Source: Cetorhinus maximus | Taxonomy: Eukaryota | NCBI RefSeq assembly: GCF_964194155.1 | Contig: NC_135910.1 | Coordinates: 7,192,001-7,256,000 of the forward strand | Direction of reading: 5' to 3' | DNA length: 64,000 bases | In this document: one piece after another, positions 1 to 64,000 of the stretch | Layout: each line of letters opens with the position of its first letter | How positions within the stretch are numbered: the stretch's first letter is position 1 | Notes under the pieces: model-generated | Seen by the model: only the letters and a program-made list of their open reading frames with translations | The model's database searches: none | Told to the model about the DNA's origin: nothing | Translations under genes and position numbers: made by a program

Positions 1-76
1 TGTCCGGTTAACATTCCGGCAACCCCCCACCCTCACACTGACCCGCGTCCCCGTCCGGCACGCTTTGCACCCTCAC

Positions 77-399
77 CTCCTGAACTTCCTGTAGTCTCTG
101 CGCCCAGTGTTCCGACTCCGGCGTTTCCTCATTGTGAAGCCTCTGCCACCTGTTCGGGTGAGCCTGTCGGGATTTGAAACTTCTCGCGTTGGCGTTCACC
201 ACTGTGGGCGCCCTGACACCCGTGTCCGTGTCCAGATAGGCTGGCTCGGTCTGAGTGGACTTGTTCCGTATCGCAGGTTTTATTCCAACCGAGATCTTCT
301 GGCTCAAATGACCCATCACGACGATTGTGTGGTCCTTGCCATCATCACTGTGCTCGGAGCTATCACTCTGAGGGTACGTGAATATGTCATCTTCGTTAC
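77..399 (-). CDS. RASGRP4: RasGRP C-terminal-region exon (323 bp if spliced; reads through to TAA at 8-10 if not): NEDDIFTYPQ...KDHTIVVMGHLSQKISVGIKPAIRNKSTQTEP...QRLQEVQE
   Basis: cccctctag acceptor in phase 1. Resembles the recalled RASGRP1 segment '[31 protein letters not shown]'. Candidate donor GAG|GTGAGG at 77/76; the 3' boundary is less certain. Confidence 0.85.
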
Positions 400-959
400 C
401 TAGAGGGGTGAGTGGAAAGAGAAACCCATTCAGCTCTCGTAAATAATACGTTGTCCAATCCCCAATGGTCTTGTGAAATCAGAAATAATGGTTGAATTTA
501 TAACTTTTATCACGCCAGGCATCTTTTTTTTTTAACATTCGTGGGATGTGGGCATCGTTGGCTTGGCCAGCATTCATTGCCCTAACTGCCCTTGTTCAGA
601 GGGCAGTCAACCCCGTTGCTGTGGGTCTGGAGTCACGTATAAGCCAGACCGGGTAAGGACGGCAGATTTCCCTCCCTAAAGGACATCAGTGAACCAGATG
701 GGTTTTTATGACAATCGGGCAGTGGTTTCATGGTCATCAATAGGCTTTTAATTCCAGATTTTTATCGAATTCAAATTTCATCATCTGCCAATGGCCGGAT
801 TCGAACCCGGGTCCCCTGGGTATTATCCTGGGTCTCTGGAATACTAGTCCAGCAACAATACCACTATACCTCCCTCTCATGGCTTCTCATGAAGAAACAG
901 CGCTGGGTGTGTGACTCAGAGCGTGAGAGCTCACAATCCCACTGTGATGGTTTGAGAAT

Positions 960-1355
960 TCAAATTCCGTTTAGAATTCTCACTCTTGTTTCCAGATTTC
1001 GACAGGGCCTTGCCACTCCCTATCTCCTCCTGCCCCCCCCACAACCCTCCGAGGTATCTGTGCTCCTCCAATTCTGGACACTTCAACATTCCCGATTTTA
1101 ATCGCCCCCCCCCAACCTTTGGCGGCCGGGCCTTCAGCTGCCTGGGGCCTAAACTCTGGCATTCCCTCCCTAAACCTCGCCACTCCTCTTTCCTTCCTTT
1201 AAGACACTCCTTAAAACCTAACCCTTTGACCAAGCTTTTGGTCATCTGGTCACATGTCCTTGGTGTCGTACTTTGTTTTGCAATGTTCCCGTGAAGGGCC
1301 TTGGGATTTTTTTTGTTACGCTAAAGGCGCTGTATAAATATAAGTTGTTGTTGTT
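960..1355 (+). mobile_element. L2-type LINE 3' fragment (others at ~19680-20045, 32275-32630, 40555-41095, 41815-42160)
   Basis: GGRAFS.LGP.LW.SLP...LKT.L motif and ATAAATA(TTG)n-type tail. Confidence 0.75.
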
Positions 1356-1510
1356 TACTCGTATCCAGTTCCAGGCAATGCTGAATGGACAATAAATTGC
1401 CAGGGATGTCCACATCCCCGGAGAATCAATTAAAGAATTGCTTTCAAGATGCGGTGACTGTTTTTACGTAGAAATTAAGCACTGGCCCCGAAACAGCAGC
1501 GATCTGTTGG

Positions 1511-1727
1511 AGTAAAAACAAAGATAGCTGGAAAAACTCGGCAGGTCAGACAGCGTCTGCGGAGAGGAGCACAGTCAACATTTCGAGTCCGTCTGACTCT
1601 TCCACATGGACTCGAAACGTTAACTCCGTCTCCCTCTCCGCAGGCGATGTCAGAGCCTGCCGAGTTTGTCCAGCTGTTTTTGTTTTTGTTTCAGATTTCC
1701 AGCACCCGCAGTATTTTGCTTGTATCT
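1511..1727. mobile_element. Palindromic Penelope-derived short element, family A (others at 9189-9418, 32680-32876, 41601-41729, ~50020-50220, ~59105-59280; single arms at ~11350-11460, 13955-14050, 48297-48400)
   Basis: Two inverted copies of the same end sequence (GAAACGTTAACTC...CAGATGCTG.CAGACCTGCTGAGTTTT..CAG); 14-bp TSD cagcgatctgttgg / cagtgatctgttgg. Confidence 0.8.
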
Positions 1728-2419
1728 CAGTGATCTGTTGGTCTGTGTTTGATCTGCCGAGGAGGGTATATATTTAAGGCCAAGACGTCAGAGCAAGTCG
1801 CCTGCTCTTCCTTAAGCAGCGCCAGGGGATCTCCAACATCCACATGAACCCACAAACAGGGCCTGGATTAATGCCTCACCTGAGGGAACCTTAAAGACGC
1901 CACTTTTAACAACTTTAAAAACTTTACGTTAAACCTGCTTCACTACACGTCCTCCCTTCTCTTTTTCTTCTGTGATCATTGTTCGATTCTTTAGCTTAAA
2001 TTCTGTCATTTATTTTACTATTGCGATTATAACAGTGACACTGTCCTTTTTCCTTTGTCTCCAAAGCGCCCATCTCGTTTGAGAAATCGCCCAAGCAAGT
2101 TCATGCATAGGGTTAGAAACTTGTCCCAGAGCAAATTTTGTGCTTTAACCCGTGATTTTCTTGACAGGAAGACCCAATTGGAGCTTAGCTTCTAATGGAC
2201 TGCTTTATCAGTGACATGGAGGTCGAGGAAATAGAGATGACTTCCTGTAGATAACCAAACATGCAATTAGACCACTGCTCTGCCTCTGGGTGCCTGGCGT
2301 TGCTGAGCGGCACCATCAGCGATGCACTGCCGTGATTACCCACCAGGTGGCAAAAGAGTCCACGATTATGTTTCACAGGTTTGCGTATTGTTGAGAGAGA
2401 AAGAGAGTCCAATCAGAAC

Positions 2420-2930
2420 TGAAGAGAGGTAGGAATGTGTTGGGTTTTATGCTGTCGAAAAAGCGGAGAGGGGCAGGTAGAGAAAAAGGGGGAGGTCATG
2501 GATTGGTTAGAGGGCGGGGAGATTAAATGACAAAGGTGTCAGGGAACAAAAGGCATGGCGAGTGGGAATGATAGTAAAGGATCAAAGCACTGGTCCAGAG
2601 TGGGTGTTAATAGCAGAATAAAGGTCAGTGCTGTCTGAAAACAAAACGTGAAAGTAAGATACAGACTGGCACCAAGGGAGAGAAAATACAAAATGGAGGA
2701 GAGAGTTTGTGGTCCGGAGTTGTTAAACTCAATGCTGAGTCCAGAAACCTGCCAAGTGCCCAGTCGGAAGGTGAGGTGCTGTTTCTCCAGCTTGTGTTGG
2801 GCTACATTGGAACACTGCAGCAGGCCAAGGACAGGGAGGTCAGGGCCACGCTTGCGGACTGAACCTAGGTATTGGGCAAAGCGGTCACCCAGTTCTGTGT
2901 TTGGCGTCCCTACCGCAGAGGAGACCACGT
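2420..2930 (-). mobile_element. Penelope-like element 3' fragment (GIY-YIG C-terminus + 3' UTR); related UTR at about 11530-11835 (+)
   Basis: ORF 2539-3015 contains LGLLQCSNVAQHKLEKQHLTFRLGTWQVSGLSIEFNN, resembling the end of vertebrate Penelope ORFs (recalled consensus RKLEEQHLIFRLG.LQP.GLN). Confidence 0.75.
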
Positions 2931-3204
2931 CAAATCCTGGCCCCACATATCTTTTTAAGAAATTTCCTATCGGCTTCTTCTGAGCTGGAATCAAAGATGG
3001 ACAAACACCTACCAAGCTGCGTCCAGTAAGAATTAATCTTCAATTCATCTCAAGATCTCCCAGAAGACTTGTATTTACATAGTTCGTTTACACCATCTTC
3101 GGACATCTCAAAGTGCTTTACAGCCTACGAAGTGCCTTTGACGTGCACTCACAGTTTGTAATGTAGGGCCGCAGCAGCCCACTGGCGCACAGCAAGATCC
3201 CAAA

Positions 3205-3690
3205 ATCAGCAAGTGTGTGAGGGATTGGAGGGGGCGCGGCAATGATTCACAGGAATGGTCCCAGGGATGAGAGACTTCGATCACCAGGATCGATTGGGAA
3301 GAGGAGAGTCGAGAGGAGATTTGATAGAGGTGTTCAAAATCTCGAGGAGTCTGGGCAGAGTAGATAAGGAGAAACCGTTCCCATTAGGGGAAGGATCGGG
3401 AACCAGGGGGCACAGATTTAAGGTGAAAGGCAAAAGAAGCAACGGCGACATGAGGAAAAACTTTTTCACGCAGCGAGCGGTTAGGACCTGGAACGCACAG
3501 CCCCGGGAGTTGGGTGGAAGCAGATGCAATGGAGGCTTTTGAAAGAGAATCGGACAATTATCTGAAGAGGAATAAAATGCGGGGCTGGGGGGGGGGGAAA
3601 GGCGAGGGAGTGAGACTGGTCGAGTAGCTCTCACATCGTACACGATGGGCTGAATGGCCTCCTTCTGTGCTGCATGCGTTCTAATGCGAC
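3205..3690 (+). mobile_element. CR1 LINE 3' fragment (others at about 13350-13640, 16300-16990, 20930-21790, 22705-23260, 23765-24370, 24770-25230, 33030-34010, 37655-38015, 38470-38860, 42515-42946, 45915-46210, 53365-54200)
   Basis: RGDLIEVFKI...TRGH.(F/L)K...FFTQR...WN.LP remnants and shared 3' UTR. Confidence 0.85.
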
Positions 3691-4329
3691 GATGGCCTGA
3701 TCGCCAGTTTCAGTAATGATGGTTGAGGGACAAGAGTTGGTCAGGACAGCAGAGAGCTTCTCCGTTTCTTGACAGAGGCAGGAGCGCCACTCGATGAGTC
3801 ACGGCTCACACCGGAAGATAGCTCACACTTACAAAACATTGGAGTTTGGATGAGGGCAGAGTTGTATTCCACCCTTGCAGTGCAATCGCCCTACCAGGCC
3901 TGGTGTGAAGGCTCATGCAGAGAGGACGTCGATGAGGCACACAGGAGCCAGTGTCTTCGTGAAAAAGGGAGAGTGAAATTACAGCAGTGATTGGAGGAGG
4001 GGGGCGGGCGGGGGCCAGTTAAAGTAAAGACAAAAAATAAAACACAGATGTTTTTCACATCCTCAGGATATCACAATGCGCTTCATGACTAAGGAACTTC
4101 ACCGATCTTTGGCGAAGGATGCAGGAAACCTCCTACAATCACAAGAAGCCCAACCACATCGGCAATGATCTGGTTGACTCAGAGAAAAGCTGATGTCAAC
4201 CGGAGATGGAGATACATGTCACTGGGAGGCCACGCGACACCGAGGGAGCTGGTGAGATTAACGGCGTAGGAGCAACAGGAAATACCCGACTGATATTTAG
4301 CGTCGCCCAACAGGGTTCCGGTACTCATT

Positions 4330-4352
4330 AGAGAGAGAGAGAGAGAGAGAGA
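4330..4352. repeat. (GA)n microsatellite
   Basis: Read directly from the sequence. Confidence 0.95.
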
Positions 4353-5261
4353 TGAAAGCTGCTGTGCTTGGCGTTAAAGTTAAAAATACAAACAAGAATA
4401 GGGTATAAGAAACCACACCAAAGCTAAAGTTGCGACTCTACCAAAAGCCCCATCATGAGATCAAGATCAGTCACACACGCTGACAATTGGCTGTCATAAT
4501 GAGATCTCATTATCAGTCAACCATGTTGAAAACCACATCATGGCCTCACCCTCCCCCATCTTTGGAGTCCCCTCCAGCCCCACCTCAACCCCCACCTCCC
4601 CATTCTTCGGACCCTGGCCTCCTGTACATGTCCGCTCCCATCCCGCCACCAGCTGGCCCTCCCTTCAGGCTGTGTAGACCTCACACTCTACAACTGCCTC
4701 CCTGAAACCTAAAACCACTCCAAGGATCGAGCTCGGGGTGGGGGGGGACAGCCATTCCCTGGTTCATTCCCCACGGCAATGCCTTGACCGATCAGAGTCG
4801 GCCCGCCCAGTTTTGAATTTGAACGAAAGCTTGGCAGTTAACTGTCCCTTGCTGCATTCTCCATGACAACGCCTCTACCAATCAGAGTCCACTAGCCAAC
4901 CAATCAGCAGTCTCTTCTCATGCAGTATAAATTGATGCTCCCTTCACAATTGGTACTCTTGTGAATCTCTCTGATGAGTCCGAGACAAAACGCTTAGACA
5001 GCCTGTCTTTTTTCTCAGCTACGTCCAAGGATTTGTAAGGTTGATAGAGAGGAACCGATTCCTCTGATGGAGGGAGTCCAGTACGTTTGGGGGAGGGGTG
5101 CAGGGGTGGTATAATCTTAAAATTACAGCTAGACCATTCAGAGATGACAGTGGAAAGCATAGTGGAAATCTAGAAAACTCTCTGCCAAAAAGCTGTTGAG
5201 GACGGAGAGGGTGGGTGGGTCGGGTTAAAGGGCAGTGGGGGCAAAGGCAGGTAAGTGGAAG

Positions 5262-5632
5262 ATGGCAGCGTAGTGGGTAATGTCACTGGACTGGCAATCC
5301 AGAGGGCCAGGCTAATGCTCTAAGGATGTAGGTTCAAATCCCACCATGGCAGCTGGTGGAATTAAAATTCAACTAATAAATCTGGAATTAAAATCTAGTC
5401 TCAGTAACCATGACAGCGATCGTCAGTTGTTGTCCAAAAAACCCATCTGGGTCAGAAGAGTCCTTCAGGAATTGTAAATCTGCCATCCTTACCTGGTCTG
5501 GCCTACGTGTGACTCCAGACCCACAGCAACGTGGTTGACTTTTAACTGGCCCTCTGGAGCGGGGCAATTAGGGGATGGGCAATAAACGCTGGCCTTGCCA
5601 GTGAAACCCACACCTCACAGAGGAACAAATAA
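5262..5632 (+). mobile_element. tRNA-derived SINE with LINE-shared tail (copies at ~535-875, 15510-15870, 23281-23565, 35868-36215, 46527-46845, 51795-52180, 52945-53350)
   Basis: A-box-like start and B box GGTTCAAATCC; 3' end GGCAATTAGGGATGGGCAATAAATGCTGGCC..., matching the LINE 3' end. Confidence 0.85.
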
Positions 5633-6184
5633 AAGGGAGAGTTGGGATGCAGATCAGGCGTGCCCAACTCGAACGGCAGCCGCGCATAAAATGTGCATTT
5701 GTCTGAAATGCAGCTTCAAAAAGCTCCCTAACTGGCATCCTGAGGACATGTCGAGCGCTGCACAAATGCACATTTTATCTCTCAAATGTGTCAACGATCA
5801 ACGGCCTGGGCTGAGGGGGCCGTGTTTATCAGTGATTTCGGGGCCTGTGTATCTAGGACAAGTTACCAGTCCCTGATAGCGATCAATTAGTGCCGCGGAG
5901 AACCATTTGAGAGTTTTGCGGCTCACTTTGTGTGTGTGTAAAGCGTCCACCTACCAGTCGAGAGATAACTGTGGTTAAATGACTCATTAGCAAAACGCTG
6001 CCAGCATTGTTATAGAAACACTATGAAAGCTCATTTACATGAGGTCTGGCAGAATAACAAAATCTGTGGTGTAAAACTGGGCTATGACCCACTATTGAAC
6101 AAGGAACATTAAATCTGTTACCCATGGCTTCCCTGCATCTGTGCTTTAATTTATTTTCCCGAGTGCTCACTTTCTAGGGGTCGC

Positions 6185-6434
6185 CTGGACCTCAGCTGGT
6201 CCCGCTCACGCCTCCAAGTCAGAAGCCCGTGGGGCTGACCTCCGCTGCAGAGGCCTGAGCCCATAGTCCAGGCTCACGGCTCAAGCGCAGCGCTGAGGGA
6301 GTGCTGCACTGTCGGGGGCGCTGTCTTTTGGAGCGAGGTGTTACGCCTGCTTTCTCCGCTGGCTGTAAAAGATCCCATGGCACTATTTTGAAGACGAGCA
6401 AGGGGAGTGCTCCCCGGCGTCCTGGCCAATATTT
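6185..6434 (+). mobile_element. Third tRNA-SINE family (copies at ~8385-8590, 28490-28890, 54850-55230, 61130-61330, 61690-62510)
   Basis: Shared core TGCAGTGCTGAGGGAGTGCTGCACTGTC...GATGAGACGTTAAACCGAGG...GATCCCATGGCACTATTT; family not named with confidence. Confidence 0.65.
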
Positions 6435-6454
6435 ATCACCGAAAAGAGGGACAT

Positions 6455-6492
6455 GTTGCTGAAGCTTTTCATCTCGCACTCATCAGGACTAA
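6455..6492 (-). ncRNA. Minimal type I hammerhead ribozyme motif (core intact, stem I degenerate)
   Basis: Minus strand: GTC-CTGATGA-GTGCGAGAT-GAAA-AGCT-TC. This gives CUGAUGA, GAAA, a palindromic AAGCUU stem III and a UC cleavage site. Activity is untested. Confidence 0.6.
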
Positions 6493-6959
6493 ATGCAAGA
6501 ATGCCAAATTTCAAACAATTTGTGCTACAGGAGAAAAGGGTGCTGGCTGGTTGGTAAGTCAACTCCGATTAGCCCAGGCGTTACCTTGGAGAAAGTAACC
6601 GAGCTATAAGCTCCCATGCTTCAAAAAGTCCATATTCCATTTGTTTGCAGAGGGACGGGTCTCTACGTACAAATGTGAGTCTCTTCGAGCAAGCATAAAT
6701 AAGACAAGTTACGAGCTTAACTGATTATCTTAACTTGGTTGCTAGATATACCTTCATATGCAGGGACATGTTCTCTGCAAATGAAAGGGATATTTCAAGC
6801 CTTTTTTGAATAATCCCTAAGACTGGGGAGCTGATAGTTCCCCATTGCCTTCTCTATGGTAATATCTTGGCCAATCAGAGTCGATTTGCCAACCAGTTAA
6901 TACCCTTTTCTCCTGTAGTATAAATTGTTGTGATTGTTTGAAATTTGGTGTTCTTTTGT

Positions 6960-6996
6960 TTGTCCTGATGACTGCAAGATGAAAGGCTTCAGCAAC
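6960..6996 (+). ncRNA. Minimal type I hammerhead ribozyme motif (degenerate)
   Basis: TTGTC-CTGATGA(6965-6971)-CTGCAAGAT-GAAA(6981-6984)-GGCT-TC-AGCAA. Confidence 0.5.
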
Positions 6997-9019
6997 ACTT
7001 TGCTCTTTTCAGTGATGTAAAAATCTCTTCCTTCCTTCTCTTGGCCCACCTACACAACCCACCGGAGGTATTTAGAGAAAGCGTTGATCTGGTTTTTAAA
7101 CTCTTCACACTCCCCTTTGTAACAGGATGTGGCATCTTCCTCCGCTGTACCAACCACACCTGCCCACCTACTGCTCCCCAACCATTCCCGGGAAAAAGCG
7201 AGGGATTCTTCAGGATTCTCATAGAAGAGAAGCGGGATTGACAAAAACGCCACCTAGAAAGTAGCAGACCCGTGCGAGTTCCCCTCCAAGTCACTCACCA
7301 TCCTGACTTGGAAATATATCGGCCGTTCCTTCACTGTCGCTGGGTCAAAATCCTGGAACTCCCTCCCTAACAGCACTGTGGGTGTACCTACACCACATGG
7401 ACTGCAGCGGTTCAAGAAGGCAGCTCACCCACCACCTTCTCAAGGGGCAATTAGGGATGGGCAATAAATGCTGGGCCCAGCCAGCGACGCCCACATCCCA
7501 TGAAAGAATAATTTTTTAAAAAATCATCAGGAGTGTGATGGTATACTCTCCACTTGCCTGGATGAGTGCAGCCCCAAAAACACTCCAGAAGCTCAAGGAC
7601 CATCCAGGACAGAGCAGCCCCGCTTAACTGTCACCCTTTCCACTACCTTCAACATTCACTCCCTCCACCACCGACGCACAGTAGCAGCAGTGTGTACCAT
7701 CTACAAGATGCACTGCAGCAGCTCAGCAAGGCTCCTTTGACAGCACCTTCCAAACCCACAGCCACTACCATCTAGAAGGACAAGGGCAGCAGACACATGG
7801 GAACACCACCACCTGGAAGTTCCCTCCAAGCCACTCACCATCCTGACTTGGAAATATATCGGCCGTTCCTTCACTGTGGCTGGGTCAAAATCCTGGAACT
7901 CTCTCCCTAACAGCACTGTGGGTGTATCTACACCACATGGACTGCAGCGGTTCAAGAAGGCAGCTCACCACTACCTTCTCAAGGGCAACTAGGGATGGGC
8001 AATAAATGCTGGCCCAGCCAGCAACGCCCACACCCTAAGAATGAATAATAAAGGCTGCTATGGAACCATAAATGGGAAAGAGGCACTTGGGAAATCTCCT
8101 GATTTTTCCATATATTTAGCCTGGTAATGTGGAAAACACAGCAGTCAATTGATGCACAACAAGATCCCACTAGCAGTAACGTGATAATGACCAGATAATC
8201 TGTTTAAGTGATTTGGCTGAAAGACATTTAATATTTAACAACATTTGAGAAGTATTTAGATGAGCACTTGAAATGCCATAGCACACAGAGCTAATGGGCC
8301 AAGTGCTGGAAAATGGGGTTAGAATAGGTAACTGCTTGATGGCCATGATGGGCCTAAGGGCCTGTTTCGGTGCTGTCTATGAGTCTCTAAACACTGGCCA
8401 GGGCACCCCTGCTCTTCTTCCAAATAGTGCTGCGGGATCTTCCTGAAAGAGCAGATGGGTACCTCGGTTTAGTGTCTCCTCCGACAGTGCCGCACTCCCC
8501 CTGTAGTGCCCCGGGGTTTTGCACTCAAGTCCCTGGGTTGGGACTTGAAGACGCAAGAGCGCTCCCTTCTGAGCCAATGACTGACACCCGTGCAGCTTAC
8601 TGGCAGAATTGCGGATCTGCTCAGGCAGGAGGTCAGGCACGATCTCGCAGCATAGAATGGTTGTCGCACAGGGGGAGGCCATTCAGCCCATTGCATTTGT
8701 GCTGGCTCTCTACCCAGGGGCTACCCAGCCAGTCTCACTCTCATGCCTGTTCCCTGTAGTTCAGCAAATTAAGATTTAAAAATAAATTGTCTTGTGTCTG
8801 GACCTGTAGTTTATTTTCAGAATTGTTGAGCGCTACTCAGAATGTTATTTATCAGTGCTGAAATTTAACATTAAAAAATCGACACTGCCGGCACGATAAG
8901 GGTTAAGAAGAGAGAAGACAATTACATTCATACCAGTCCCATGTCTGATAAGATCCAATCTTATTTCAGATCATTGCAAACTGTAGCAGTTTAACAAACA
9001 GTGTCACCGCTTACAACTA

Positions 9020-9905
9020 AGGTTAATTCTATTGAAAGGGGATTGGGGTACAGGAATGATGAAGACTTGCTACAGTTGCACAGGGCTCTGGTGAGACCAC
9101 ATCTGGAATACTGTGCGTAGTTTTGGTCTTCATGTTTTGAGGAAGGATATACCTGCATTGGGGGTACAGAGAAGGTTCACTGGATTGGCATTAAAAAAAG
9201 AAAATGCTAGAAAAAGCTCAGCAGGTCTGGCAGCATCTGTGGCGAGAGAAACAGAGTTAACGTTTCGAGTCCATATGACCCTTCTTCAAAGGCTCTGAAG
9301 TAGAGTCACACGGACTCGAAATGTTGGCTCCGTTTCTCTCTCCACAGATGCTGCCAGACCTGCTGAGTTTTCCCAGCATTTTCTGTTTTTGTTTTGGATG
9401 TCCAGTACCTGCTTTTATTTCATTGGATTGGTCCCTGGGATGAGTTGCCCTATGATGAAAGGCTGAGTAAATTGGACCTATAATCTCTGGAGTTTAGAAG
9501 AATGAGAGGTGATCTCATTGAGACAGGCAAGATTCTGAAGGGGCTGGACAGGGCGGACGCTGAGAGATTGTTTCCCGCTGGTCGGGGAATCTAAAACACG
9601 GGGGTCTCAGGATAAGGGGGCGATCATTTCGGACTGAGATGAGGAGAAATTTCTTCACTCAGAGGGGCTTGTGAGTCTTTGGAATTCTCGACCCCAGAGG
9701 GTAGGGGATGCTCCATTGCTGAACACATTTAAGGCTGGGACAGACAGGTTTTTGGTCTCTCAGGGAGTTAAGGGATATGGGGAGCGGGCAGGAAAATGGA
9801 GTTGAAGCCCAAGATCAGCCATGATCGTATTGAATAGTGGAGCGGACTTGATGGGCCAGTGGGTCTACTCCTGCTCCTATTCCTTGTGTTCTTGTGTTTT
9901 TGATG
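9020..9905 (+). mobile_element. CR1 LINE 3' fragment interrupted by a Penelope-derived hairpin element
   Basis: CR1 C-terminal sequence resumes after an insertion at ~9189-9418, flanked by a 13-bp TSD (ttcactggattgg / ttcattggattgg). Confidence 0.85.
9252..9332. ncRNA. Back-to-back degenerate hammerhead motifs (family A) on opposite strands
   Basis: Minus: TTGAAGA-AGGGTC-ATATG-GACTC-GAAACGTT-AACT. Plus: CTGAAGT-AGAGTC-ACACG-GACTC-GAAATGTT. Each has one substitution in the CUGANGA core. Confidence 0.55.
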
Positions 9906-11919
9906 ATATCTCAATGCTATAAACATTCTCACAGGACCACAGAAACATGCAGCATGGAAGGAGGCCATTCAGCCTATTGTGCCCATGCTGGAGCTTTGAA
10001 AGCGACACCTGTCAGTTCCAATCCCGCTACTCTCTCTCTCGATAGTCTAAGAATGCTTTCCCCTTGCAAGTAATTATCCAATTCCCATTTGAAAAATTAC
10101 TTCTGAATCTGCTTCGTCCACCTTTCCGGGCAGTGAATAGCAACAACTTACTAGACGCAGAAATCTTTGAGGCAGAAATTTGGGTTGCTGCAGTTTGCAG
10201 CAATAATCTCCTCAGAACAGAAGCCAAGCCTCAAGCTCTCATTGGTGCTTATGGTTTTAAGTGTTTGCAAGACAGGGTGTGTTGTGCTGGTCTGATTTGC
10301 ATAGATAAGAACGAGGGGGAGAGTTGGAACTTTAACTCCACTGTTGCCATGCGCCACTAACTGGTTGGACTTTAAATGTTGGGGTGCGGGGATTCGCAGG
10401 TTGAATCCAAGCCTCACAGTGGGAGTATTGGTCACAGGGAGTGTGTGACAGAAAGTCACACGCTGTCCATCCGCCATTTTCTGCTGTGCATTCTGTGCAA
10501 CCTGATCTGCTCCCCTGTGGAAACTATTTTTTACATTTTTGCAAGGATCTGGGATGTGGGCGTCGCTGGCTGGGTCAGCATTTATTGCCCATCCCAACTT
10601 GCCCATGAGAAGGTGGTGGTGAACCACCTTGAACCGCTGCAGCCCATGTGGTGCCTTGGTCCCTTTTGGTCCCTCTCATCCATCACCCCTGTGTTCACTG
10701 ACCGACCTCAGACACGGCCTCCAATCTAAGATTCTCATCCTTCTGTTAGAAGCTTAGCTGCCCCCTCCAGCCCTACAACCCTCTGGGATCCCTGCTCTCC
10801 TCCAATTCTAACCTCTTGTGTTCTAGAATTATTTTTTTTGTTATCTGTTCATGGGATGTGGGTGTTGCTGGCTGGGCCCAGCATTTATTGCCCACCCCTA
10901 ATTGCCCTTGAGAAGGTGGGGGTGAGCTGCCTTCTTGAACCGCTGCAGTCCCTGTGGTGTAGGTACACCCACAGTGCAGTTAGGGAGGGAGTTCCAGGAT
11001 TTTGACCCAGTGACAGTGAAGGAACGGCGATATATTTCCAAATCAGGATGGTGTGTGACTTGGAAGGGAACTTCCAGGTGTTGGTGTTCCCATCTATCTG
11101 CTGCCCTTGTCCTTCTAGGTGGTAGAGGTCGCAGGTTTGGAACTCCCTCCCTAAGCTCCTCTGCTCTCTCTCTCTCTCTCTCCTCCCTTCGACAAACCAT
11201 AAGCTCACTTATCTCATCGCTGCTTGGAGGACTTTGCTAAGAGCAAATTAATTATACTACAAAAGTGACTGTGATTCAAATGTACTTCAGTAGTTGCATG
11301 GGAATCACTTCCTAAGAGTCAGAGGTCATGGAAGGCACTGCAAAAATGCAATAGCTAAATACTGCAGATGCTGGTAATCTGAAATAAAACAGAAAATTCT
11401 GGAAATACTCAGCAGGTCTGGCAGTACCTGTGGAGAGAGAAAAACTGAGTGACCTTTCTGATGAAATTCAACGCAAGTTCGAGGAATGGCTCCTCATTTT
11501 TTGACTCGACACTTGACAGCCGTCCGGACTCAACAACTTTACATCATAACCCTGCCCCATTTTGTTCTGTGTATTTTTTTTTTTGCTGGTCTGTTTTTCT
11601 CTCTTTCTTAACTCTGCTACCTTATTTTAAGATGGCAGCCTCTCAGGATCCTGCCATTCACACCTCTATCTTTTGTTTCTGTACCTTCCCCATTACCACT
11701 CCCTCTGGCTTTTCACCATGAAACTTTTTGTCATTTAATCTCCCTTGTCCTCTACTCTCTCGCCAACCTTCCCTTTTGTTTTTTTTTCCCAACCTTCTCC
11801 ATTTCGCCTGCTTAAAAACTCTTACATTTCAAACTGCGTTTGCTGCCAATACATGCGCAGTCAATACCGCTTTATTCCATGACATTGCGAGTGACAGAGA
11901 TCAAAACTCTACTCATATG

Positions 11920-12920
11920 AACATTCCAATTAAGGGCAGGAGTAGGCCATTCAGCCCCTCGAGCCTGCTCCGCCATTCAATTAGGCCATGGCTGCTCTGA
12001 CTGTAACCTCAGCTCCATGTTTCCGCCTACCCCAACAACCTTTCACCCCCCTTGCTTATCAAGAATCTATCTACCTCTGCTTTAAAAATATTCAAAGACT
12101 CTGCATCTACTGCCTTTTGAGGAAGAGAGTTCCAAAGACTCACGACCCTCTGAGAGAAAAAAAATTCTCCTCATCTCTGTCTTAAATGGGCGACCCCTTT
12201 TTTTTAAACAGTGACCCCTAGTTCTAAATTCTCCCACAAGAGGAAACATCCTCTCCACATCCACCCTGTCAAGACCCCTCAGGATCTTATATGTTTCAAT
12301 AAAGCCGCCTCTTATTCTTCTACGTTCCAGTGAATACAAGTCTAACCTGTCCAGCCTTTCCTCATAAGGCAACCCACCCATTCCAGGTATTAATCTGGTA
12401 AACCTTTTCTGAACTGCTTCTAACACATTTACATCCTTCCTTAAATAAGGATACCAATACTATACACAGTACTCCAGATGTGGTCTCACCGATGCCTTGT
12501 ATAATTTGAAGCATAACCTCCCTCCTTTTGTTTTCAATTCCCCTTGCAATAAATGATAATATTCTATTAGCTTTCCTAATTACTTGCTGCACGTGCATAC
12601 TAACCTTTTGCAATTCACACACTAGGACACCCAGATCCCTCTGCATCTCAGCGCTCTGCAATCTCTCACCATTTAGATAATAAGCTTCCTTTTTATTTTT
12701 CCTGCCAAAATGGACAATTTCACATTTTCCCACATTAGACTCCATTTGGCCAGATCTTTGCCCACTCACTTAACCTACCCATGTCCCTTCGTAGCCTCCT
12801 GTGCCCTCTCCACAATTTACTTTCCTGCCTATATTTGTGTCATCAGCAAATTTAGCCACTGTTCCTTCGGTCCCTTCATCCAAATAATTTTATATAAATT
12901 GTAAGAAGAGTTGCCCCAGC
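11920..12920 (-). mobile_element. CR1 LINE 3' fragment
   Basis: ORFs 12082-12426 and 12362-12769 carry CR1 C-terminal motifs (QRDLGV, AVQKRFTRLIPG); CR1 3' UTR present. Confidence 0.9.
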
Positions 12921-13810
12921 CTTGGTGTGGCTCATATCCTCTTCATTTAGTTTCTCTCTTCCATTTTTTTAGGATTCTGGAACTAGAAAGGGCTACTTTA
13001 TTCATGACAAAATACAATACCCATTTCCGCCTGGGTAATTCCCTTTGGCTTTATCTTTTTCTATAGCCGGCACCCATTTCAAACAATCAAGCATCAAACA
13101 TGGATGCCGGGGACTTCAGACCCCCCCCTTTAAAATGCCATGGAGCAGATTTTCAACTTCCTGCTTCTGAAGCTACGCAAAACACCTGGACACAGCCACA
13201 AAGATTAAAAATGGGTTGGGAAATTGGCCAGCTCCCTTATGGGTACATGATCTGACGCACCTGATGTTTACTTGGTGACCTGTACTTGGGTGATTCAGTT
13301 TGCCTACGCTAGGGACACAAAAAACCTGCACCAATTTTTAAAAAAATTCAATGGGAATAGATTCAAGATAAGTGGCAGAAGGTGTAGGGGACACATGAGG
13401 AAGAACTTTTTTACGCAGAGGGTATTGGGTGTCTGGAATTCGCTACCCAAGTTGGTGGTAGAGGCAGAAACTTTAAACTCTTTTAAAAAGTACCTGGATC
13501 TGCACCTTAAGTGCTGTAAGCTGCAGGGCTATGGGCCGGGTGCAGGAAGGTGGGATTAGAAAGGGCACCTGGGTGTCCTCGGGCTGGCATGGACAAGATG
13601 GGCCGAATGGCCTCCTTCTGTGCTGTAACTCTTCTATGGTTCTACGGAATACTACATATATATATAGATCATGCTTCATCTAACCGCTGAGTGGCAATTT
13701 AAATTTGTGAATGTAATTTCCACTGTCGGCAAGATTCAGCATTGAGCTCTCTGTGGACGCGCAGACCGGTGTTACCAGCCATCTTGTGTTGGCAAGAACA
13801 CAACAAATAA

Positions 13811-13931
13811 CCCAGTGAAAACTGGGAAATAAGAGTACTGGTCCGAACTGGTCTTGTATACCTTAACATGGAACGCCAGTAAAAACTGTGGAAGTAAGAG
13901 TACTGGTCCGAACTGTTTTTTTCCTACTGGG
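13811..13931 (+). repeat. Unclassified ~120-bp dispersed element (38-bp repeat / 26-bp spacer / 38-bp repeat); inverted copies at 43662-43782 and ~50300-50572
   Basis: CAGTAAAAACTGGGAAATAAGAGTACTGGTCCGAACTG twice around GTCTTGTATACCTTAAAATGGAACAC, ending in a T-run; three highly similar copies. Confidence 0.85.
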
Positions 13932-14396
13932 AGAGACGGTGCACATTTCAAACTTTTCTCAGTTCTGAAGGTCATTGACCCGAAACGTTAACCCAGTTTC
14001 TCTTTCCACAGACGCTGTCAGACCTGCTGAGCACTTTCAGCATTTGTTGCAATGTTTTCCTTTGGCACAGAGGGCGGACTCGTTCCCATTGCCCGATATA
14101 TAGTCTCGGGAGCCATGTCGATAACAAAGCGGTGCCAAGTGACGACACTAACCTTACCCAGGGCAGAAGGAATCGCTTTCTGCTGCTGGACTACTGGCAC
14201 AGGCTGGGTTTGAGTTCTCCTGAGGTGGGCAGCCAGTGACACATTGAGCAGTACATCTCACTACAAGAACCTCGACACTTGCATTAAAGCCGCTAGATCC
14301 ACACACATACACGCACATAGCAAACCAGTTAGCAAACATAGTCGGCTCAGTAAGCAACGATTGACACGCATTGCTAGTCGATGGTAAGGGACTTAC

Positions 14397-14546
14397 CAGT
14401 GTTGTGACTCTTCTGAGGAACCGGCGTCAACAGGGAGAGGGTCATGGGACATTGTAGTGTGTTGTCGCTCTGGGGACTCTTGTTACGTTTCTTGCATTCC
14501 AGCACCACCATGTCCCGGCAATGCTTATGACAGTTAATCCCACAGT
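14397..14546 (-). CDS. RASGRP4: RasGRP exon (150 bp), C1 end: DCGINCHKHCRDMVVLECKKRNKSPQSDNTLQCPMTLSLLTPVPQKSHNT
   Basis: ctctgcag acceptor, CTG|GTAAGT donor; completes the C1 zinc ligands. Confidence 0.94.
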
Positions 14547-14824
14547 CTGCAGAGAGGGAAAATACAGGTCAGTGAGAGTCTGCCTCAATCAGACACAACA
14601 CATATAACCATAGTCTGTACACACACTGATATCTGATCAGGAAGGTGAAGAAATGTTAGCATTGAGGAATAAACGCACTCCCTTTTCAGACATACAGGCC
14701 AACGCGAAGCTTTCTCAGAATAGGTGAAGTACAGTTAGATGCAGAGTAAAGCTGCCTCTACACTGCCTCAACAATGTACAGCGGTAGACTAATATTTATA
14801 GGGTGCAGAGGTCCAGGCGTGAGA

Positions 14825-15110
14825 AGGTCTTGTGGCGCTAGTGGGTAGTGTCCCTGCCTCTAAGCCCAGAAGCTCTAGGTTCGAGTCCCACTCCAGGACT
14901 CATCGGCCAAGGAAGGCGTGTTTGTAACACGGCCAAACAGGCGGGGTACCAACTTGCAAATCCTTCCAACATATGCCAATGGCAGGCAGTAAGAGCGGGA
15001 GAGATTCCTGACCAGCCATGTGATGGAAGGAAATTGGAGCCTCTACCATCACCGTCCGTAGCCCCAGACTACAACATGCACAGAAAAGTTAATGTTGCCA
15101 TGGCAACTTG
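14825..15110 (+). mobile_element. Second tRNA-SINE family ending in an RFX X-box-like palindrome (copies at ~40200-40520 - and ~44200-44410 -)
   Basis: GTGGCGCTAGTGG A box, GGTTCGAGTCC B box; GTTGCCATGGCAAC at 15094-15107. Confidence 0.7.
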
Positions 15111-17732
15111 GGCTACGGGGGAGGGGGTGGGGATGGCTGGTGTGCACCAGATTGGTGCCAACAGGATAGGGTTCGATTTCCCCATTCCGGCTGGGGTGGA
15201 TTTAGGACCTGCCTCGTTGCCCTACCCATGTTAAGATTGCGGCGCTGTGGGTTGGACCCCCCCCCTTGGGCAGAGATCTCAAGAAGAAGAAGTGGCCCAG
15301 GCACAAGTTCATAGTCCCACCGTGTCAGTTTGAAATCTGAAATCAGTAGGTGGCTTCAGGAAAACTGAAGGCAAAGCTATCTATCCCCTTCAGGGAGGGG
15401 AAATCTGTCATCCTTACCCAGTCAGGCCTGTGTGTGATTCCAGTCCCTCCCCAATATGGTTGGCTCTTAATTGCCCTCTGAAAGGGGCCTATTAAGACAC
15501 ACAAGGGAAGACAGTGGCGTAGTGGTAATGTTACTAGTCTATTAATCCAGAGGCCCAGCCTAATGCTCTGGGGACATGGGTTCAAATCCCACCACGGCAA
15601 CTGGTGGAATTTAAATTCAATTAATAAAATCTGGAATTGAGTAATGGTGACCATGAAACTACATTAATTGTCATAAAAAAAAAACCCCATCTGGTTTACT
15701 AATGTCCTTTAGGGGAGGGAAATCTGCCATCCTTACCTGGTCTGGCCTACATGTGACTCCAGGCCCACAGCAATGTGGTTGGCTCTTATGCCCTCTGAAA
15801 TAGCCTAGCAAACCACTCAGCTCAAGGGCAGTTAGAGATGCCAGTGATGCCCACAATGAATAAAAAAAAAATGTTGTATCAAGGGCAGGGCTGGTGGCCC
15901 AAGAAGGCAGCTCACCACCCCTTCTCATGGTGGTTAGGGATGGGCAATAATTGCCAGTCTTGCCATTAAGACCCACATTCCAAGAACAAATAGACCTCAA
16001 GCTAGCCATCCTGTTGCCAAATTGGTGACAGTTTTAAGATGTGGGCTCACGTCCACAGGAACTGGTTTGATCGGCTCAAACTCGGGATATCGCACACAGA
16101 GGGTACGCTATGGAGATCTACTGGGCCGCACAGAAGCTGAATAATGGAAGACACGGCAGTGGATAGAATGATTCCCAGCAAACATTCCGGCCTCTCTATA
16201 AACAGGCAACGGGTCAGAAGTAGAAAAACAGTATGGAAAACTGTGGATGAAAGCAGATTTACTAGAACGGTGTTCCTATGTTCCTGTGTCCTAACTTCAG
16301 CATGCAGAGAGTCTGAGAAGTTAGAATCGTTCCCCTTAGAGCAGAGAAGGTTAAGGGGAGATTTAATAAAGGTGTTCAAAATCATGAAGGACTTTGATAG
16401 GTTAAATAAGGAGAAACTGTTTCCATTGACAGGAGGATATGGTTAAGACTGAGATGAGGAGAAACTTCCTCACTCAGAGGCTGGTGAACCTGTGGAATTC
16501 TCTACCGCAGAAGGTTATGGAGGCCAAGTCACTGAGTATATTTAAGAAGGAACTGGATAGATTTCTGGACTCTAAATGTATGAAAGGGTACGGGGAGAGA
16601 GTGGGAGTACGGCGTTGAGATAGAGGGTCAGCCATGGTGACATTGAATGGCGGAGCAGGCTCGAAGGGCCGAATGGCCTACTCCTACTCCTATTTTCTAC
16701 GTTTCCATGAGGATTGGTAACCAGAAGTCACAGATTGAAGGTGATTGGCAAAAGAAGCAGGGAGAGACGGAGAGAATTCTTTTTACCTAGCGTGTTGTTC
16801 TGATCTGGTATGTGCTGTTAGCAAGGGTGGTGGTAGTGGATCCAACCACAGCTTTCAAAAGGGAATTGGATAAACCTTCAAGGCTATGAGGAGAGAGCGT
16901 GGGAGTGGGACAAGTTGGAATAGCTCTTCCAAAGGACTAGTACAGGCATGATGGGCTGAGTGGCTCCCCTGTGTATTGTAAGAGTGTCTGATTCTGTGAA
17001 AGCTGTATCACATCAGACGCTTAGCAGTGTACAAGACAAAAAAAGCACCACAAATGGTCTCCCCCGGGAAGGCGGAAGTGAAGTGCAAACAACTTCACCG
17101 ATATGAATCTCTTTTGTGCTTTGTAAACCTTGAAATCTCTCACCTTGTCTCTGCTGAGGTTATTTTTACATTGGTATTTTGAGAGTACACATCGATAATC
17201 CAGCCCTGTTTGTACAATGGTCTGCAAAGGCTCTTCAGTAATATTAGGCATTGTGAGCAGCAGTCATCGCTCAAAGGGCATTAAACAAATCCACACTCAC
17301 AGAGGAGCCATGGCTGTCTCTAAGCAGAGACTCTGCTAAGAGAACCTGGGGAGGCAGTTTTTTAAAATATTATTTCATAGGATGTGGGTGTCACTGGCTA
17401 GACCAGCATTTATTGCCCATCCCTAGTTGCCCTCGAGAAGGTGGTGGTGAGCTGCCTTCTTGAACTGCTGCAGTCCATGTGGTGTAGGTACACCCACAGT
17501 GCTGTTAGGGAGGGAGTTCCAGGATTTTGATCCAGCGACAGTGAAGGAACGGCGATAATATTTCCAAGTCAGGATGGAGAGTGGCTTGGAGGGGAACTTG
17601 CAGTTGGTGGTGTACCCATCAATCTGCTGCCCTTGTCCTTCTAGATGGTAGATGTCTTGGGTTTGGAAGGTGCTGTTGAAGGAGTCATGGTGAGTTGCTG
17701 CAGTGCATCTTGTAGATGGGACACACTGACAA

Positions 17733-17994
17733 TGTTAGAAATACAGGTCCCTCTGAGAGTACACCAGGACAAGTTTCAGAGTGAATTGAGAGCAGGTGAC
17801 GCTCACTGAAACCTGTACTTAAGAGCTGAGTTTTGCCCAGGGAGGGAGTTTCTGCTTCTGGACAGGGAAAGGATCCAGGAGTGAAGAGTGGAAGCTGGTA
17901 TTTGTTCTGAACTATAGTTTAACAATAAAACAGTTGTGATTCTCAGAATGTCTTCCACTGCCTGATTCGGTGAAGGATATCCACCTATTAAACA
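17733..17994 (+). mobile_element. Probable solo LTR (~262 bp)
   Basis: Starts TGTT, ends AACA, has an internal AATAAA and interrupts a LINE; flanked by a cacactg duplication that is imperfectly adjacent. Confidence 0.6.
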
Positions 17995-18330
17995 CACACT
18001 GCTTCTGCTGTGCGTCAGTGGTAGAGGGACTGAATGATTAAGGTGGCGGATGGGGTGCCACTCAAGTGGGCTGCTTTGTCCTGGATGGCGTTGAGCTTCT
18101 TGAGTGTTGCTGGAGCTGCACTCATCCAGTCAAGTGGAGAGTATTCCATCACACTCCTGACTTGTAGATGGTGGACAGGCCTCGGGAAGTCAGGAGGTGA
18201 AGTACTCGATGCAGAATTCCCAGCCTCTGACCTGCTCTTATAGCCAGAGTATTTATATGGCTACTTCAGTTCAGTTTCTGGTCACTGGTAATCCCAGGAT
18301 ATTGATCGTGGGAGATTCAGCCATGGTAGT

Positions 18331-18489
18331 CTCTCAACCATTGAAAAAGACACTTCAGATCTGGTGTTAGTGTTGTAGCATTTCAAGGTTTATGTTGCAA
18401 GCAATTCTTCAGAAACAATTGTTTATACTGACCACAATCCTTTAAAATTGCTGGACAAATTTCGAGACCGAGGTGCCAGACTGTTCAGA
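18331..18489 (+). mobile_element. Isolated Ty3/gypsy pol RNase H fragment
   Basis: Translates STIEKDTSDLVLVL*HFKVYVASNSSETIVYTDHNPLKLLDKFRDRGARLFR, matching the gypsy RNase H motifs STIEKE...HF..Y and VYTDH.PL. Confidence 0.8.
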
Positions 18490-18665
18490 ATGTCAAGGGG
18501 TGATGGTCAAATTCTCTCTTGTTGGAGATGGTCATTGCCTGGCATTTGTGTGGCGCAAATGTAACTTGCCACTTATCAGCCTAAGCCTGAATGTTGTCCA
18601 GGTCTTGCTGCATTTGGACATGGACTGCTTCAGTATCTGAGGAGTCGCAAATAGTGCTTGAACAT

Positions 18666-19240
18666 TGTGCAATAAAGAAGTCTTGCTACAGTTGTACAGG
18701 GTTTTTGTGAGACTGTATCTGGAATACTGTGTGCAGTTTAGGTCTCCACATTTAAGAAAAGATATACTTGCATTGGAGGTGGAACAGCAAATGTTCACTA
18801 AATTGGTCCCTGGGATGAGGGGGTTGTCCCATGATGACAGGTTGAGTAAATTCTCTGGAATTTAGAAAGATGAGAAGCGATCTCATTGGAACCTACAAAA
18901 TTCTGAAGGGGCTTGATAGGGTGAACTCTAAGAGATTGTTTCACTTGGTTGGGGAATCTAAAACACGGGGACAAAGTCTCAGGATAAGGGGCTAATCATT
19001 TAGGCCTGAGATGAGGAGAAATTTCTTCACTCAAAGGGTTGTGAATCTTTGGAATTCTCTACCCCAGAGGGTTGTGGATGCTCCATTGTTGAACACATTT
19101 GAGGCTGGGACAGACAGATTTTTGGTCTCTCAGGGAATTAAGGGATATGGGGAGCGGGCGGGAAAATGGAGTTGAACAGCAGAGCAGGCTTGATGGACCA
19201 TATGGTTTATTCCTGCTCCTGTTTCATGCGTTCTTCTGTT
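18666..19240 (+). mobile_element. CR1 3' fragment nested in the LINE
   Basis: ORF 18665-18865 LEYCVQF motif; tgtgcaat / tgttcaat duplication at the junctions. Confidence 0.8.
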
Positions 19241-21803
19241 CAATCATCAGCGAACATCCCCACTTCCGACCTTATGATGGAAGGAAGGTCATTGATGAAG
19301 CAGCTGAAGATGGTTGGGCCGAGGACACTACCCTGAGGAACTCCTGCAGTGATGTCTTGGAGCTGAGATGACTGACCTCCAACAACCATAACCATCTTCC
19401 TTCGTGATAGGTATGACTCCAACCAGCGGAGAGCTTCTCCTCATTCCCATTTTTAACTTAGAAAGAACAGGGAACTGAGGGCAGTGACAAGTTCATTGCT
19501 CATTTCAGTCCCTTGAGAGATCAGGGAACTTGTAACATTTTCTAACCTTGCTTATTAAACATCCAGTACAATAATAGGATCACTTCAACTGAACTTGCTC
19601 AATATCACCCTCTATTATTCAATTCAATCAGGTGACAAAATCAGCATTACTCCCAATCCCTTCAGTTCCCCAACAACAATAATAATTCGCTTTTACATCG
19701 CACTTTTAATTTAGCAAAATGGCGATTCACAGGAACACAAATCAGACAAAATTTGACACCCAATAAAGAGATATTAGGACAGGTGACCTATAGCTTAGTC
19801 AAAGAGGTAGGCATTAAGGAACTAGAAAGACGGAGAGGTTTAGGGAGGGAATTCCAGGGCTTAGGGCCCAGGCGGCTAAACTCACGGCCGCCAATGGTGG
19901 AGTGAAGGAAATTAGAAAATCACAAGAGGCTAGAATTAGAGGAGTACAGAGATCTCAGAGGGTTATAGGGCTGGAGGAGGTTCCAGAGATAAGGAGGGGC
20001 AAGGCCATGGAGAGATCTGAAAACAAGGATGAGAACTTTAAAACTGGGGCTTTTAAAATTGTGTCCCATGACTTCCATGCCCCAAAGGGGCGCAGAACTA
20101 TTTCCTCACTCAAAGGGGTGTGATTCTTTGGATGTGAATACTCAAACACTGAATATATTCAAGATGGAGATTGATGAGATTTTTGGACCTGAGGGGATAG
20201 AGAGATATGGGAACAGAGCAGGAAATTGATTGTAGAAGGGCTGACAAGTGGCAAACTACATTCGCGCCACACCAGTGTACCCAGGCAATGACCACCTCCA
20301 ACAAGAGAGAATCCAGCCATCTCCCCTTGGCATTCAATGGCATTACCATCGCTGAATTCTCCCACCATCAACCTAATGTGTTCTTATTTTAGCTCTGGGT
20401 ATGGCTGGAAGTGTGTTCATAGAGAGAGAGAGAATAAGATAAAAAGGAACCCCAACTCCGTTCACACTTACAACAGATCTGAAAATGCTCGGCTTTTGAA
20501 ACTTTACCGTGGCTCTAGATCACAAAATGGCCCTTTTTGGTAGCTATTCCTTCGTTTTGCCATCCCATTACTATGAAACTTTCTCAGCTGTTCCAGGGGT
20601 CAGAGTGCAAAGCCAATATATACTTAGTAAAAGTGCTGAATCATTGTTCCTATGATCAATTCTGGCTAATTCTGCCTATAGGCCTGCTCCGGAATGACAA
20701 CAGTCTCCAGGGTTAAGTGAGAGTGAGTCACTGGGGACTGACTGTACAGAGAGACCAGTGGCTGAATGACATTATTGCGCGAAGTTTACAACAGATGTGT
20801 GGTGTCACTATTAACAATGCAGAATCCCACTCTAGTTTAATGTCAGCACAAGGATCTTATATTCTATCTGGCGTTTAGGAGTTCGATTTTGCATGCTGCG
20901 TTTCATACAAGCATGCCCTCATAATAACAGAGTAACGGGGAGGCCATTCAGCCCATCGAGCCTGCTCCGCCATTCAATACGACTGTGGCTGATCTTTAGC
21001 TTCAACTCCACTTTCCCGCCCGCTCCCCATATCCCTTAACTCCACGAGACACCAAAAATCCGTCTGTCCCAGCCTTAAACGTCTTCAACGATGGAGCATC
21101 CACAACCCTCTGGGGTCAGAATTCCAAAGATTAACAGCCCTTTGAGTGAAGGCATTTCTCCTCATCTCAGTCCCAAATGATTGTCCCCTTATCCTGAGAC
21201 TGTGCCCCTGTGTTTTGATTCCCCAGTCAGGGGAAACAACCTCTCAGTATCTACCCTCCCAAGCCCCATTCAGAATGGGGTGCGTTTGATCTGTACCTCA
21301 ATGCCAGTTATTTGCTTTATCTCCATATCCTTTTAACTCTTTACCCAGGAAAAATCTACCAATCTCAGTCTTGTAAGCTCCAATTGTCCCCCATCATCCA
21401 CAGCCTTTTGGGGATGAGATTTCCAGAATCCCACTAACCTGGATTTCTGATTCCTGACCACAGGAAATAGTTTCCCTGTTCCAATCAAATCCCTTTTAAA
21501 TAGCTTGATTCGGTCACCCCTCAGCCTTCCAAACACAGGGAAGTACAAACCAAGCTCAGAATTTAACCCTTAAAGCCCTGGTATCACTCTGGTATATTCG
21601 GGCAGTACTCCGTCCGAGGTTGATATACCTCCTTTGGGATTTGGTGCTCGGGACTGAAGGCCAAGGCTCAGCACAACTGACCCGTCAATCCCTGACTTCT
21701 GTATTCCAGCCCTCTTGAGAAAAATATCAACATTCCGTTAGTTTTTTTTTTCAAATAACTTTTTGTACCTGTTCACTAGCTTAAGTGATTTGTGTATCGA
21801 GAC

Positions 21804-22446
21804 CAGGGCTTCCCAAACTAGGGGTTTGCAAGATGAGATTTTGGGGTCATGAGCTGCAAGGCAGCTATTATATATTGTTGTATTATCTGTAAAGATCTAG
21901 GGACTAATTCGCGAGGAAATAATTGTTGCGTGTAAGTGTTCCAGGGGGCCACATTTCATGGCTACACTGGAGACTCATGGGATGTGTAACAGAACCAGTT
22001 CAAACTGGCCTTTTTTTTGTACGGCAAATATCATACATAAAAATCTCTCATCTTTCCAAGCTTAAAGCGTGATTATTACCAACATCAGAAACCCAAAAAG
22101 ACAACAAGAACACACAGCAGCAGCAATGGCTACCGTGGAGCTCTGACTGACCGCTCATGGCTGTAAGGCCCCTTTAAATCCTCTCATGCTTTTAATAGTG
22201 GGCACGGCCTGGCTGACTGATCTTTAAGGCCCTGATTCCCGCCCCAAAAAAAGTCAATGATAAGGCAGGTGTCTTTTTAAAAAACAACCCTGCAGTTTAA
22301 ACCATTCGCTCTCACAAATCTCTCTCTCTCCCTCCTCCACCCACTCTCATGAATCACACACCCCACCACCCCCGTCCCCCACCTGCTCCACCTAGCTCTC
22401 ACGACAATTTCCAAGGCTTAAAATGGGGTCTCAGTGGGGAGCACTG
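21804..22446. mobile_element. hAT (Charlie-like) non-autonomous DNA transposon
   Basis: Ends CAGGGCTTCCCA... and ...TGGGGAGCACTG; 8-bp flanks atcgagac / gtcaagac; the host CR1 continues on both sides. Confidence 0.7.
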
Positions 22447-25400
22447 GTCAAGACACCTAAATCCCTATTCCTATCCTTAATGATTGAACAGGTTTAGAAA
22501 AGAGAAGGCTTGAGGGGATGATTGATAGATGTCTTTATAAAAGGGCTCGATGGAATTTTTACTTTTATTCATTCTTGGGATGAATATTTGTTGCCCATCC
22601 CTAATTGCCCCTTGAGAAGGTGGTGGTGAGCTGCCTTCTTGAACCGCTGCAGTCCCTGTGGCGTAGGTACACCCACTGTGCCGCTCAGTAGCGGTTGGAT
22701 ACCATTGAGTACTGTGTACAGTTTTGGTCCCTGTATTTAAGAAAGGATATACTGGCATTGGAGGCAGTTCAAAAGAGATTCACTAGGTTGATTCCTGGGA
22801 TGAAGGGGTTAACTTTTCAAGAACGGCTAAACAGGTTAGGCCTTTATTCATTCAAGTTTAGATGAATGAGGGGTGAGCTTGTTGAAATACACAAGATTCT
22901 GAGGGGTCTTGACAGGGTAGATGTTGAGAAGATGTTTCTACTAGTGGGGGAATCTCGAACCATGGGACTTGGTTACAGAATAAGGGGGCACTCATTTAAA
23001 ACTGAGATGTGAAGGAGTTTCTTCTCTCAGAGGGTAGTGAATGTCTGGAATTCTCTACCCCAGAGAGCTGCGGATGATAGATCACTGAAAGTATTTAAAG
23101 AGGAGGTAGATAGATTTGTGAAATATCGGGGAGTTGAGGGCTATGAGGAGTTGGCACGGAAGAGGAGTTGAGGCCTGGGGTAGATCAACCATGAATGGTG
23201 GGGGCAGGCTTGAGGGGCCGAATGACCTACTTCTGCTCCTATTTCTTATGTTCTTATGAGCGGCTTGATGTACCATTTCAAAGCCAACCACATCGCTGTG
23301 GGTCTGGAGTCCCGCATAGGCCAGACCGGATAAGGACAGCAGGTTTCCTTCCCTAAAGGCCGTTCGTGAACAAGATGGGTTTTTACAACAATCGATGATA
23401 GTTTCATGGTCACCATCACTGAGGCTAGCTTTCAATTCCACATTTATTAATTAAAGTTAAATTCCACCAGCCATCGTAGTGGGATTTGAACCCATGTCCC
23501 CAAAGCATTAGCCTGGGCCTCTGGATTACCAGACCAGTGACACTACCACTATAGCACCATCTCCCGGATTAATGAACCAGGTGGGTTTTTTTATGACAAT
23601 CCAGTTGCTTCGGGATCATTATTAATGAGACCAGCATTTTATTCCAGCTTAATTACTTGAATTTAAATTCCCCCAGTTCCCATGGTGGGATTTGAACTCA
23701 CGTCTCCAGAGCGTTAATCCGGGCCCCTGGAGGAGGGGTGCGGTAACATTGCCAATGTGCCCCATTGATGTAGAGAAGATGTGTCCACTTGCAGGCGAGA
23801 CCAGAACTATCGGCCATCAATATAAGATGAATAAATCCAATGGGGAATGCAAGAGAAATGTTTTACCCAGAGAGTGGTGTGAATGTAGTCCCTGCTACCA
23901 CAGGGAGTGGTTGAGGTGAATAGTATAGATACATTGAAGGAGAAACTAGATAAACATATGAGGGAGAAAGGAATAGAAGGTTATGCTGATAGGCTTAGAT
24001 GAAAAAGGGATATGAAGAGGCTCATATAGAGCATTAACACTGGCACAGAATGACCTCTTTCTGTGCTGTACCCATGTGTGAATTACTACCTTCGAAAGAG
24101 GCAAGGAGAAAGCCACAGGAAAGATTTTTTTTTTTCACCCAGAGGGTTGTGGGGGTCTGGAACTCACTGCCTGAAAGGGTAGTAGAGGCAGAAACCCTCA
24201 ACTCATTGAGAAGGTGTCTGGATCTGCACCTCAAGTTCCATAACCTGCAGGGCTACGGACCAAATGCTGGGAGGTGGGATGAGGCTGGGTGGTCCGTTTT
24301 TCAGCCAGCACAGACACGGGATGGGCCGAGTGGCCTCTCTCTGTGCCGTAACCTTTCTCCGATTCTATGAATGGGAAAAAGATGGGGGTTTTCTCAGCAC
24401 ACCACTGCCGATGGGCAGGATAACAGAACTATCAGGCGGAGTTGAGAGCAGATGCAATTAAATTTCTTTTCTCTCTACCAACAGCACACTACGTGGAAAG
24501 CATGCAAGACTGGCAGACGTTAGTAACAGTCAATATATGGGCAAGGTAGACTCCAGCAGTCGATGTACTTGCTCTGCGGACATCAAGGGGATCTTCTCCA
24601 ACTGTGGTAATGAAGTTGGCACATTAGCTTTCAAACAAGATACAATGATGTTTGCCCATGTGGAGATGGCTACCAGTACACCCTGTTACAGGATGGCAAC
24701 CTCCTCACCCTATTGGTTAAACCGCATTGGGAGCACTGTGAGTGGGTCTGGGCTGAAGGGTGAGAAGTGGTACAAGAAAAGGTCCCCGAGCATGATACCA
24801 GAACAGAGGGGTTATACTTATCAGGAAAGATTGAACAAGCTGGGGTTCTCTCCTCCAGAAAAGAGATGACTGAGGGGGTGACATGATAGCAATCTGTAAG
24901 ATTATCAAAGTGTTTGACAAGGTAGTCATAGAGAAGGTGATTCCACTTGGGGCCATCAATGGAAGCTAGTCATTAATAAATCCAACAGGGAACTCTTTAG
25001 GAGAAACTTCTTTACTGAGAGAGTGGTTGGAATGTGGAACTCGCTACCACGGGGAGTGGTGGGGGGGTGAATCGTGTAGAAGTATTTAAGGGGAAGCCTG
25101 ATAAGGACATCAAGGAGAATGGAATAGAAGGATATGCTGATAGGTTTAGATGAAGGAAGGAGACACCTGTGGAGAATAAATGCCAGTATGGACAAGTTGG
25201 GCCAAAGGCCCAAGTTTGCGCTGTGAAAATTTTGTAATATTTTTGTAATACCTATAGATATTTTGCTCCCCCACCCCCACTCCTTGAGTTTACTCCTCTT
25301 TCCACACTGACTTGTCCTGGAATCTGTTGACCTCTGTGAACTTGCCCATTCTTCAGGAAGAAGCCAGTGCCTGGTTATCTGACTCTATCCAAGTCCGCTC

Positions 25401-25769
25401 TCATACCTCACGTGGGAGGGAGATTCAAACAGAAAGGAAAGGCCATTAATGGGGCAGAAACAGCCTCAGAATGGGGTGGGTAGAGTCCACTGGCCCATTA
25501 ATGTCAACGCACTGCCCCCATTACCAGCTTTCTAGCTGGGAGTTCGTAGCACTGCCTGATCCAGCTGGCATTTCCCTTTCAATAGGCAAATTGGAGACCT
25601 AGGGGGGGTCTAACCTGTGATCTTCCTGTCGTGTGTACCTCAGCAGCATGTTTGGTAGTGAACTCCCTGAATCAGCATTTAACAAGCAACACAGACACCA
25701 ACACTTTTAACAAGGGGGGTAGCTAGACTGATTGGTAAAGAAAGATAAGAATGTAAAGATTTTTCTTAC

Positions 25770-25806
25770 CCTGACACCTGTATCCTTGTTTAATTACACC
25801 CCATAG
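25770..25806 (-). CDS. RASGRP4: RasGRP 37-bp microexon, C1 domain: LWGVIKQGYRCQ
   Basis: ctttacag acceptor, G|GTAAGA donor; supplies exactly the missing C1 segment with correct phases (0 to 1). Confidence 0.94.
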
Positions 25807-26009
25807 CTGTAAAGGCAAAAGAAAGAGGAATTAATTTTGGACTGAAAATATTTATTACATGAAAAACCTCCTCTGAATTATCATCAGCCATGCCCTGTGT
25901 ATAACATCAAACATACCAAGAGGGGACTGTTGCTTGGGAACTGTGTTATTACCAATCATATATATTGTGTACATTAATATCTATATAATGCCTATAACTT
26001 CTGATAGGT

Positions 26010-26725
26010 TGGTGGATTGATGTGGTGGATGGAGTTGGGGACAGCATGGGAGGAGGGTGGGGGCCAGCAGTGGAGGGAAGGGATGGCATGAGGAGGGGAC
26101 AACATTAGGGTGAGGGGACAGTACATAGGGGGAAGAGATGACATGAGGAGGGGACAGCATGGGGAGGAGGGGACAACATTGGGGGGATGGGACAGTATGT
26201 AGGGGAGAAGGGATGATGTGTGAAGGGGCCAGCACTTGGGGGAACTGCATGGTAGGGAAGATGGCATAGGAGGGAGGAGGGAATGTGGGGGAGGTTGAAT
26301 GACATGGGTAGGGGGAGGGCTTGGTACGGGAGAGGTGAGGAGACAACATGCTGGGGGGGGATGATAGTATGGGGAGGGGGCTTCATGGGAGGGGTGAACT
26401 TCATGGGAGGCGGTGATGGCATGGGATGGGGGAGGCATTGGGTGGGTGGGACACATAAGGGGGGTGGACAGAGTGGGAGGGAACAGCTTAGCTGGAGGGA
26501 ATGGCATAGGGGGATGGCATGGGAGGGAGGGATGAGGGGAATGACAGGTGTGTAGGGTGACACGAGACAGGGTGGACCAACATTAGGGGAGGAATGCAAG
26601 GGAGGGATGGAATGGGGGATGGGGATAGGAAGAAGGGGTCAGATGGGGATAATATGACAGGGATGAAAGAATAGGATAAGTATGGCATAAGAGAGTTGGC
26701 ATGGGAAGGATGGAATAGCACGGGG
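26010..26725 (+). repeat. G/A-rich low-complexity tract (GGG runs, GGCATGG/GGGA motifs)
   Basis: Strong purine strand bias; source of spurious Pro-rich and Gly-rich ORFs. Confidence 0.9.
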
Positions 26726-27266
26726 ATTTAAAGAAGTACTGTTGTAATCATGATACTAATTTCATGACAAATATTTTGCGGGTCTCTGTGGTATAAAGAA
26801 AATAAACAATCAGTAATGCATTGATAAATTCAAACACAATGTGACATCTTGGCGAAAGATGATATTCGACGATATATGTGGTATCAGAGTGGGATGCCTG
26901 CCAACAGCTCCACCTGACCAGCAATGCCTTTTTTTTTTGCTTGCCTCAAGTAAAATTTATTTATTTCCCACCTCGTACCCTTACCCTTTAATTCTCTCCC
27001 CCCTTCTCCAGCGTCCTGCAGTCTGTGCCCTTTACCCTTTAACTCCTGCAGTAATTGGCCTCAGTGCCTTTGGATGAAGCATTGCTGTTCACTGCTATAA
27101 GTGTGGGGCTATTGGGTGAGGACTGACCACAGTCAGCTCGTCTGTGCTCTTCTAACCTGGAAAGCCAGTTGGTGAAGGAACCAATCTTTACTCAGTCTTA
27201 CATTTATTTACAGGCTGAAATATTTCAAGCATATACCTCCTAACTCAACCCCAGCACATTCTCAAT

Positions 27267-27849
27267 AAGTGTCTCTTTATATTCTTTTGAGCGTAACAAA
27301 TTAACAGAAAAGGGGGGACAAATTAACAAAAGGTCAAATAAACAAATAAAAGGGGTAGGCCCTTAAAGGGAAACTGCAACAGAAGATAAACTACAAAGGA
27401 AGTTTACAAAGGTTAAACCAAAATGTGATTGTGTGGGTCAATAAAGCTCCCCAGCCCCTGCAGTGCCCACTGGTCATGGAAAGCCTCGATCGTGCCGGCA
27501 GAAAAACATTGCCTGAAGGCTTAACTGGAGTGTCAGCACAGACTTTAAATTTAACCCTTCAGACTGGGACTTGAACACACAACCTTCACAGTCAGAGGCA
27601 AGGGCGCTGCCACTAAGCCATGGCTCACCGCCAGTGTCTCTTTATATCTCTTGTAGAGTTAAAACGATTAACTAAATTAACACAATAAGGGATAAATCAA
27701 GCACAGCCCCTAAGTCAGGTCAGCTGTAAAATCAAGGAAAAACTTTAAAGGAACCTTATAAACATTAAACCAAAATGTGATTAAAGGGGTCAACAAAACA
27801 CCCCAGTCCCCGCGGTGCCCACCGGGCACGGAAGTGTCTCTTTATATCT
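27267..27849 (-). mobile_element. Two tandem Tx1-like LINE 3' ends plus a SINE head, separated by three copies of AGTGTCTCTTTATAT
   Basis: Minus-strand FRARWAPRGLGCFVD resembles the recalled Tx1 ORF2 end (RWAP.G) and is followed by a T-rich UTR. Direct repeats at 27267, 27633 and 27832. Confidence 0.7.
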
Positions 27850-28910
27850 GTACTGAAGGGAAACCCCAGTTAATGCCCACCACCTACATACAATTAAACG
27901 TAACGAAACTATAATTAACTTGCTACACTCACTGCTTAAGCCCATTATTAAGGACGGCCATTTGGATGAGGGCAAGGACCGGTACTTAAGGAAACAATGG
28001 ATTAATTCCACGACCCTGCATTCTCCGTAGGGTTCTCCAATCACAGGAAGCATGGGTTGTATTACTGGGGCTCCAACATTGCCACCTTACCTCCGACCCA
28101 CACTATTCACCAGTGAAGCTCCTGCCAGGATTGCAGGCTGGTGAAATCCCCTCTCATATCACAACATGGGCCATCCAAGCCCTCCTTGGCCTCTCTCTGC
28201 ACCCTCTCTGAGTGGCTTTCTCCAGTTTCACCCCTTAGCCCACACGCTCCACTCTGCCAATTACTGCTTGTTTCCTGTTTTTTTCCACTCTCAGCGACTG
28301 TTCAGTCAGCTACCGCACCTCTACCCTCTAGCCTTCTCTGCTAAAACCTCGTTACACCATTCCACCGTTCAAAAAAATCCTCCTAAATACTGATTTGTCT
28401 CTTCTCCTTTAATCTCCTCCTTTTCCTGCTCAGCATCCCCCTTTCTCCTCATCAAGCTCTCTGGCTTCTTTTCTGTGAGTACTGATCCAGGGACTTGAAC
28501 AGAGAATCGAGGCCGACTCCCCGGTGCAGTGCTGAGGGAGTGCTGCACTGTCAGAGATGCCGTCTTTTGGCTGAGACGTTAAACCGAGGACCCGTCTACC
28601 CGCTCAGGTAGGCGTAAAAGATCCTATGGGCCACAATTTCGAAGGAGAGCAATGTTTATCCCTCAGCTAACTTCACTACAACATGATCTGGTCACTGACA
28701 CATGGCTGCTCTGTATTTAACCCTGAGCGGTATCTGCCCTGGGAATGTTTGATGGTCACTAACACGTCGCTGCCTGTGGGATCTTGCTCTAATTAGCTGC
28801 TTTGTTGTTGTATCGGTGGCTACGCTCCACTGGCTGCAAAGCGCTTCGGGAGTGCCCCGAGGTCACGAAAGGCGCTATAGAAATGCAGTCTAACTGAGGC
28901 CGAGACTTAC

Positions 28911-29055
28911 GAAGCCAGCACAGCTGTCACAGAACGTAGGCTTCTTGTAGGTGGTCTCCTGAAAGTTGTGCAGGAAGCCCAGCCGTAGCTTGGAGCACAT
29001 GGAACTGCCTCTCATGAAGTACGCGGTGATCTCCTCCCTGCTGACCAGGCCTTCG
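28911..29055 (-). CDS. RASGRP4: RasGRP exon (145 bp), EF2/C1 start: [48 protein letters not shown]
   Basis: cttacag acceptor, TTC|GTAAGT donor; first His and CxxC of the C1 domain. Confidence 0.95.
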
Positions 29056-30054
29056 CTGTAAGAAAGCAACCAAAACTCATTGGTCAGCAATCGTGCCCTC
29101 CAGTGACTTCCTCACCGATACGCCGCCTACCGCCGTCCTGGTCAAGATCTACCCCTCAACTAACGTCACCCAAAAACACATTATCTGCTCATGATCACAC
29201 TGCTGTTTGTGGGATCTTGCTGTGCGAGGATTGACCGCCACATTTCCCACAGTACAACACTTCAAAAGTGGTTGCGAAAATGCTTTTGGACGCCCTAAGG
29301 TGCTACAAAAACGCAACAGCCTCCTTCTTCATTCCCGCCTCAACCACTTAGTTCCAGATCTCACCGTAACCTTCACCCAAACTAGCTTCACCCAGGTTAC
29401 CGCTCGGAAATGTGTCGAAGAATTATTCCTTAATTCGGAGAATAAACATGAACAGTTACTTTCTAAAATGGCGCCCAACTGTGCAGGATGGCGGGCGATT
29501 TTTAAGCTCGGCGGTATGCCAATGTGTTTGAGCCAAAACTTGAATCATGGTTTTAATTTGGAAAACCAACGCAATTTCAAGCGCCACTTGTCGATTGCGC
29601 CCAAAGGAGAAATTCTCATCGCCAATGGTTGTTTTTCTCAGTGTCGTTGGGCCAAAGTTCGGACAATCTTGTGGAAGTAGGCGTGAGGGAGGGGGAGGGT
29701 TCCCTTTGTGGGCCTAGTAAAGGCCTCAAAAAAATTCGGAAGGAAAGATCAGTTACTTGATCAATTATGACTGATGATCCTTTGGTTCCATTGAATTTAC
29801 GGCTCCCTCCAACACAGGGGCAGCGTGCCAAGCACATTTTCTGTCACCTCATTGAGTCTTGGAGCTGGTAGGATGTGGAACCCACCACCACATGGAGTGG
29901 TTGAGGTGAATAGCATAGATGCATTTAAGGGGAAACTAGCTCATTACATGAGGGGGGGGAAAGGAATAGAAGGATATGTTGATAGGGTGAGATGAAGTAG
30001 AGTGGAAGGAGATTCCTGTGCAGCACAAACACCAACATGGACCAAGCTGGGCCA

Positions 30055-30625
30055 AGTACAGCACGGTTAAGTATAGAGTGAATTTCTCGCTACACTGTCC
30101 CATCAAACACTCCCAGGGCAGATACAGCACAGGGTTAGATGCAGAGTAAAGCTCCCTCTACACCGTCCCCATCAAACGCTCCCAGGGCAGATACAGCACG
30201 AGGTTAGATGCAGAGTAAAGCTCCCTCTACACTGTCCCCATCAAACACTCCCAGGGCAGGTACAGCACGGGGTTAGATGCAGAGTAAAGCTCCCTCTGCA
30301 ATGCCCCCATCAAACACTCCCAGAGCAGGTACAGCACCAATTAGATACAGAGTAAAGCTCCCTTTACACTGTCCCCATCAAACACTCCCAGGGCAGGTAC
30401 AGCACGAGGTTAGATGCAGAGTAAAGCTCCCTCTACACTGTCCCCATCAAACACTCCCAGGACAGGTACAGCACCAATTAGATACAGAGTAAAGCTCCCT
30501 CTACACTGTCCCCATCAAACACTCCCAGGACAGGTAGAGCACGGGGTTAGATGCAGAGTAAAGCTCCCTCTGCAATGCCCCCATCAAACACTTCCAGAGC
30601 AGGTACAGCACCAATTAGATACAGC
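30055..30625 (-). repeat. Same 69-bp satellite, about 8 units, opposite orientation (monomer relics at ~14730-14765 and ~28710-28756)
   Basis: Reverse complement of the 59.7-61.0 kb unit; explains the repetitive ORFs at 30277-30785. Confidence 0.95.
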
Positions 30626-31713
30626 TCCTTCTGAATTGTCACGACAAAAGCTTCAATTTCCGGATCCTCGGAATGTCTCTGTCTGCTGTGCTAGAATGAA
30701 GTTCCCATATTCCGGACCAGCCCAAGGTGAAGATGCCAGTCAGTGTAGAAAAGTTAATTTCATACATTGGTCCTATGCTCACTAGGATCTGGACTAAGAC
30801 TGCCCCAAACCTGCTTAACTGAAGTACTTCCATAACATCAGAAAGCAAGGATTTTCATCCCAGCTTGGGTCTGAACCTGACCTGTACAGGTCTAAACCCT
30901 CTTGGGCTGGATTTTACTGTCAATAGTGAAGCACTGGCTCTTCCTGCTGACCTTGAAGAAAGCTATCCACAAAAACCTAGCGATAGCTACGGTGTAGATT
31001 TCCCCTTTCTCGACGACAGCTTAAGACAGCAAGTCAAGGGCATCTCCAGGCTTCCAACAGCAAGCAAGATAAGCAGCCAATGACACTGACTCCCTCTCAC
31101 AGACAGCAAAGCAGGAAGTTAAAAGTATTGATTATCCTTCAATTTTAATTCTAATTTTCAGATGGTGACATAAATGATAATGTTTGGATTAAGAGAGAAG
31201 CTAAAATACTTTAAACAACCTTTGTAATTAAATGCATGTTTTTTTAAATTTTAATGGAAAAATTTGACATTCCACAAAAGGTAAAATTAGCTTTTCAGGG
31301 CCAGAGAGGGTACTTAATGGTAGTTATGAACTTATGCTGCTAAAAACCCAGGTACAACTTATTCAATAAGGTGTAATTTTTTTCAAGGGTTTTTACAGTT
31401 AGACTAAGCCCGTGGAAGTAAGATTACCTTGTCAATTTACTGATTGCTTAGGGACTGAACTCTGAGGGGACCTCAACACCACAAAATCGAGAGACGTGTA
31501 GAAGTCACTGATAGTGACTTCTGGATTTCAGTGTTATTCTGCGCACACGGAGACTCCGAAAGTTGCTGTGGCACTAATAGCTTTGCTGTCAGTCCCACTG
31601 CAAAATCCAGGTCCTTTCAGTTCAGATATCATCAGGCGGATGCCGCAAAGCAGAGTGAGTTTGTGTTGGTAGCTGGTTCCACATTCAGAAGGAGATAGAG
31701 AGACCACACTTAC

Positions 31714-31823
31714 CGATCTTTATCCAGAATGAAGAACGAAAACGGGAAACTAACAGCGATCTTCTCAAACTCAGCTTGGGAAATGTAACCGTCCTGGTCA
31801 TGGTCATAATTCTTAAATACGGA
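31714..31823 (-). CDS. RASGRP4: RasGRP exon (110 bp), EF-hand: [37 protein letters not shown]
   Basis: tttgcag acceptor, CG|GTAAGT donor; canonical EF loop [12 protein letters not shown]. Confidence 0.95.
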
Positions 31824-34800
31824 CTGCAAAGTGGAAAAGGAAAGTGAACCATGAGAATGATACTGATCATAGCGTGAGCTGGACACAAGGGCCAGACACA
31901 TCTCTGTTACGATATGCGACAGCACTAGCCATTAGCATCCCACCAGCACGCTTAGACAATATTGTAGCATGTGCATGAGATCCACAACATTCCTATCCCT
32001 CGAGCGTCCTTCGCAAAGCCCGTGAAGATATGCCACAAGCTACAGGTCACCTGGGTGATGCACGTCTATTGGACCCAACAGCTTAACTTGTGATTAAGGT
32101 AAAAAAAACCCAGAGCTCTCTTCAGGTAGGAGCATTGTTGAGTTGTAGCATCTTCTGATGATGAACGTCATGGGCTGTAGCGGGGATGATTGATAACCTC
32201 TATCTTGGCAATACTTTCACAAAGTCCTGCCAGTCTCTCCCGCTGATGCACTAATTAATTTACCAGCCCGCCTAAGATTTTAAAATTCTCGTGCTCGTTT
32301 GCAAAACCTTCCATGGTTTTTCCCCTTCCTATATTTATGACCTCGACAACCCTCCGAGATCTCTGTGCACCTCCCATTCGGGCCCCGTGTGCTTCCCGAT
32401 TTTAATTGCTCCAGCACTGCCAACCGCACCTTCGCCCGCTCCGACCCTAAGTTCTGGAATTCACTCCCTAATCCTCTCTGCCTCTCGCTCCTTTAAGTTG
32501 TTGCTTAAAACCTACCTCCTCAGCCAAGCTTTTGGTGACTTCCCTAAAATCTCCCAGCCCTCATACGTTGTTTTGATAGCTCCTTTTGAGATGTTTTACC
32601 ACGTCAAAGGTCTTATATAAATGCAAGTTGTTTACCCATTCCGTCACCTCAAGTATTCTGCATGTTAAGCTTTTCCATTAAGATAAAAGCAAAAAACTGC
32701 GGACGCTGGAAATCTGAAACAAAAACAAAAATACCTGGAAAAACTCAGCAGGTCTGACAGCATCTGTGAAGAGAAAGACAGAGTTAACGTTTCGAGACTC
32801 TCAAACTCTAACTCTGTTTCTCTCTGCACAGATGCTGTCAGACCTGCTGAGTTTTCCCAGCACTTTTTGTTTTTGTTTAAGCTTTTCCATTCCTGCTTCA
32901 CATGGTATTAAAAATCATTTTTAACAAGGCAATTTCAAAGCTGTCAGGCAGCTGAGCTTTGAAATTCGTTGAGTGCAATGGGACAGGAGGTTGTGCAGGT
33001 CCATTGGTTGTACAAGCTGCCCAAATACATAGGAACATAGGACTTAGGAGCGGGAGTAGTCCATTCGGCCCTTCAAGCCTGCTTTCCCATTCAATAAGAT
33101 CATGGCTGATCTGGTTGTGGTTTCAACTCCACTTCACCATCCTCCCCACCGTCCCCCCACCCCCATTACCACCCCCTCCCTCCCCCTGCCTAACCCTTGA
33201 CTCCCATGTCTATCAAAAACCTAACTCAGCCTTGAATAAAGTCAATGACCCAGCCTTCACTGCTCTCTGGGGAAGAGAATTCCACAGACTAACAGCCCAT
33301 TGAGAGAAAAATATTCTCCTCATCTCCGTCTCAAATGGTAGATCTCTTATTCTTAAACTGTGTCCCCTGGTTCTAGTCTCTCCCACAAGTGCAAACATCC
33401 TCTGGGTATCCACCCAATCAAATCCCCTCAGGATCTTCTATATTTCAATAAGGTCACCTCTCATTCTTCTAGACTCCAATGGGTATAGGCCCAACCTGTT
33501 CAGCTTTTCTTCATAAGATAAGCTCCTCATCCCAGGAATTTGTTGAGTAACTGCTCGAGCTACTCACAACCTCCACCTAAACCCTCTCTCCAGTAAGGAT
33601 CACCTTGTTATCTTTCCCATGGCTTTTTTCTCTAGAACGGAGAAGGCCAATGATAACGCTCTTTAAAATTATGAACAATTTCCACAGGGTAGACATGGAG
33701 AAGACAATTCCACTTATGGGCAAGTGCAGAACTAGGGCTATAAAACATAAAATGGTCACTAATAAGTTCGGTAAAGAATTCAGGAGAAACTTCTTTACCA
33801 AGAGAGTAATTAGAAAGTTGAACCTGGTGCTACATGGAGTAATCGAGGCGACAAGCAGAATGTATTTAAGGCAAAACTCGGTAGATATACAAGGGAGAAA
33901 GGTTTAGCAGGATATGGTGATGGGGTTAGATGAAGTAGGATGGGAGGAGGCTTGTGTGGAGCCAGTCAGACCAGTTGGGCTGTTTCAGTGCTGTAAATGC
34001 TATGTGATATGACCACGTGTAGATTGCATGTTGCCTATCAAATCGATGATACCGTGCCTAACCATTCCTGCACATGGTGCTGACTGAATTGTTCAACACA
34101 GCTCCCATCAGATTCTGTTTTTGCACTGCTTCCCCTTTATCCAGGAGGTCAGAAACTTCCCTCGTGGCCAAGCACCTGGGGCGATTCAGGACTTCATGGG
34201 GCCTGGCTTTGAACCCACTGACGTGAAGCGGATTGGCCCCCGTCAGTGGGAGCTAATTTTGAGTGCATGAGGTTGAGCTGAATGGGGGTCCCTGGATTTG
34301 GTGAGCTGAGGGCGTGTTGCTTGCTGGACATTGGGTTTGACCGCTTAGACCAGCTAACCAAAACAATCACAACATCTTGAGGATGTGCGTTGCTGATAGA
34401 GCAACCATTTTACAGACAAGTATAACAGAAAGAATTATGGTGCAGTGGGAGAGCATTCAACCCTTTGTGTCCATGCTGTAATAGCCAAAGGAATTTAGCT
34501 TTAAGGCTACAAAATCCTGAGGTGCAGAGGCAGTTAACTTGGGTCTGTCCAACAGGGTGGAGTCTGTTAACCCACCATGTTTATTTTTGACAATTCTATT
34601 TGTGAAGTTTAACTGTTTCTCACTCATAAGCTTGTGGGTGAAGACAACATGGCTCACCACAGTAAACAGGTACAATAAAGAGAACATTGCTTCTCCAACA
34701 TATCCCAACACTCAAACCCATCTACTATCAAAACACCCAACCCATAACGTACCAACATATTCATTGCCAAGCTCTCATCAAACTACCCGAACTCACTAAC

Positions 34801-36313
34801 CTCCCTCAACACACTCAAAACAAATTCAAAGTGTCTCCACCCTAATCCACTCAAACTCAACTGCATAAAAACATTAAACCTGCCTACTGTTTTCTTAAAA
34901 ATTCATTCCTGGGCGGAGACGTCACTGGCGAGGCCAACATTTATTGCCCATCCCTAACTGGCCTTGAGAAGGTTGCGGTGAGCCACCTTCTTGAACCGCT
35001 GCAGTCCATGTGGTGTAGGTACACCCACAGGACGCGAGTTCCAGGGTTTTGACCCCGTGACAGTGAAGGAATGGCGATATTGTTCCAAGTCACGATGGTG
35101 GGGTCGCAGGTTTGGAAGGTGTTGTCGAAGGAAGATTAACAAGTTGCTGGAGTGCATCTTGTATATGGTGCACACTACTGCCAATGTGCGCCAGAGATGG
35201 AGAGAGTGAATGGCTCAGGTGGTAGATGGGTCCCAGTCAAGGAGGCTGATTTGTCCTAGATGTGTTAAGTTTCTTGAGTGTTGTTGAAGCTGTACTCATC
35301 CAGCCAAGTGGTGAGTATTCCATCACACTCCTGATTTGTGCCTTGTAGATGGTGGGCAGGTTTTGGGGAGTCAGAAGATGAGTTACTCACCACAGAATTC
35401 CCAGCCTCTGACCTGCCCTTGTAGCCACAGTATTTATATGGCTGGTCAGGTTCAGTTTCTGGTCAATGGTAAACCCTAGTATGTTGATGATGGGGGATTC
35501 AGTGATAGTAATGCCGTTGAATGTCAAGGGAGATGGTTAGATTCTCTCTTGTTGGAGATGGCATTGCCTGGCACTTGTGTGGCACGAATGTTACTTGCCA
35601 TTGGTACTTACCAATAACACAGCTTAGCACACCCAAATCTAATTTCTCCTCAACGCACCCATATCAGGCAACTCACAACACTGCCAAACCCACCTGAACC
35701 CACCAATCACCCCTCAACTCACCCAACCCACATCATTGCGAACTTATCCAAACTCATCTCTCACCAGTGCACCCACATACGCCCTGACAAGCTCTCTCAA
35801 ACCTACCACTCACTAACTTACCTGCTTTAACTTCTAGCTCACCAATGCAGCCTAATTTTAAAAAAAAAATTCATCCATGGGATATGGGCATCGCTGGCTA
35901 GGCCAGCGTTTATAGCTCATCCCGAATGGCCCTCGTTCAGAGGGCATTTAAGAGTCAACTACATTGCTGTGGGTCTGGAGTCACATGTAGGCCTGGTCTG
36001 CCAGACCAGGTAAGGACGGCAGATTTCCTTCCCTAAAGACATTAGTGAACCAGATGGCAATAGTTTCATGGCCATCATTTGACTTTTAATTCCAGATTCT
36101 TATTGGAATTCAAATTCCACCATCTGCCATGGCGGGATTCGAACCCAGGTCCCCAGAGCATTACCCCGAGTCTCTGGATTACCAGTCTAGTGGCAATACC
36201 ACTACGCCACCCCCTCCCCCTAATCCAGTAGTATGGGCCCTTAACTGATTGGTATGGTTTGCACATGAACATAGGTAGCGCTAAAGTTAGGACCGCAATT
36301 TCCATGTACTTAC

Positions 36314-36418
36314 ATCCACCATCTGCTGGACATGCTTGCTGACTGTGACAGCATCAAGCTTTGGGGCAACACCAGAAGCCCAATCGACAACCACGGGTGG
36401 CTTGCAGGGAGGGACTGA
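36314..36418 (-). CDS. RASGRP4: RasGRP exon (105 bp), CDC25-EF linker: [35 protein letters not shown]
   Basis: tttccag acceptor, GAT|GTAAGT donor; conserved [11 protein letters not shown] linker. Translated by hand (not in the ORF track). Confidence 0.95.
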
Positions 36419-39400
36419 CTGGAAACAAATAGAAATGAGTAGACTACAGCTGATCAACTGGACTGAAATTAGTCAGCAAATGGTGCGACCAAACACACAT
36501 ATCAGAAACATAATCTACCTCAATTTTCTCTTCGGCTATGACAATGGGCAGACTTACAAAGATCGTGGCTATAAAATAGCTTACATTTTGGAAGATCAAT
36601 TTGTCAGACCGAGAGGCTCCACTAAGACAGCTTCTAAGAAAAACATATTGAAATACACCAAGGCTTATAAATTACAAGGATATCCAACCAATTACCTTAT
36701 CCGCTAAATTTCCACACTTATTGACGTCTGTCAGTTCCCCCTTGTCCTTGTGTATGGGGAGCAGCCATTTTGTGCACAATCCTAGTTGCCATGACAACAG
36801 GAATTGTGAAGCAGATTATGGAAGAAAGGTGAGGACTAGCATTGTTTTGGCCCCTTCCATGCCCTCAGGGTGCCCCCAATGTGCTTCACAGCACAATTAA
36901 GTACCTTTGAATTGCAGCCATTTAGGAAAACATGGCAGACAACTGGTCCCACAAACGTCAATGGGGTAAGGGAGCAGATGCTGTGTTTCAGTGCTGTTGG
37001 ATGTAGGAACACCTGTTGGCCAGCACTCCAGGCCCCTATCTTCATTCCAGCAGTGCAGTGGGACCCGAGGGGGCCTCAGGTTAACATCTTGTTTGAAAGG
37101 CAGTATCTTTGACAGTGCAACTAGGTGCTCAAGTCTTTGAAATTGGGGCTTGAACTCATGACCCTCTGATTTGGAGGGGTGCGTGCTAACCAAAGTCAGC
37201 ATCTCTATCCATGTCTCACTTCATGCTATGTCAAAGCTGCTCTATAAATGCAAGTTGGCCTTGTTGCAGGGACCGCATAGCACTGCCTGGTATCTCAACT
37301 TGCAAACCACAGCACCACTTGCCATAGCTGCACAAGGCGATCAGTTATATAACAGCAATGATAGATTTTAATTTTCCATCCGTTCACAGCACAGTTTTCA
37401 AAGCGACTACCACACACTTTCCATGCTGCACGTTTCACTCACACCGTGGAGCTGGACCATAGAAACCCATCGCCATTTGATGTCTTGCCCGTTCCTAATG
37501 CCTGAACAGTGGGAATCGGCAGATGATTCGACTGTGGCAGGCTTCGTAAAGGAGTTCAGCCCACATTTTCCAGTCAGGGGTCACTGCATAGCTACCCAAA
37601 ATTACATTCACCTCCCCTCCAACCCAGGGGTTAGTTTTATCACTGTCACAGCATAAGAACATAAGAAATAGGAGCAGGAGGAGGCCATTCAGCCCTTCAA
37701 GCTCGTTCTGTCATTCAATGAGATCATGGCTGATATTTTACCTGGACGCCATTTCCCTGCACTAGCCCCATATCCATATTTTAATATGTAGAAATCTATT
37801 GATCTGTCTTGAACATACTCAATGACTGACCCTCTCCAGCCCTCTGGAGTAGAGAATTCCAAAGGTTCACCGCCCTCTGAGTGAAGAAATTCCTCCTCAG
37901 TATCTCAGTCCTAAATAGCCTGCCCCTTATTCTTAGACTGTGTCCCCTGGTTCTAGACACCCCAGTCCCTCCCATCCTTCCTTCATCTACCCTGTTGAGG
38001 CCTGTGAGAATTTTGTAGAGACTTGATATCAAGACTTGGATCTTCCTGGTTGTGGGACTTATTGGGAGTCTAGTTAACAACTGAGCCTTACAGGGAGCAG
38101 GGCAGGAGCAGAGGAGGTTTACAACTGCCACCCTAATTTTTCATCATCACAGGACTAGTTAAGTCCTTCAACCAGTATCCACATACTCCCTTAATTTTTA
38201 AAAAAATTAATTCATGGGATGTGGGTGTTGCAGGCAAGGCCAGCATTTGTTGCCCATCCCTAATTGCCCCTAGGCCATTTCAGAGGGCAGTTAAGAGACA
38301 ACCACATTAATGTGGGTCTGGAGTCACACGTAGGCCAGACTGGGTAAGTACAGCAGATTTCCTTCCTTAAAGGGCATTAGTGAACGCAATGGGTTTCAAT
38401 GAGAATCCAGTAATTTCATGGTTATTATTAATGAGGCTGGCATTTTGTTCCAGATTTATGAATTAATTGAACTGAGATTGATAAATTTTTGGTAGGTAAA
38501 TTTGTGTTAAGGGCGACGGAACCCAGGAAGATAAATGGAGTTAAGATACAGGGCAACCATGATCTAATTCAATTGCGGAGCAGGCTCAAGGGGCCAAGTA
38601 CCCACTCCTGTGTCTACAATAACATAATAAATAGGACCAGGAGTAGGCCACAGGGCCTATCAAGCCTGCTCCGCCATTCAAAGCCATCATGGTTGATCTT
38701 GGGCTTCAACTCCAGTTTCCCATCTGCTCCCCATATCCTTTAATTTTCTGAGGGACCAAAAATCCGTCTATCCCGGCCTCAAATGTATTCGACGATGGAG
38801 AATCCACAACCCTCTGGGGTAGAGAGTTCCAAAGCTTCATTCACAACCCTCTGAGTGACCCCCAGGTCTGAGCCTACACCAATATCGTAAAGTAAAAACA
38901 GTAAAAAATGATCAGGTTTCTACACCTAGGGAAGAAATTAGATTTTATGGGACATTCTGCGGTTGCAAATTGTGGAGCAGGAAAAGGAATGAAAGTTTAG
39001 ATGAAGCCTGGGGTTGAATTCGAAAGCCCGGGGCACTTTTGTGGCAAGCAATATTCTCCAATCCCTTGTGTTGCTGTCATCCATGCTCCTGTATAACCTT
39101 CCTATGTATTAATGTACTCCAGCCTGCTCACGAGGGATTACAATACTTCCCATTTATCAGGCACTGGCCTCCAAATATCTTCACGTAAAATTCTAGCACA
39201 GGTTGTAAGCTGTAAAGCCCTGGGTCTGTCTGGGCTTCTCCCCACCTCCTGGGAGAAACCCCCGGGCTGGGGGGGAGAATTTTTCCTATGGCGGGCAGGC
39301 TGGGCCGCCATTTTACACGGGAGGGCCGATTAAGGCCTGCCTGGTGTTACAGGCAGCCGGTAGCGCTCAGCGCTACCTGTGCGGGCGGGGGGAGTAGACC

Positions 39401-39938
39401 GAGTCGGGGCCTGCGCTCTTTCATGCATGGGCACGAAGGAGTGCTTCACTCTCCCTGAGACACGGAGCTGCCTCAGGGAGATTAAGTTGATGATTAAAAC
39501 TTTTTTTAAAAATAAAGAATGATTTAAACATGTCCCCCTCATGTGACAGTGTCACGTGAGCTGGGACACGTTTGTGAATTTCGCAAAATTTATTTAATTA
39601 TTTTTATAAAACCGTCAGGAAAATTCATCCCGCCCGTGGATGAGGTTTCCTGAAAAACACGAAGGCCGCTCGGGCTCTTGGCCTGCCGCCCATCCTGAAG
39701 GTTGGACGGGCAGTGTCGTTGACAACTCTGATTACTTTTTCAGTGGGACTTAATTGGCGCGCTCCCGCCGAATGGGATATCGAAATGACGCGCGATGACG
39801 TAGGGACACATGACACGGCCATGGGGTCCTGTATCTTTCTGCCGTATTTCTGTGGGGAGATCGGGAAAACCCTTGCGCTACTTTCAGAGGCTCGGTCTTC
39901 CTACATCATTTGGGCCGACTGGGATTGTGTTTTCTTAC

Positions 39939-40019
39939 CACTGTCCGGTGAGTCTTTGGCTCCTTTGAATAGGACAGCTCATAGATTTCGTCTTCGGTGT
40001 AGTACAGGTCAAGAGATAA
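39939..40019 (-). CDS. RASGRP4: RasGRP exon (81 bp): LSLDLYYTEDEIYELSYSKEPKTHRTV
   Basis: tttcag acceptor, GTG|GTAAGA donor; end of the CDC25 domain. Confidence 0.95.
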
Positions 40020-40220
40020 CTGAAAGAAATGGACAAAACCATTACAGCAATGACTGGGTAATTGCACAGTGTTCATAAAGAGATTGAGGAAGAGTAGGAA
40101 TAGACTGGGTGCTGGGAGGCTCTTCATTTCCCAGAGAGTATTGAGCCTCTGGAATACATTGCTGACTGGTGTAGCGGGTACTTTCTCTCTTCCTAGCGGT
40201 CCCTCGAAGTGAGGAGGGTG

Positions 40221-40278
40221 GTTGCCATGGCACCCATGGCACCCATGGCACCCATGGCACCCATGGCACCCATGGCAA
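40221..40278. repeat. 9-bp tandem repeat (CCATGGCAC) x6
   Basis: CCATGGCA at 40225, 40234, 40243, 40252, 40261 and 40270. Confidence 0.95.
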
Positions 40279-42162
40279 GAGCTCACGTGAGGAGTCTTTT
40301 CACGTTGTACTGCAGCTAGCACATGGTACTGGCTAACCAGGAAACTCTCCTGCTCTTACCACCAATCGGAATATCGGAAGGATTTACAGACGGACAATCA
40401 ACCTGCTTGGCCACACCACAAATGCACCCTCCATGGCCATCAAGTCCTGGGCTGGGTTTCGAACCCAGAGCTTTGGGCTCAGACATAGGGACACTACCCA
40501 CTGTGCCACAAGATCTCCTATGGCGGGTGCTGACTCTGCCTTCAAGAGGAAGTTGCACCATTTCCTGACTGGTAGAGAATACATCATATTGACCATTCAT
40601 GCCTGCGTTACCTCTAGACTCAACTACTCCAACACACTCCTACATTCTACCTTCTGGGAACTAGAGGTCATCCAAAACTCTGCTGTCTGTGTCTCTCCAT
40701 CAAGTCCCGTTCCCCTATCATCTCAGCGCTTGCTGACCTACAATGGCTTCTGGTCTTGATTTTAAAGTTCTCATCTTTGCTTTCAAATCCCTCCGTGGCC
40801 TCGCCCCTCCCTATCTCTGTAATCTCCTCCAACTCCACAACCCTCCGAGATATCTGCACTCCTCTAATTCTGGCCTCTTTGTGTATCCCCAATTTTAATC
40901 TCTCTCCCACTGGTGGCCGTGCCTTCAATCGCCTGGGTCCCAGGCTCTGGAATAGCCTCCCAATGCATCCCCCGCCTCTCTATCTCACTCCCCTCCTCAA
41001 AACCTACCTCCTTGGCCAAGCTTTTGACTTTACTATCTCCTTCTGTGGCTCGCTGTCATATTTTGTTTTGTAATGCTCCTGTGAAGTGCCTTGGAGGGCT
41101 AAAGGGAGATCGGAAACTTTTAACCATGGTTCCCCAGCCACTGCGTCCCCCTCAGGCAGGCTCGATGGATCAGCTGGTTTTGTTCAGCTCCTCACTTTGG
41201 TAAGTTTGTATGTTGGCGACTGGTCTTAAGGAAATCTTAAAGAGATGAGCAAGGGGGCAGCTCTAACAGCCTTTCGTCTTATCAAGGCTAAGCCAAGTGG
41301 TCAGGAAGGCTGTTATAACAATCTGCTTATAGGGATAAGGCAAGGGGTCAAGAGGATGGAGTCACAGCAATGACTGGTCTTAAGGATATGAAAACAGAGA
41401 GCCTAAATTTTCCGGGCCTAGCGGGCGGGATGGATAATTTGACAGACCAATAACAGGTCCGCTGACTTCAGGTGAGAATGTCAGGTCCATCGGTTGGATA
41501 GGACTGGAAAATCCCCACCCATAGTCAGCAGTGACCGGGTCAGCAAGGAGAACCCAGATTGTTTTCAAACTCAGCTTTAGGGCGAGGATTATTCTCCTAT
41601 AACAAAAACAAAAATACCTGGAAAAACTCAGCAGGTCTGACAGCATCTGCGGAGAGGAATCTGCTGAGTTTTTCCAGGTATTTTTGTTTCTGTTTCAGAT
41701 TTCCAGCAGTATTTTGCTTTTATCTTAGTGATTATTCTCCTATGTTGGCCCGAGGGAGGTTGGGTGTTTTTTTTCCAATCTTTGGTGTGCCGTCCCCAGG
41801 CAGGACTGTGTCGATTTTAACACCTCTCGTCCCTGTTTTCAAATCTCTCCATGGCCTCACCCCCATCTATATCTGTAACCTCCTCCTGCCCTATGGCCCG
41901 GCAAGATACCTGCGCTCCTTACCCTTACCCCGCTGTGGGCCTTCAGCTGGTGAGGTCCTAATTGGAATTTCCTCCCTAAAACCCCTCTGCCTCTCTTATC
42001 CACCCTGGACCATCATTAAAGCCTTACCTATTTGACCAAGCTTTTGTTCACCTGTCCTTACACCTGCTGATGTGTCTCAGTGTCAGACTTTGCCTGACAA
42101 ACGCTCGAGTGAAGCACCTTGGGACACTTTACTACATTGAAGTTGCTATTTAACTACACCTT

Positions 42163-43321
42163 GGGCAGAATTTCTCTCTCGTCGGGCGAGCACGCACACA
42201 CCCAACCCGAGCGAGAGTAAAATAGTGCGCGATGACATCGGGCGAGCGACCCGGCATCACCGCGCACTCCCGTGATGTTTCGTTCGACAGGCGCGCGCGA
42301 GAGGCAGCAGCGCACCCACCCACAATCAAGAGGCCTATTAAGGCCCCTCAGTCAATGAATTAAATCTGATTTTTCTCTGCTCGTCCAATCGTTCAGTTGG
42401 CGGGCGGGCGAATAGGCCAAGCGGCCTTTGGAATTTTTTTATCGAACCTCATCCACGGGCGGGATGGGGCTTCCAACAGGAATTAAAAATAAAGTGAAAA
42501 GTGTAAAGAGGAATGTTTGAGGACTCTGGGTCTATACTCGATGGAGTTTAGAAGGATGAGGGGGGGATCTGATTGAAACTTACAGAATACTGAAAGGCCT
42601 GGATAGAGTGGACGTGGGGAAGATGTTTCCATTAGTAGGAGAGATTAGGACCCGAGAGCACAGCCTCAGAGTAAAGGGAAGACCTTTTAGAACAGAGATG
42701 AGGAGAAACTTCTTTAGCCAGAGAGTGGTGAATCTATGGAATTCATTGCCACAGAAGGCTGTGGAGGCCAGGTTATTGAGCGTATTTAAGACCGAGATAG
42801 ATCGGTTCTTGATTGGTAAGGGGGTCAAAGGTTACGGGGAGAAGGCGGGAGAATGGGGTTGAGAAACTTATCAGCCATGATTGAATGGCGGAGCAGACTC
42901 GATGGGCCGAATGGCCTAATTTCTGCTCCTATGTCTTATGGTCTTAAAATGTTGAAGTCTCATTTATAACGTGTCCCTGCTCATGTGACAGGGCCGCATG
43001 AGGGGACATGTTTTCAACATTTTTAAAGTCTTTATTTAAGGTTTTAAATATCTTCAGCCGCCCTGAGGCAGATCAGTGCCTTTCGGGAGCTCTCAGCGCG
43101 CGCTCCCCGCTCCCGTGCGTGAGGGAACTTCCGTCCTCGCCCTCTTCCTGCCCCCGACCCGGTGGCGTCGAGCGCCGCAGCACATGATTCACGCTAGCTG
43201 GCCTTTAATTGGCCGGCCAGGGTGAAATCGCGGCCGGGGCCCGATCGCGGGCGGCAGTCGGTTTTGCCACCGCTCCCGGGCCCGCCCACCGCGCCCGCCC
43301 GACGAGGTGAAAATCCTGCCC
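42163..43321. mobile_element. Harbinger-like MITE with a nested CR1 (42515-42946); related MITEs at 30904-31613, ~39272-39878, 47159-47796, ~49240-49949, 63252-~63900
   Basis: TIRs GGGC(A/T)G(A/G)ATTT ... AAAATCC(T/A)GCCC; 3-bp TSDs CTT/CTT (30.9 kb) and TTC/TTC (47.2 kb); GC/CpG-rich interiors. Superfamily inferred from TIR/TSD only. Confidence 0.65.
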
Positions 43322-45255
43322 ATTGTTGTGGTGGGAATCCAACTCTTGACAGGGTCAATATGTCATAGGGTAATTGAGCCATAGGAACACAGAAGGAGGC
43401 CTTTCGGCCCACCAGGTCCATGCTAGCTCTGCGTAGAACACTCTAGTCAGTCCCATTCAGAAGTGGCCCAATGAGAGGGCTATGTATCCACATAGGCTGC
43501 CTGTGTATAAAGGCCCATTTATTAGCCTAAGGGCATGGAGACACTTTTCCTAATTTATGTTTGTCAAATGCCTGAATCTAAAACCAAACCTAAACCCTTT
43601 CCTGTATCTGAAGGTGTTTCTCCTCATTTGAAGGTAGGTATGACATTTCCCCCTCTTGTTCCCCAGAAGGAAAAAACAGTTTGGACCAGTACTCTTATTT
43701 CCCAGTTTTTACTGGTGTTCCATTTTAAGGTATACAAGACCAGTTCGGACCAGTACTCTATCTCCCAGTTTTTACTGTTTTTCCCCTCTTGTTCTGGAGC
43801 CCTGCAGACCCGTTCCTGGGACCTTGCACAATAACGTCCCAAACCGGATACTCGGATGTTCCTGAGAGAGGAATGGTGGTGCCTTTCCCTCCAAGTCTCT
43901 CCACGAGGATTTAACTATTGCAGGTTTGGAACACAGTCGCAACTCTGACACTCCATCCTAAGTGAGACTGGTTTTATAGACCAACAGCTCAAGAATTAGT
44001 TCTTGAGGTGGCTGTCTTGTTCATGCTACAGATTAACATCATCATCTTGTGGTTTGGCTCTTAATTGTAGAACCATCAGATCCAGAGGTCAGTTTGACTC
44101 ATCCTCCGCCAGGTACCATGTCCTAAGAGGGCGTTGGTGACCATGGACTTCCATTGGATTGGTCCATGATTATGCTTGGCAAAGTACTGCAGTGGTTTGC
44201 TCTTGCTCTCTGCAGTATGGCTGACCAGGAAACTTTGCCTCTCTTACTGCCTGCCATCGGGTGTATTGGAAGGATTTACAGGCTGATAACCAACCAGTTT
44301 GGCCACATGATGAACACAACTTCCGTGGCCATCAAGTCCTGAAGTGAGACTTGAACCCAGAGCTTCTGGCCCAGAGATAGGGATGCTACCCACTGTGCCA
44401 CAAAGCCTCCTGACCATAACCCTTTACCCTACCCAAAACCAACTCAGTTTTCAGTTGGCACCAGTGGCCTCTTTGTCCAAAGTTTGCTTTTGCCAGCTCA
44501 TAACTAATAACTAACATGACAAATAACTCATAACTAGAGTATGCTGAAAAAAAGAGACATGCTATTGAGCTTTTCATCTTGCACTCAGCAGGACAGCTGT
44601 GCAAGATAAACCAATAGTGAAGGGGCCAACAACTTATACTGCATGGCAAGAGTGTGCTGATTGGTTGGCAAGTGGATTCTGATTGGTAGAGGCGTTGCCA
44701 TGGAGAATGCAGCAGAGGACAGTTAATTGCGAAGCTTTTGTTCCAAATTCAAACCAGGCAGGTTGACTCTAATTGGTCAAGACATTGCCCTGGGGAATGA
44801 ACCAGGGATGGCTGTCCTCCAAGTTTTGGTTAGTTGGAAAAAGTCTAATGCATGGACATGCTCCTTCTGACCCATAACTAATGTATCATTTGGAATTATT
44901 ACCAACCCAACTATGTACATTGTGGAAATTTCCTGGTGGGAGACACTCAAATTCAGACGGAAAGAAAGGATACTTCTACAGGTGTATTCCTTGGATGCAA
45001 CAACACTTGCATTTATATAGCATCTTTTCAAGGTCCCCAAGCCACTTGACAGGAGCGTTATCAGACAATGTCTCACATTGAGTCACATAAGGAGCTATGA
45101 GGACAGGTGGCCAAAATCTTGGTCCAAGAGATTAATGACGAATATTAGAATTGATAGAGACATTCAGAGGCTGACCCTGCTTTGGGTTAGTTAAGATTGG
45201 CCTTTAGTCATCAACTTGCCCATCCAGGGCTGACAGGCTAATATAGTGGACTCAC

Positions 45256-45531
45256 TGTCAGGAGATGTACAAGGTCCTTGTTGGCTTCAAATGCCGGTGT
45301 GCTGCCCTGGATTTGGATCAGCTCCGAGATGCGGCTGAAAAGTTGCTGAAGCTTGTTCAGGTTTATCTTCTTATCTTCAATATAGTCCGGCAGCGCCTCA
45401 TTCAAGAAGACGAGGTCCTTCAGGTGGACCCCTAGGATAGGGATCTTAAACCCTGTACATTCACTGAAGACGCGGCGATAGTTGCTATAGTTACTGCAGG
45501 AGGAGAGAAGCTCTGTCATCTCGTTCAATGT
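45256..45531 (-). CDS. RASGRP4: RasGRP exon (276 bp), CDC25 domain: [11 protein letters not shown]...[11 protein letters not shown]...[11 protein letters not shown]
   Basis: acgcag acceptor, ACA|GTGAGT donor; inside ORF 45238-45729. Confidence 0.95.
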
Positions 45532-48500
45532 CTGCGTTGGAAAGAAGGAGCAGGTTATCAGGGGAAGTGACCAGTCGCCCACAGAGTTAAGAGCTGGCAT
45601 TAGAATAACAATCACCCATCCATTCATAACAAAACACGTATTCCAATTTGCTTTCTCTCTTCCCTGAAGGCAGAGGCACTTGACATGGTAAACGTCCATG
45701 GTAGCTAGTGGTCTTGTATAGGTGATCATATATGAACCTAGTAAGGATATATATGTTGCTTAGGAACATCAGGACAGATGTGGGTTCAGCTTCTCAAACC
45801 TGCCCCACTATTCACTGAGATTGTTACTGATTTGTATCTCATCTCCATCCACTTACATCGACTCCACTCTTTTAGAACCTCGTCCAATATAAGTCTAGTG
45901 GCTCCAGGTTTATGAACATATGAACATGTGAATTAGGAGCATGAGTAGGCCATTCAGCCCCTCAAGCCTGCTCTGCCATTCAGTAAGACCATGACTGACC
46001 TAATTGTAATCTCAACTCCACATTCCGCCTGCCCCCGATGACCTTTGACTCCCTTGTTAGTCATGAATTTATCTACCCCTGCCTTAAAAATATTCATTGA
46101 CCCCGCCTCCACCGCTTTCTGGGACAGGGCGTTCCAAAGACTCACGACCCTCTGAGGGATAAATATTCTTCTCATCTCCATGTTAAATGGGAGACCCCTT
46201 ATTTTTAAGCTATTTGAAAGGATTAATTCAGCAATTCCGCCACTTTCTGTGGGAGACTTTCACACTCCTACCACCCATGGCCTTGTTTCCTAACTTCTCT
46301 TCAGGGTAACCTGGCTCTGGTTTTAATGTTACATCCCCTTGGGCCTTGACTTGCCCACCTGCAGAAAGGGTTTCTCTCTCTATAGCTTATCAATTTAATC
46401 AAAATCCTAAAAACCTCCATCAAATCACCCCTTGTCCTTCTACTTGATGTAATCTCTCCACATGATCAAACCTTTGACGCACTGTTAACATTCTGGCACT
46501 TTGATGAGGCTATTTTTAAAAAAAAATTCATTGGATGTAGGCATCGCTGGCTAGGCCAGCATTTATTGCCCATGTTCAGAGGGCATTGAGTCAACCACAT
46601 TGCTGTGGGTCTGGAATCACATGTAGGCCAGGCACATAGATAAGGACGATAGATTTTCCTTCTCTAAAGAACAGCAGTGAACCAGATGGGTTTTTACAAC
46701 AATCGACAATGGTTTCGTGGTCATCATTAGACTTTCAATTCCAGATTCCCATTCCGTGGTGGGATTTGAACCTGGGTCCCCAGAGGATTACCCTGGGTCT
46801 GTGGGTTACTAGTCCAGTGACAATACCGCTACACCATCGCCTCCTCAGTAATAATTTAATGATATGGGGTTCATATCTGGCATCAAGCAGCATTCCCTTC
46901 ACGTCCCAGAGTAGGAAGGTCAATGGGGAACAACGAGGAGCAGGAATGCTAATTGATTTTCCCAGTGACACTGAGGCCAAAGTACCTTCACTGTTGGCCT
47001 GACACCAGCTAACTCAACCTAGGCCAGAGGCCTGACTTGTGATTTGTATGGCTTTCAATAACACACCATGTTGTGACTAAATGCAGTGTGGCATCAGAGA
47101 AACAAATCTCCCCCATTTCCACATTTGGGGAAAAAAAATCAAACTAAACAAAGTCTTCGGGCTGAATTTTCCTGGTACTCTGAGGACAGGTTTGGAGGGC
47201 CAGGTTAGCGGGAGTGCTGGTGCCAGGAAAGTAGCGGGAACACTGTCAGGATGGTTTGCCAATACTGTCCCACCTCTGGCGGACTCTCCCGGGAGCTGCC
47301 AGGGAAATAGCCAAACAAGGCCCAAATCATCCCACATCAATGGAAGTTTCCAGGTGTCGGACAGGGCCCTGGGCTGAGTCCGGAGCTTGTAAACTACATG
47401 AGAGACCCTCCAGACAACAGATCAAAGAGTCAGTGGAGACTCTTCCCAAATAACCAGTGATGGAGCTGCGAGGCTGAACATTCCTTTAGGTGGTTTGGGT
47501 GGGTTTACAGCCGCAACACCTCTTGGGCCTTTTTGTTTTAAACTGTGTTCAGCGTACATTTGAGATCATCTCCATTTTGAGGCTCCCTTGTGGTCACCTA
47601 CCTCCCTCAGCAGCACCCACCTTTCCTCCAACGCTGGGGCCCCCCTCATTGGGCTCTCCACATCGCCATCCCGCCCTCCATCCTTAATTGGACAGGGAAA
47701 TGTGGAGACAGCCGATTAGGAGGCCGACTCATGTGAGCGCGCACTGAGGCCACGACCCACATGGGGTCCCCATGCCCAAGGGAAAAAAATCAGGCGTTCG
47801 TGCCATTGACCAAACATTTCCAAGCCAAGAGGTCACAAGGGTGACCTACACCCGCCACCCCCCTACACCAATAGCACTCCGGGATTGAAGTGTGGTGATC
47901 CACACCTGCTACTGCCCTCAGCTGAGATCTCGGCCTGACAGGGCGGCTATGAACTGAAGCCTTGTCAGTGCATGGCACAGTGCTTTGCCACACAGCAGGC
48001 ACTATGGCACTGCTGCGCTTTGGCAAGACTGGGAAATACTTTTGGCAAACCCTACTGATCTAACGCTGCATCCGGACAAGGACATGGATCAGGTGGAGGG
48101 GCCACTCCAGCAGAATAATTATGCTCTTCACTGAAACAAGTGGGTTTTTTTCTTTACTGAGGAGAGGGTGCTTGAGTCAAGAGTGTCGTCATTGCCCGAC
48201 TTAAGACTTTGGCATTGCTTGAAGGATTCACTGTACAGGATCTCTGTGCATCCAAACTCCTCTAATTAATGACGCCAGTGGGCAAATGACTCTAGTCTGA
48301 AATAAAAACGGAAAGTGCCGGAAATACTCAGCAGGTCATCCAGCAACTGTGATGAGAACCGGGGTTAATGTTCCAGCTTGTGATGGCCTTCATCAGACTC
48401 TGATCTGAACCCTGCTAAATACTTGTGCAACAATTTGCTGTCCATTCCCCACTCAAATCTATCTCAGCTTTGGACAATCGTAGGATCCTACAGCGTGGAG

Positions 48501-50610
48501 GGAGGCCATTCGGCCCATCCTGACTGTGGCAGCTCTCTGAAAGGCACCGCAATTCGTCCCACTCCTGCTCTTCCCCCTGTAGCCCTGCTTAGGCTTCCCC
48601 TTCAAGCATTAATCCAGTTCGCTTCTCAAAGTTACGATTGAACCTGCTTCCATTTTCATCTCAGCCACTGGATTCCAGGTCACAGTGACTTTCGGAGTAA
48701 AAAGAATTTCTCCTCATCTCCAACCCCCTGGCTTTTCTGTCAAAGGTGTCCTCCAGGTACTGACTCTTGCGCCAGGTGGAACTAGTTTCTCCCTATCTAA
48801 TCTACTGAGAGTTCTTGAAGGGTTTCAAAATGATATTGTGAAAGGGTGAAGCACCTAGAAAGGAGGAACAATTTCAGCGCTGCCAACCTCAGCGGGTAAT
48901 TATATTGCATTTAGCCACGGCTTTTACAGAGCTCGGTGTGACCCATTCTGCAAGATCTTCACTGTCATGGTCTCATAGCAAATCCCACAAGGGGCCTGTA
49001 AACCGCCGTGGTACAAATACTGATAGAATTCCAACATCAAATCCAAAATCTCAATTGCTACATTGACACGCCCGTGCACACACGCACACTAGTCCACAGT
49101 AACGTACTCAGGGATAGAGAGGTTTGTTTAACAGTAACAAATCCCCGTCCTGCGTTAGAAAGTCGTGTCATTAATGGTTATTAATTAATTATAGTGCGAA
49201 TCTTCATCAGATCTCTCAATTGGTCCATTATTTCTCCCCTGGTTGGATTTTCGATGCCCGATGGGGTCGGCACCGGAGGGGGCAGAGTTGACATTTCCTG
49301 CCGTTGCCCAGTATGCCATCTTTCTGGCGCCGTTCTGAGCAGGAGCCATTTTGGAAATGCAACAAGGGCCCTACTAAGGCTCCTCTCCTGCGCTGATGGG
49401 GCAGTTTCCAGTTGGCAGTGGGAGTGTCCAAAACGCAGCCAGTGAGAGGCGGTGGACTCCCAGAAGCAGACTGCCTGGTGCGGGGGAGAGGGGGAGTGAA
49501 GGGGGGCAACACTCCAGTGGACGCTTCAAACTCCCCCTCCCTCCTCCCAGCCCCACAGCCGCCATACCACGGTAACCACAGCTGGGTGACTTAGACGGCT
49601 CTGTGGGGGGAATTCCCCTTCCCAGAGGACAGCGTAGCAGCTGTGCCCTCCTATTTTTATATTTTGAAAAAAAATATTCAGAGGGCGCCTCAAGATGGAG
49701 GCGCCTGCGCTCTCTCCTGCACTCACCAACAGCGGGGTGGCTTATATGTCCTTGCTGAAGGGCCTCCTATTGACCCTCCAGCCTCAGGAGACCGCCCACT
49801 ATCCTTAATTGGATGGCGAACGCGCCACTTGGGCCATCAATGGGCTCGACATTGAAAAGTTGGGTAGAGGATCTTTGTTTGTGGTGCAACATAGGACTCA
49901 GAAGTTCTCCTGTCACTGGGTTCCCAACTTCAGAAGGAAAATCCAGCCCCTCTCTCTCCACCATCAGACCCCTCTGCTCATCGGCCTAGTTGACAAACGC
50001 CATTCCCCAAATACCCTAAATCAAAATATTACAGATGCCGGGAAGTCCGAAATTCAATCAGAAAATGTTGGAAATACTCAGCAGGTCAGGCAGCACCTGT
50101 GGAGGGAGAGGCAGTGTTAAAGTTTCAGGTCGCTATTGAAAGGACAGCGTTAACTCGGTTTCCCTCCCCACCGTTTCTGGTCTGAGCTGCTGAGTGTTTC
50201 CAGAATTTTCTGTCCTTATTCGCCAAATCCCATGTTGCCTGCGGGTACAAAGAGGCTGCTGGGAGAACAGCCCGGAGTTAAATAGCTCTAAGGTCCAACA
50301 GATGGAAAAAACAGTTCGGACCAGTACTCTTATTTCCCAGTTTTTACTGGTGTTCCGTTTTAACGTATACAAGACCAGTTGGAGGTGTCAGCTGTGGCTC
50401 AGTTCATAGCACCCTCGCCTTTGAATCAGAAGGTTGTGGGTTCATGTCCCACTCCCGGAAACCAAGAACTGTGAATGTACTCGAAAGAGTTACATGCGAT
50501 CTGTTGATAACTCGAAAGAGTTACAAGACCAGTTTGGACCAGTACTCTTATTTCCCAATTTTCACTGTCTTTTCGTTCTGGGTGGGAGATACATATACAA
50601 GGAGACCAAC

Positions 50611-50727
50611 CTTGGTGACATCCTGAGAGAGATAGGAGTTGGTTTCCTTCAGCCGGGAAATGGCACTGTGACAAAGACCTCCAATCACCGCCATTAGTGT
50701 GTTGAAGTTCTGGAGCAGCCGAAGTTT
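50611..50727 (-). CDS. RASGRP4: RasGRP exon (117 bp), CDC25 domain: KLRLLQNFNTLMAVIGGLCHSAISRLKETNSYLSQDVTK
   Basis: ctcacag acceptor, AAG|GTTGGT donor; RasGEF signature QNFNTLMAV.GGL.HS.ISRLKET. Confidence 0.95.
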
Positions 50728-53700
50728 CTGTGAGGGAACAGAAGTGAAGAGGGACGTCAAACACTGTCTGGAAAGTGGGGTCACATTGGACCCAAGTGCT
50801 TTAAAGAGCCACCACATCCATGTTTACAATCACAGAGCATAATGCCACAGCCTGAGTTGAAGCTCATCAATGGCCCACTTGATATTATTGTCAGAGAAAT
50901 AATAGCACTTCTCTATTTCAAAATAAAGGAGGAAAAAAATCCCCTTTTAAAAAGGAGAAGGCAGGAGAGTGGCACTAGGTGAACTGCTCTTTTGGACAGC
51001 TGGTGCAGACATGGACAGCCTCCCTCGGCGCTATAATAATTCTGTGACAAAATCTCCCAATTAGAATTGTTCTTCAAATCGTACCCTGGCTGGGGGGGGG
51101 TCCTTTTTGTATAATTTCCTCTTTAAGAACATGTCAAAAAAAATGACATGTGATGATCCAGCAAGGTCTGACACAATTATTACCCCTTTTGCAGTTTTTA
51201 AATTCATTCTTGCAATGTGGGCATTGCTGGCGAGGCCAGGATTTGTTGCCCAACCCTAATTGCCCCTTGAGAAGGTGGTGGTGAGCTGCCTTCTTGAACC
51301 GCTGCAGTCCATGTGGTGTAGGTACATCCACAGTGCTGTTAGGGAGGCAGTTCCAGGATTTTGACCTAGCGACAGTGGAGGAGCGGTGATATTTTTCCAA
51401 GTCAGGGTGGTGAGTGACTTGGAGGGGAACTTCCAGGTGGTGGTGTTCCCATCTATCTGCTGCCTTTGGCCTTCTAGATGGTAGAGGTTGTGGGCTTGGA
51501 AGGTGCTGTCGAAGGAGCCTTGGTGAGTTGCTGCAGTGCGTGTCATAGATGGTACACACTGCTGCCACTGTGCGTCGGCGGTGGAGGGAATCATCGTAAT
51601 TTTCTTACTCCTTATCCCATCCACCCCACCCAGAGTCATGTAATCTCCTGAGAGAGATGAAAACCAGCAGAAAACTCCAGTGATTCTTCTAACAGGAATG
51701 TGGTTGTTGTCAATCTTAGAAATCAAATCCACATGGCATTTTTAGAAAAGTTACCGAGGTAAGGGTTTCACTAAAGTGGTGCATTCCTTCATTTTATTCA
51801 TTCTTGGGATGTGGGTGTCACTGGCAAAGCCAACATTTGTTGCCCATCCCTAATTGCCCTTGAACTGAGTGACTTGCTAGGCCATTTCAGAGGGCAGATA
51901 AGAGTCAACCACATTGCTGTGGGTCTGGAGTCACTTGTAGGCCAGACCGGGTAAGGACGGAAGATTTCCTTCCCTAAAGGGCATTAGTGAACCAGATGTG
52001 GTTTTTACAACAATTGATGACAGTTTCATGGTCACCATTACTGAGAAAAGCTTTATATTCCAGATTTATTAATTGAATTTAAATTCCACCAGCTGCCGTA
52101 GTGGGATTTGCACCCATGTTCCACAGAACCTCTGAATTACTAGTCCAGTGACATAACCACTACGTCACCGCCTTCCCCTATTATGCATTTACATATCACC
52201 TTGGGCACTTGGATATGAATTCAGCCAAGAGTGATGGGTTCAAAACCTCGCCCGAGAAGAGAAAGTGCTGCGAATCTTTTTGTTGACCACCTGTTTGGAG
52301 AAGCTTTCAGAGCATCTCAGCCCTTAAACTGCACTTAACAGATGACAGTCCCAAATAGGACTGGTGCCTCAGTATTCTGCGGGCCATCTGAAAGAGCATT
52401 TTTCCTACAGCCTGGGCATTGAATGGAGATTTAAAGGTCTTCTTCTGTCAGCTACACCTCCAATATAAACACCCGAATGTTTGCGTGACCAACTGCATTG
52501 TAAACCCTCAAACATGAGGCCTTGCCATTGTGCCTCCACTCTGGTTGCATCTTTGGCCATCTTTGTAAATAAACGGTTCAAAAGAGGAACATGGAAGACA
52601 AGTGGTCCTAACTCCCAACAGCGCACAAATGCCCAAAGCATCCACATGACGTTTCTTCACACACCATTTTCACCGAGGGTTGTAACCCCTTTACTTTAGA
52701 CTTCACCATGTATAATCGCCTTTTTAAAAGGTGCCAAAAAAGAAATGATGAAGGGGTTTGATGGGGGGAGACATACGGGTCATAAATATAAGATAGTCAC
52801 TCATAAATCCGATGTGGAAAATGGTGTTCCGCAGGGATTGATGCAGGGACCACCACTGTTCACCATTCCCATAAAATGACTTGGACTTGCAAATCAGATG
52901 TATAGTTTCAAAATTTTGGATATACGTTCGGACAAAATTTAGGGGAGATGGCGGCGTGGTGGTAATGCCACTGGACTAGTAATCCAGCCACTGGATTTGT
53001 AATCCAGAGGTCCAGGCTAATGCTCTGGGGACATTGGTCCATACCCCACCGTGACAGCTGGTGGAACTTAAATCCAATAAAATCTGGAATTATAAAGCTA
53101 GATTCATTAATGGTGGCCATGGCAACGATCATCGATTGTCTTAAAAACCCATCTGGTTCACTAATGTCCTTTAGGGAAGGAAATCTGACATCCTTACCCG
53201 GTCTGGCCAACATGTGACTCCAGACCCACAGCAATGGGGCTGACCCTCAACTGCCCTCTGAAATGGCCGGGTAGGCCACTCAGTTCAAGGGCAATCAGGG
53301 ATGAGCGACAACTGAAGGCCTTGCAACACTTCCATGAAAGAATAAAGGAAGAAACAAACCCTACCAAATTGGGGGTTGCAGTCAATTCTGAGAAAGACTG
53401 CGACAGACTTCAAGCGGATATTAATAAAATTACAGGCTAAATATAGGACAAGGGTGAAGTGATCGAGGAGTATAGATGCACAGGTCACCAGAAATAGCGG
53501 CTGAGATGTATAGAGAAAGAAACAGAGCTCTGGAGTCCATTTCTAGACAGGTAGAATTGAAAAGCAGAGAGGTTAACTTGAACTTGTTCAGACCACAATT
53601 GGAGAACTGTGCTCATTACTGTTTTCCATGTTACAAAAATGGTATAGAAGCACTGCAGAAGATGGTAAAAACAAATAATAAGGACGATACCGGAACCAAG

Positions 53701-54210
53701 AGATTATAAGTATCAGGAATTGCTGGAAAAGAGAGACGTTTTTGTCATAGTTTTTTGCCTTGCAATCATCAGGTCAATTCGCAACGACTAGCTATGAGGA
53801 AGGACAGAACAATCTGGGCCTCTTCTCTCCAGAAAACTGAAGACTTGAAGGTGACTTATGAGCACTTTAAGATTCTGAAAGGGTTTGATAGGGTAGGTGT
53901 AGAGGAAATGTTCCCAGTCGCGCGGGAGGCCAGAACCAGAGGCCATCAATAAATGAGAGTTACCCAATAAAACCAGAGACCGGTGAGAGTGTGGAACTTG
54001 CTACCACATGGGGTGATTGGGACACATTTCATCGATGTATTTCAAGGGAAGCTAGATGACAAGGAAGGAATAGAAGGGAATGCTGATAGGGTTAGATAAA
54101 GTTGGGGAGGTGGGTGGGGGGGGGATGCGAAGGGGAGGGTGCAGAGGTTTGTGGGAGGAGCGTGACCAGAAGTACGGACCAGTTGAGCTGAGTGATCTGT
54201 TTCTTTCAGA

Positions 54211-54211
<1 letters not shown>

Positions 54212-54242
<31 letters not shown>
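54212..54242. repeat. (CA)n microsatellite
   Basis: Read directly from the sequence. Confidence 0.95.
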
Positions 54243-54244
<2 letters not shown>

Positions 54245-54651
54245 GAAAGAGAAAAGCCAATAACAGAAAGAGAACATTCTGGAAAATTCCTCTCCAAGCC
54301 CCTCAGGTGATTTGAAAGCAGTCCAGGAGATCAGTCAGTGCCAGGCTGGGGTTTTGACACCCAATGGGCTGCAAGACAAAAGGGAAGCCTGAAGCAGACA
54401 CAAGTGTTATAGGGTTTGACAAAGCTCGTGTAGGAGGTGAGGTGATCAGCTGCGACTCTGATGCCGTGAATTCTTAATTGATTTGAATCAGCCTGCTACT
54501 CCACAGAGATTAAAACTAATTATCTTTGATGAGATCATGGGGGAGCATTAATCCAGCTCCCAATGTCCTTAGCAAGGATGCCTAGCAACCAACTTGCCTC
54601 CACATGAGGCACGACTGATTTCCTCGGGGAGGCTTCCTCATTGCGCCCTAC

Positions 54652-54825
54652 CTGAGCAACGTGTATGAACTTGGTGAAGACTTCGGCCCTCTGGGCTGGA
54701 CTGGGCCTATTGAGGATCATCAGCTGGACCCACTGGGAGATCCCGTTGACCAGGGACACGGAACGCTCCAGGGCTGGGTTCTCTCTCACACACCCGCTGA
54801 CCATGTAACTCATGTAGTCTAGGTA
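54652..54825 (-). CDS. RASGRP4: RasGRP exon (174 bp), CDC25 domain: [58 protein letters not shown]
   Basis: ttccag acceptor after a pyrimidine tract, CAG|GTAGGG donor; GISQWVQLM motif. Confidence 0.95.
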
Positions 54826-55493
54826 CTGGAAGAAAGGAGGAAAAAAAAATAAAATGGTATTTCTATAGCGCCATTCAAAGCCCAAAATGCTTTGCAACCA
54901 ATGAAATGCTTTTGGGATGCATTGTGGGAAATGCCGCAGCCAATGTGCATCAAGCAAGATCCCATTAACAACAATGAGATAAAGCCCAAATAATCTGCTT
55001 TTTAGCAATGTTGGTTGAGGGATAAATATTGGCCAGGACACCAGGGAAAACTCCCCACTGATCTTCGTCCAACAGCAGCCGTGAGATCTTTTACCTCCAC
55101 CTGAGGTGACAGTCAAGGCCTTGGTTTAAGGGCCTCCCCCGACAGGTGGCACCGCTGGCAGTGCAGCACTCTCACGGTTCTGCACCAGGAGTCTCAGCCT
55201 AGATTTTGAGGTCTTGTGCCCGCCATTTTCCAACTCACTAAAAGCACGCGGTGTAGCCACGCAGTGGCTGGGCTGTGTGGCAAGGGTGCCACGTGCCTGA
55301 GGCAAATAACTTAGCACGGCAGGCTGTGACAGATCCCGTAGCGTTTACAGAGTTACCACGAGGACGGGGTTTTGCTGTCAAAGTCCCCCAGACAGACAGT
55401 GGGCTCCGAGAGTCCCCAGTCAATGACAGATTTCCAGCCCCTACGAGTACCCAGCATCAGCCTTCATCGTCCACGGGTTAGGGAACTGCTCAC

Positions 55494-55647
55494 CGATAAT
55501 CGGCAGAAGGACTTAAACTCCAAATAGCTGAGATGTTCAGCCAGTTCCGCGGGCTCCAGGTGATCGAAAAGCAGCGACACTTTCCGTTTCTTGTTGTTGT
55601 TGGGGGTGCCATGCTGTGTGTACTTCCGTGTCCATTCATGCATGTGG
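55494..55647 (-). CDS. RASGRP4: RasGRP exon (154 bp): [51 protein letters not shown]
   Basis: tttcacag acceptor, CG|GTGAGC donor; family motif [13 protein letters not shown] at the start of the CDC25 domain. Confidence 0.95.
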
Positions 55648-56084
55648 CTGTGAAAGCGGACGAGGGAAAAGAGTTACACCACCTTTCAGCCTGGAAACAG
55701 GGGCCTGTGCAACTTAGTCTAAGGTGAGACAGCAAGGGCAATGACTGAGGTGAAATGGGCTTCTCAACAACCATCGGTACTCACACAGCATAGAGCGATA
55801 CAGCATAGAAGGCGGCCATTCAGCCCATCCTGCCTGTGCCAGCTCCCTGAAAGGGCTACCTAGTAAGACCCGCTCCCCTGTTCTTTCCCCATAGTTCTAA
55901 AGATGAAAAGTTGCAACAAAAATGCCTATACTCAGGCTCTGCACTACCAAACAACTAACTATGAGGAAGGACTGAACAGTCTGAGCCTCTTTTCTCCTGC
56001 AAAGTAGCAGAAAAACCAAGTCAGTCTGGAAGGCAGAGCGTATATAGTCAAGTTAAGGCACGAGGGAGCATGGCGAGGCTGGAT

Positions 56085-58960
56085 GGCATTTATTTTAATG
56101 CAAGGAGTCTTGTGAGTAAGGCAGATGAGTTTGAGGGTGTTGATTAACACATGGGGATATGATATCATTGTTAGCACAGAGACATGGTTGAGGGAGGGGC
56201 AGGACCGGCAGCTCAGTATTCCGAGGTATAGAATCTTCATGCAAGACGGGATGCGGGGGGGTGGGGTGTGTGCAGGGGTGTGGTGTAAAAGCAGAGGTGA
56301 TGTCGCAATATTGATCAAGAAGTCAATTACTGCAATAAGGAGGGATGGTATCGTAGGAGGTTCCTCAAATGAGGCTATATGGGTAGAACTTAAATCAAAA
56401 AGGGGGCAATCACATTGCGGGGAGTGTACTATAGAACCTAAAACAGCCAGGGAGAGATAGAATGGCAGATATATAGGCAAATCTCAGAGAAGCGTAAAAA
56501 CAACAGGTTAATAATAGCAGGGGATTTCAACTTCCCCAATATTAACTGGGATAGGCAAAGTGTGAAAGGTTAAGAGGGGGACGAGTTCTTAAAATGTATC
56601 CAGGAGAGCTTTTTAAGCCAGCAAATAGAAAGTTCTACAAGAGAGGGGGCGGTGCTGGACCTAGTTTTAGGGAATGAAACCGGGCAAGTGGTAGAAGTGT
56701 CAGTGGGGGAGCATTTCGGTGATAGTGACCATAACTCAGTAAGATTTAAGGTAGTTGTGGAAAAGGGAAAAGATGGAATAAAGGTTCTGAATTGGGGGGA
56801 AGGCCGATTTTAATCTGATAAGACAGGGTCTGGCCAAAGTGGACTGGGAGCAGCTACTTGTAGGAAAATCTTTATCAGAGCACTGGGATTCTTTCCAAAA
56901 GGAAATAGTGAGAGTTCAGGGCCAACATGTTCCTGTAAAGGCAAAGGGCAGGATCAACAAGTCCAGAGAACCCTGGATGTCAAGGAATGTGCAGGATTGG
57001 ATAAGGAAATAAAGGGAAGCTTATGGTAGATACCGAGGGTTCAAAATAGCGGAAGCCCTAGAGGAGTATAGAAAGTGCGAGGGATTACTTAAAAAAAGAA
57101 ATTAGGAGAGTGAAGAGGGGGGGGCATGAAAAAACACTGGCGGGTAAAATAAAGGAAAATCCAAAGGCATTTTATAAGTATATTAGGGGCAAGAGGATAA
57201 CCAGGGAAAGAGTAGGGCCCATTAGAAACCAAAGTGGCAATCTGTGTGAGGAGCCGGAGGACGTCGGTGAGGTTTTAAATGAGTACTTTGCATCTGTATT
57301 CACTCTAGAGAATGACGATGTAGGTATAGGAAATCAGGGAGCTGGGCTGTGATATGCTTCAACAAATTAGCATTAAGAGGGAGGAGATATTAGCAGTTTT
57401 AGCAGGTTTAAAAAGGGATAATTCGCCAGGCCCAGATGGGATGTATCCCAGTCTACTGTGGGAGGCAAGGGAGGAGATTGCAGGGGCCCTGACATTAATT
57501 TTCAAATCCTCCCTGGCCACAGGAGAGGTGCCAGAGGACTGGAGGACAGCTAATGTGGTACCATTATTCAAGAAGGGTGGTAGGGAAAAACCAGGGAACT
57601 ATAGGCCAGTGAGTCTAACATCAGTGGTAGCGAAACTTTTGGAAAAAATTCTGAGGGACAGGATTAATCTCCACTTGGAGTGGCAAGGATTAATCAAGGA
57701 TAGTCAGCATGGCTTTGTCAGGAGATCATGTCTAACAAATTTGACTGAATTTTTCGAGGAGGTGACTAGGTGTGTAGATGAGGGTAGTGCAGTTGATGTA
57801 GTCGACATAGACTTCAGTGAAGATTTTGACAAGGTCTCGCATGGGAGACTGGTCAAGAAGGTAAGAGCCCATGGGATCCAGGGCAATTTAGCAAATAGGA
57901 TCCAAAATTGGCAGGAGGCAGGAGGCAGAGGGCGATGGTCGAAGGTTGTTTTTGTGACTGGAAGCCTGTGTCCAGTGGTGTACCACAAGATTTGGTGCTG
58001 TGTCCCTTGCTGTTTGTAGTGTACATTAATGATCTAGACATGAACGTAGGAGGTATGATCAGTAAGTTCACAGATGACACAAAAATTGTTAGTGTGGTAA
58101 ATAGTGAGGAGGAAAGCCTTAGACTACAGGATGATATAGATGGGCTGGTCAGATGGGCAGAACAGTGGCAAATGGAATTTAATCCTGAGAAGTGTGAGGT
58201 GATGCATTTTGGGAGGACTAACAAGGCAGGGGAGTACACGATGAATGGTAGGATCTTAGGAAGTACAGAGGGTCAGAGGGACCTTGGTGTGCATGTCCAT
58301 AGATCCCTGAAGGCAACAGGACAGGTAGATAAGGTGGTTAAGAAGGCATATTAGATACTTGCCTTTATTATTTGAAGCACTGAATACAAGAGCGGGAAGG
58401 TTATGTTGGAGCTGCATAAAATGCTAGTTAGGCCACAGCTGGAGTACTGTGTGCAGTTCTGGTCGCCACACTATAGGAAGGATGTGATTGCACTGGAGGG
58501 GGTGCAGAGGAGATTCACCAGGATGTTGCCTGGGCTGGAGCGTTTCAGCTATGAAGAGAGACTAGATAGGCTGGGGCTGTTTTCCTTAGAGCAGAGAAGG
58601 CTGAGGGGGGACCTGATAGAGGTGTACAAAACTATGAGGGGCAGAGATAGGGTAGATAGGAAAAAACTTTTCCCCTTAGCAGAGGGGTCAATAACCAGGG
58701 GGCATAGATTTAAGGTAAGGGGCAGGAGGTTTAGAGGGGATATGAGGAAATTTTTGGAACTCACTGCCTGAAAGGGTGTTAGAGGCTGGAACGCTGACAA
58801 CATTTAAGAAGTATTTAGATGAGCACTTGAAATGCCATAGCATACAGGGCTACGGACCAAGTGCTGGAAAATGGGATTAGAATAGATAGGGGCTTGATGG
58901 CCGGCACGGACACGATGGGCCGAAGGGCCTGTTTCTGTGCTGTATAACTCTATGACTCCA
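56085..58960 (+). mobile_element. CR1-clade LINE, near-complete but frameshifted ORF2 (APE endonuclease + RT) and 3' tail
   Basis: Endonuclease motifs (NARS, ETWL, GDFN, SDHN), then RT-region motifs (PGPDG, WRTANVVPLFKKG, NYRPVSLTS, QHGF, SGVPQ, FTDD) and C-terminal RPQLEYCVQFW...RRLRGDLIEVYK, split over several ORFs. Confidence 0.95.
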
Positions 58961-59746
58961 TGGTTTAAAGGTGACTTATGCAGTTTTATTCTCCTTCAAG
59001 TATTTATCCAATTCCCTTTTCAAAGCTACTATTGAATCTGCTTCCGTTGCCCTTTCAGGCAGCCATCCCAGATCACACCAGCTCGCTGCGTCAAAAAATC
59101 TGCAACAGCAACATACTGCGGATGCTGGAAATCTGAAACAACGACAGAAAATGCTGGAAACACTCAGCAAGTCAGGCAGGCGTTCCGGCGAAAGGTCAGA
59201 GACCTGAAACCTTAGCTCTGCTTTTCTGTCCACACATGCTGCCTGATCGGCTGAGTGTTTCCGACACTTAATTTTTATCCTCGTGTCAGCCCAGCTTCTT
59301 CTGTCAATTATCTCATATTCGACCTCCTCGGCTTCCCATACAGCAGAAATACTTTCTCCATAGTTACACAATCAAACCCCTTCACAAGCACCTCCAGCAA
59401 ACCCCCCCCTTACCCTTCACTGCTCAAGGGAGAGTATTAAACATGTCAGAAGATTTAGAGGGCACTAATACATTTTATTAAGTATATAAAAGGCTTTATA
59501 TTTTGGGATCTGATTAAAGTCCAGGCTCTGGGTTCAAACCGATGAAATCCTCTCTTCCTACTGGTGGGTAGCGCTCTATGCGAAATGAACAAAAGTCAAC
59601 CAAATTCCTCGTATCCGTTTGCAATCCAACAACTAGCACTAAGCTGGAATTCCATTCAGATTGACATGGGATGGCCGGTGTAGGAAATGGAAAGGTGGTA
59701 CTCATTTCATGATTGTGATGCATTACATTACTTGCGGCCATGCTGA

Positions 59747-61050
59747 ATGTAGAGGGAGCTTTACTCTGTATCTAACCCAGTGCTGTACCTGTCCTGGGAG
59801 TGTTTGATGGGGACAGTGTAGAGGGAGCTTTACTCTGTATCTAACCCAGTGCTGTACCTGTCCTGGGAGTGTTTGATGGGGACAGTGTAGAGGGAACTTT
59901 ACTCTGTATCTAACCCCGTGCTGTACCTGCCCTGGGAGTGTTTGATGGGGACGGTGTAGATGGAGCTTTACTCTGTATCTAACCCCGTGCTGTACCTGTC
60001 CTGGGAGCGTTTGATGGGCATGGTGTGGAGGGAGCTTTACTCTGTATCTAACCCCGTGCTGTACCTGTCCTGGGAGCGTTTGATAAGGACAGTGTAGAGG
60101 GAGCTTTACTTTGTATCTGACCCTGTGCTGTACCTGTCCTGGGGGTGTTTGATGAGGACAGTGTAGAGGGAGCTTTACTCTGTATCTAATCCCATGCTGT
60201 ACCTGTCCTGTGAGTGTTTGATGGGGACAGTGTAGAGGGAGCTTTACTTTGTATCTGACCCTGTGCTGTACCTGTCCTGGGAGTGTTTGATGGGGACAGT
60301 GTAGAGGGAGCTTTACTCTGTATCTAACCCCATGCTGTACCTGCCCTGAGAGTGTTTGATGGAGACAGTGTAGGGAATGATTTACTCTGTATCTAACCCC
60401 GTGCTATACCTGTCCTGGGAATGTTGGATGGGGACAGTGTAGAGGGAGCTTTACTCTGTATCTAACCTTGTGCTGTACTTGTCCTGGGAGTGTTTGATGG
60501 GGACAGTGTAAAGGGAGCTTTACTCTGTATCTAACGCTGCGCTGTACGTGTCCTGGGAGTGTTTGATGGGGACAGTGTAGAGGGAGCTTTACTCTGTATC
60601 TAACCCTGTGCTGTACCTGCCCTGGGAGTGTTTGATAGGGACAGTGTAAAGGGAGCTTTACTCTGTATCTAATCCCATGCTGTACCTGTCCTGGGAGTGT
60701 TTGATGGGGACAGTGTAGAGGGAGCTTTACTTTGTATCTGACCCTGTGCTGTACCTGCCCTGGGAGTGTTTGATGGGGACAGTGTAAAAGGAGCTTTACT
60801 CTGTATCTAACCTTGTGCTGTACTTGTCCTGGGAGTGTTTGATGGGGACAGTGTAGAGGGAGCTTTACTCTGTATCTAACCCCATGCTGTACCTGTCCTG
60901 GGAATGTTGGATGGGGACAGTGGAGAGGGAGCTTTACTCTGTATCTAACCTTGTGCTGTACTTGTCCTGGGAGTGTTTGATGGAGACAGTGTAGGGGGAG
61001 CTTTACTCTGTATCTAATCTATGTTGCACCCGTCCTATGATATTTGATAA
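59747..61050 (+). repeat. 69-bp tandem satellite, about 19 units
   Basis: Unit GTGTAGAGGGAGCTTTACTCTGTATCTAACCCCGTGCTGTACCTGTCCTGGGAGTGTTTGATGGGGACA, period 69. Confidence 0.97.
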
Positions 61051-61382
61051 GACAACATAAATTCCAGAAACAGTAACATGATCACTGTTGTGGTCATGTT
61101 GGCTGATGGATGAAATAGTTGCATTGGGATCTGTTACATTCATCCAAGATGGCAGATGGCGCCCCGGTTTAATGATGACACCTCTGACAATGCAGCACTC
61201 GCTCAGTGCTGCACCGGGAGTGTCAGCCTGGATTTTGTGCTCACAGTGCTGGAGTGGGTCTTGAACCCATGACCTTTTGACTCCAGCGTGACTCTGAGGC
61301 GAGAGTGAGTCCTGCTCATCGAGCCACCAGGTGAAGCTGGGGATTGGTTGTTTCCCGGGTCAGAAAGAGGAGTTGTTCTCAC

Positions 61383-61514
61383 ATGTTTGAGGTGTCGATG
61401 AGCTGACAGTGAGATTCGTCGCCTTCATTTCGGACCAGTTCCCAGAACTGTGACATCACATCCTCCAGCTTGCTGTCCACTGTGAATGCAGCGGGATAAT
61501 GTGTTATCCAGTAC
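61383..61514 (-). CDS. RASGRP4: RasGRP exon (132 bp), REM domain: YWITHYPAAFTVDSKLEDVMSQFWELVRNEGDESHCQLIDTSN
   Basis: ctccag acceptor, AT|GTGAGA donor; inside ORF 61379-61576; clear RasGRP homology. Confidence 0.93.
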
Positions 61515-62853
61515 CTGGAGGACAACAGAGATATTTCGAGAAGAGCACAGCATTCGCTCCCTTCCCTCCTCCCCACCCCGCCCCATCTTCCAAATTTTAC
61601 ACGCGTATCCCGTTAGAGTTGGGATAAATTTGGCAACTAATAAAAGACGAAACCTGCATTCATCCACCAATTTCCACAACCCCAGGACTTCCCAAAACAC
61701 TTTTACAGCCAATGAAGTACTTTTGGAAGCATAAGCACTGCTGTACTGCAGGAAACACAGCAGCCAATTTGCGCACAGCAAGCCCCCACAAACAGCATTG
61801 TGGTAATGACCAGGTCATCCGTTCCTGGTACTGGTGGAGGGTTGAATGTTGGACAGGGCACTAGGAAGGTCTTGTGAGGTGGAGCTTCACTTCCCCCCCA
61901 TGCTCCCCACTCCTCTCCTGGTCAATGATACCCACCACACCACCCACCCCACCTCCCCCGCTCCAAACATCCCCTTCAAGGAGCCACTCATCACGTGCGA
62001 GTTATGCCAATGGGTTTTGGCAAATTTTCTACTAGGCATGGCATCATGGCAGTGACCAATCCAATGTACCCACCCGGACGCTATTCATAAGGTTGGTGAT
62101 CAGGAACTGGGCATAATTACCAAATGTCTCAAGCACTTTGCATCCAATGAGTGTAGTTACTGTTGTCATGCAGGAAACACGGCAGCCATTATGTGCACAG
62201 CAAGCTCCCACAAACAGCAATGTGATAATGACCAGGTTATCTGTTTGAGGTGATGTTGGACTGAGGGATAGGGCACTGGGGAGAACTCCCCCTGCATTTC
62301 TTCCAAATAGTGCCGTGGGGTCTCTGAGCTGGCAGATGGAGTCTCGGTTTAATGTCTCATCCGAGAGACGGCAAGTCCAACAGCGCAGCACTCCTTCGGT
62401 ACTGCACTGGCGGTGCCAGCCTGGACTACGTCCCCAAGCACCCGGAGAGGGGTTCGAACACAGAACCTTGCGACTCAGAGGTGAGAGGTGCTGCCAACTG
62501 AGGCAGGGCTAACCCTGGTCATATGGCGCGTTAGGCAACCCTTATTGCAAATATGGCCAAGATCAGGTAACACCGCACTGACCTAGGTTCCAAGCTGGGA
62601 GGTCCATGGTCAGCATAGCTGAGTACCACACTGGGGAGTGCACCAAACCATAGGAGCGGCAGTCTCACACTTAGTAATAAGCTCGCTGAGGTAGGCAGCA
62701 ATCTCATGCAGCAGAGTTAGGAGGCCCAAGGACCAAACATGGATATTCCTCCATTACCCTATAGCCCTAAACCTGCTATGATGGTGTTGGGGCGTTGGGG
62801 GTGGACAATCAACAACTATAATTTCATTAGCACACACATTTTATACACTTTAC

Positions 62854-62916
62854 CTGACAAGGTAGCAGATCTTCACACGGAGCTGATTGCGTTTTTCCCC
62901 AGACGCATCCCGGTAA
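62854..62916 (-). CDS. RASGRP4: RasGRP exon (63 bp), REM domain: YRDASGEKRNQLRVKICYLVR
   Basis: Matches the recalled RasGRP 'KICYFVR/QICHLVR' motif. Donor AG|GTAAAG. Acceptor is AC preceded by the U12 branch motif TCCTTAAC. Phase 2 joins the next exon. Not in the ORF track. Paralog assignment is tentative. Confidence 0.88.
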
Positions 62917-62934
62917 GTGGCTGGGAGTTAAGGA
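62917..62934 (-). promoter_or_regulatory. U12 (minor spliceosome) branch point and AC 3' splice site
   Basis: Minus strand reads TCCTTAAC-tcccagcc-AC|exon. Perfect U12 branch consensus close to the acceptor, with no polypyrimidine tract. Confidence 0.85.
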
Positions 62935-64000
62935 TCATTGAAGGAGGCTGGTCGGCCCATTGCCCTTATGCTGCTCACTCTTCCATCGCCGCTGACTTCT
63001 TTAATCCCTGTCCTTTCCTTGCATCCTCAAGTCTTCTTCATTTCCAAATGCTTTCTCAATACCCTTGGAGAACATGCGCTTGGCTCTGCCTCAGTAGTCA
63101 CACTGGTTATTGTGTAAACTTTCACGGCACAGAAGCAGGCCATTTGGCCCGACTGCTCCATGCAGTTATTATGCTCCATACTAGCCCACTTCAGCTAAAC
63201 CCCATCATCGTATCCTTCTTTCTCCCTCGTGTACTTATCTAGCTTTTCCATGGGCAGAATTTTCCATTCCAGAGACTCAGTCCACGAAAGTCTGAGTGAC
63301 TTCCACTGGACAGTGGGGCAGCTGAACATGTGAGAGGTTACGCCATTCAGCTCATTAGTTATGCAGCCGCGAGGAAACATTGAATCTTGTGGCAACGCTC
63401 CGCCATTACCTCATAGGCTCTAATGTCCCGGCGCCATCTTTAAACAGCGATAGGTCAGCCATTCCCTCTTCCACTCTGCTCCCGGCCTCCCCCACCCCTC
63501 CCCACCAAGTCCTGGCTCGATCCCACCCTCCCCATGCCCAGCCATGGCACAACCCGGGTCCGGTGTTAGCCCTGCCTCAGGCAGCAGGTATCCCTCAGTG
63601 ACCGTGTGGTGAAAGCAGCATCCACTGCCCGGAATGTCTACCTCGCCGGGTGCACGTCACTTAGGTACAGTTGCGAGACAGGATGCTCTAAATTCCCGCT
63701 GGCGGGGTGCTTAATTTGGAGGGGGGGTGGTGTGTTGGGCTTTTAATGACCATGAGATGCAAGTGGGATTTCCCGACATCGATCGGCAGGACACTCACCC
63801 TGCCTTTAACCCGCCACGAAAGTCGGGAGAACAAGATCCAAACTAATTTCCCGCCATCGGGAAACTGATTTTTGCCACCAAATCTTGCTCCCCCAGCCCG
63901 TCACGATTCCCGCTGCTGGTCATGTTCTAATAAGCTTGTTGCCTGCCTTGTTCTCCTCAGGAGGATACTGAATCTTTGTTATCACTGGCTAGTTGGTGAC

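Follow-up and report, generated by a model that had tools for sequence, protein, structure and literature searches.

The window analysed here, a 64,000-nt stretch of Cetorhinus maximus DNA, carries RasGEF and C1 exons on its minus strand, and protein mapping places a RasGRP intron at 401..14394 (minus strand), between the exons 14547-14395 and 400-44; the latter exon is 100% identical to a Cetorhinus maximus protein annotated at its source as RAS guanyl-releasing protein 4. Within this intron, pairwise alignment of the arms delimits an inverted repeat at 6435-7016 with its arms on opposite strands. Indeed, 205 of 264 aligned bases are identical and the global score reaches 197 against -49 +/- 13 in 200 shuffles, which upholds the ~580-bp palindrome described in a first-pass annotation of this DNA. 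The left arm (6435..6741, minus strand) is the 5'-truncated 3' end of a Penelope-like element (PLE) of subfamily A, and the right arm (6739..7016, plus strand) is a second, shorter 3' end, also of subfamily A; both are without the optional tail. They meet head to head at 6739..6741, where TTG is common to both arms as a 3-nt microhomology, and they are unequal, with ~58 extra bases of endonuclease sequence in the left arm. The palindrome locus shows no target-site duplication of at least 6 nt. At its left end the insertion interrupts an older dispersed repeat (6290..6434, plus strand), which we take to be SINE-like, and directly to its right lies a LINE-end-like direct repeat (7282-7429 and 7822-7969, 97% identical, 540 nt apart). 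Further short palindromic repeats in the window, presumably MITE-like, occupy 9213-9371 (79-nt arms), 32723-32872 and 41601-41694; the hairpins at 32.7 and 41.6 kb are related to each other and give chance microRNA matches in Rfam.

Each arm comprises an endonuclease remnant, a pseudo-LTR and the start of the element's ORF. The GIY-YIG endonuclease C-terminus of the left arm is broken (6630..6741, minus strand; tblastn E = 0.002 to L089), as is the remnant of the last endonuclease codons in the right arm (6741..6810, plus strand). Promoter-like motifs conserved in the family alignments follow in the right arm at 6871..6924 (plus strand; CCAAT at 6871, CCAAC at 6889, TATAAA at 6919). Their counterparts in the left arm (6519..6572, minus strand; CTAAT, CCAAC and CACAAA) are decayed: CTAAT replaces CCAAT, the TATA box is lost (CACAAA at 6524) and 9 nt are deleted. 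The previously described order, running from the endonuclease remnant through a CCAAT box and a TATA position to CTGATGA..GAAA..TC, is present in both arms, although the CCAAT and TATA elements of the left arm are recognizable only as decayed forms. The ATG that opens the element's ORF in tandem copies lies in the left arm at 6452..6454 (minus strand).

The type I hammerhead core (C3-A9, G12-A14, A15.1-U16.1, non-G at position 17) is found in both arms and in 67 of 140 copies, with UC or UA depending on the subfamily. In the left arm the motif spans 6455..6500 (minus strand) with a predicted cut at 6461/6460; its pseudoknot strand occupies 6500-6494, the core 6486-6480, the loop strand 6479-6471, GAAA 6470-6467 and the palindrome 6467-6462. 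As the first-pass annotation stated, this motif keeps CUGAUGA, GAAA and UC, and exon mapping confirms that it is sense in the RasGRP pre-mRNA, since host exons on the minus strand flank the palindrome. It nevertheless carries a G-U pair at 10.1-11.1, a C-A mismatch at 2.1-1.1 (the first stem I pair) and one base inserted in stem I. The right motif (6952..6996, plus strand; core 6965-6971, GAAA 6981-6984, predicted cut 6990/6991) retains neither G10.1 nor the upstream pairing strand nor the ATG, and its first stem I pair is broken, so that stem I is mismatched at 2.1-1.1 in both arms. Within the 64-kb window the bare core pattern is not enriched (11 matches against 7.3 +/- 2.7 by chance), and Rfam scans matched no hammerhead family; the case for a hammerhead rests for these reasons on the evidence of the family. 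There, no more than 4 of 175 copies are intact in core, stem II, stem I and palindrome alike, and most lesions sit at CpG sites.

Besides the two arms, the window holds a solo 3' end of subfamily B at 4743..5019 (plus strand), whose hammerhead is without G12; a second solo 3' end of subfamily B, with the tail, at 44529..44869 (minus strand), in which A6 is changed and stem III has a deletion; and a fifth copy absent from the first-pass annotation, short, decayed and limited to the hammerhead region (~53713-53790, minus strand). The four copies that the annotation had grouped do carry different lesions, as it said, but they represent two subfamilies, the arms belonging to A and the other two to B. 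Because these are two of at least four subfamilies, the hammerhead consensus rebuilt from them is a mixture; it resembles subfamilies B and D and does not represent the palindrome arms. The subfamily B pseudo-LTRs (4757-4889 and 44620-44820) also contain an internal duplication of 89 nt by which the CCAAT module is doubled, and none is seen in subfamily A.

The proposal that this genome harbours a hammerhead-bearing Penelope-like family was borne out: the right arm yielded 2424 first-look genome candidates and the subfamily B repeat 6415 (candidates rather than copy numbers), and the arms are the pseudo-LTR ends of the family. An upstream walk along longer copies, comprising four successive searches, reached GIY-YIG, then RT motifs and then the N-terminus. 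According to translations and alignment, these longer copies encode an RT followed by a C-terminal GIY-YIG with CCHH residues; the locus itself holds the last codons only. Intact homologs of ~840 aa share 44% identity with the element and match RVT_1 above cut-off and GIY-YIG weakly. One of them aligns from residue 4 at one shark copy, and in the tandem copies L083 and L130 the ORF begins at the ATG directly after the hammerhead, its first codons matching the homolog N-terminus; an intron acceptor considered at this position was ruled out, the stretch being the ORF start. In L083 and L130 the pseudo-LTR arises from a partial tandem that overlaps the ORF start, and the same arrangement is read from 14 of 53 copies containing the ORF, which continue over 110 nt beyond the cut on its upstream side (the 53 being 100 loci minus 29 spurious hits, L315-L343, 2 query loci, 1 near-duplicate and 15 exact duplicates). 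Aligned against supplement Fig. S2 of PMC8557442, the element has no CX2-5CxxC linker zinc finger between RT and endonuclease, and this lack points to the Penelope/Poseidon group of EN+ PLEs; on comparison with the same figure we abandoned a Perere or Nematis label. None of 54 scored genome candidates matches the intact homolog without interruption, and an apparent 702-codon open frame on C18 turned out to be frameshifted, its longest open stretch being 343 aa. Pfam found nothing above cut-off on short shark ORF pieces, none of the 21 candidates in a search with the endonuclease piece was a homolog, and a scan of viral contigs found no relative. Two further copies, L261 and L266 (G000:C1), have near-identical flanks, lie 240 kb apart on opposite strands and both start at about the predicted cut; this pair is probably a segmental duplication.

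Insertion as inverted repeats, noted earlier for PLEs in general, is typical: in subfamily A, 9 of 29 copies have an inverted partner upstream, and in subfamily B 12 of 29 do (several of these hits being shorter than 40 nt), or about a third of the sampled copies, with a downstream partner in 1 of 58. An inverted 5'-truncated copy with an optional tail is the layout described in PMC3846280 and PMC8557442. Furthermore, 3' ends are bimodal: of 129 mapped copies, 46 end 20-27 nt and 29 end 48-55 nt past the ATG; both palindrome arms use the first of these ends, ~20 nt past the ATG. Bimodality of this kind is the tail signature of PMC3846280 and PMC11167929, and the latter paper ties the two 3' ends to two RT start sites and reports in vitro cutting and extension of both strands by a Poseidon protein. 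The element protein would have nicked both target strands, and reverse transcription would have been primed at each nick from the proximal of the two start sites; the two cDNAs would then have stopped ~58 nt apart and been joined at the 3-nt microhomology. We consider it highly probable that the palindrome represents two truncated PLE 3' ends placed head to head, likely by one insertion and likely neutral since, with the hammerheads carried along as terminal-repeat cargo. The identity of the element, the junction, the lesions and the frequency of this layout across the family are direct observations; we infer the single event from the junction and the shared subfamily, because no target-site duplication was found.

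It is possible, though we rate it well below even, that a single antisense template folded back and primed itself to give the inversion, as proposed in PMC3846280, which would leave the element and its neutral fate unchanged. The arms of a pair are always of the same subfamily where both can be classified, and a short junction microhomology is compatible with this route as well; however, the junction holds no palindrome longer than 3 nt, in other pairs the two arms often stop at different start sites, and both strands are cut and extended by a Poseidon protein in vitro (PMC11167929). That the palindrome is a mobile unit in its own right, either a fold-back or MITE-like element or a retrozyme, is hardly credible despite its terminal inverted arms and the many head-to-head pairs in the genome: arm lengths and junction differ from pair to pair, with ~110 to 2400 nt between motifs, no second locus with the 6739-6741 junction appears among the 30 best hits, and tandem arrays are absent here. 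The first-pass annotation had further raised the idea that the intronic palindrome acts as a double-stranded RNA sequestering an otherwise active ribozyme in the RasGRP pre-mRNA. A hairpin that pairs the sense motif is indeed predicted (-266.6 kcal/mol, z = -19.6), the motif is sense in the intron, and the insertion is common to at least one other species, whose contigs span both outer junctions and the centre of the palindrome, so that the insertion predates the split of the two. Any inverted repeat would fold in this manner, so the stability of the hairpin is no sign of a role. As regards expression, run X24 contains paralogous pieces only, which are not evidence in either direction. Against such a role, the pair adjoining the cut is mismatched in the sense motif, which has no nearby sense partner for a dimer; the arms have not been homogenised, their distance of 0.169 being matched by 0.168 in 13 inverted pairs and 0.170 in 3687 random pairs; and the ortholog has diverged like the flanks (25 substitutions in 402 positions within the palindrome versus 74 in 965 in contigs mainly covering flanks, P = 0.42). 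With the arms drifted and stem lesions in both hammerheads, sequestration would have nothing to regulate, and we regard this function as very improbable. Divergence from the subfamily majority (8% and 14% for the arms, against a median of 10.6% over 95 copies) accompanies this picture, and the palindrome is likely an unremarkable relic of a familiar type of insertion, inert at this locus.

The family to which these fossils belong carries a hammerhead of unusual build. Stem I reads UUGUC/GGCAA, GCUGUC/GACAGC, GUGUC/GACAU and UUGUC/GACAA in the respective subfamilies, with a constant core and AAGCUU; at the level of sequence these differences are compensatory, and the covariation of stem I that had been put forward as a check is seen at the family level, where 3 of 5 pairs are changed on both sides. 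Preferential conservation of the core, another check, found weak support among 59 copies fetched by ORF queries (0.072 in the core against 0.098 in base-matched flanks, P = 0.016), a difference which we attribute to selection acting in the source lineages rather than on dead copies. The palindromic stem III, AAGCTT, is real, being kept in four subfamilies and in the metagenome relatives L131 and L134. The usual minimal PLE hammerhead assumed earlier did not emerge: the segment between A9 and G12 has only nine bases, which allow a stem II of 1-2 bp and no bulge. Rather, the inner seven loop bases, UGCAAGA, are complementary to UCUUGCG directly 5' of stem I over 6-7 bp, and this complementarity persists in four shark subfamilies while the neighbouring sequence diverges. 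The probability of a 6-bp match by chance is ~0.02 in four of five copies and 0.12 in one.

Comparative data extend this pairing beyond the shark. L131 and L134 have UCUGACG and UGUCAGA at the corresponding places, with two pairs changed on both sides. Their stem I is wholly different, whereas the AAGCTT palindrome is the same; position 3 is U, and an ATG follows the cut by 3 nt. In alignment A5, whose rows are the best-preserved copies, 97.8% of pseudoknot cells are paired, a percentage inflated by that choice of rows; 2 of 7 pairs are changed on both sides, and none of 500 shuffles scores as high. Apart from CpG decay, the shark copies show no variation in the pseudoknot, and none of its pairs differs on both sides among them; its covariation therefore comes from a single lineage of relatives, whose three rows derive from two contigs of the same sample and include one with a broken pair. 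A 5-bp version of the pairing occurs in L148 (shuffle P = 0.06). Among 26 hammerheads of more distant relatives, which have the bulge, stem II measures 4-7 bp in 24 and 24 show no such pairing. Together, these observations give real but narrow comparative support to regarding the family hammerhead as a structural variant: in the source element, a stem II of 1-2 bp is predicted to be stabilized by a pseudoknot of 6-7 bp that the loop forms with the sequence directly 5' of stem I, and stem III would close as a dimer through AAGCUU. Four sites in relatives from one metagenome (L134:384-399, L134:2745-2760, L131:5029-5044 and L169:2474-2489) have U in place of C3, keep G8 in all four cases and show the same pseudoknot build.

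The position of the motif within the element bears on what such a ribozyme might do. The predicted cut lies 3-7 nt before the ORF ATG, and in most copies of all four subfamilies the knot strand starts 31-33 nt after TATAAA. The usual distance between a TATA box and the transcription start would put this strand at the opening of the transcript, and it is from this spacing that we place it there. Ends of genomic copies offer no clear pile-up at either site: 4 of 53 5' ends fall at the predicted cut against 1.3 expected (3 of 28 in a first batch, P = 0.028 with the window chosen after inspection, and 1 of 25 in a second, P = 0.46), and 3 of 53 fall near the predicted transcription start against 1.3 expected (P = 0.13). 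Furthermore, 33 of the 53 extend 5' through the predicted cut, so that uncut RNA is a common template, and uncut RNA also serves as template in vitro according to PMC11167929.

The pairing of the 5' strand with the loop might alternatively form a hairpin that inhibits the ribozyme in transcripts started at the element's promoter, and not an activating pseudoknot. Nested folding of four intact natural copies returns the same pairing as a plain hairpin in place of the hammerhead; it is the minimum-energy nested fold in three of the four, with a related hairpin in the fourth, although the folding program cannot form pseudoknots. The full 7-bp pairing would leave a single G-C pair in stem II, and the 33 of 53 copies derived from uncut RNA would fit a ribozyme held off. 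Nonetheless, the pairing is compatible with stem I and with G10.1-C11.1, both of which are also kept, and a fast ribozyme with a 1-bp stem II described in PMC3088659 needs a 6-bp pseudoknot; we therefore judge the inhibitory hairpin unlikely. Building on the activating pseudoknot, we tentatively propose, as one conceivable model among others, a hybrid hammerhead in which the pseudoknot would take the place of stem II, stem III would form only in dimers, and the knot would come first in the capped transcript. Cleavage of the dimer would then decap the mRNA and act as a copy-number-dependent switch of translation; if this were true, copy number would decide between translation and another fate of PLE RNA. 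Because the predicted cut sits so precisely before the start codon, the role of the hammerhead can be tested with natural intact copies, among them L216:4334-4391 (plus strand), L212:1211-1268 (minus strand) and L089:686-743 (minus strand).

In its element architecture the shark family agrees with the EN+ PLEs covered in PMC3846280, PMC8557442 and PMC11167929: an RT followed by GIY-YIG with CCHH and no linker zinc finger, a pseudo-LTR with TATA, hammerhead and first ORF codons, tandem copies, head-to-head inversion, two 3' ends ~28 nt apart and an optional 30-40 nt tail. It differs in that no intact ORF appeared among the candidates scored and no target-site duplication at the palindrome, a feature that varies among EN+ PLEs and is not shared by all of them. 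Chondrichthyan PLE families receive no mention in the searched sections of PLE texts and supplements. Non-LTR retrozymes, as described in bioRxiv 10.64898/2026.07.22.740005, are likewise non-coding, hammerhead-bearing derivatives of PLE termini, with one chondrichthyan example reported; they form head-to-tail arrays, whereas the palindrome is one head-to-head pair with endonuclease remnants and holds no head-to-tail array of intact hammerhead units.

The ribozyme itself combines traits of two known groups. With the minimal metazoan PLE hammerheads (Cervera and De la Pena 2014, PMC4209133) it shares the type I order, the CUGAUGA/GAAA core, a short stem I, a palindromic stem III that requires a dimer and the position in the pseudo-LTR; those ribozymes have a long stem II and a bulge after A9, and the shark family has neither. 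They are described without tertiary contacts in PMC6155905, in contrast to the loop-to-5'-flank pairing found here. Pseudoknot hammerheads (Perreault 2011, PMC3088659; Zhan 2024, PMC11300833, PDB 8YDC) have a comparable stem II of ~1 bp and a 6-bp pseudoknot helix, but also a normal stem III with which they work as monomers, unlike the dimer-type stem III of the shark family; moreover, the pseudoknot of 8YDC comes from a stem-loop (helix IV) and that of the shark family from an open 5' strand (PMC11300833). Judged by titles and abstract openings, the papers turned up by literature searches describe neither a pseudoknot in PLE hammerheads nor shark PLE hammerheads, though Lunse et al. 2017 may cover such variants. 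The pseudoknot pairing may thus be new for a PLE hammerhead; the head-to-head insertion layout is already known. PLE hammerheads are near-universal and cut poorly in vitro (PMC4209133, PMC11167929 and PMC8557442), and the shark family ribozyme bears on the question of what they do: a pseudoknot-braced hammerhead would escape descriptors that demand a long stem II, and its cleavage may be faster than that of the minimal versions assayed to date.

Two observations on metagenome PLEs may merit further characterization. A second PLE family in the same contig as the L169 relative, at L169:3023 and in its inverted copy, has a hammerhead with a long stem II, part of which occurs a second time just ahead of the motif. 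The tail of L131 (5034-5103) is ~75% identical in DNA to the shark tail (L216, L083) over 66-68 nt, with the pseudo-LTR upstream diverged; perhaps this likeness reflects a protein-binding or RT-start signal.

Follow-up and report, generated by a model that had tools for sequence, protein, structure and literature searches.

A short insertion in Cetorhinus maximus read as two head-to-head hammerhead ends of a Penelope-like element

The insertion and its genomic setting

The window analyzed here, a 64-kb stretch of Cetorhinus maximus contig NC_135910.1 (forward strand, 7,192,001–7,256,000), holds a 230-bp insertion at positions 9189–9418 between two direct repeats of 13 bp that are identical at 12 of 13 positions (Table 1). 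A sequence-only reading of the same DNA had described this 13-bp target duplication correctly. It had also delimited the element as 9176–9431, a span that contains a real insertion but counts both duplications. The insertion interrupts a LINE (9049–9588), which, like that reading, we take to be CR1-like. The reading frame of the host element breaks off at 9181 and picks up at 9439, and its joined flanks align across the insertion junction in 21 alignments to other copies.

Two inverted arms of approximately 99 bp (9193–9291 and 9293–9390) lie within the insertion. Its RNA folds at −146.5 kcal/mol (z −15.3), and none of 200 shuffled sequences folded equally well. The palindrome of about 230 bp reported earlier is thus a 230-bp insertion with inverted arms but not a symmetric one, as the last 24–28 nt or so of the right arm (to 9418) are unpaired. 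Positions in the arms are numbered from C3 of the hammerhead. The untailed arm differs from the family majority in 7 of 100 alignment columns, the tailed arm has a 10-nt deletion within its tail, and the two disagree with each other at positions 9, 73, and 96. Almost certainly, the insertion consists of two mutated, 5'-truncated hammerhead ends (pseudo-LTRs) of a Penelope-like element (PLE), which stand head to head in a single insertion within the LINE.

Table 1. Positions in the window of the insertion, its parts, and other copies of the PLE family.
Feature	Position	Strand	Basis or remark
Left target-site duplication	9176–9188	+	13 bp, host LINE sequence
Right target-site duplication	9419–9431	+	Direct repeat of 9176–9188
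Host LINE, C-terminal part of ORF2, left flank	9049–9175	+	Alignment to copies, reading frame
Host LINE, right flank	9432–9588	+	Alignment to copies, reading frame
Untailed arm, PLE end from −2 to about +97	9192–9291	−	
Tailed arm, PLE end from −3 to the family tail end at +137	9292–9418	+	
One-sided PLE tail	9395–9418	+	Family length about 37 nt, between 3' end points at about +100 and +137
Minimal type I hammerhead, C3U lesion	9255–9291	−	Stem II GGGTC/GACTC, GAAACGUU intact; sequence, alignment
Minimal type I hammerhead, A9U and C15.2U lesions	9292–9329	+	Stem II GAGTC/GACTC; sequence, alignment
Longer, decayed member of the PLE family	2410–2926	−	GIY-YIG remnant (2693–2926), 3' UTR, first part of a hammerhead that is largely deleted
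Second hairpin stub	1514–1727	.	One tailed and one untailed arm
Third hairpin stub	32685–32885	.	Arms differ at subfamily-diagnostic sites
Single stub, second lineage	13955–14045	+	Stem II with 3-nt loop, core partly deleted
Asymmetric hairpin stub, second lineage	59104–59262	.	AGGTC/GACCT on plus arm; tailed minus arm cut short
Heavily decayed single stub	48296–48400	−	

The family is represented elsewhere in the window. A candidate relative noted at 2420–2930 proved to be a decayed, GIY-YIG-bearing copy of the same PLE family, with 76–82% DNA identity to the longer copy L121 described below and with 54% amino acid identity in a protein comparison (E 2e-23). Three relics had been cited for variant stem II sequences. 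Those at 13960 and 59182 do carry a 3-nt loop and pairs of the AGGTC/GACC(T/C) type and belong to a related second lineage, but the one at 48367–48400 is too decayed to type. Further stubs of the family lie at 11350–11460, 41601–41720, and 50018–50213, two of them hairpins.

RasGEF exons of a RasGRP-family gene occupy the minus strand at 45241–45759 and 54538–55125 (best PDB match RasGRP1, E 2e-36). A possible last exon of this gene lies near 8–478, a segment for which the Atlas returned no match, and we infer that the insertion sits in one of the gene's introns. A fragmented LINE ORF2 with a reverse transcriptase (RT) match, related to the host LINE of the insertion, spans 57330–58771. A long tandem repeat with a unit of about 24 codons and open frames on the minus strand extends from 59723 to 61018.

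Hammerhead motifs in this copy and across the family

The two hammerhead motifs lie on opposite strands and carry different core lesions, as the sequence-only reading had recognized. Their predicted cut sites fall between 9259 and 9258 for the minus-strand motif and after 9325 for the plus-strand motif, in which the stem I 3' strand has also changed from AA to GG. Neither core is intact, with A9U and C15.2U in one arm and C3U in the other. Because both cores are broken, this copy is predicted to be inert, and we predict from the lesions that neither of its hammerheads is active. The opposite orientation of the motifs further means that a transcript, whichever strand it comes from, holds one hammerhead together with its complement, the two paired into a long duplex.

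The assignment of the motifs to the minimal, PLE-type hammerhead withstood comparison with the family, which has the CUGANGA and GAAA core and a palindromic stem III. The CUGAAGA core was present in 31 of 33 arms of the subfamily (positions 6–7 checked). The commonest cores among 251 motifs fit CUGANGA/GAAA, in a set chosen by a core-based pattern and kept to motifs with at least four of five stem II pairs, so that its pairing percentages are biased. The variant core CUGCCGA occurred in 5 of the 251. Four 45-nt motifs folded as monomers had z-scores of −0.1 to −1.7 and no hammerhead fold, a result that tells nothing about a motif of the dimer type. Rfam returned no match at gathering score in the 64-kb window and, at E ≤ 10, only weak non-hammerhead matches far below their gathering scores, which we take to mean that its models do not fit the minimal hammerhead form. 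A relaxed scan of the window found no other convincing hammerhead, and the second family (family B) mentioned in the earlier reading was not located.

Stem II covaries between two lineages. Where the 3' strand is GACCT, 16 of 19 scorable loci have AGGTC opposite it (30 examined, 11 unscorable); where it is GACTC, none of 50 do (70 examined, 20 unscorable). As far as these loci tell, the compensatory change is one lineage split and not many events. A third 3' strand, GACCC, mostly retains GAGTC (17 of 21 scorable), a mismatch as expected under decay. No shuffle out of 500 equaled the observed stem II pair counts, a result that is illustrative only, coming from 11 hand-picked sequences. The pairing of stem I did not hold up in this subfamily, in which 28 of 33 arms have a C·A mismatch beside the cut site and only 2 are paired. 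A sister subfamily has stem I paired in 57 of 60 arms and UU at core positions 6–7 in 28 of 60. In sister subfamilies (L112, L117, L130, and others), core position 6 is often U or C while stem I is paired.

The source element and the ends of its short copies

Exact matches to a 36-nt subfamily motif located 3' of stem II number 1304 in the genome searched (4.0 Gb), and those to the 34-nt tail number 7477; the reversed controls gave 0 in both cases. Loci were sampled through these exact-match anchors, mostly from the start of one contig (C1). In the motif-anchored sample (the first 70 of the 1304 matches listed), 14 loci extended at least 200 nt upstream, and several of these ran through the 3' UTR into a GIY-YIG frame whose Pfam match (E 8e-4) is below the cut-off. 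A protein search with this frame yielded 90,230 first-look candidates, of which 150 were scored. L121 has a 782-amino acid frame with an RT, a CX4CxxC linker, and a GIY-YIG domain, and carries the motif about 390 nt downstream; its RT (RVT_1, E 8.5e-6) and GIY-YIG scores are both under the curated Pfam cut-offs. Both L053 and L121 have a CxxC directly before the YIG motif and two histidines downstream, a pattern that matches the definition of endonuclease-bearing (EN+) PLEs. No PDB relative of the PLE frame was matched.

The same end sequence also precedes the coding region. Eight of 30 loci containing the N-terminus of the frame have the motif about 460 nt upstream in direct orientation, and L375 and L376 carry it on both sides of the ORF, as expected of a pseudo-LTR. 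The 3379-bp unit L376 has a copy of the motif at each end and is flanked by a 16-bp target duplication. Thus, an autonomous PLE ending in this sequence, as the earlier reading had envisaged, does exist. L121, L375, and L376 belong to sister subfamilies of that of the insertion, whose own long copies (L048, L050, L053, and others) contain frameshifts. In full-length copies, a 30-codon upstream frame precedes the long frame, which starts about 170 nt past C3. The short frame (L350, L347, L353) begins just past the hammerhead, crosses the tail, and terminates, in phase with the long frame, a short distance ahead of it. The upstream part of L054 holds a decayed frame resembling histone H2B inside the PLE copy, between the endonuclease and the element end. 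The CX4CxxC of L121 conforms to the CX2-5CxxC linker feature of Neptune, which is shared with Nematis; by this linker motif, the source is an abundant RT and GIY-YIG (EN+) PLE with a Neptune/Nematis-type linker.

The 3' ends of the short copies are bimodal. Of 70 loci, 33 end near +100 and 34, the tailed ones, near +137; one ends in between and two are shorter. An inverted match was present at 34 of the 70, with a partner arm reaching +85 or beyond in 29. In these 29 hairpins, a tailed arm was paired with an untailed one in 27 (27 of 27 resolved), and the two unresolved cases leave none of the same type. The tail-anchored sample (the first 90 of 7477 matches) agrees: 41 arms had an inverted partner, none of them tailed (0/41). 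With 14 long copies set aside, target duplications were scored for 19 of 34 hairpins and 9 of 22 single stubs, versus 0 of 34 and 1 of 22 in shifted controls, and ranged from 9 to 17 bp among the scored hairpins.

Paired arms usually appear to derive from a common template or subfamily. Among 100 hairpins, they disagreed at the subfamily-diagnostic positions 59, 60, and 96 in 15–16% of cases, compared to 41–53% if independent and a background of 7%, and their mean identity was 0.875 versus 0.839 for shuffled pairs (88 of the 100 hairpins scored). At position 9, paired arms disagreed in 31% of 48, and there are clear exceptions to the common origin (L063 and window 32685–32885). The arms also differ in completeness. 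Tailed arms were cut short in 12 of 18 cases versus 0 of 11 untailed arms (p = 4e-4). The excess was weak in the tail-anchored set (15 versus 6, p = 0.08), whose design omits arms ending within the tail. It is consistent with a single RNA primed twice, its inner cDNA being displaced, and counts against fold-back on an untailed cDNA, though it is not proof.

At the other boundary, the 5' ends pile up at the edge of the hammerhead. Of 131 tail-anchored arms, 56 end in −8 to +8, including 20 at −4 or −3, while 10 end in −25 to −9 and 17 inside stem II (+9 to +25); end positions taken from BLAST may be off by a few bases, and the palindrome carries a few of them past the junction. No end fell around the cut site at +31 (0 of 131 in +26 to +36). 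The stop rate in −8 to +8 was 56 of 98 versus 10 of 42 just upstream (p = 4e-4). Random 5' truncation was considered and rejected.

Upstream sequence is available for 96 arms. In 17 of them, a TATAWA box begins 31 nt ahead of A(−4), and in 4 more it begins within 2 nt of that place. Canonical TATA is missing from the other 75, many of which show a TTATAT-type variant at a similar place; this variant is also present in sister subfamilies. Two of eight full-length copies begin at −5 and at about −4/−1, and the other six have upstream tandem sequence. The extra G that capping predicts at −5 did not show up (484 G vs. 444 A). From the pile-up of arm ends, the TATA-like box, and the full-length starts, we infer that the element mRNA starts at about −4; the short arms are likely run-off copies of uncut RNA. 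Short re-copied pieces (the element's first 6–12 nt) lie just upstream of −4 in L233, L264, L265, L274, and L280, which would suit renewed priming by the RT on reaching the end of its template. Short re-copied 5' segments occur in many of 60 loci ending at −4.

Origin of the inverted arms and comparison with known systems

The identity of the arms, the one-sided tail, the target duplication, the autonomous partner, and the distribution of ends are direct observations. They make it very probable that the insertion is a double stub of a PLE, likely generated in one event by two priming reactions on uncut element RNA. The endonuclease would nick both target strands about 13 bp apart, and each target 3' end would prime reverse transcription at one of two internal starts (about +100 and +137). 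Where priming uses the signal copy that lies close to the mRNA 5' end, each cDNA would run off the RNA end (about −4) after 105–140 nt. The two cDNA ends would then be joined via short homology or filler, and the hammerhead would be copied as uncleaved cargo. We regard this run-off scheme as reasonably likely.

A fuller version can be offered more tentatively. The hammerhead may form the first 35 nt of the mRNA, with the RT starts 100–140 nt inside. One RNA would be twin-primed, the outer, tailed cDNA would displace the inner one and often stop early, and both would run off the capped end. The hammerhead may then serve as a signal, structural or protein-binding, having ceased to act as a nuclease. 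If so, the thousands of stubs would constitute a genomic map of the transcription start and RT starts, and successful subfamilies would have lost the stem I pair or core A6 while keeping stem II.

The inverted arm could instead have been produced by self-priming, in which the cDNA of the same stubs folds back, possibly on an antisense template. Such a model was proposed for rotifer Penelope elements in the accessible part of that report (PMC3846280), and it would accommodate the 4-nt palindrome AGCT at the commonest junction and the predominance of one subfamily in paired arms (discordance 0.15–0.16 vs. 0.41–0.53 expected). However, the tailed arm is the shortened one in 12 of 18 cases, and fold-back on an untailed cDNA cannot supply a tail. 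Some hairpins mix two subfamilies, and many junctions hold 1–40 nt of filler. We consider self-priming improbable, although the DNA data are compatible with an antisense-template version.

Slightly less probable still is a 5' boundary of the same stubs set by a splice acceptor at helix I or by release of the RT at a folded or protein-bound hammerhead. In both lineages, the −4 boundary does resemble a splice acceptor (a polypyrimidine tract with AG at −4/−3), a D. virilis intron ends at helix I according to the available text of PMC4209133, and 17 arms end inside stem II. Yet the stubs retain the AG, and no common upstream exon was seen by eye in the flanks of 60 copies ending at −4. An RT stalled at a hairpin is expected to stop on its 3' side; the ends peak on the 5' side of the hammerhead and drop sharply beyond −8.

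Paired ribozymes in a hairpin element that moves as a unit, akin to a non-autonomous retrozyme with two hammerheads as a functional pair, are not supported and are very improbable. The hairpin is strong, stem II covaries between lineages, and minimal hammerheads work as dimers, according to the sections available of PMC4209133 and PMC6765202. On the other hand, 40 of 41 hairpins have a junction of their own, the duplex formed by either transcript opposes a hammerhead to its complement, neither core is intact, and most of the subfamily has a mismatched stem I; retrozymes, moreover, are head-to-tail tandem repeats, and this insertion is head to head. A DNA-transposon MITE with terminal inverted repeats is scarcely credible, for although the insertion is short, non-coding, palindromic, target-duplicating, and one of thousands, its ends differ by a tail, the duplications vary in length, junctions are diverse, 49 of 90 tailed arms have no detected inverted partner, and the arm forms the end of an RT and GIY-YIG element.

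The locus is of value as a record of PLE integration. Tailed arms pair strictly with untailed ones, no arm ends where cleavage would occur, and ends accumulate at the 5' edge of the hammerhead, all of which lends in vivo support to two internal starts and an uncut template. There is also a warning for repeat annotation, as PLE stubs resemble MITEs. The layout itself is already described in print, in the accessible portions of PMC8557442, PMC3846280, and PMC4209133, and this copy is one dead insertion among thousands. A literature search, mostly of open-access scope, found nothing on shark PLE hairpin stubs, RNA-start run-off, or PLE twin priming; Repbase, Dfam, or supplements may already list the family.

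Insertion units of EN+ PLEs provide the closest structural parallel. They include inverted, 5'-truncated copies and a one-sided tail of 30–40 bp (PMC8557442, PMC3846280, PMC2377424, as far as accessible), and the available text of PMC8557442 also gives the linker motif. Shared with the insertion are the head-to-head inverted pLTR copies, the tail at one end only, the variable target duplication, the short palindrome at the junction, and a partner with an RT and C-terminal GIY-YIG. Unlike the inverted copies beside longer bodies in the portions of these reports available, the arms here are only 100–140 nt and have no coding body between them. Promoters are described in accessible excerpts as TATA plus initiator in pLTRs, alongside palindromic junctions and the self-priming model (PMC3846280), and as a TATA-less internal promoter in D. 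virilis Penelope (PMC2377424).

The motifs themselves are like the minimal hammerheads with low dimer activity that PMC4209133, in its accessible text, places in pLTRs of fish Neptune, Poseidon, and Xena elements. Both have CUGANGA, an extra base before stem II, G10.1-C11.1, a palindromic 15.2–16.2, no loop III, and a short helix I. Those sections name no shark and describe opposite-strand pairs about 100–700 bp apart, whereas the pair here is directly adjacent, with a stem II of 5 bp, the stem I C·A mismatch, and sister subfamilies in which core position 6 is often U or C. Non-LTR retrozymes, as portrayed in the part available of their description (bioRxiv 10.64898/2026.07.22.740005), are likewise non-coding, hammerhead-bearing, related to PLE pLTRs, and reported in one chondrichthyan, but they are head-to-tail tandem repeats with intact ribozymes and not single, decayed, head-to-head insertions.

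For the integration reaction, the comparison is with the Anolis Poseidon element PAc (Frangieh 2024, PMC11167929). PAc differs in that its ORF starts in stem II and has no linker zinc finger, as opposed to a frame about 170 nt past C3 here, and the accessible text does not report run-off at the natural RNA 5' end. The same text describes two internal RT starts that bound the tail, target DNA cut and extended on both strands, and uncut RNA as the dominant substrate. The two systems are thus alike in the internal starts on either side of the tail and in an insertion for which hammerhead cleavage is not needed.
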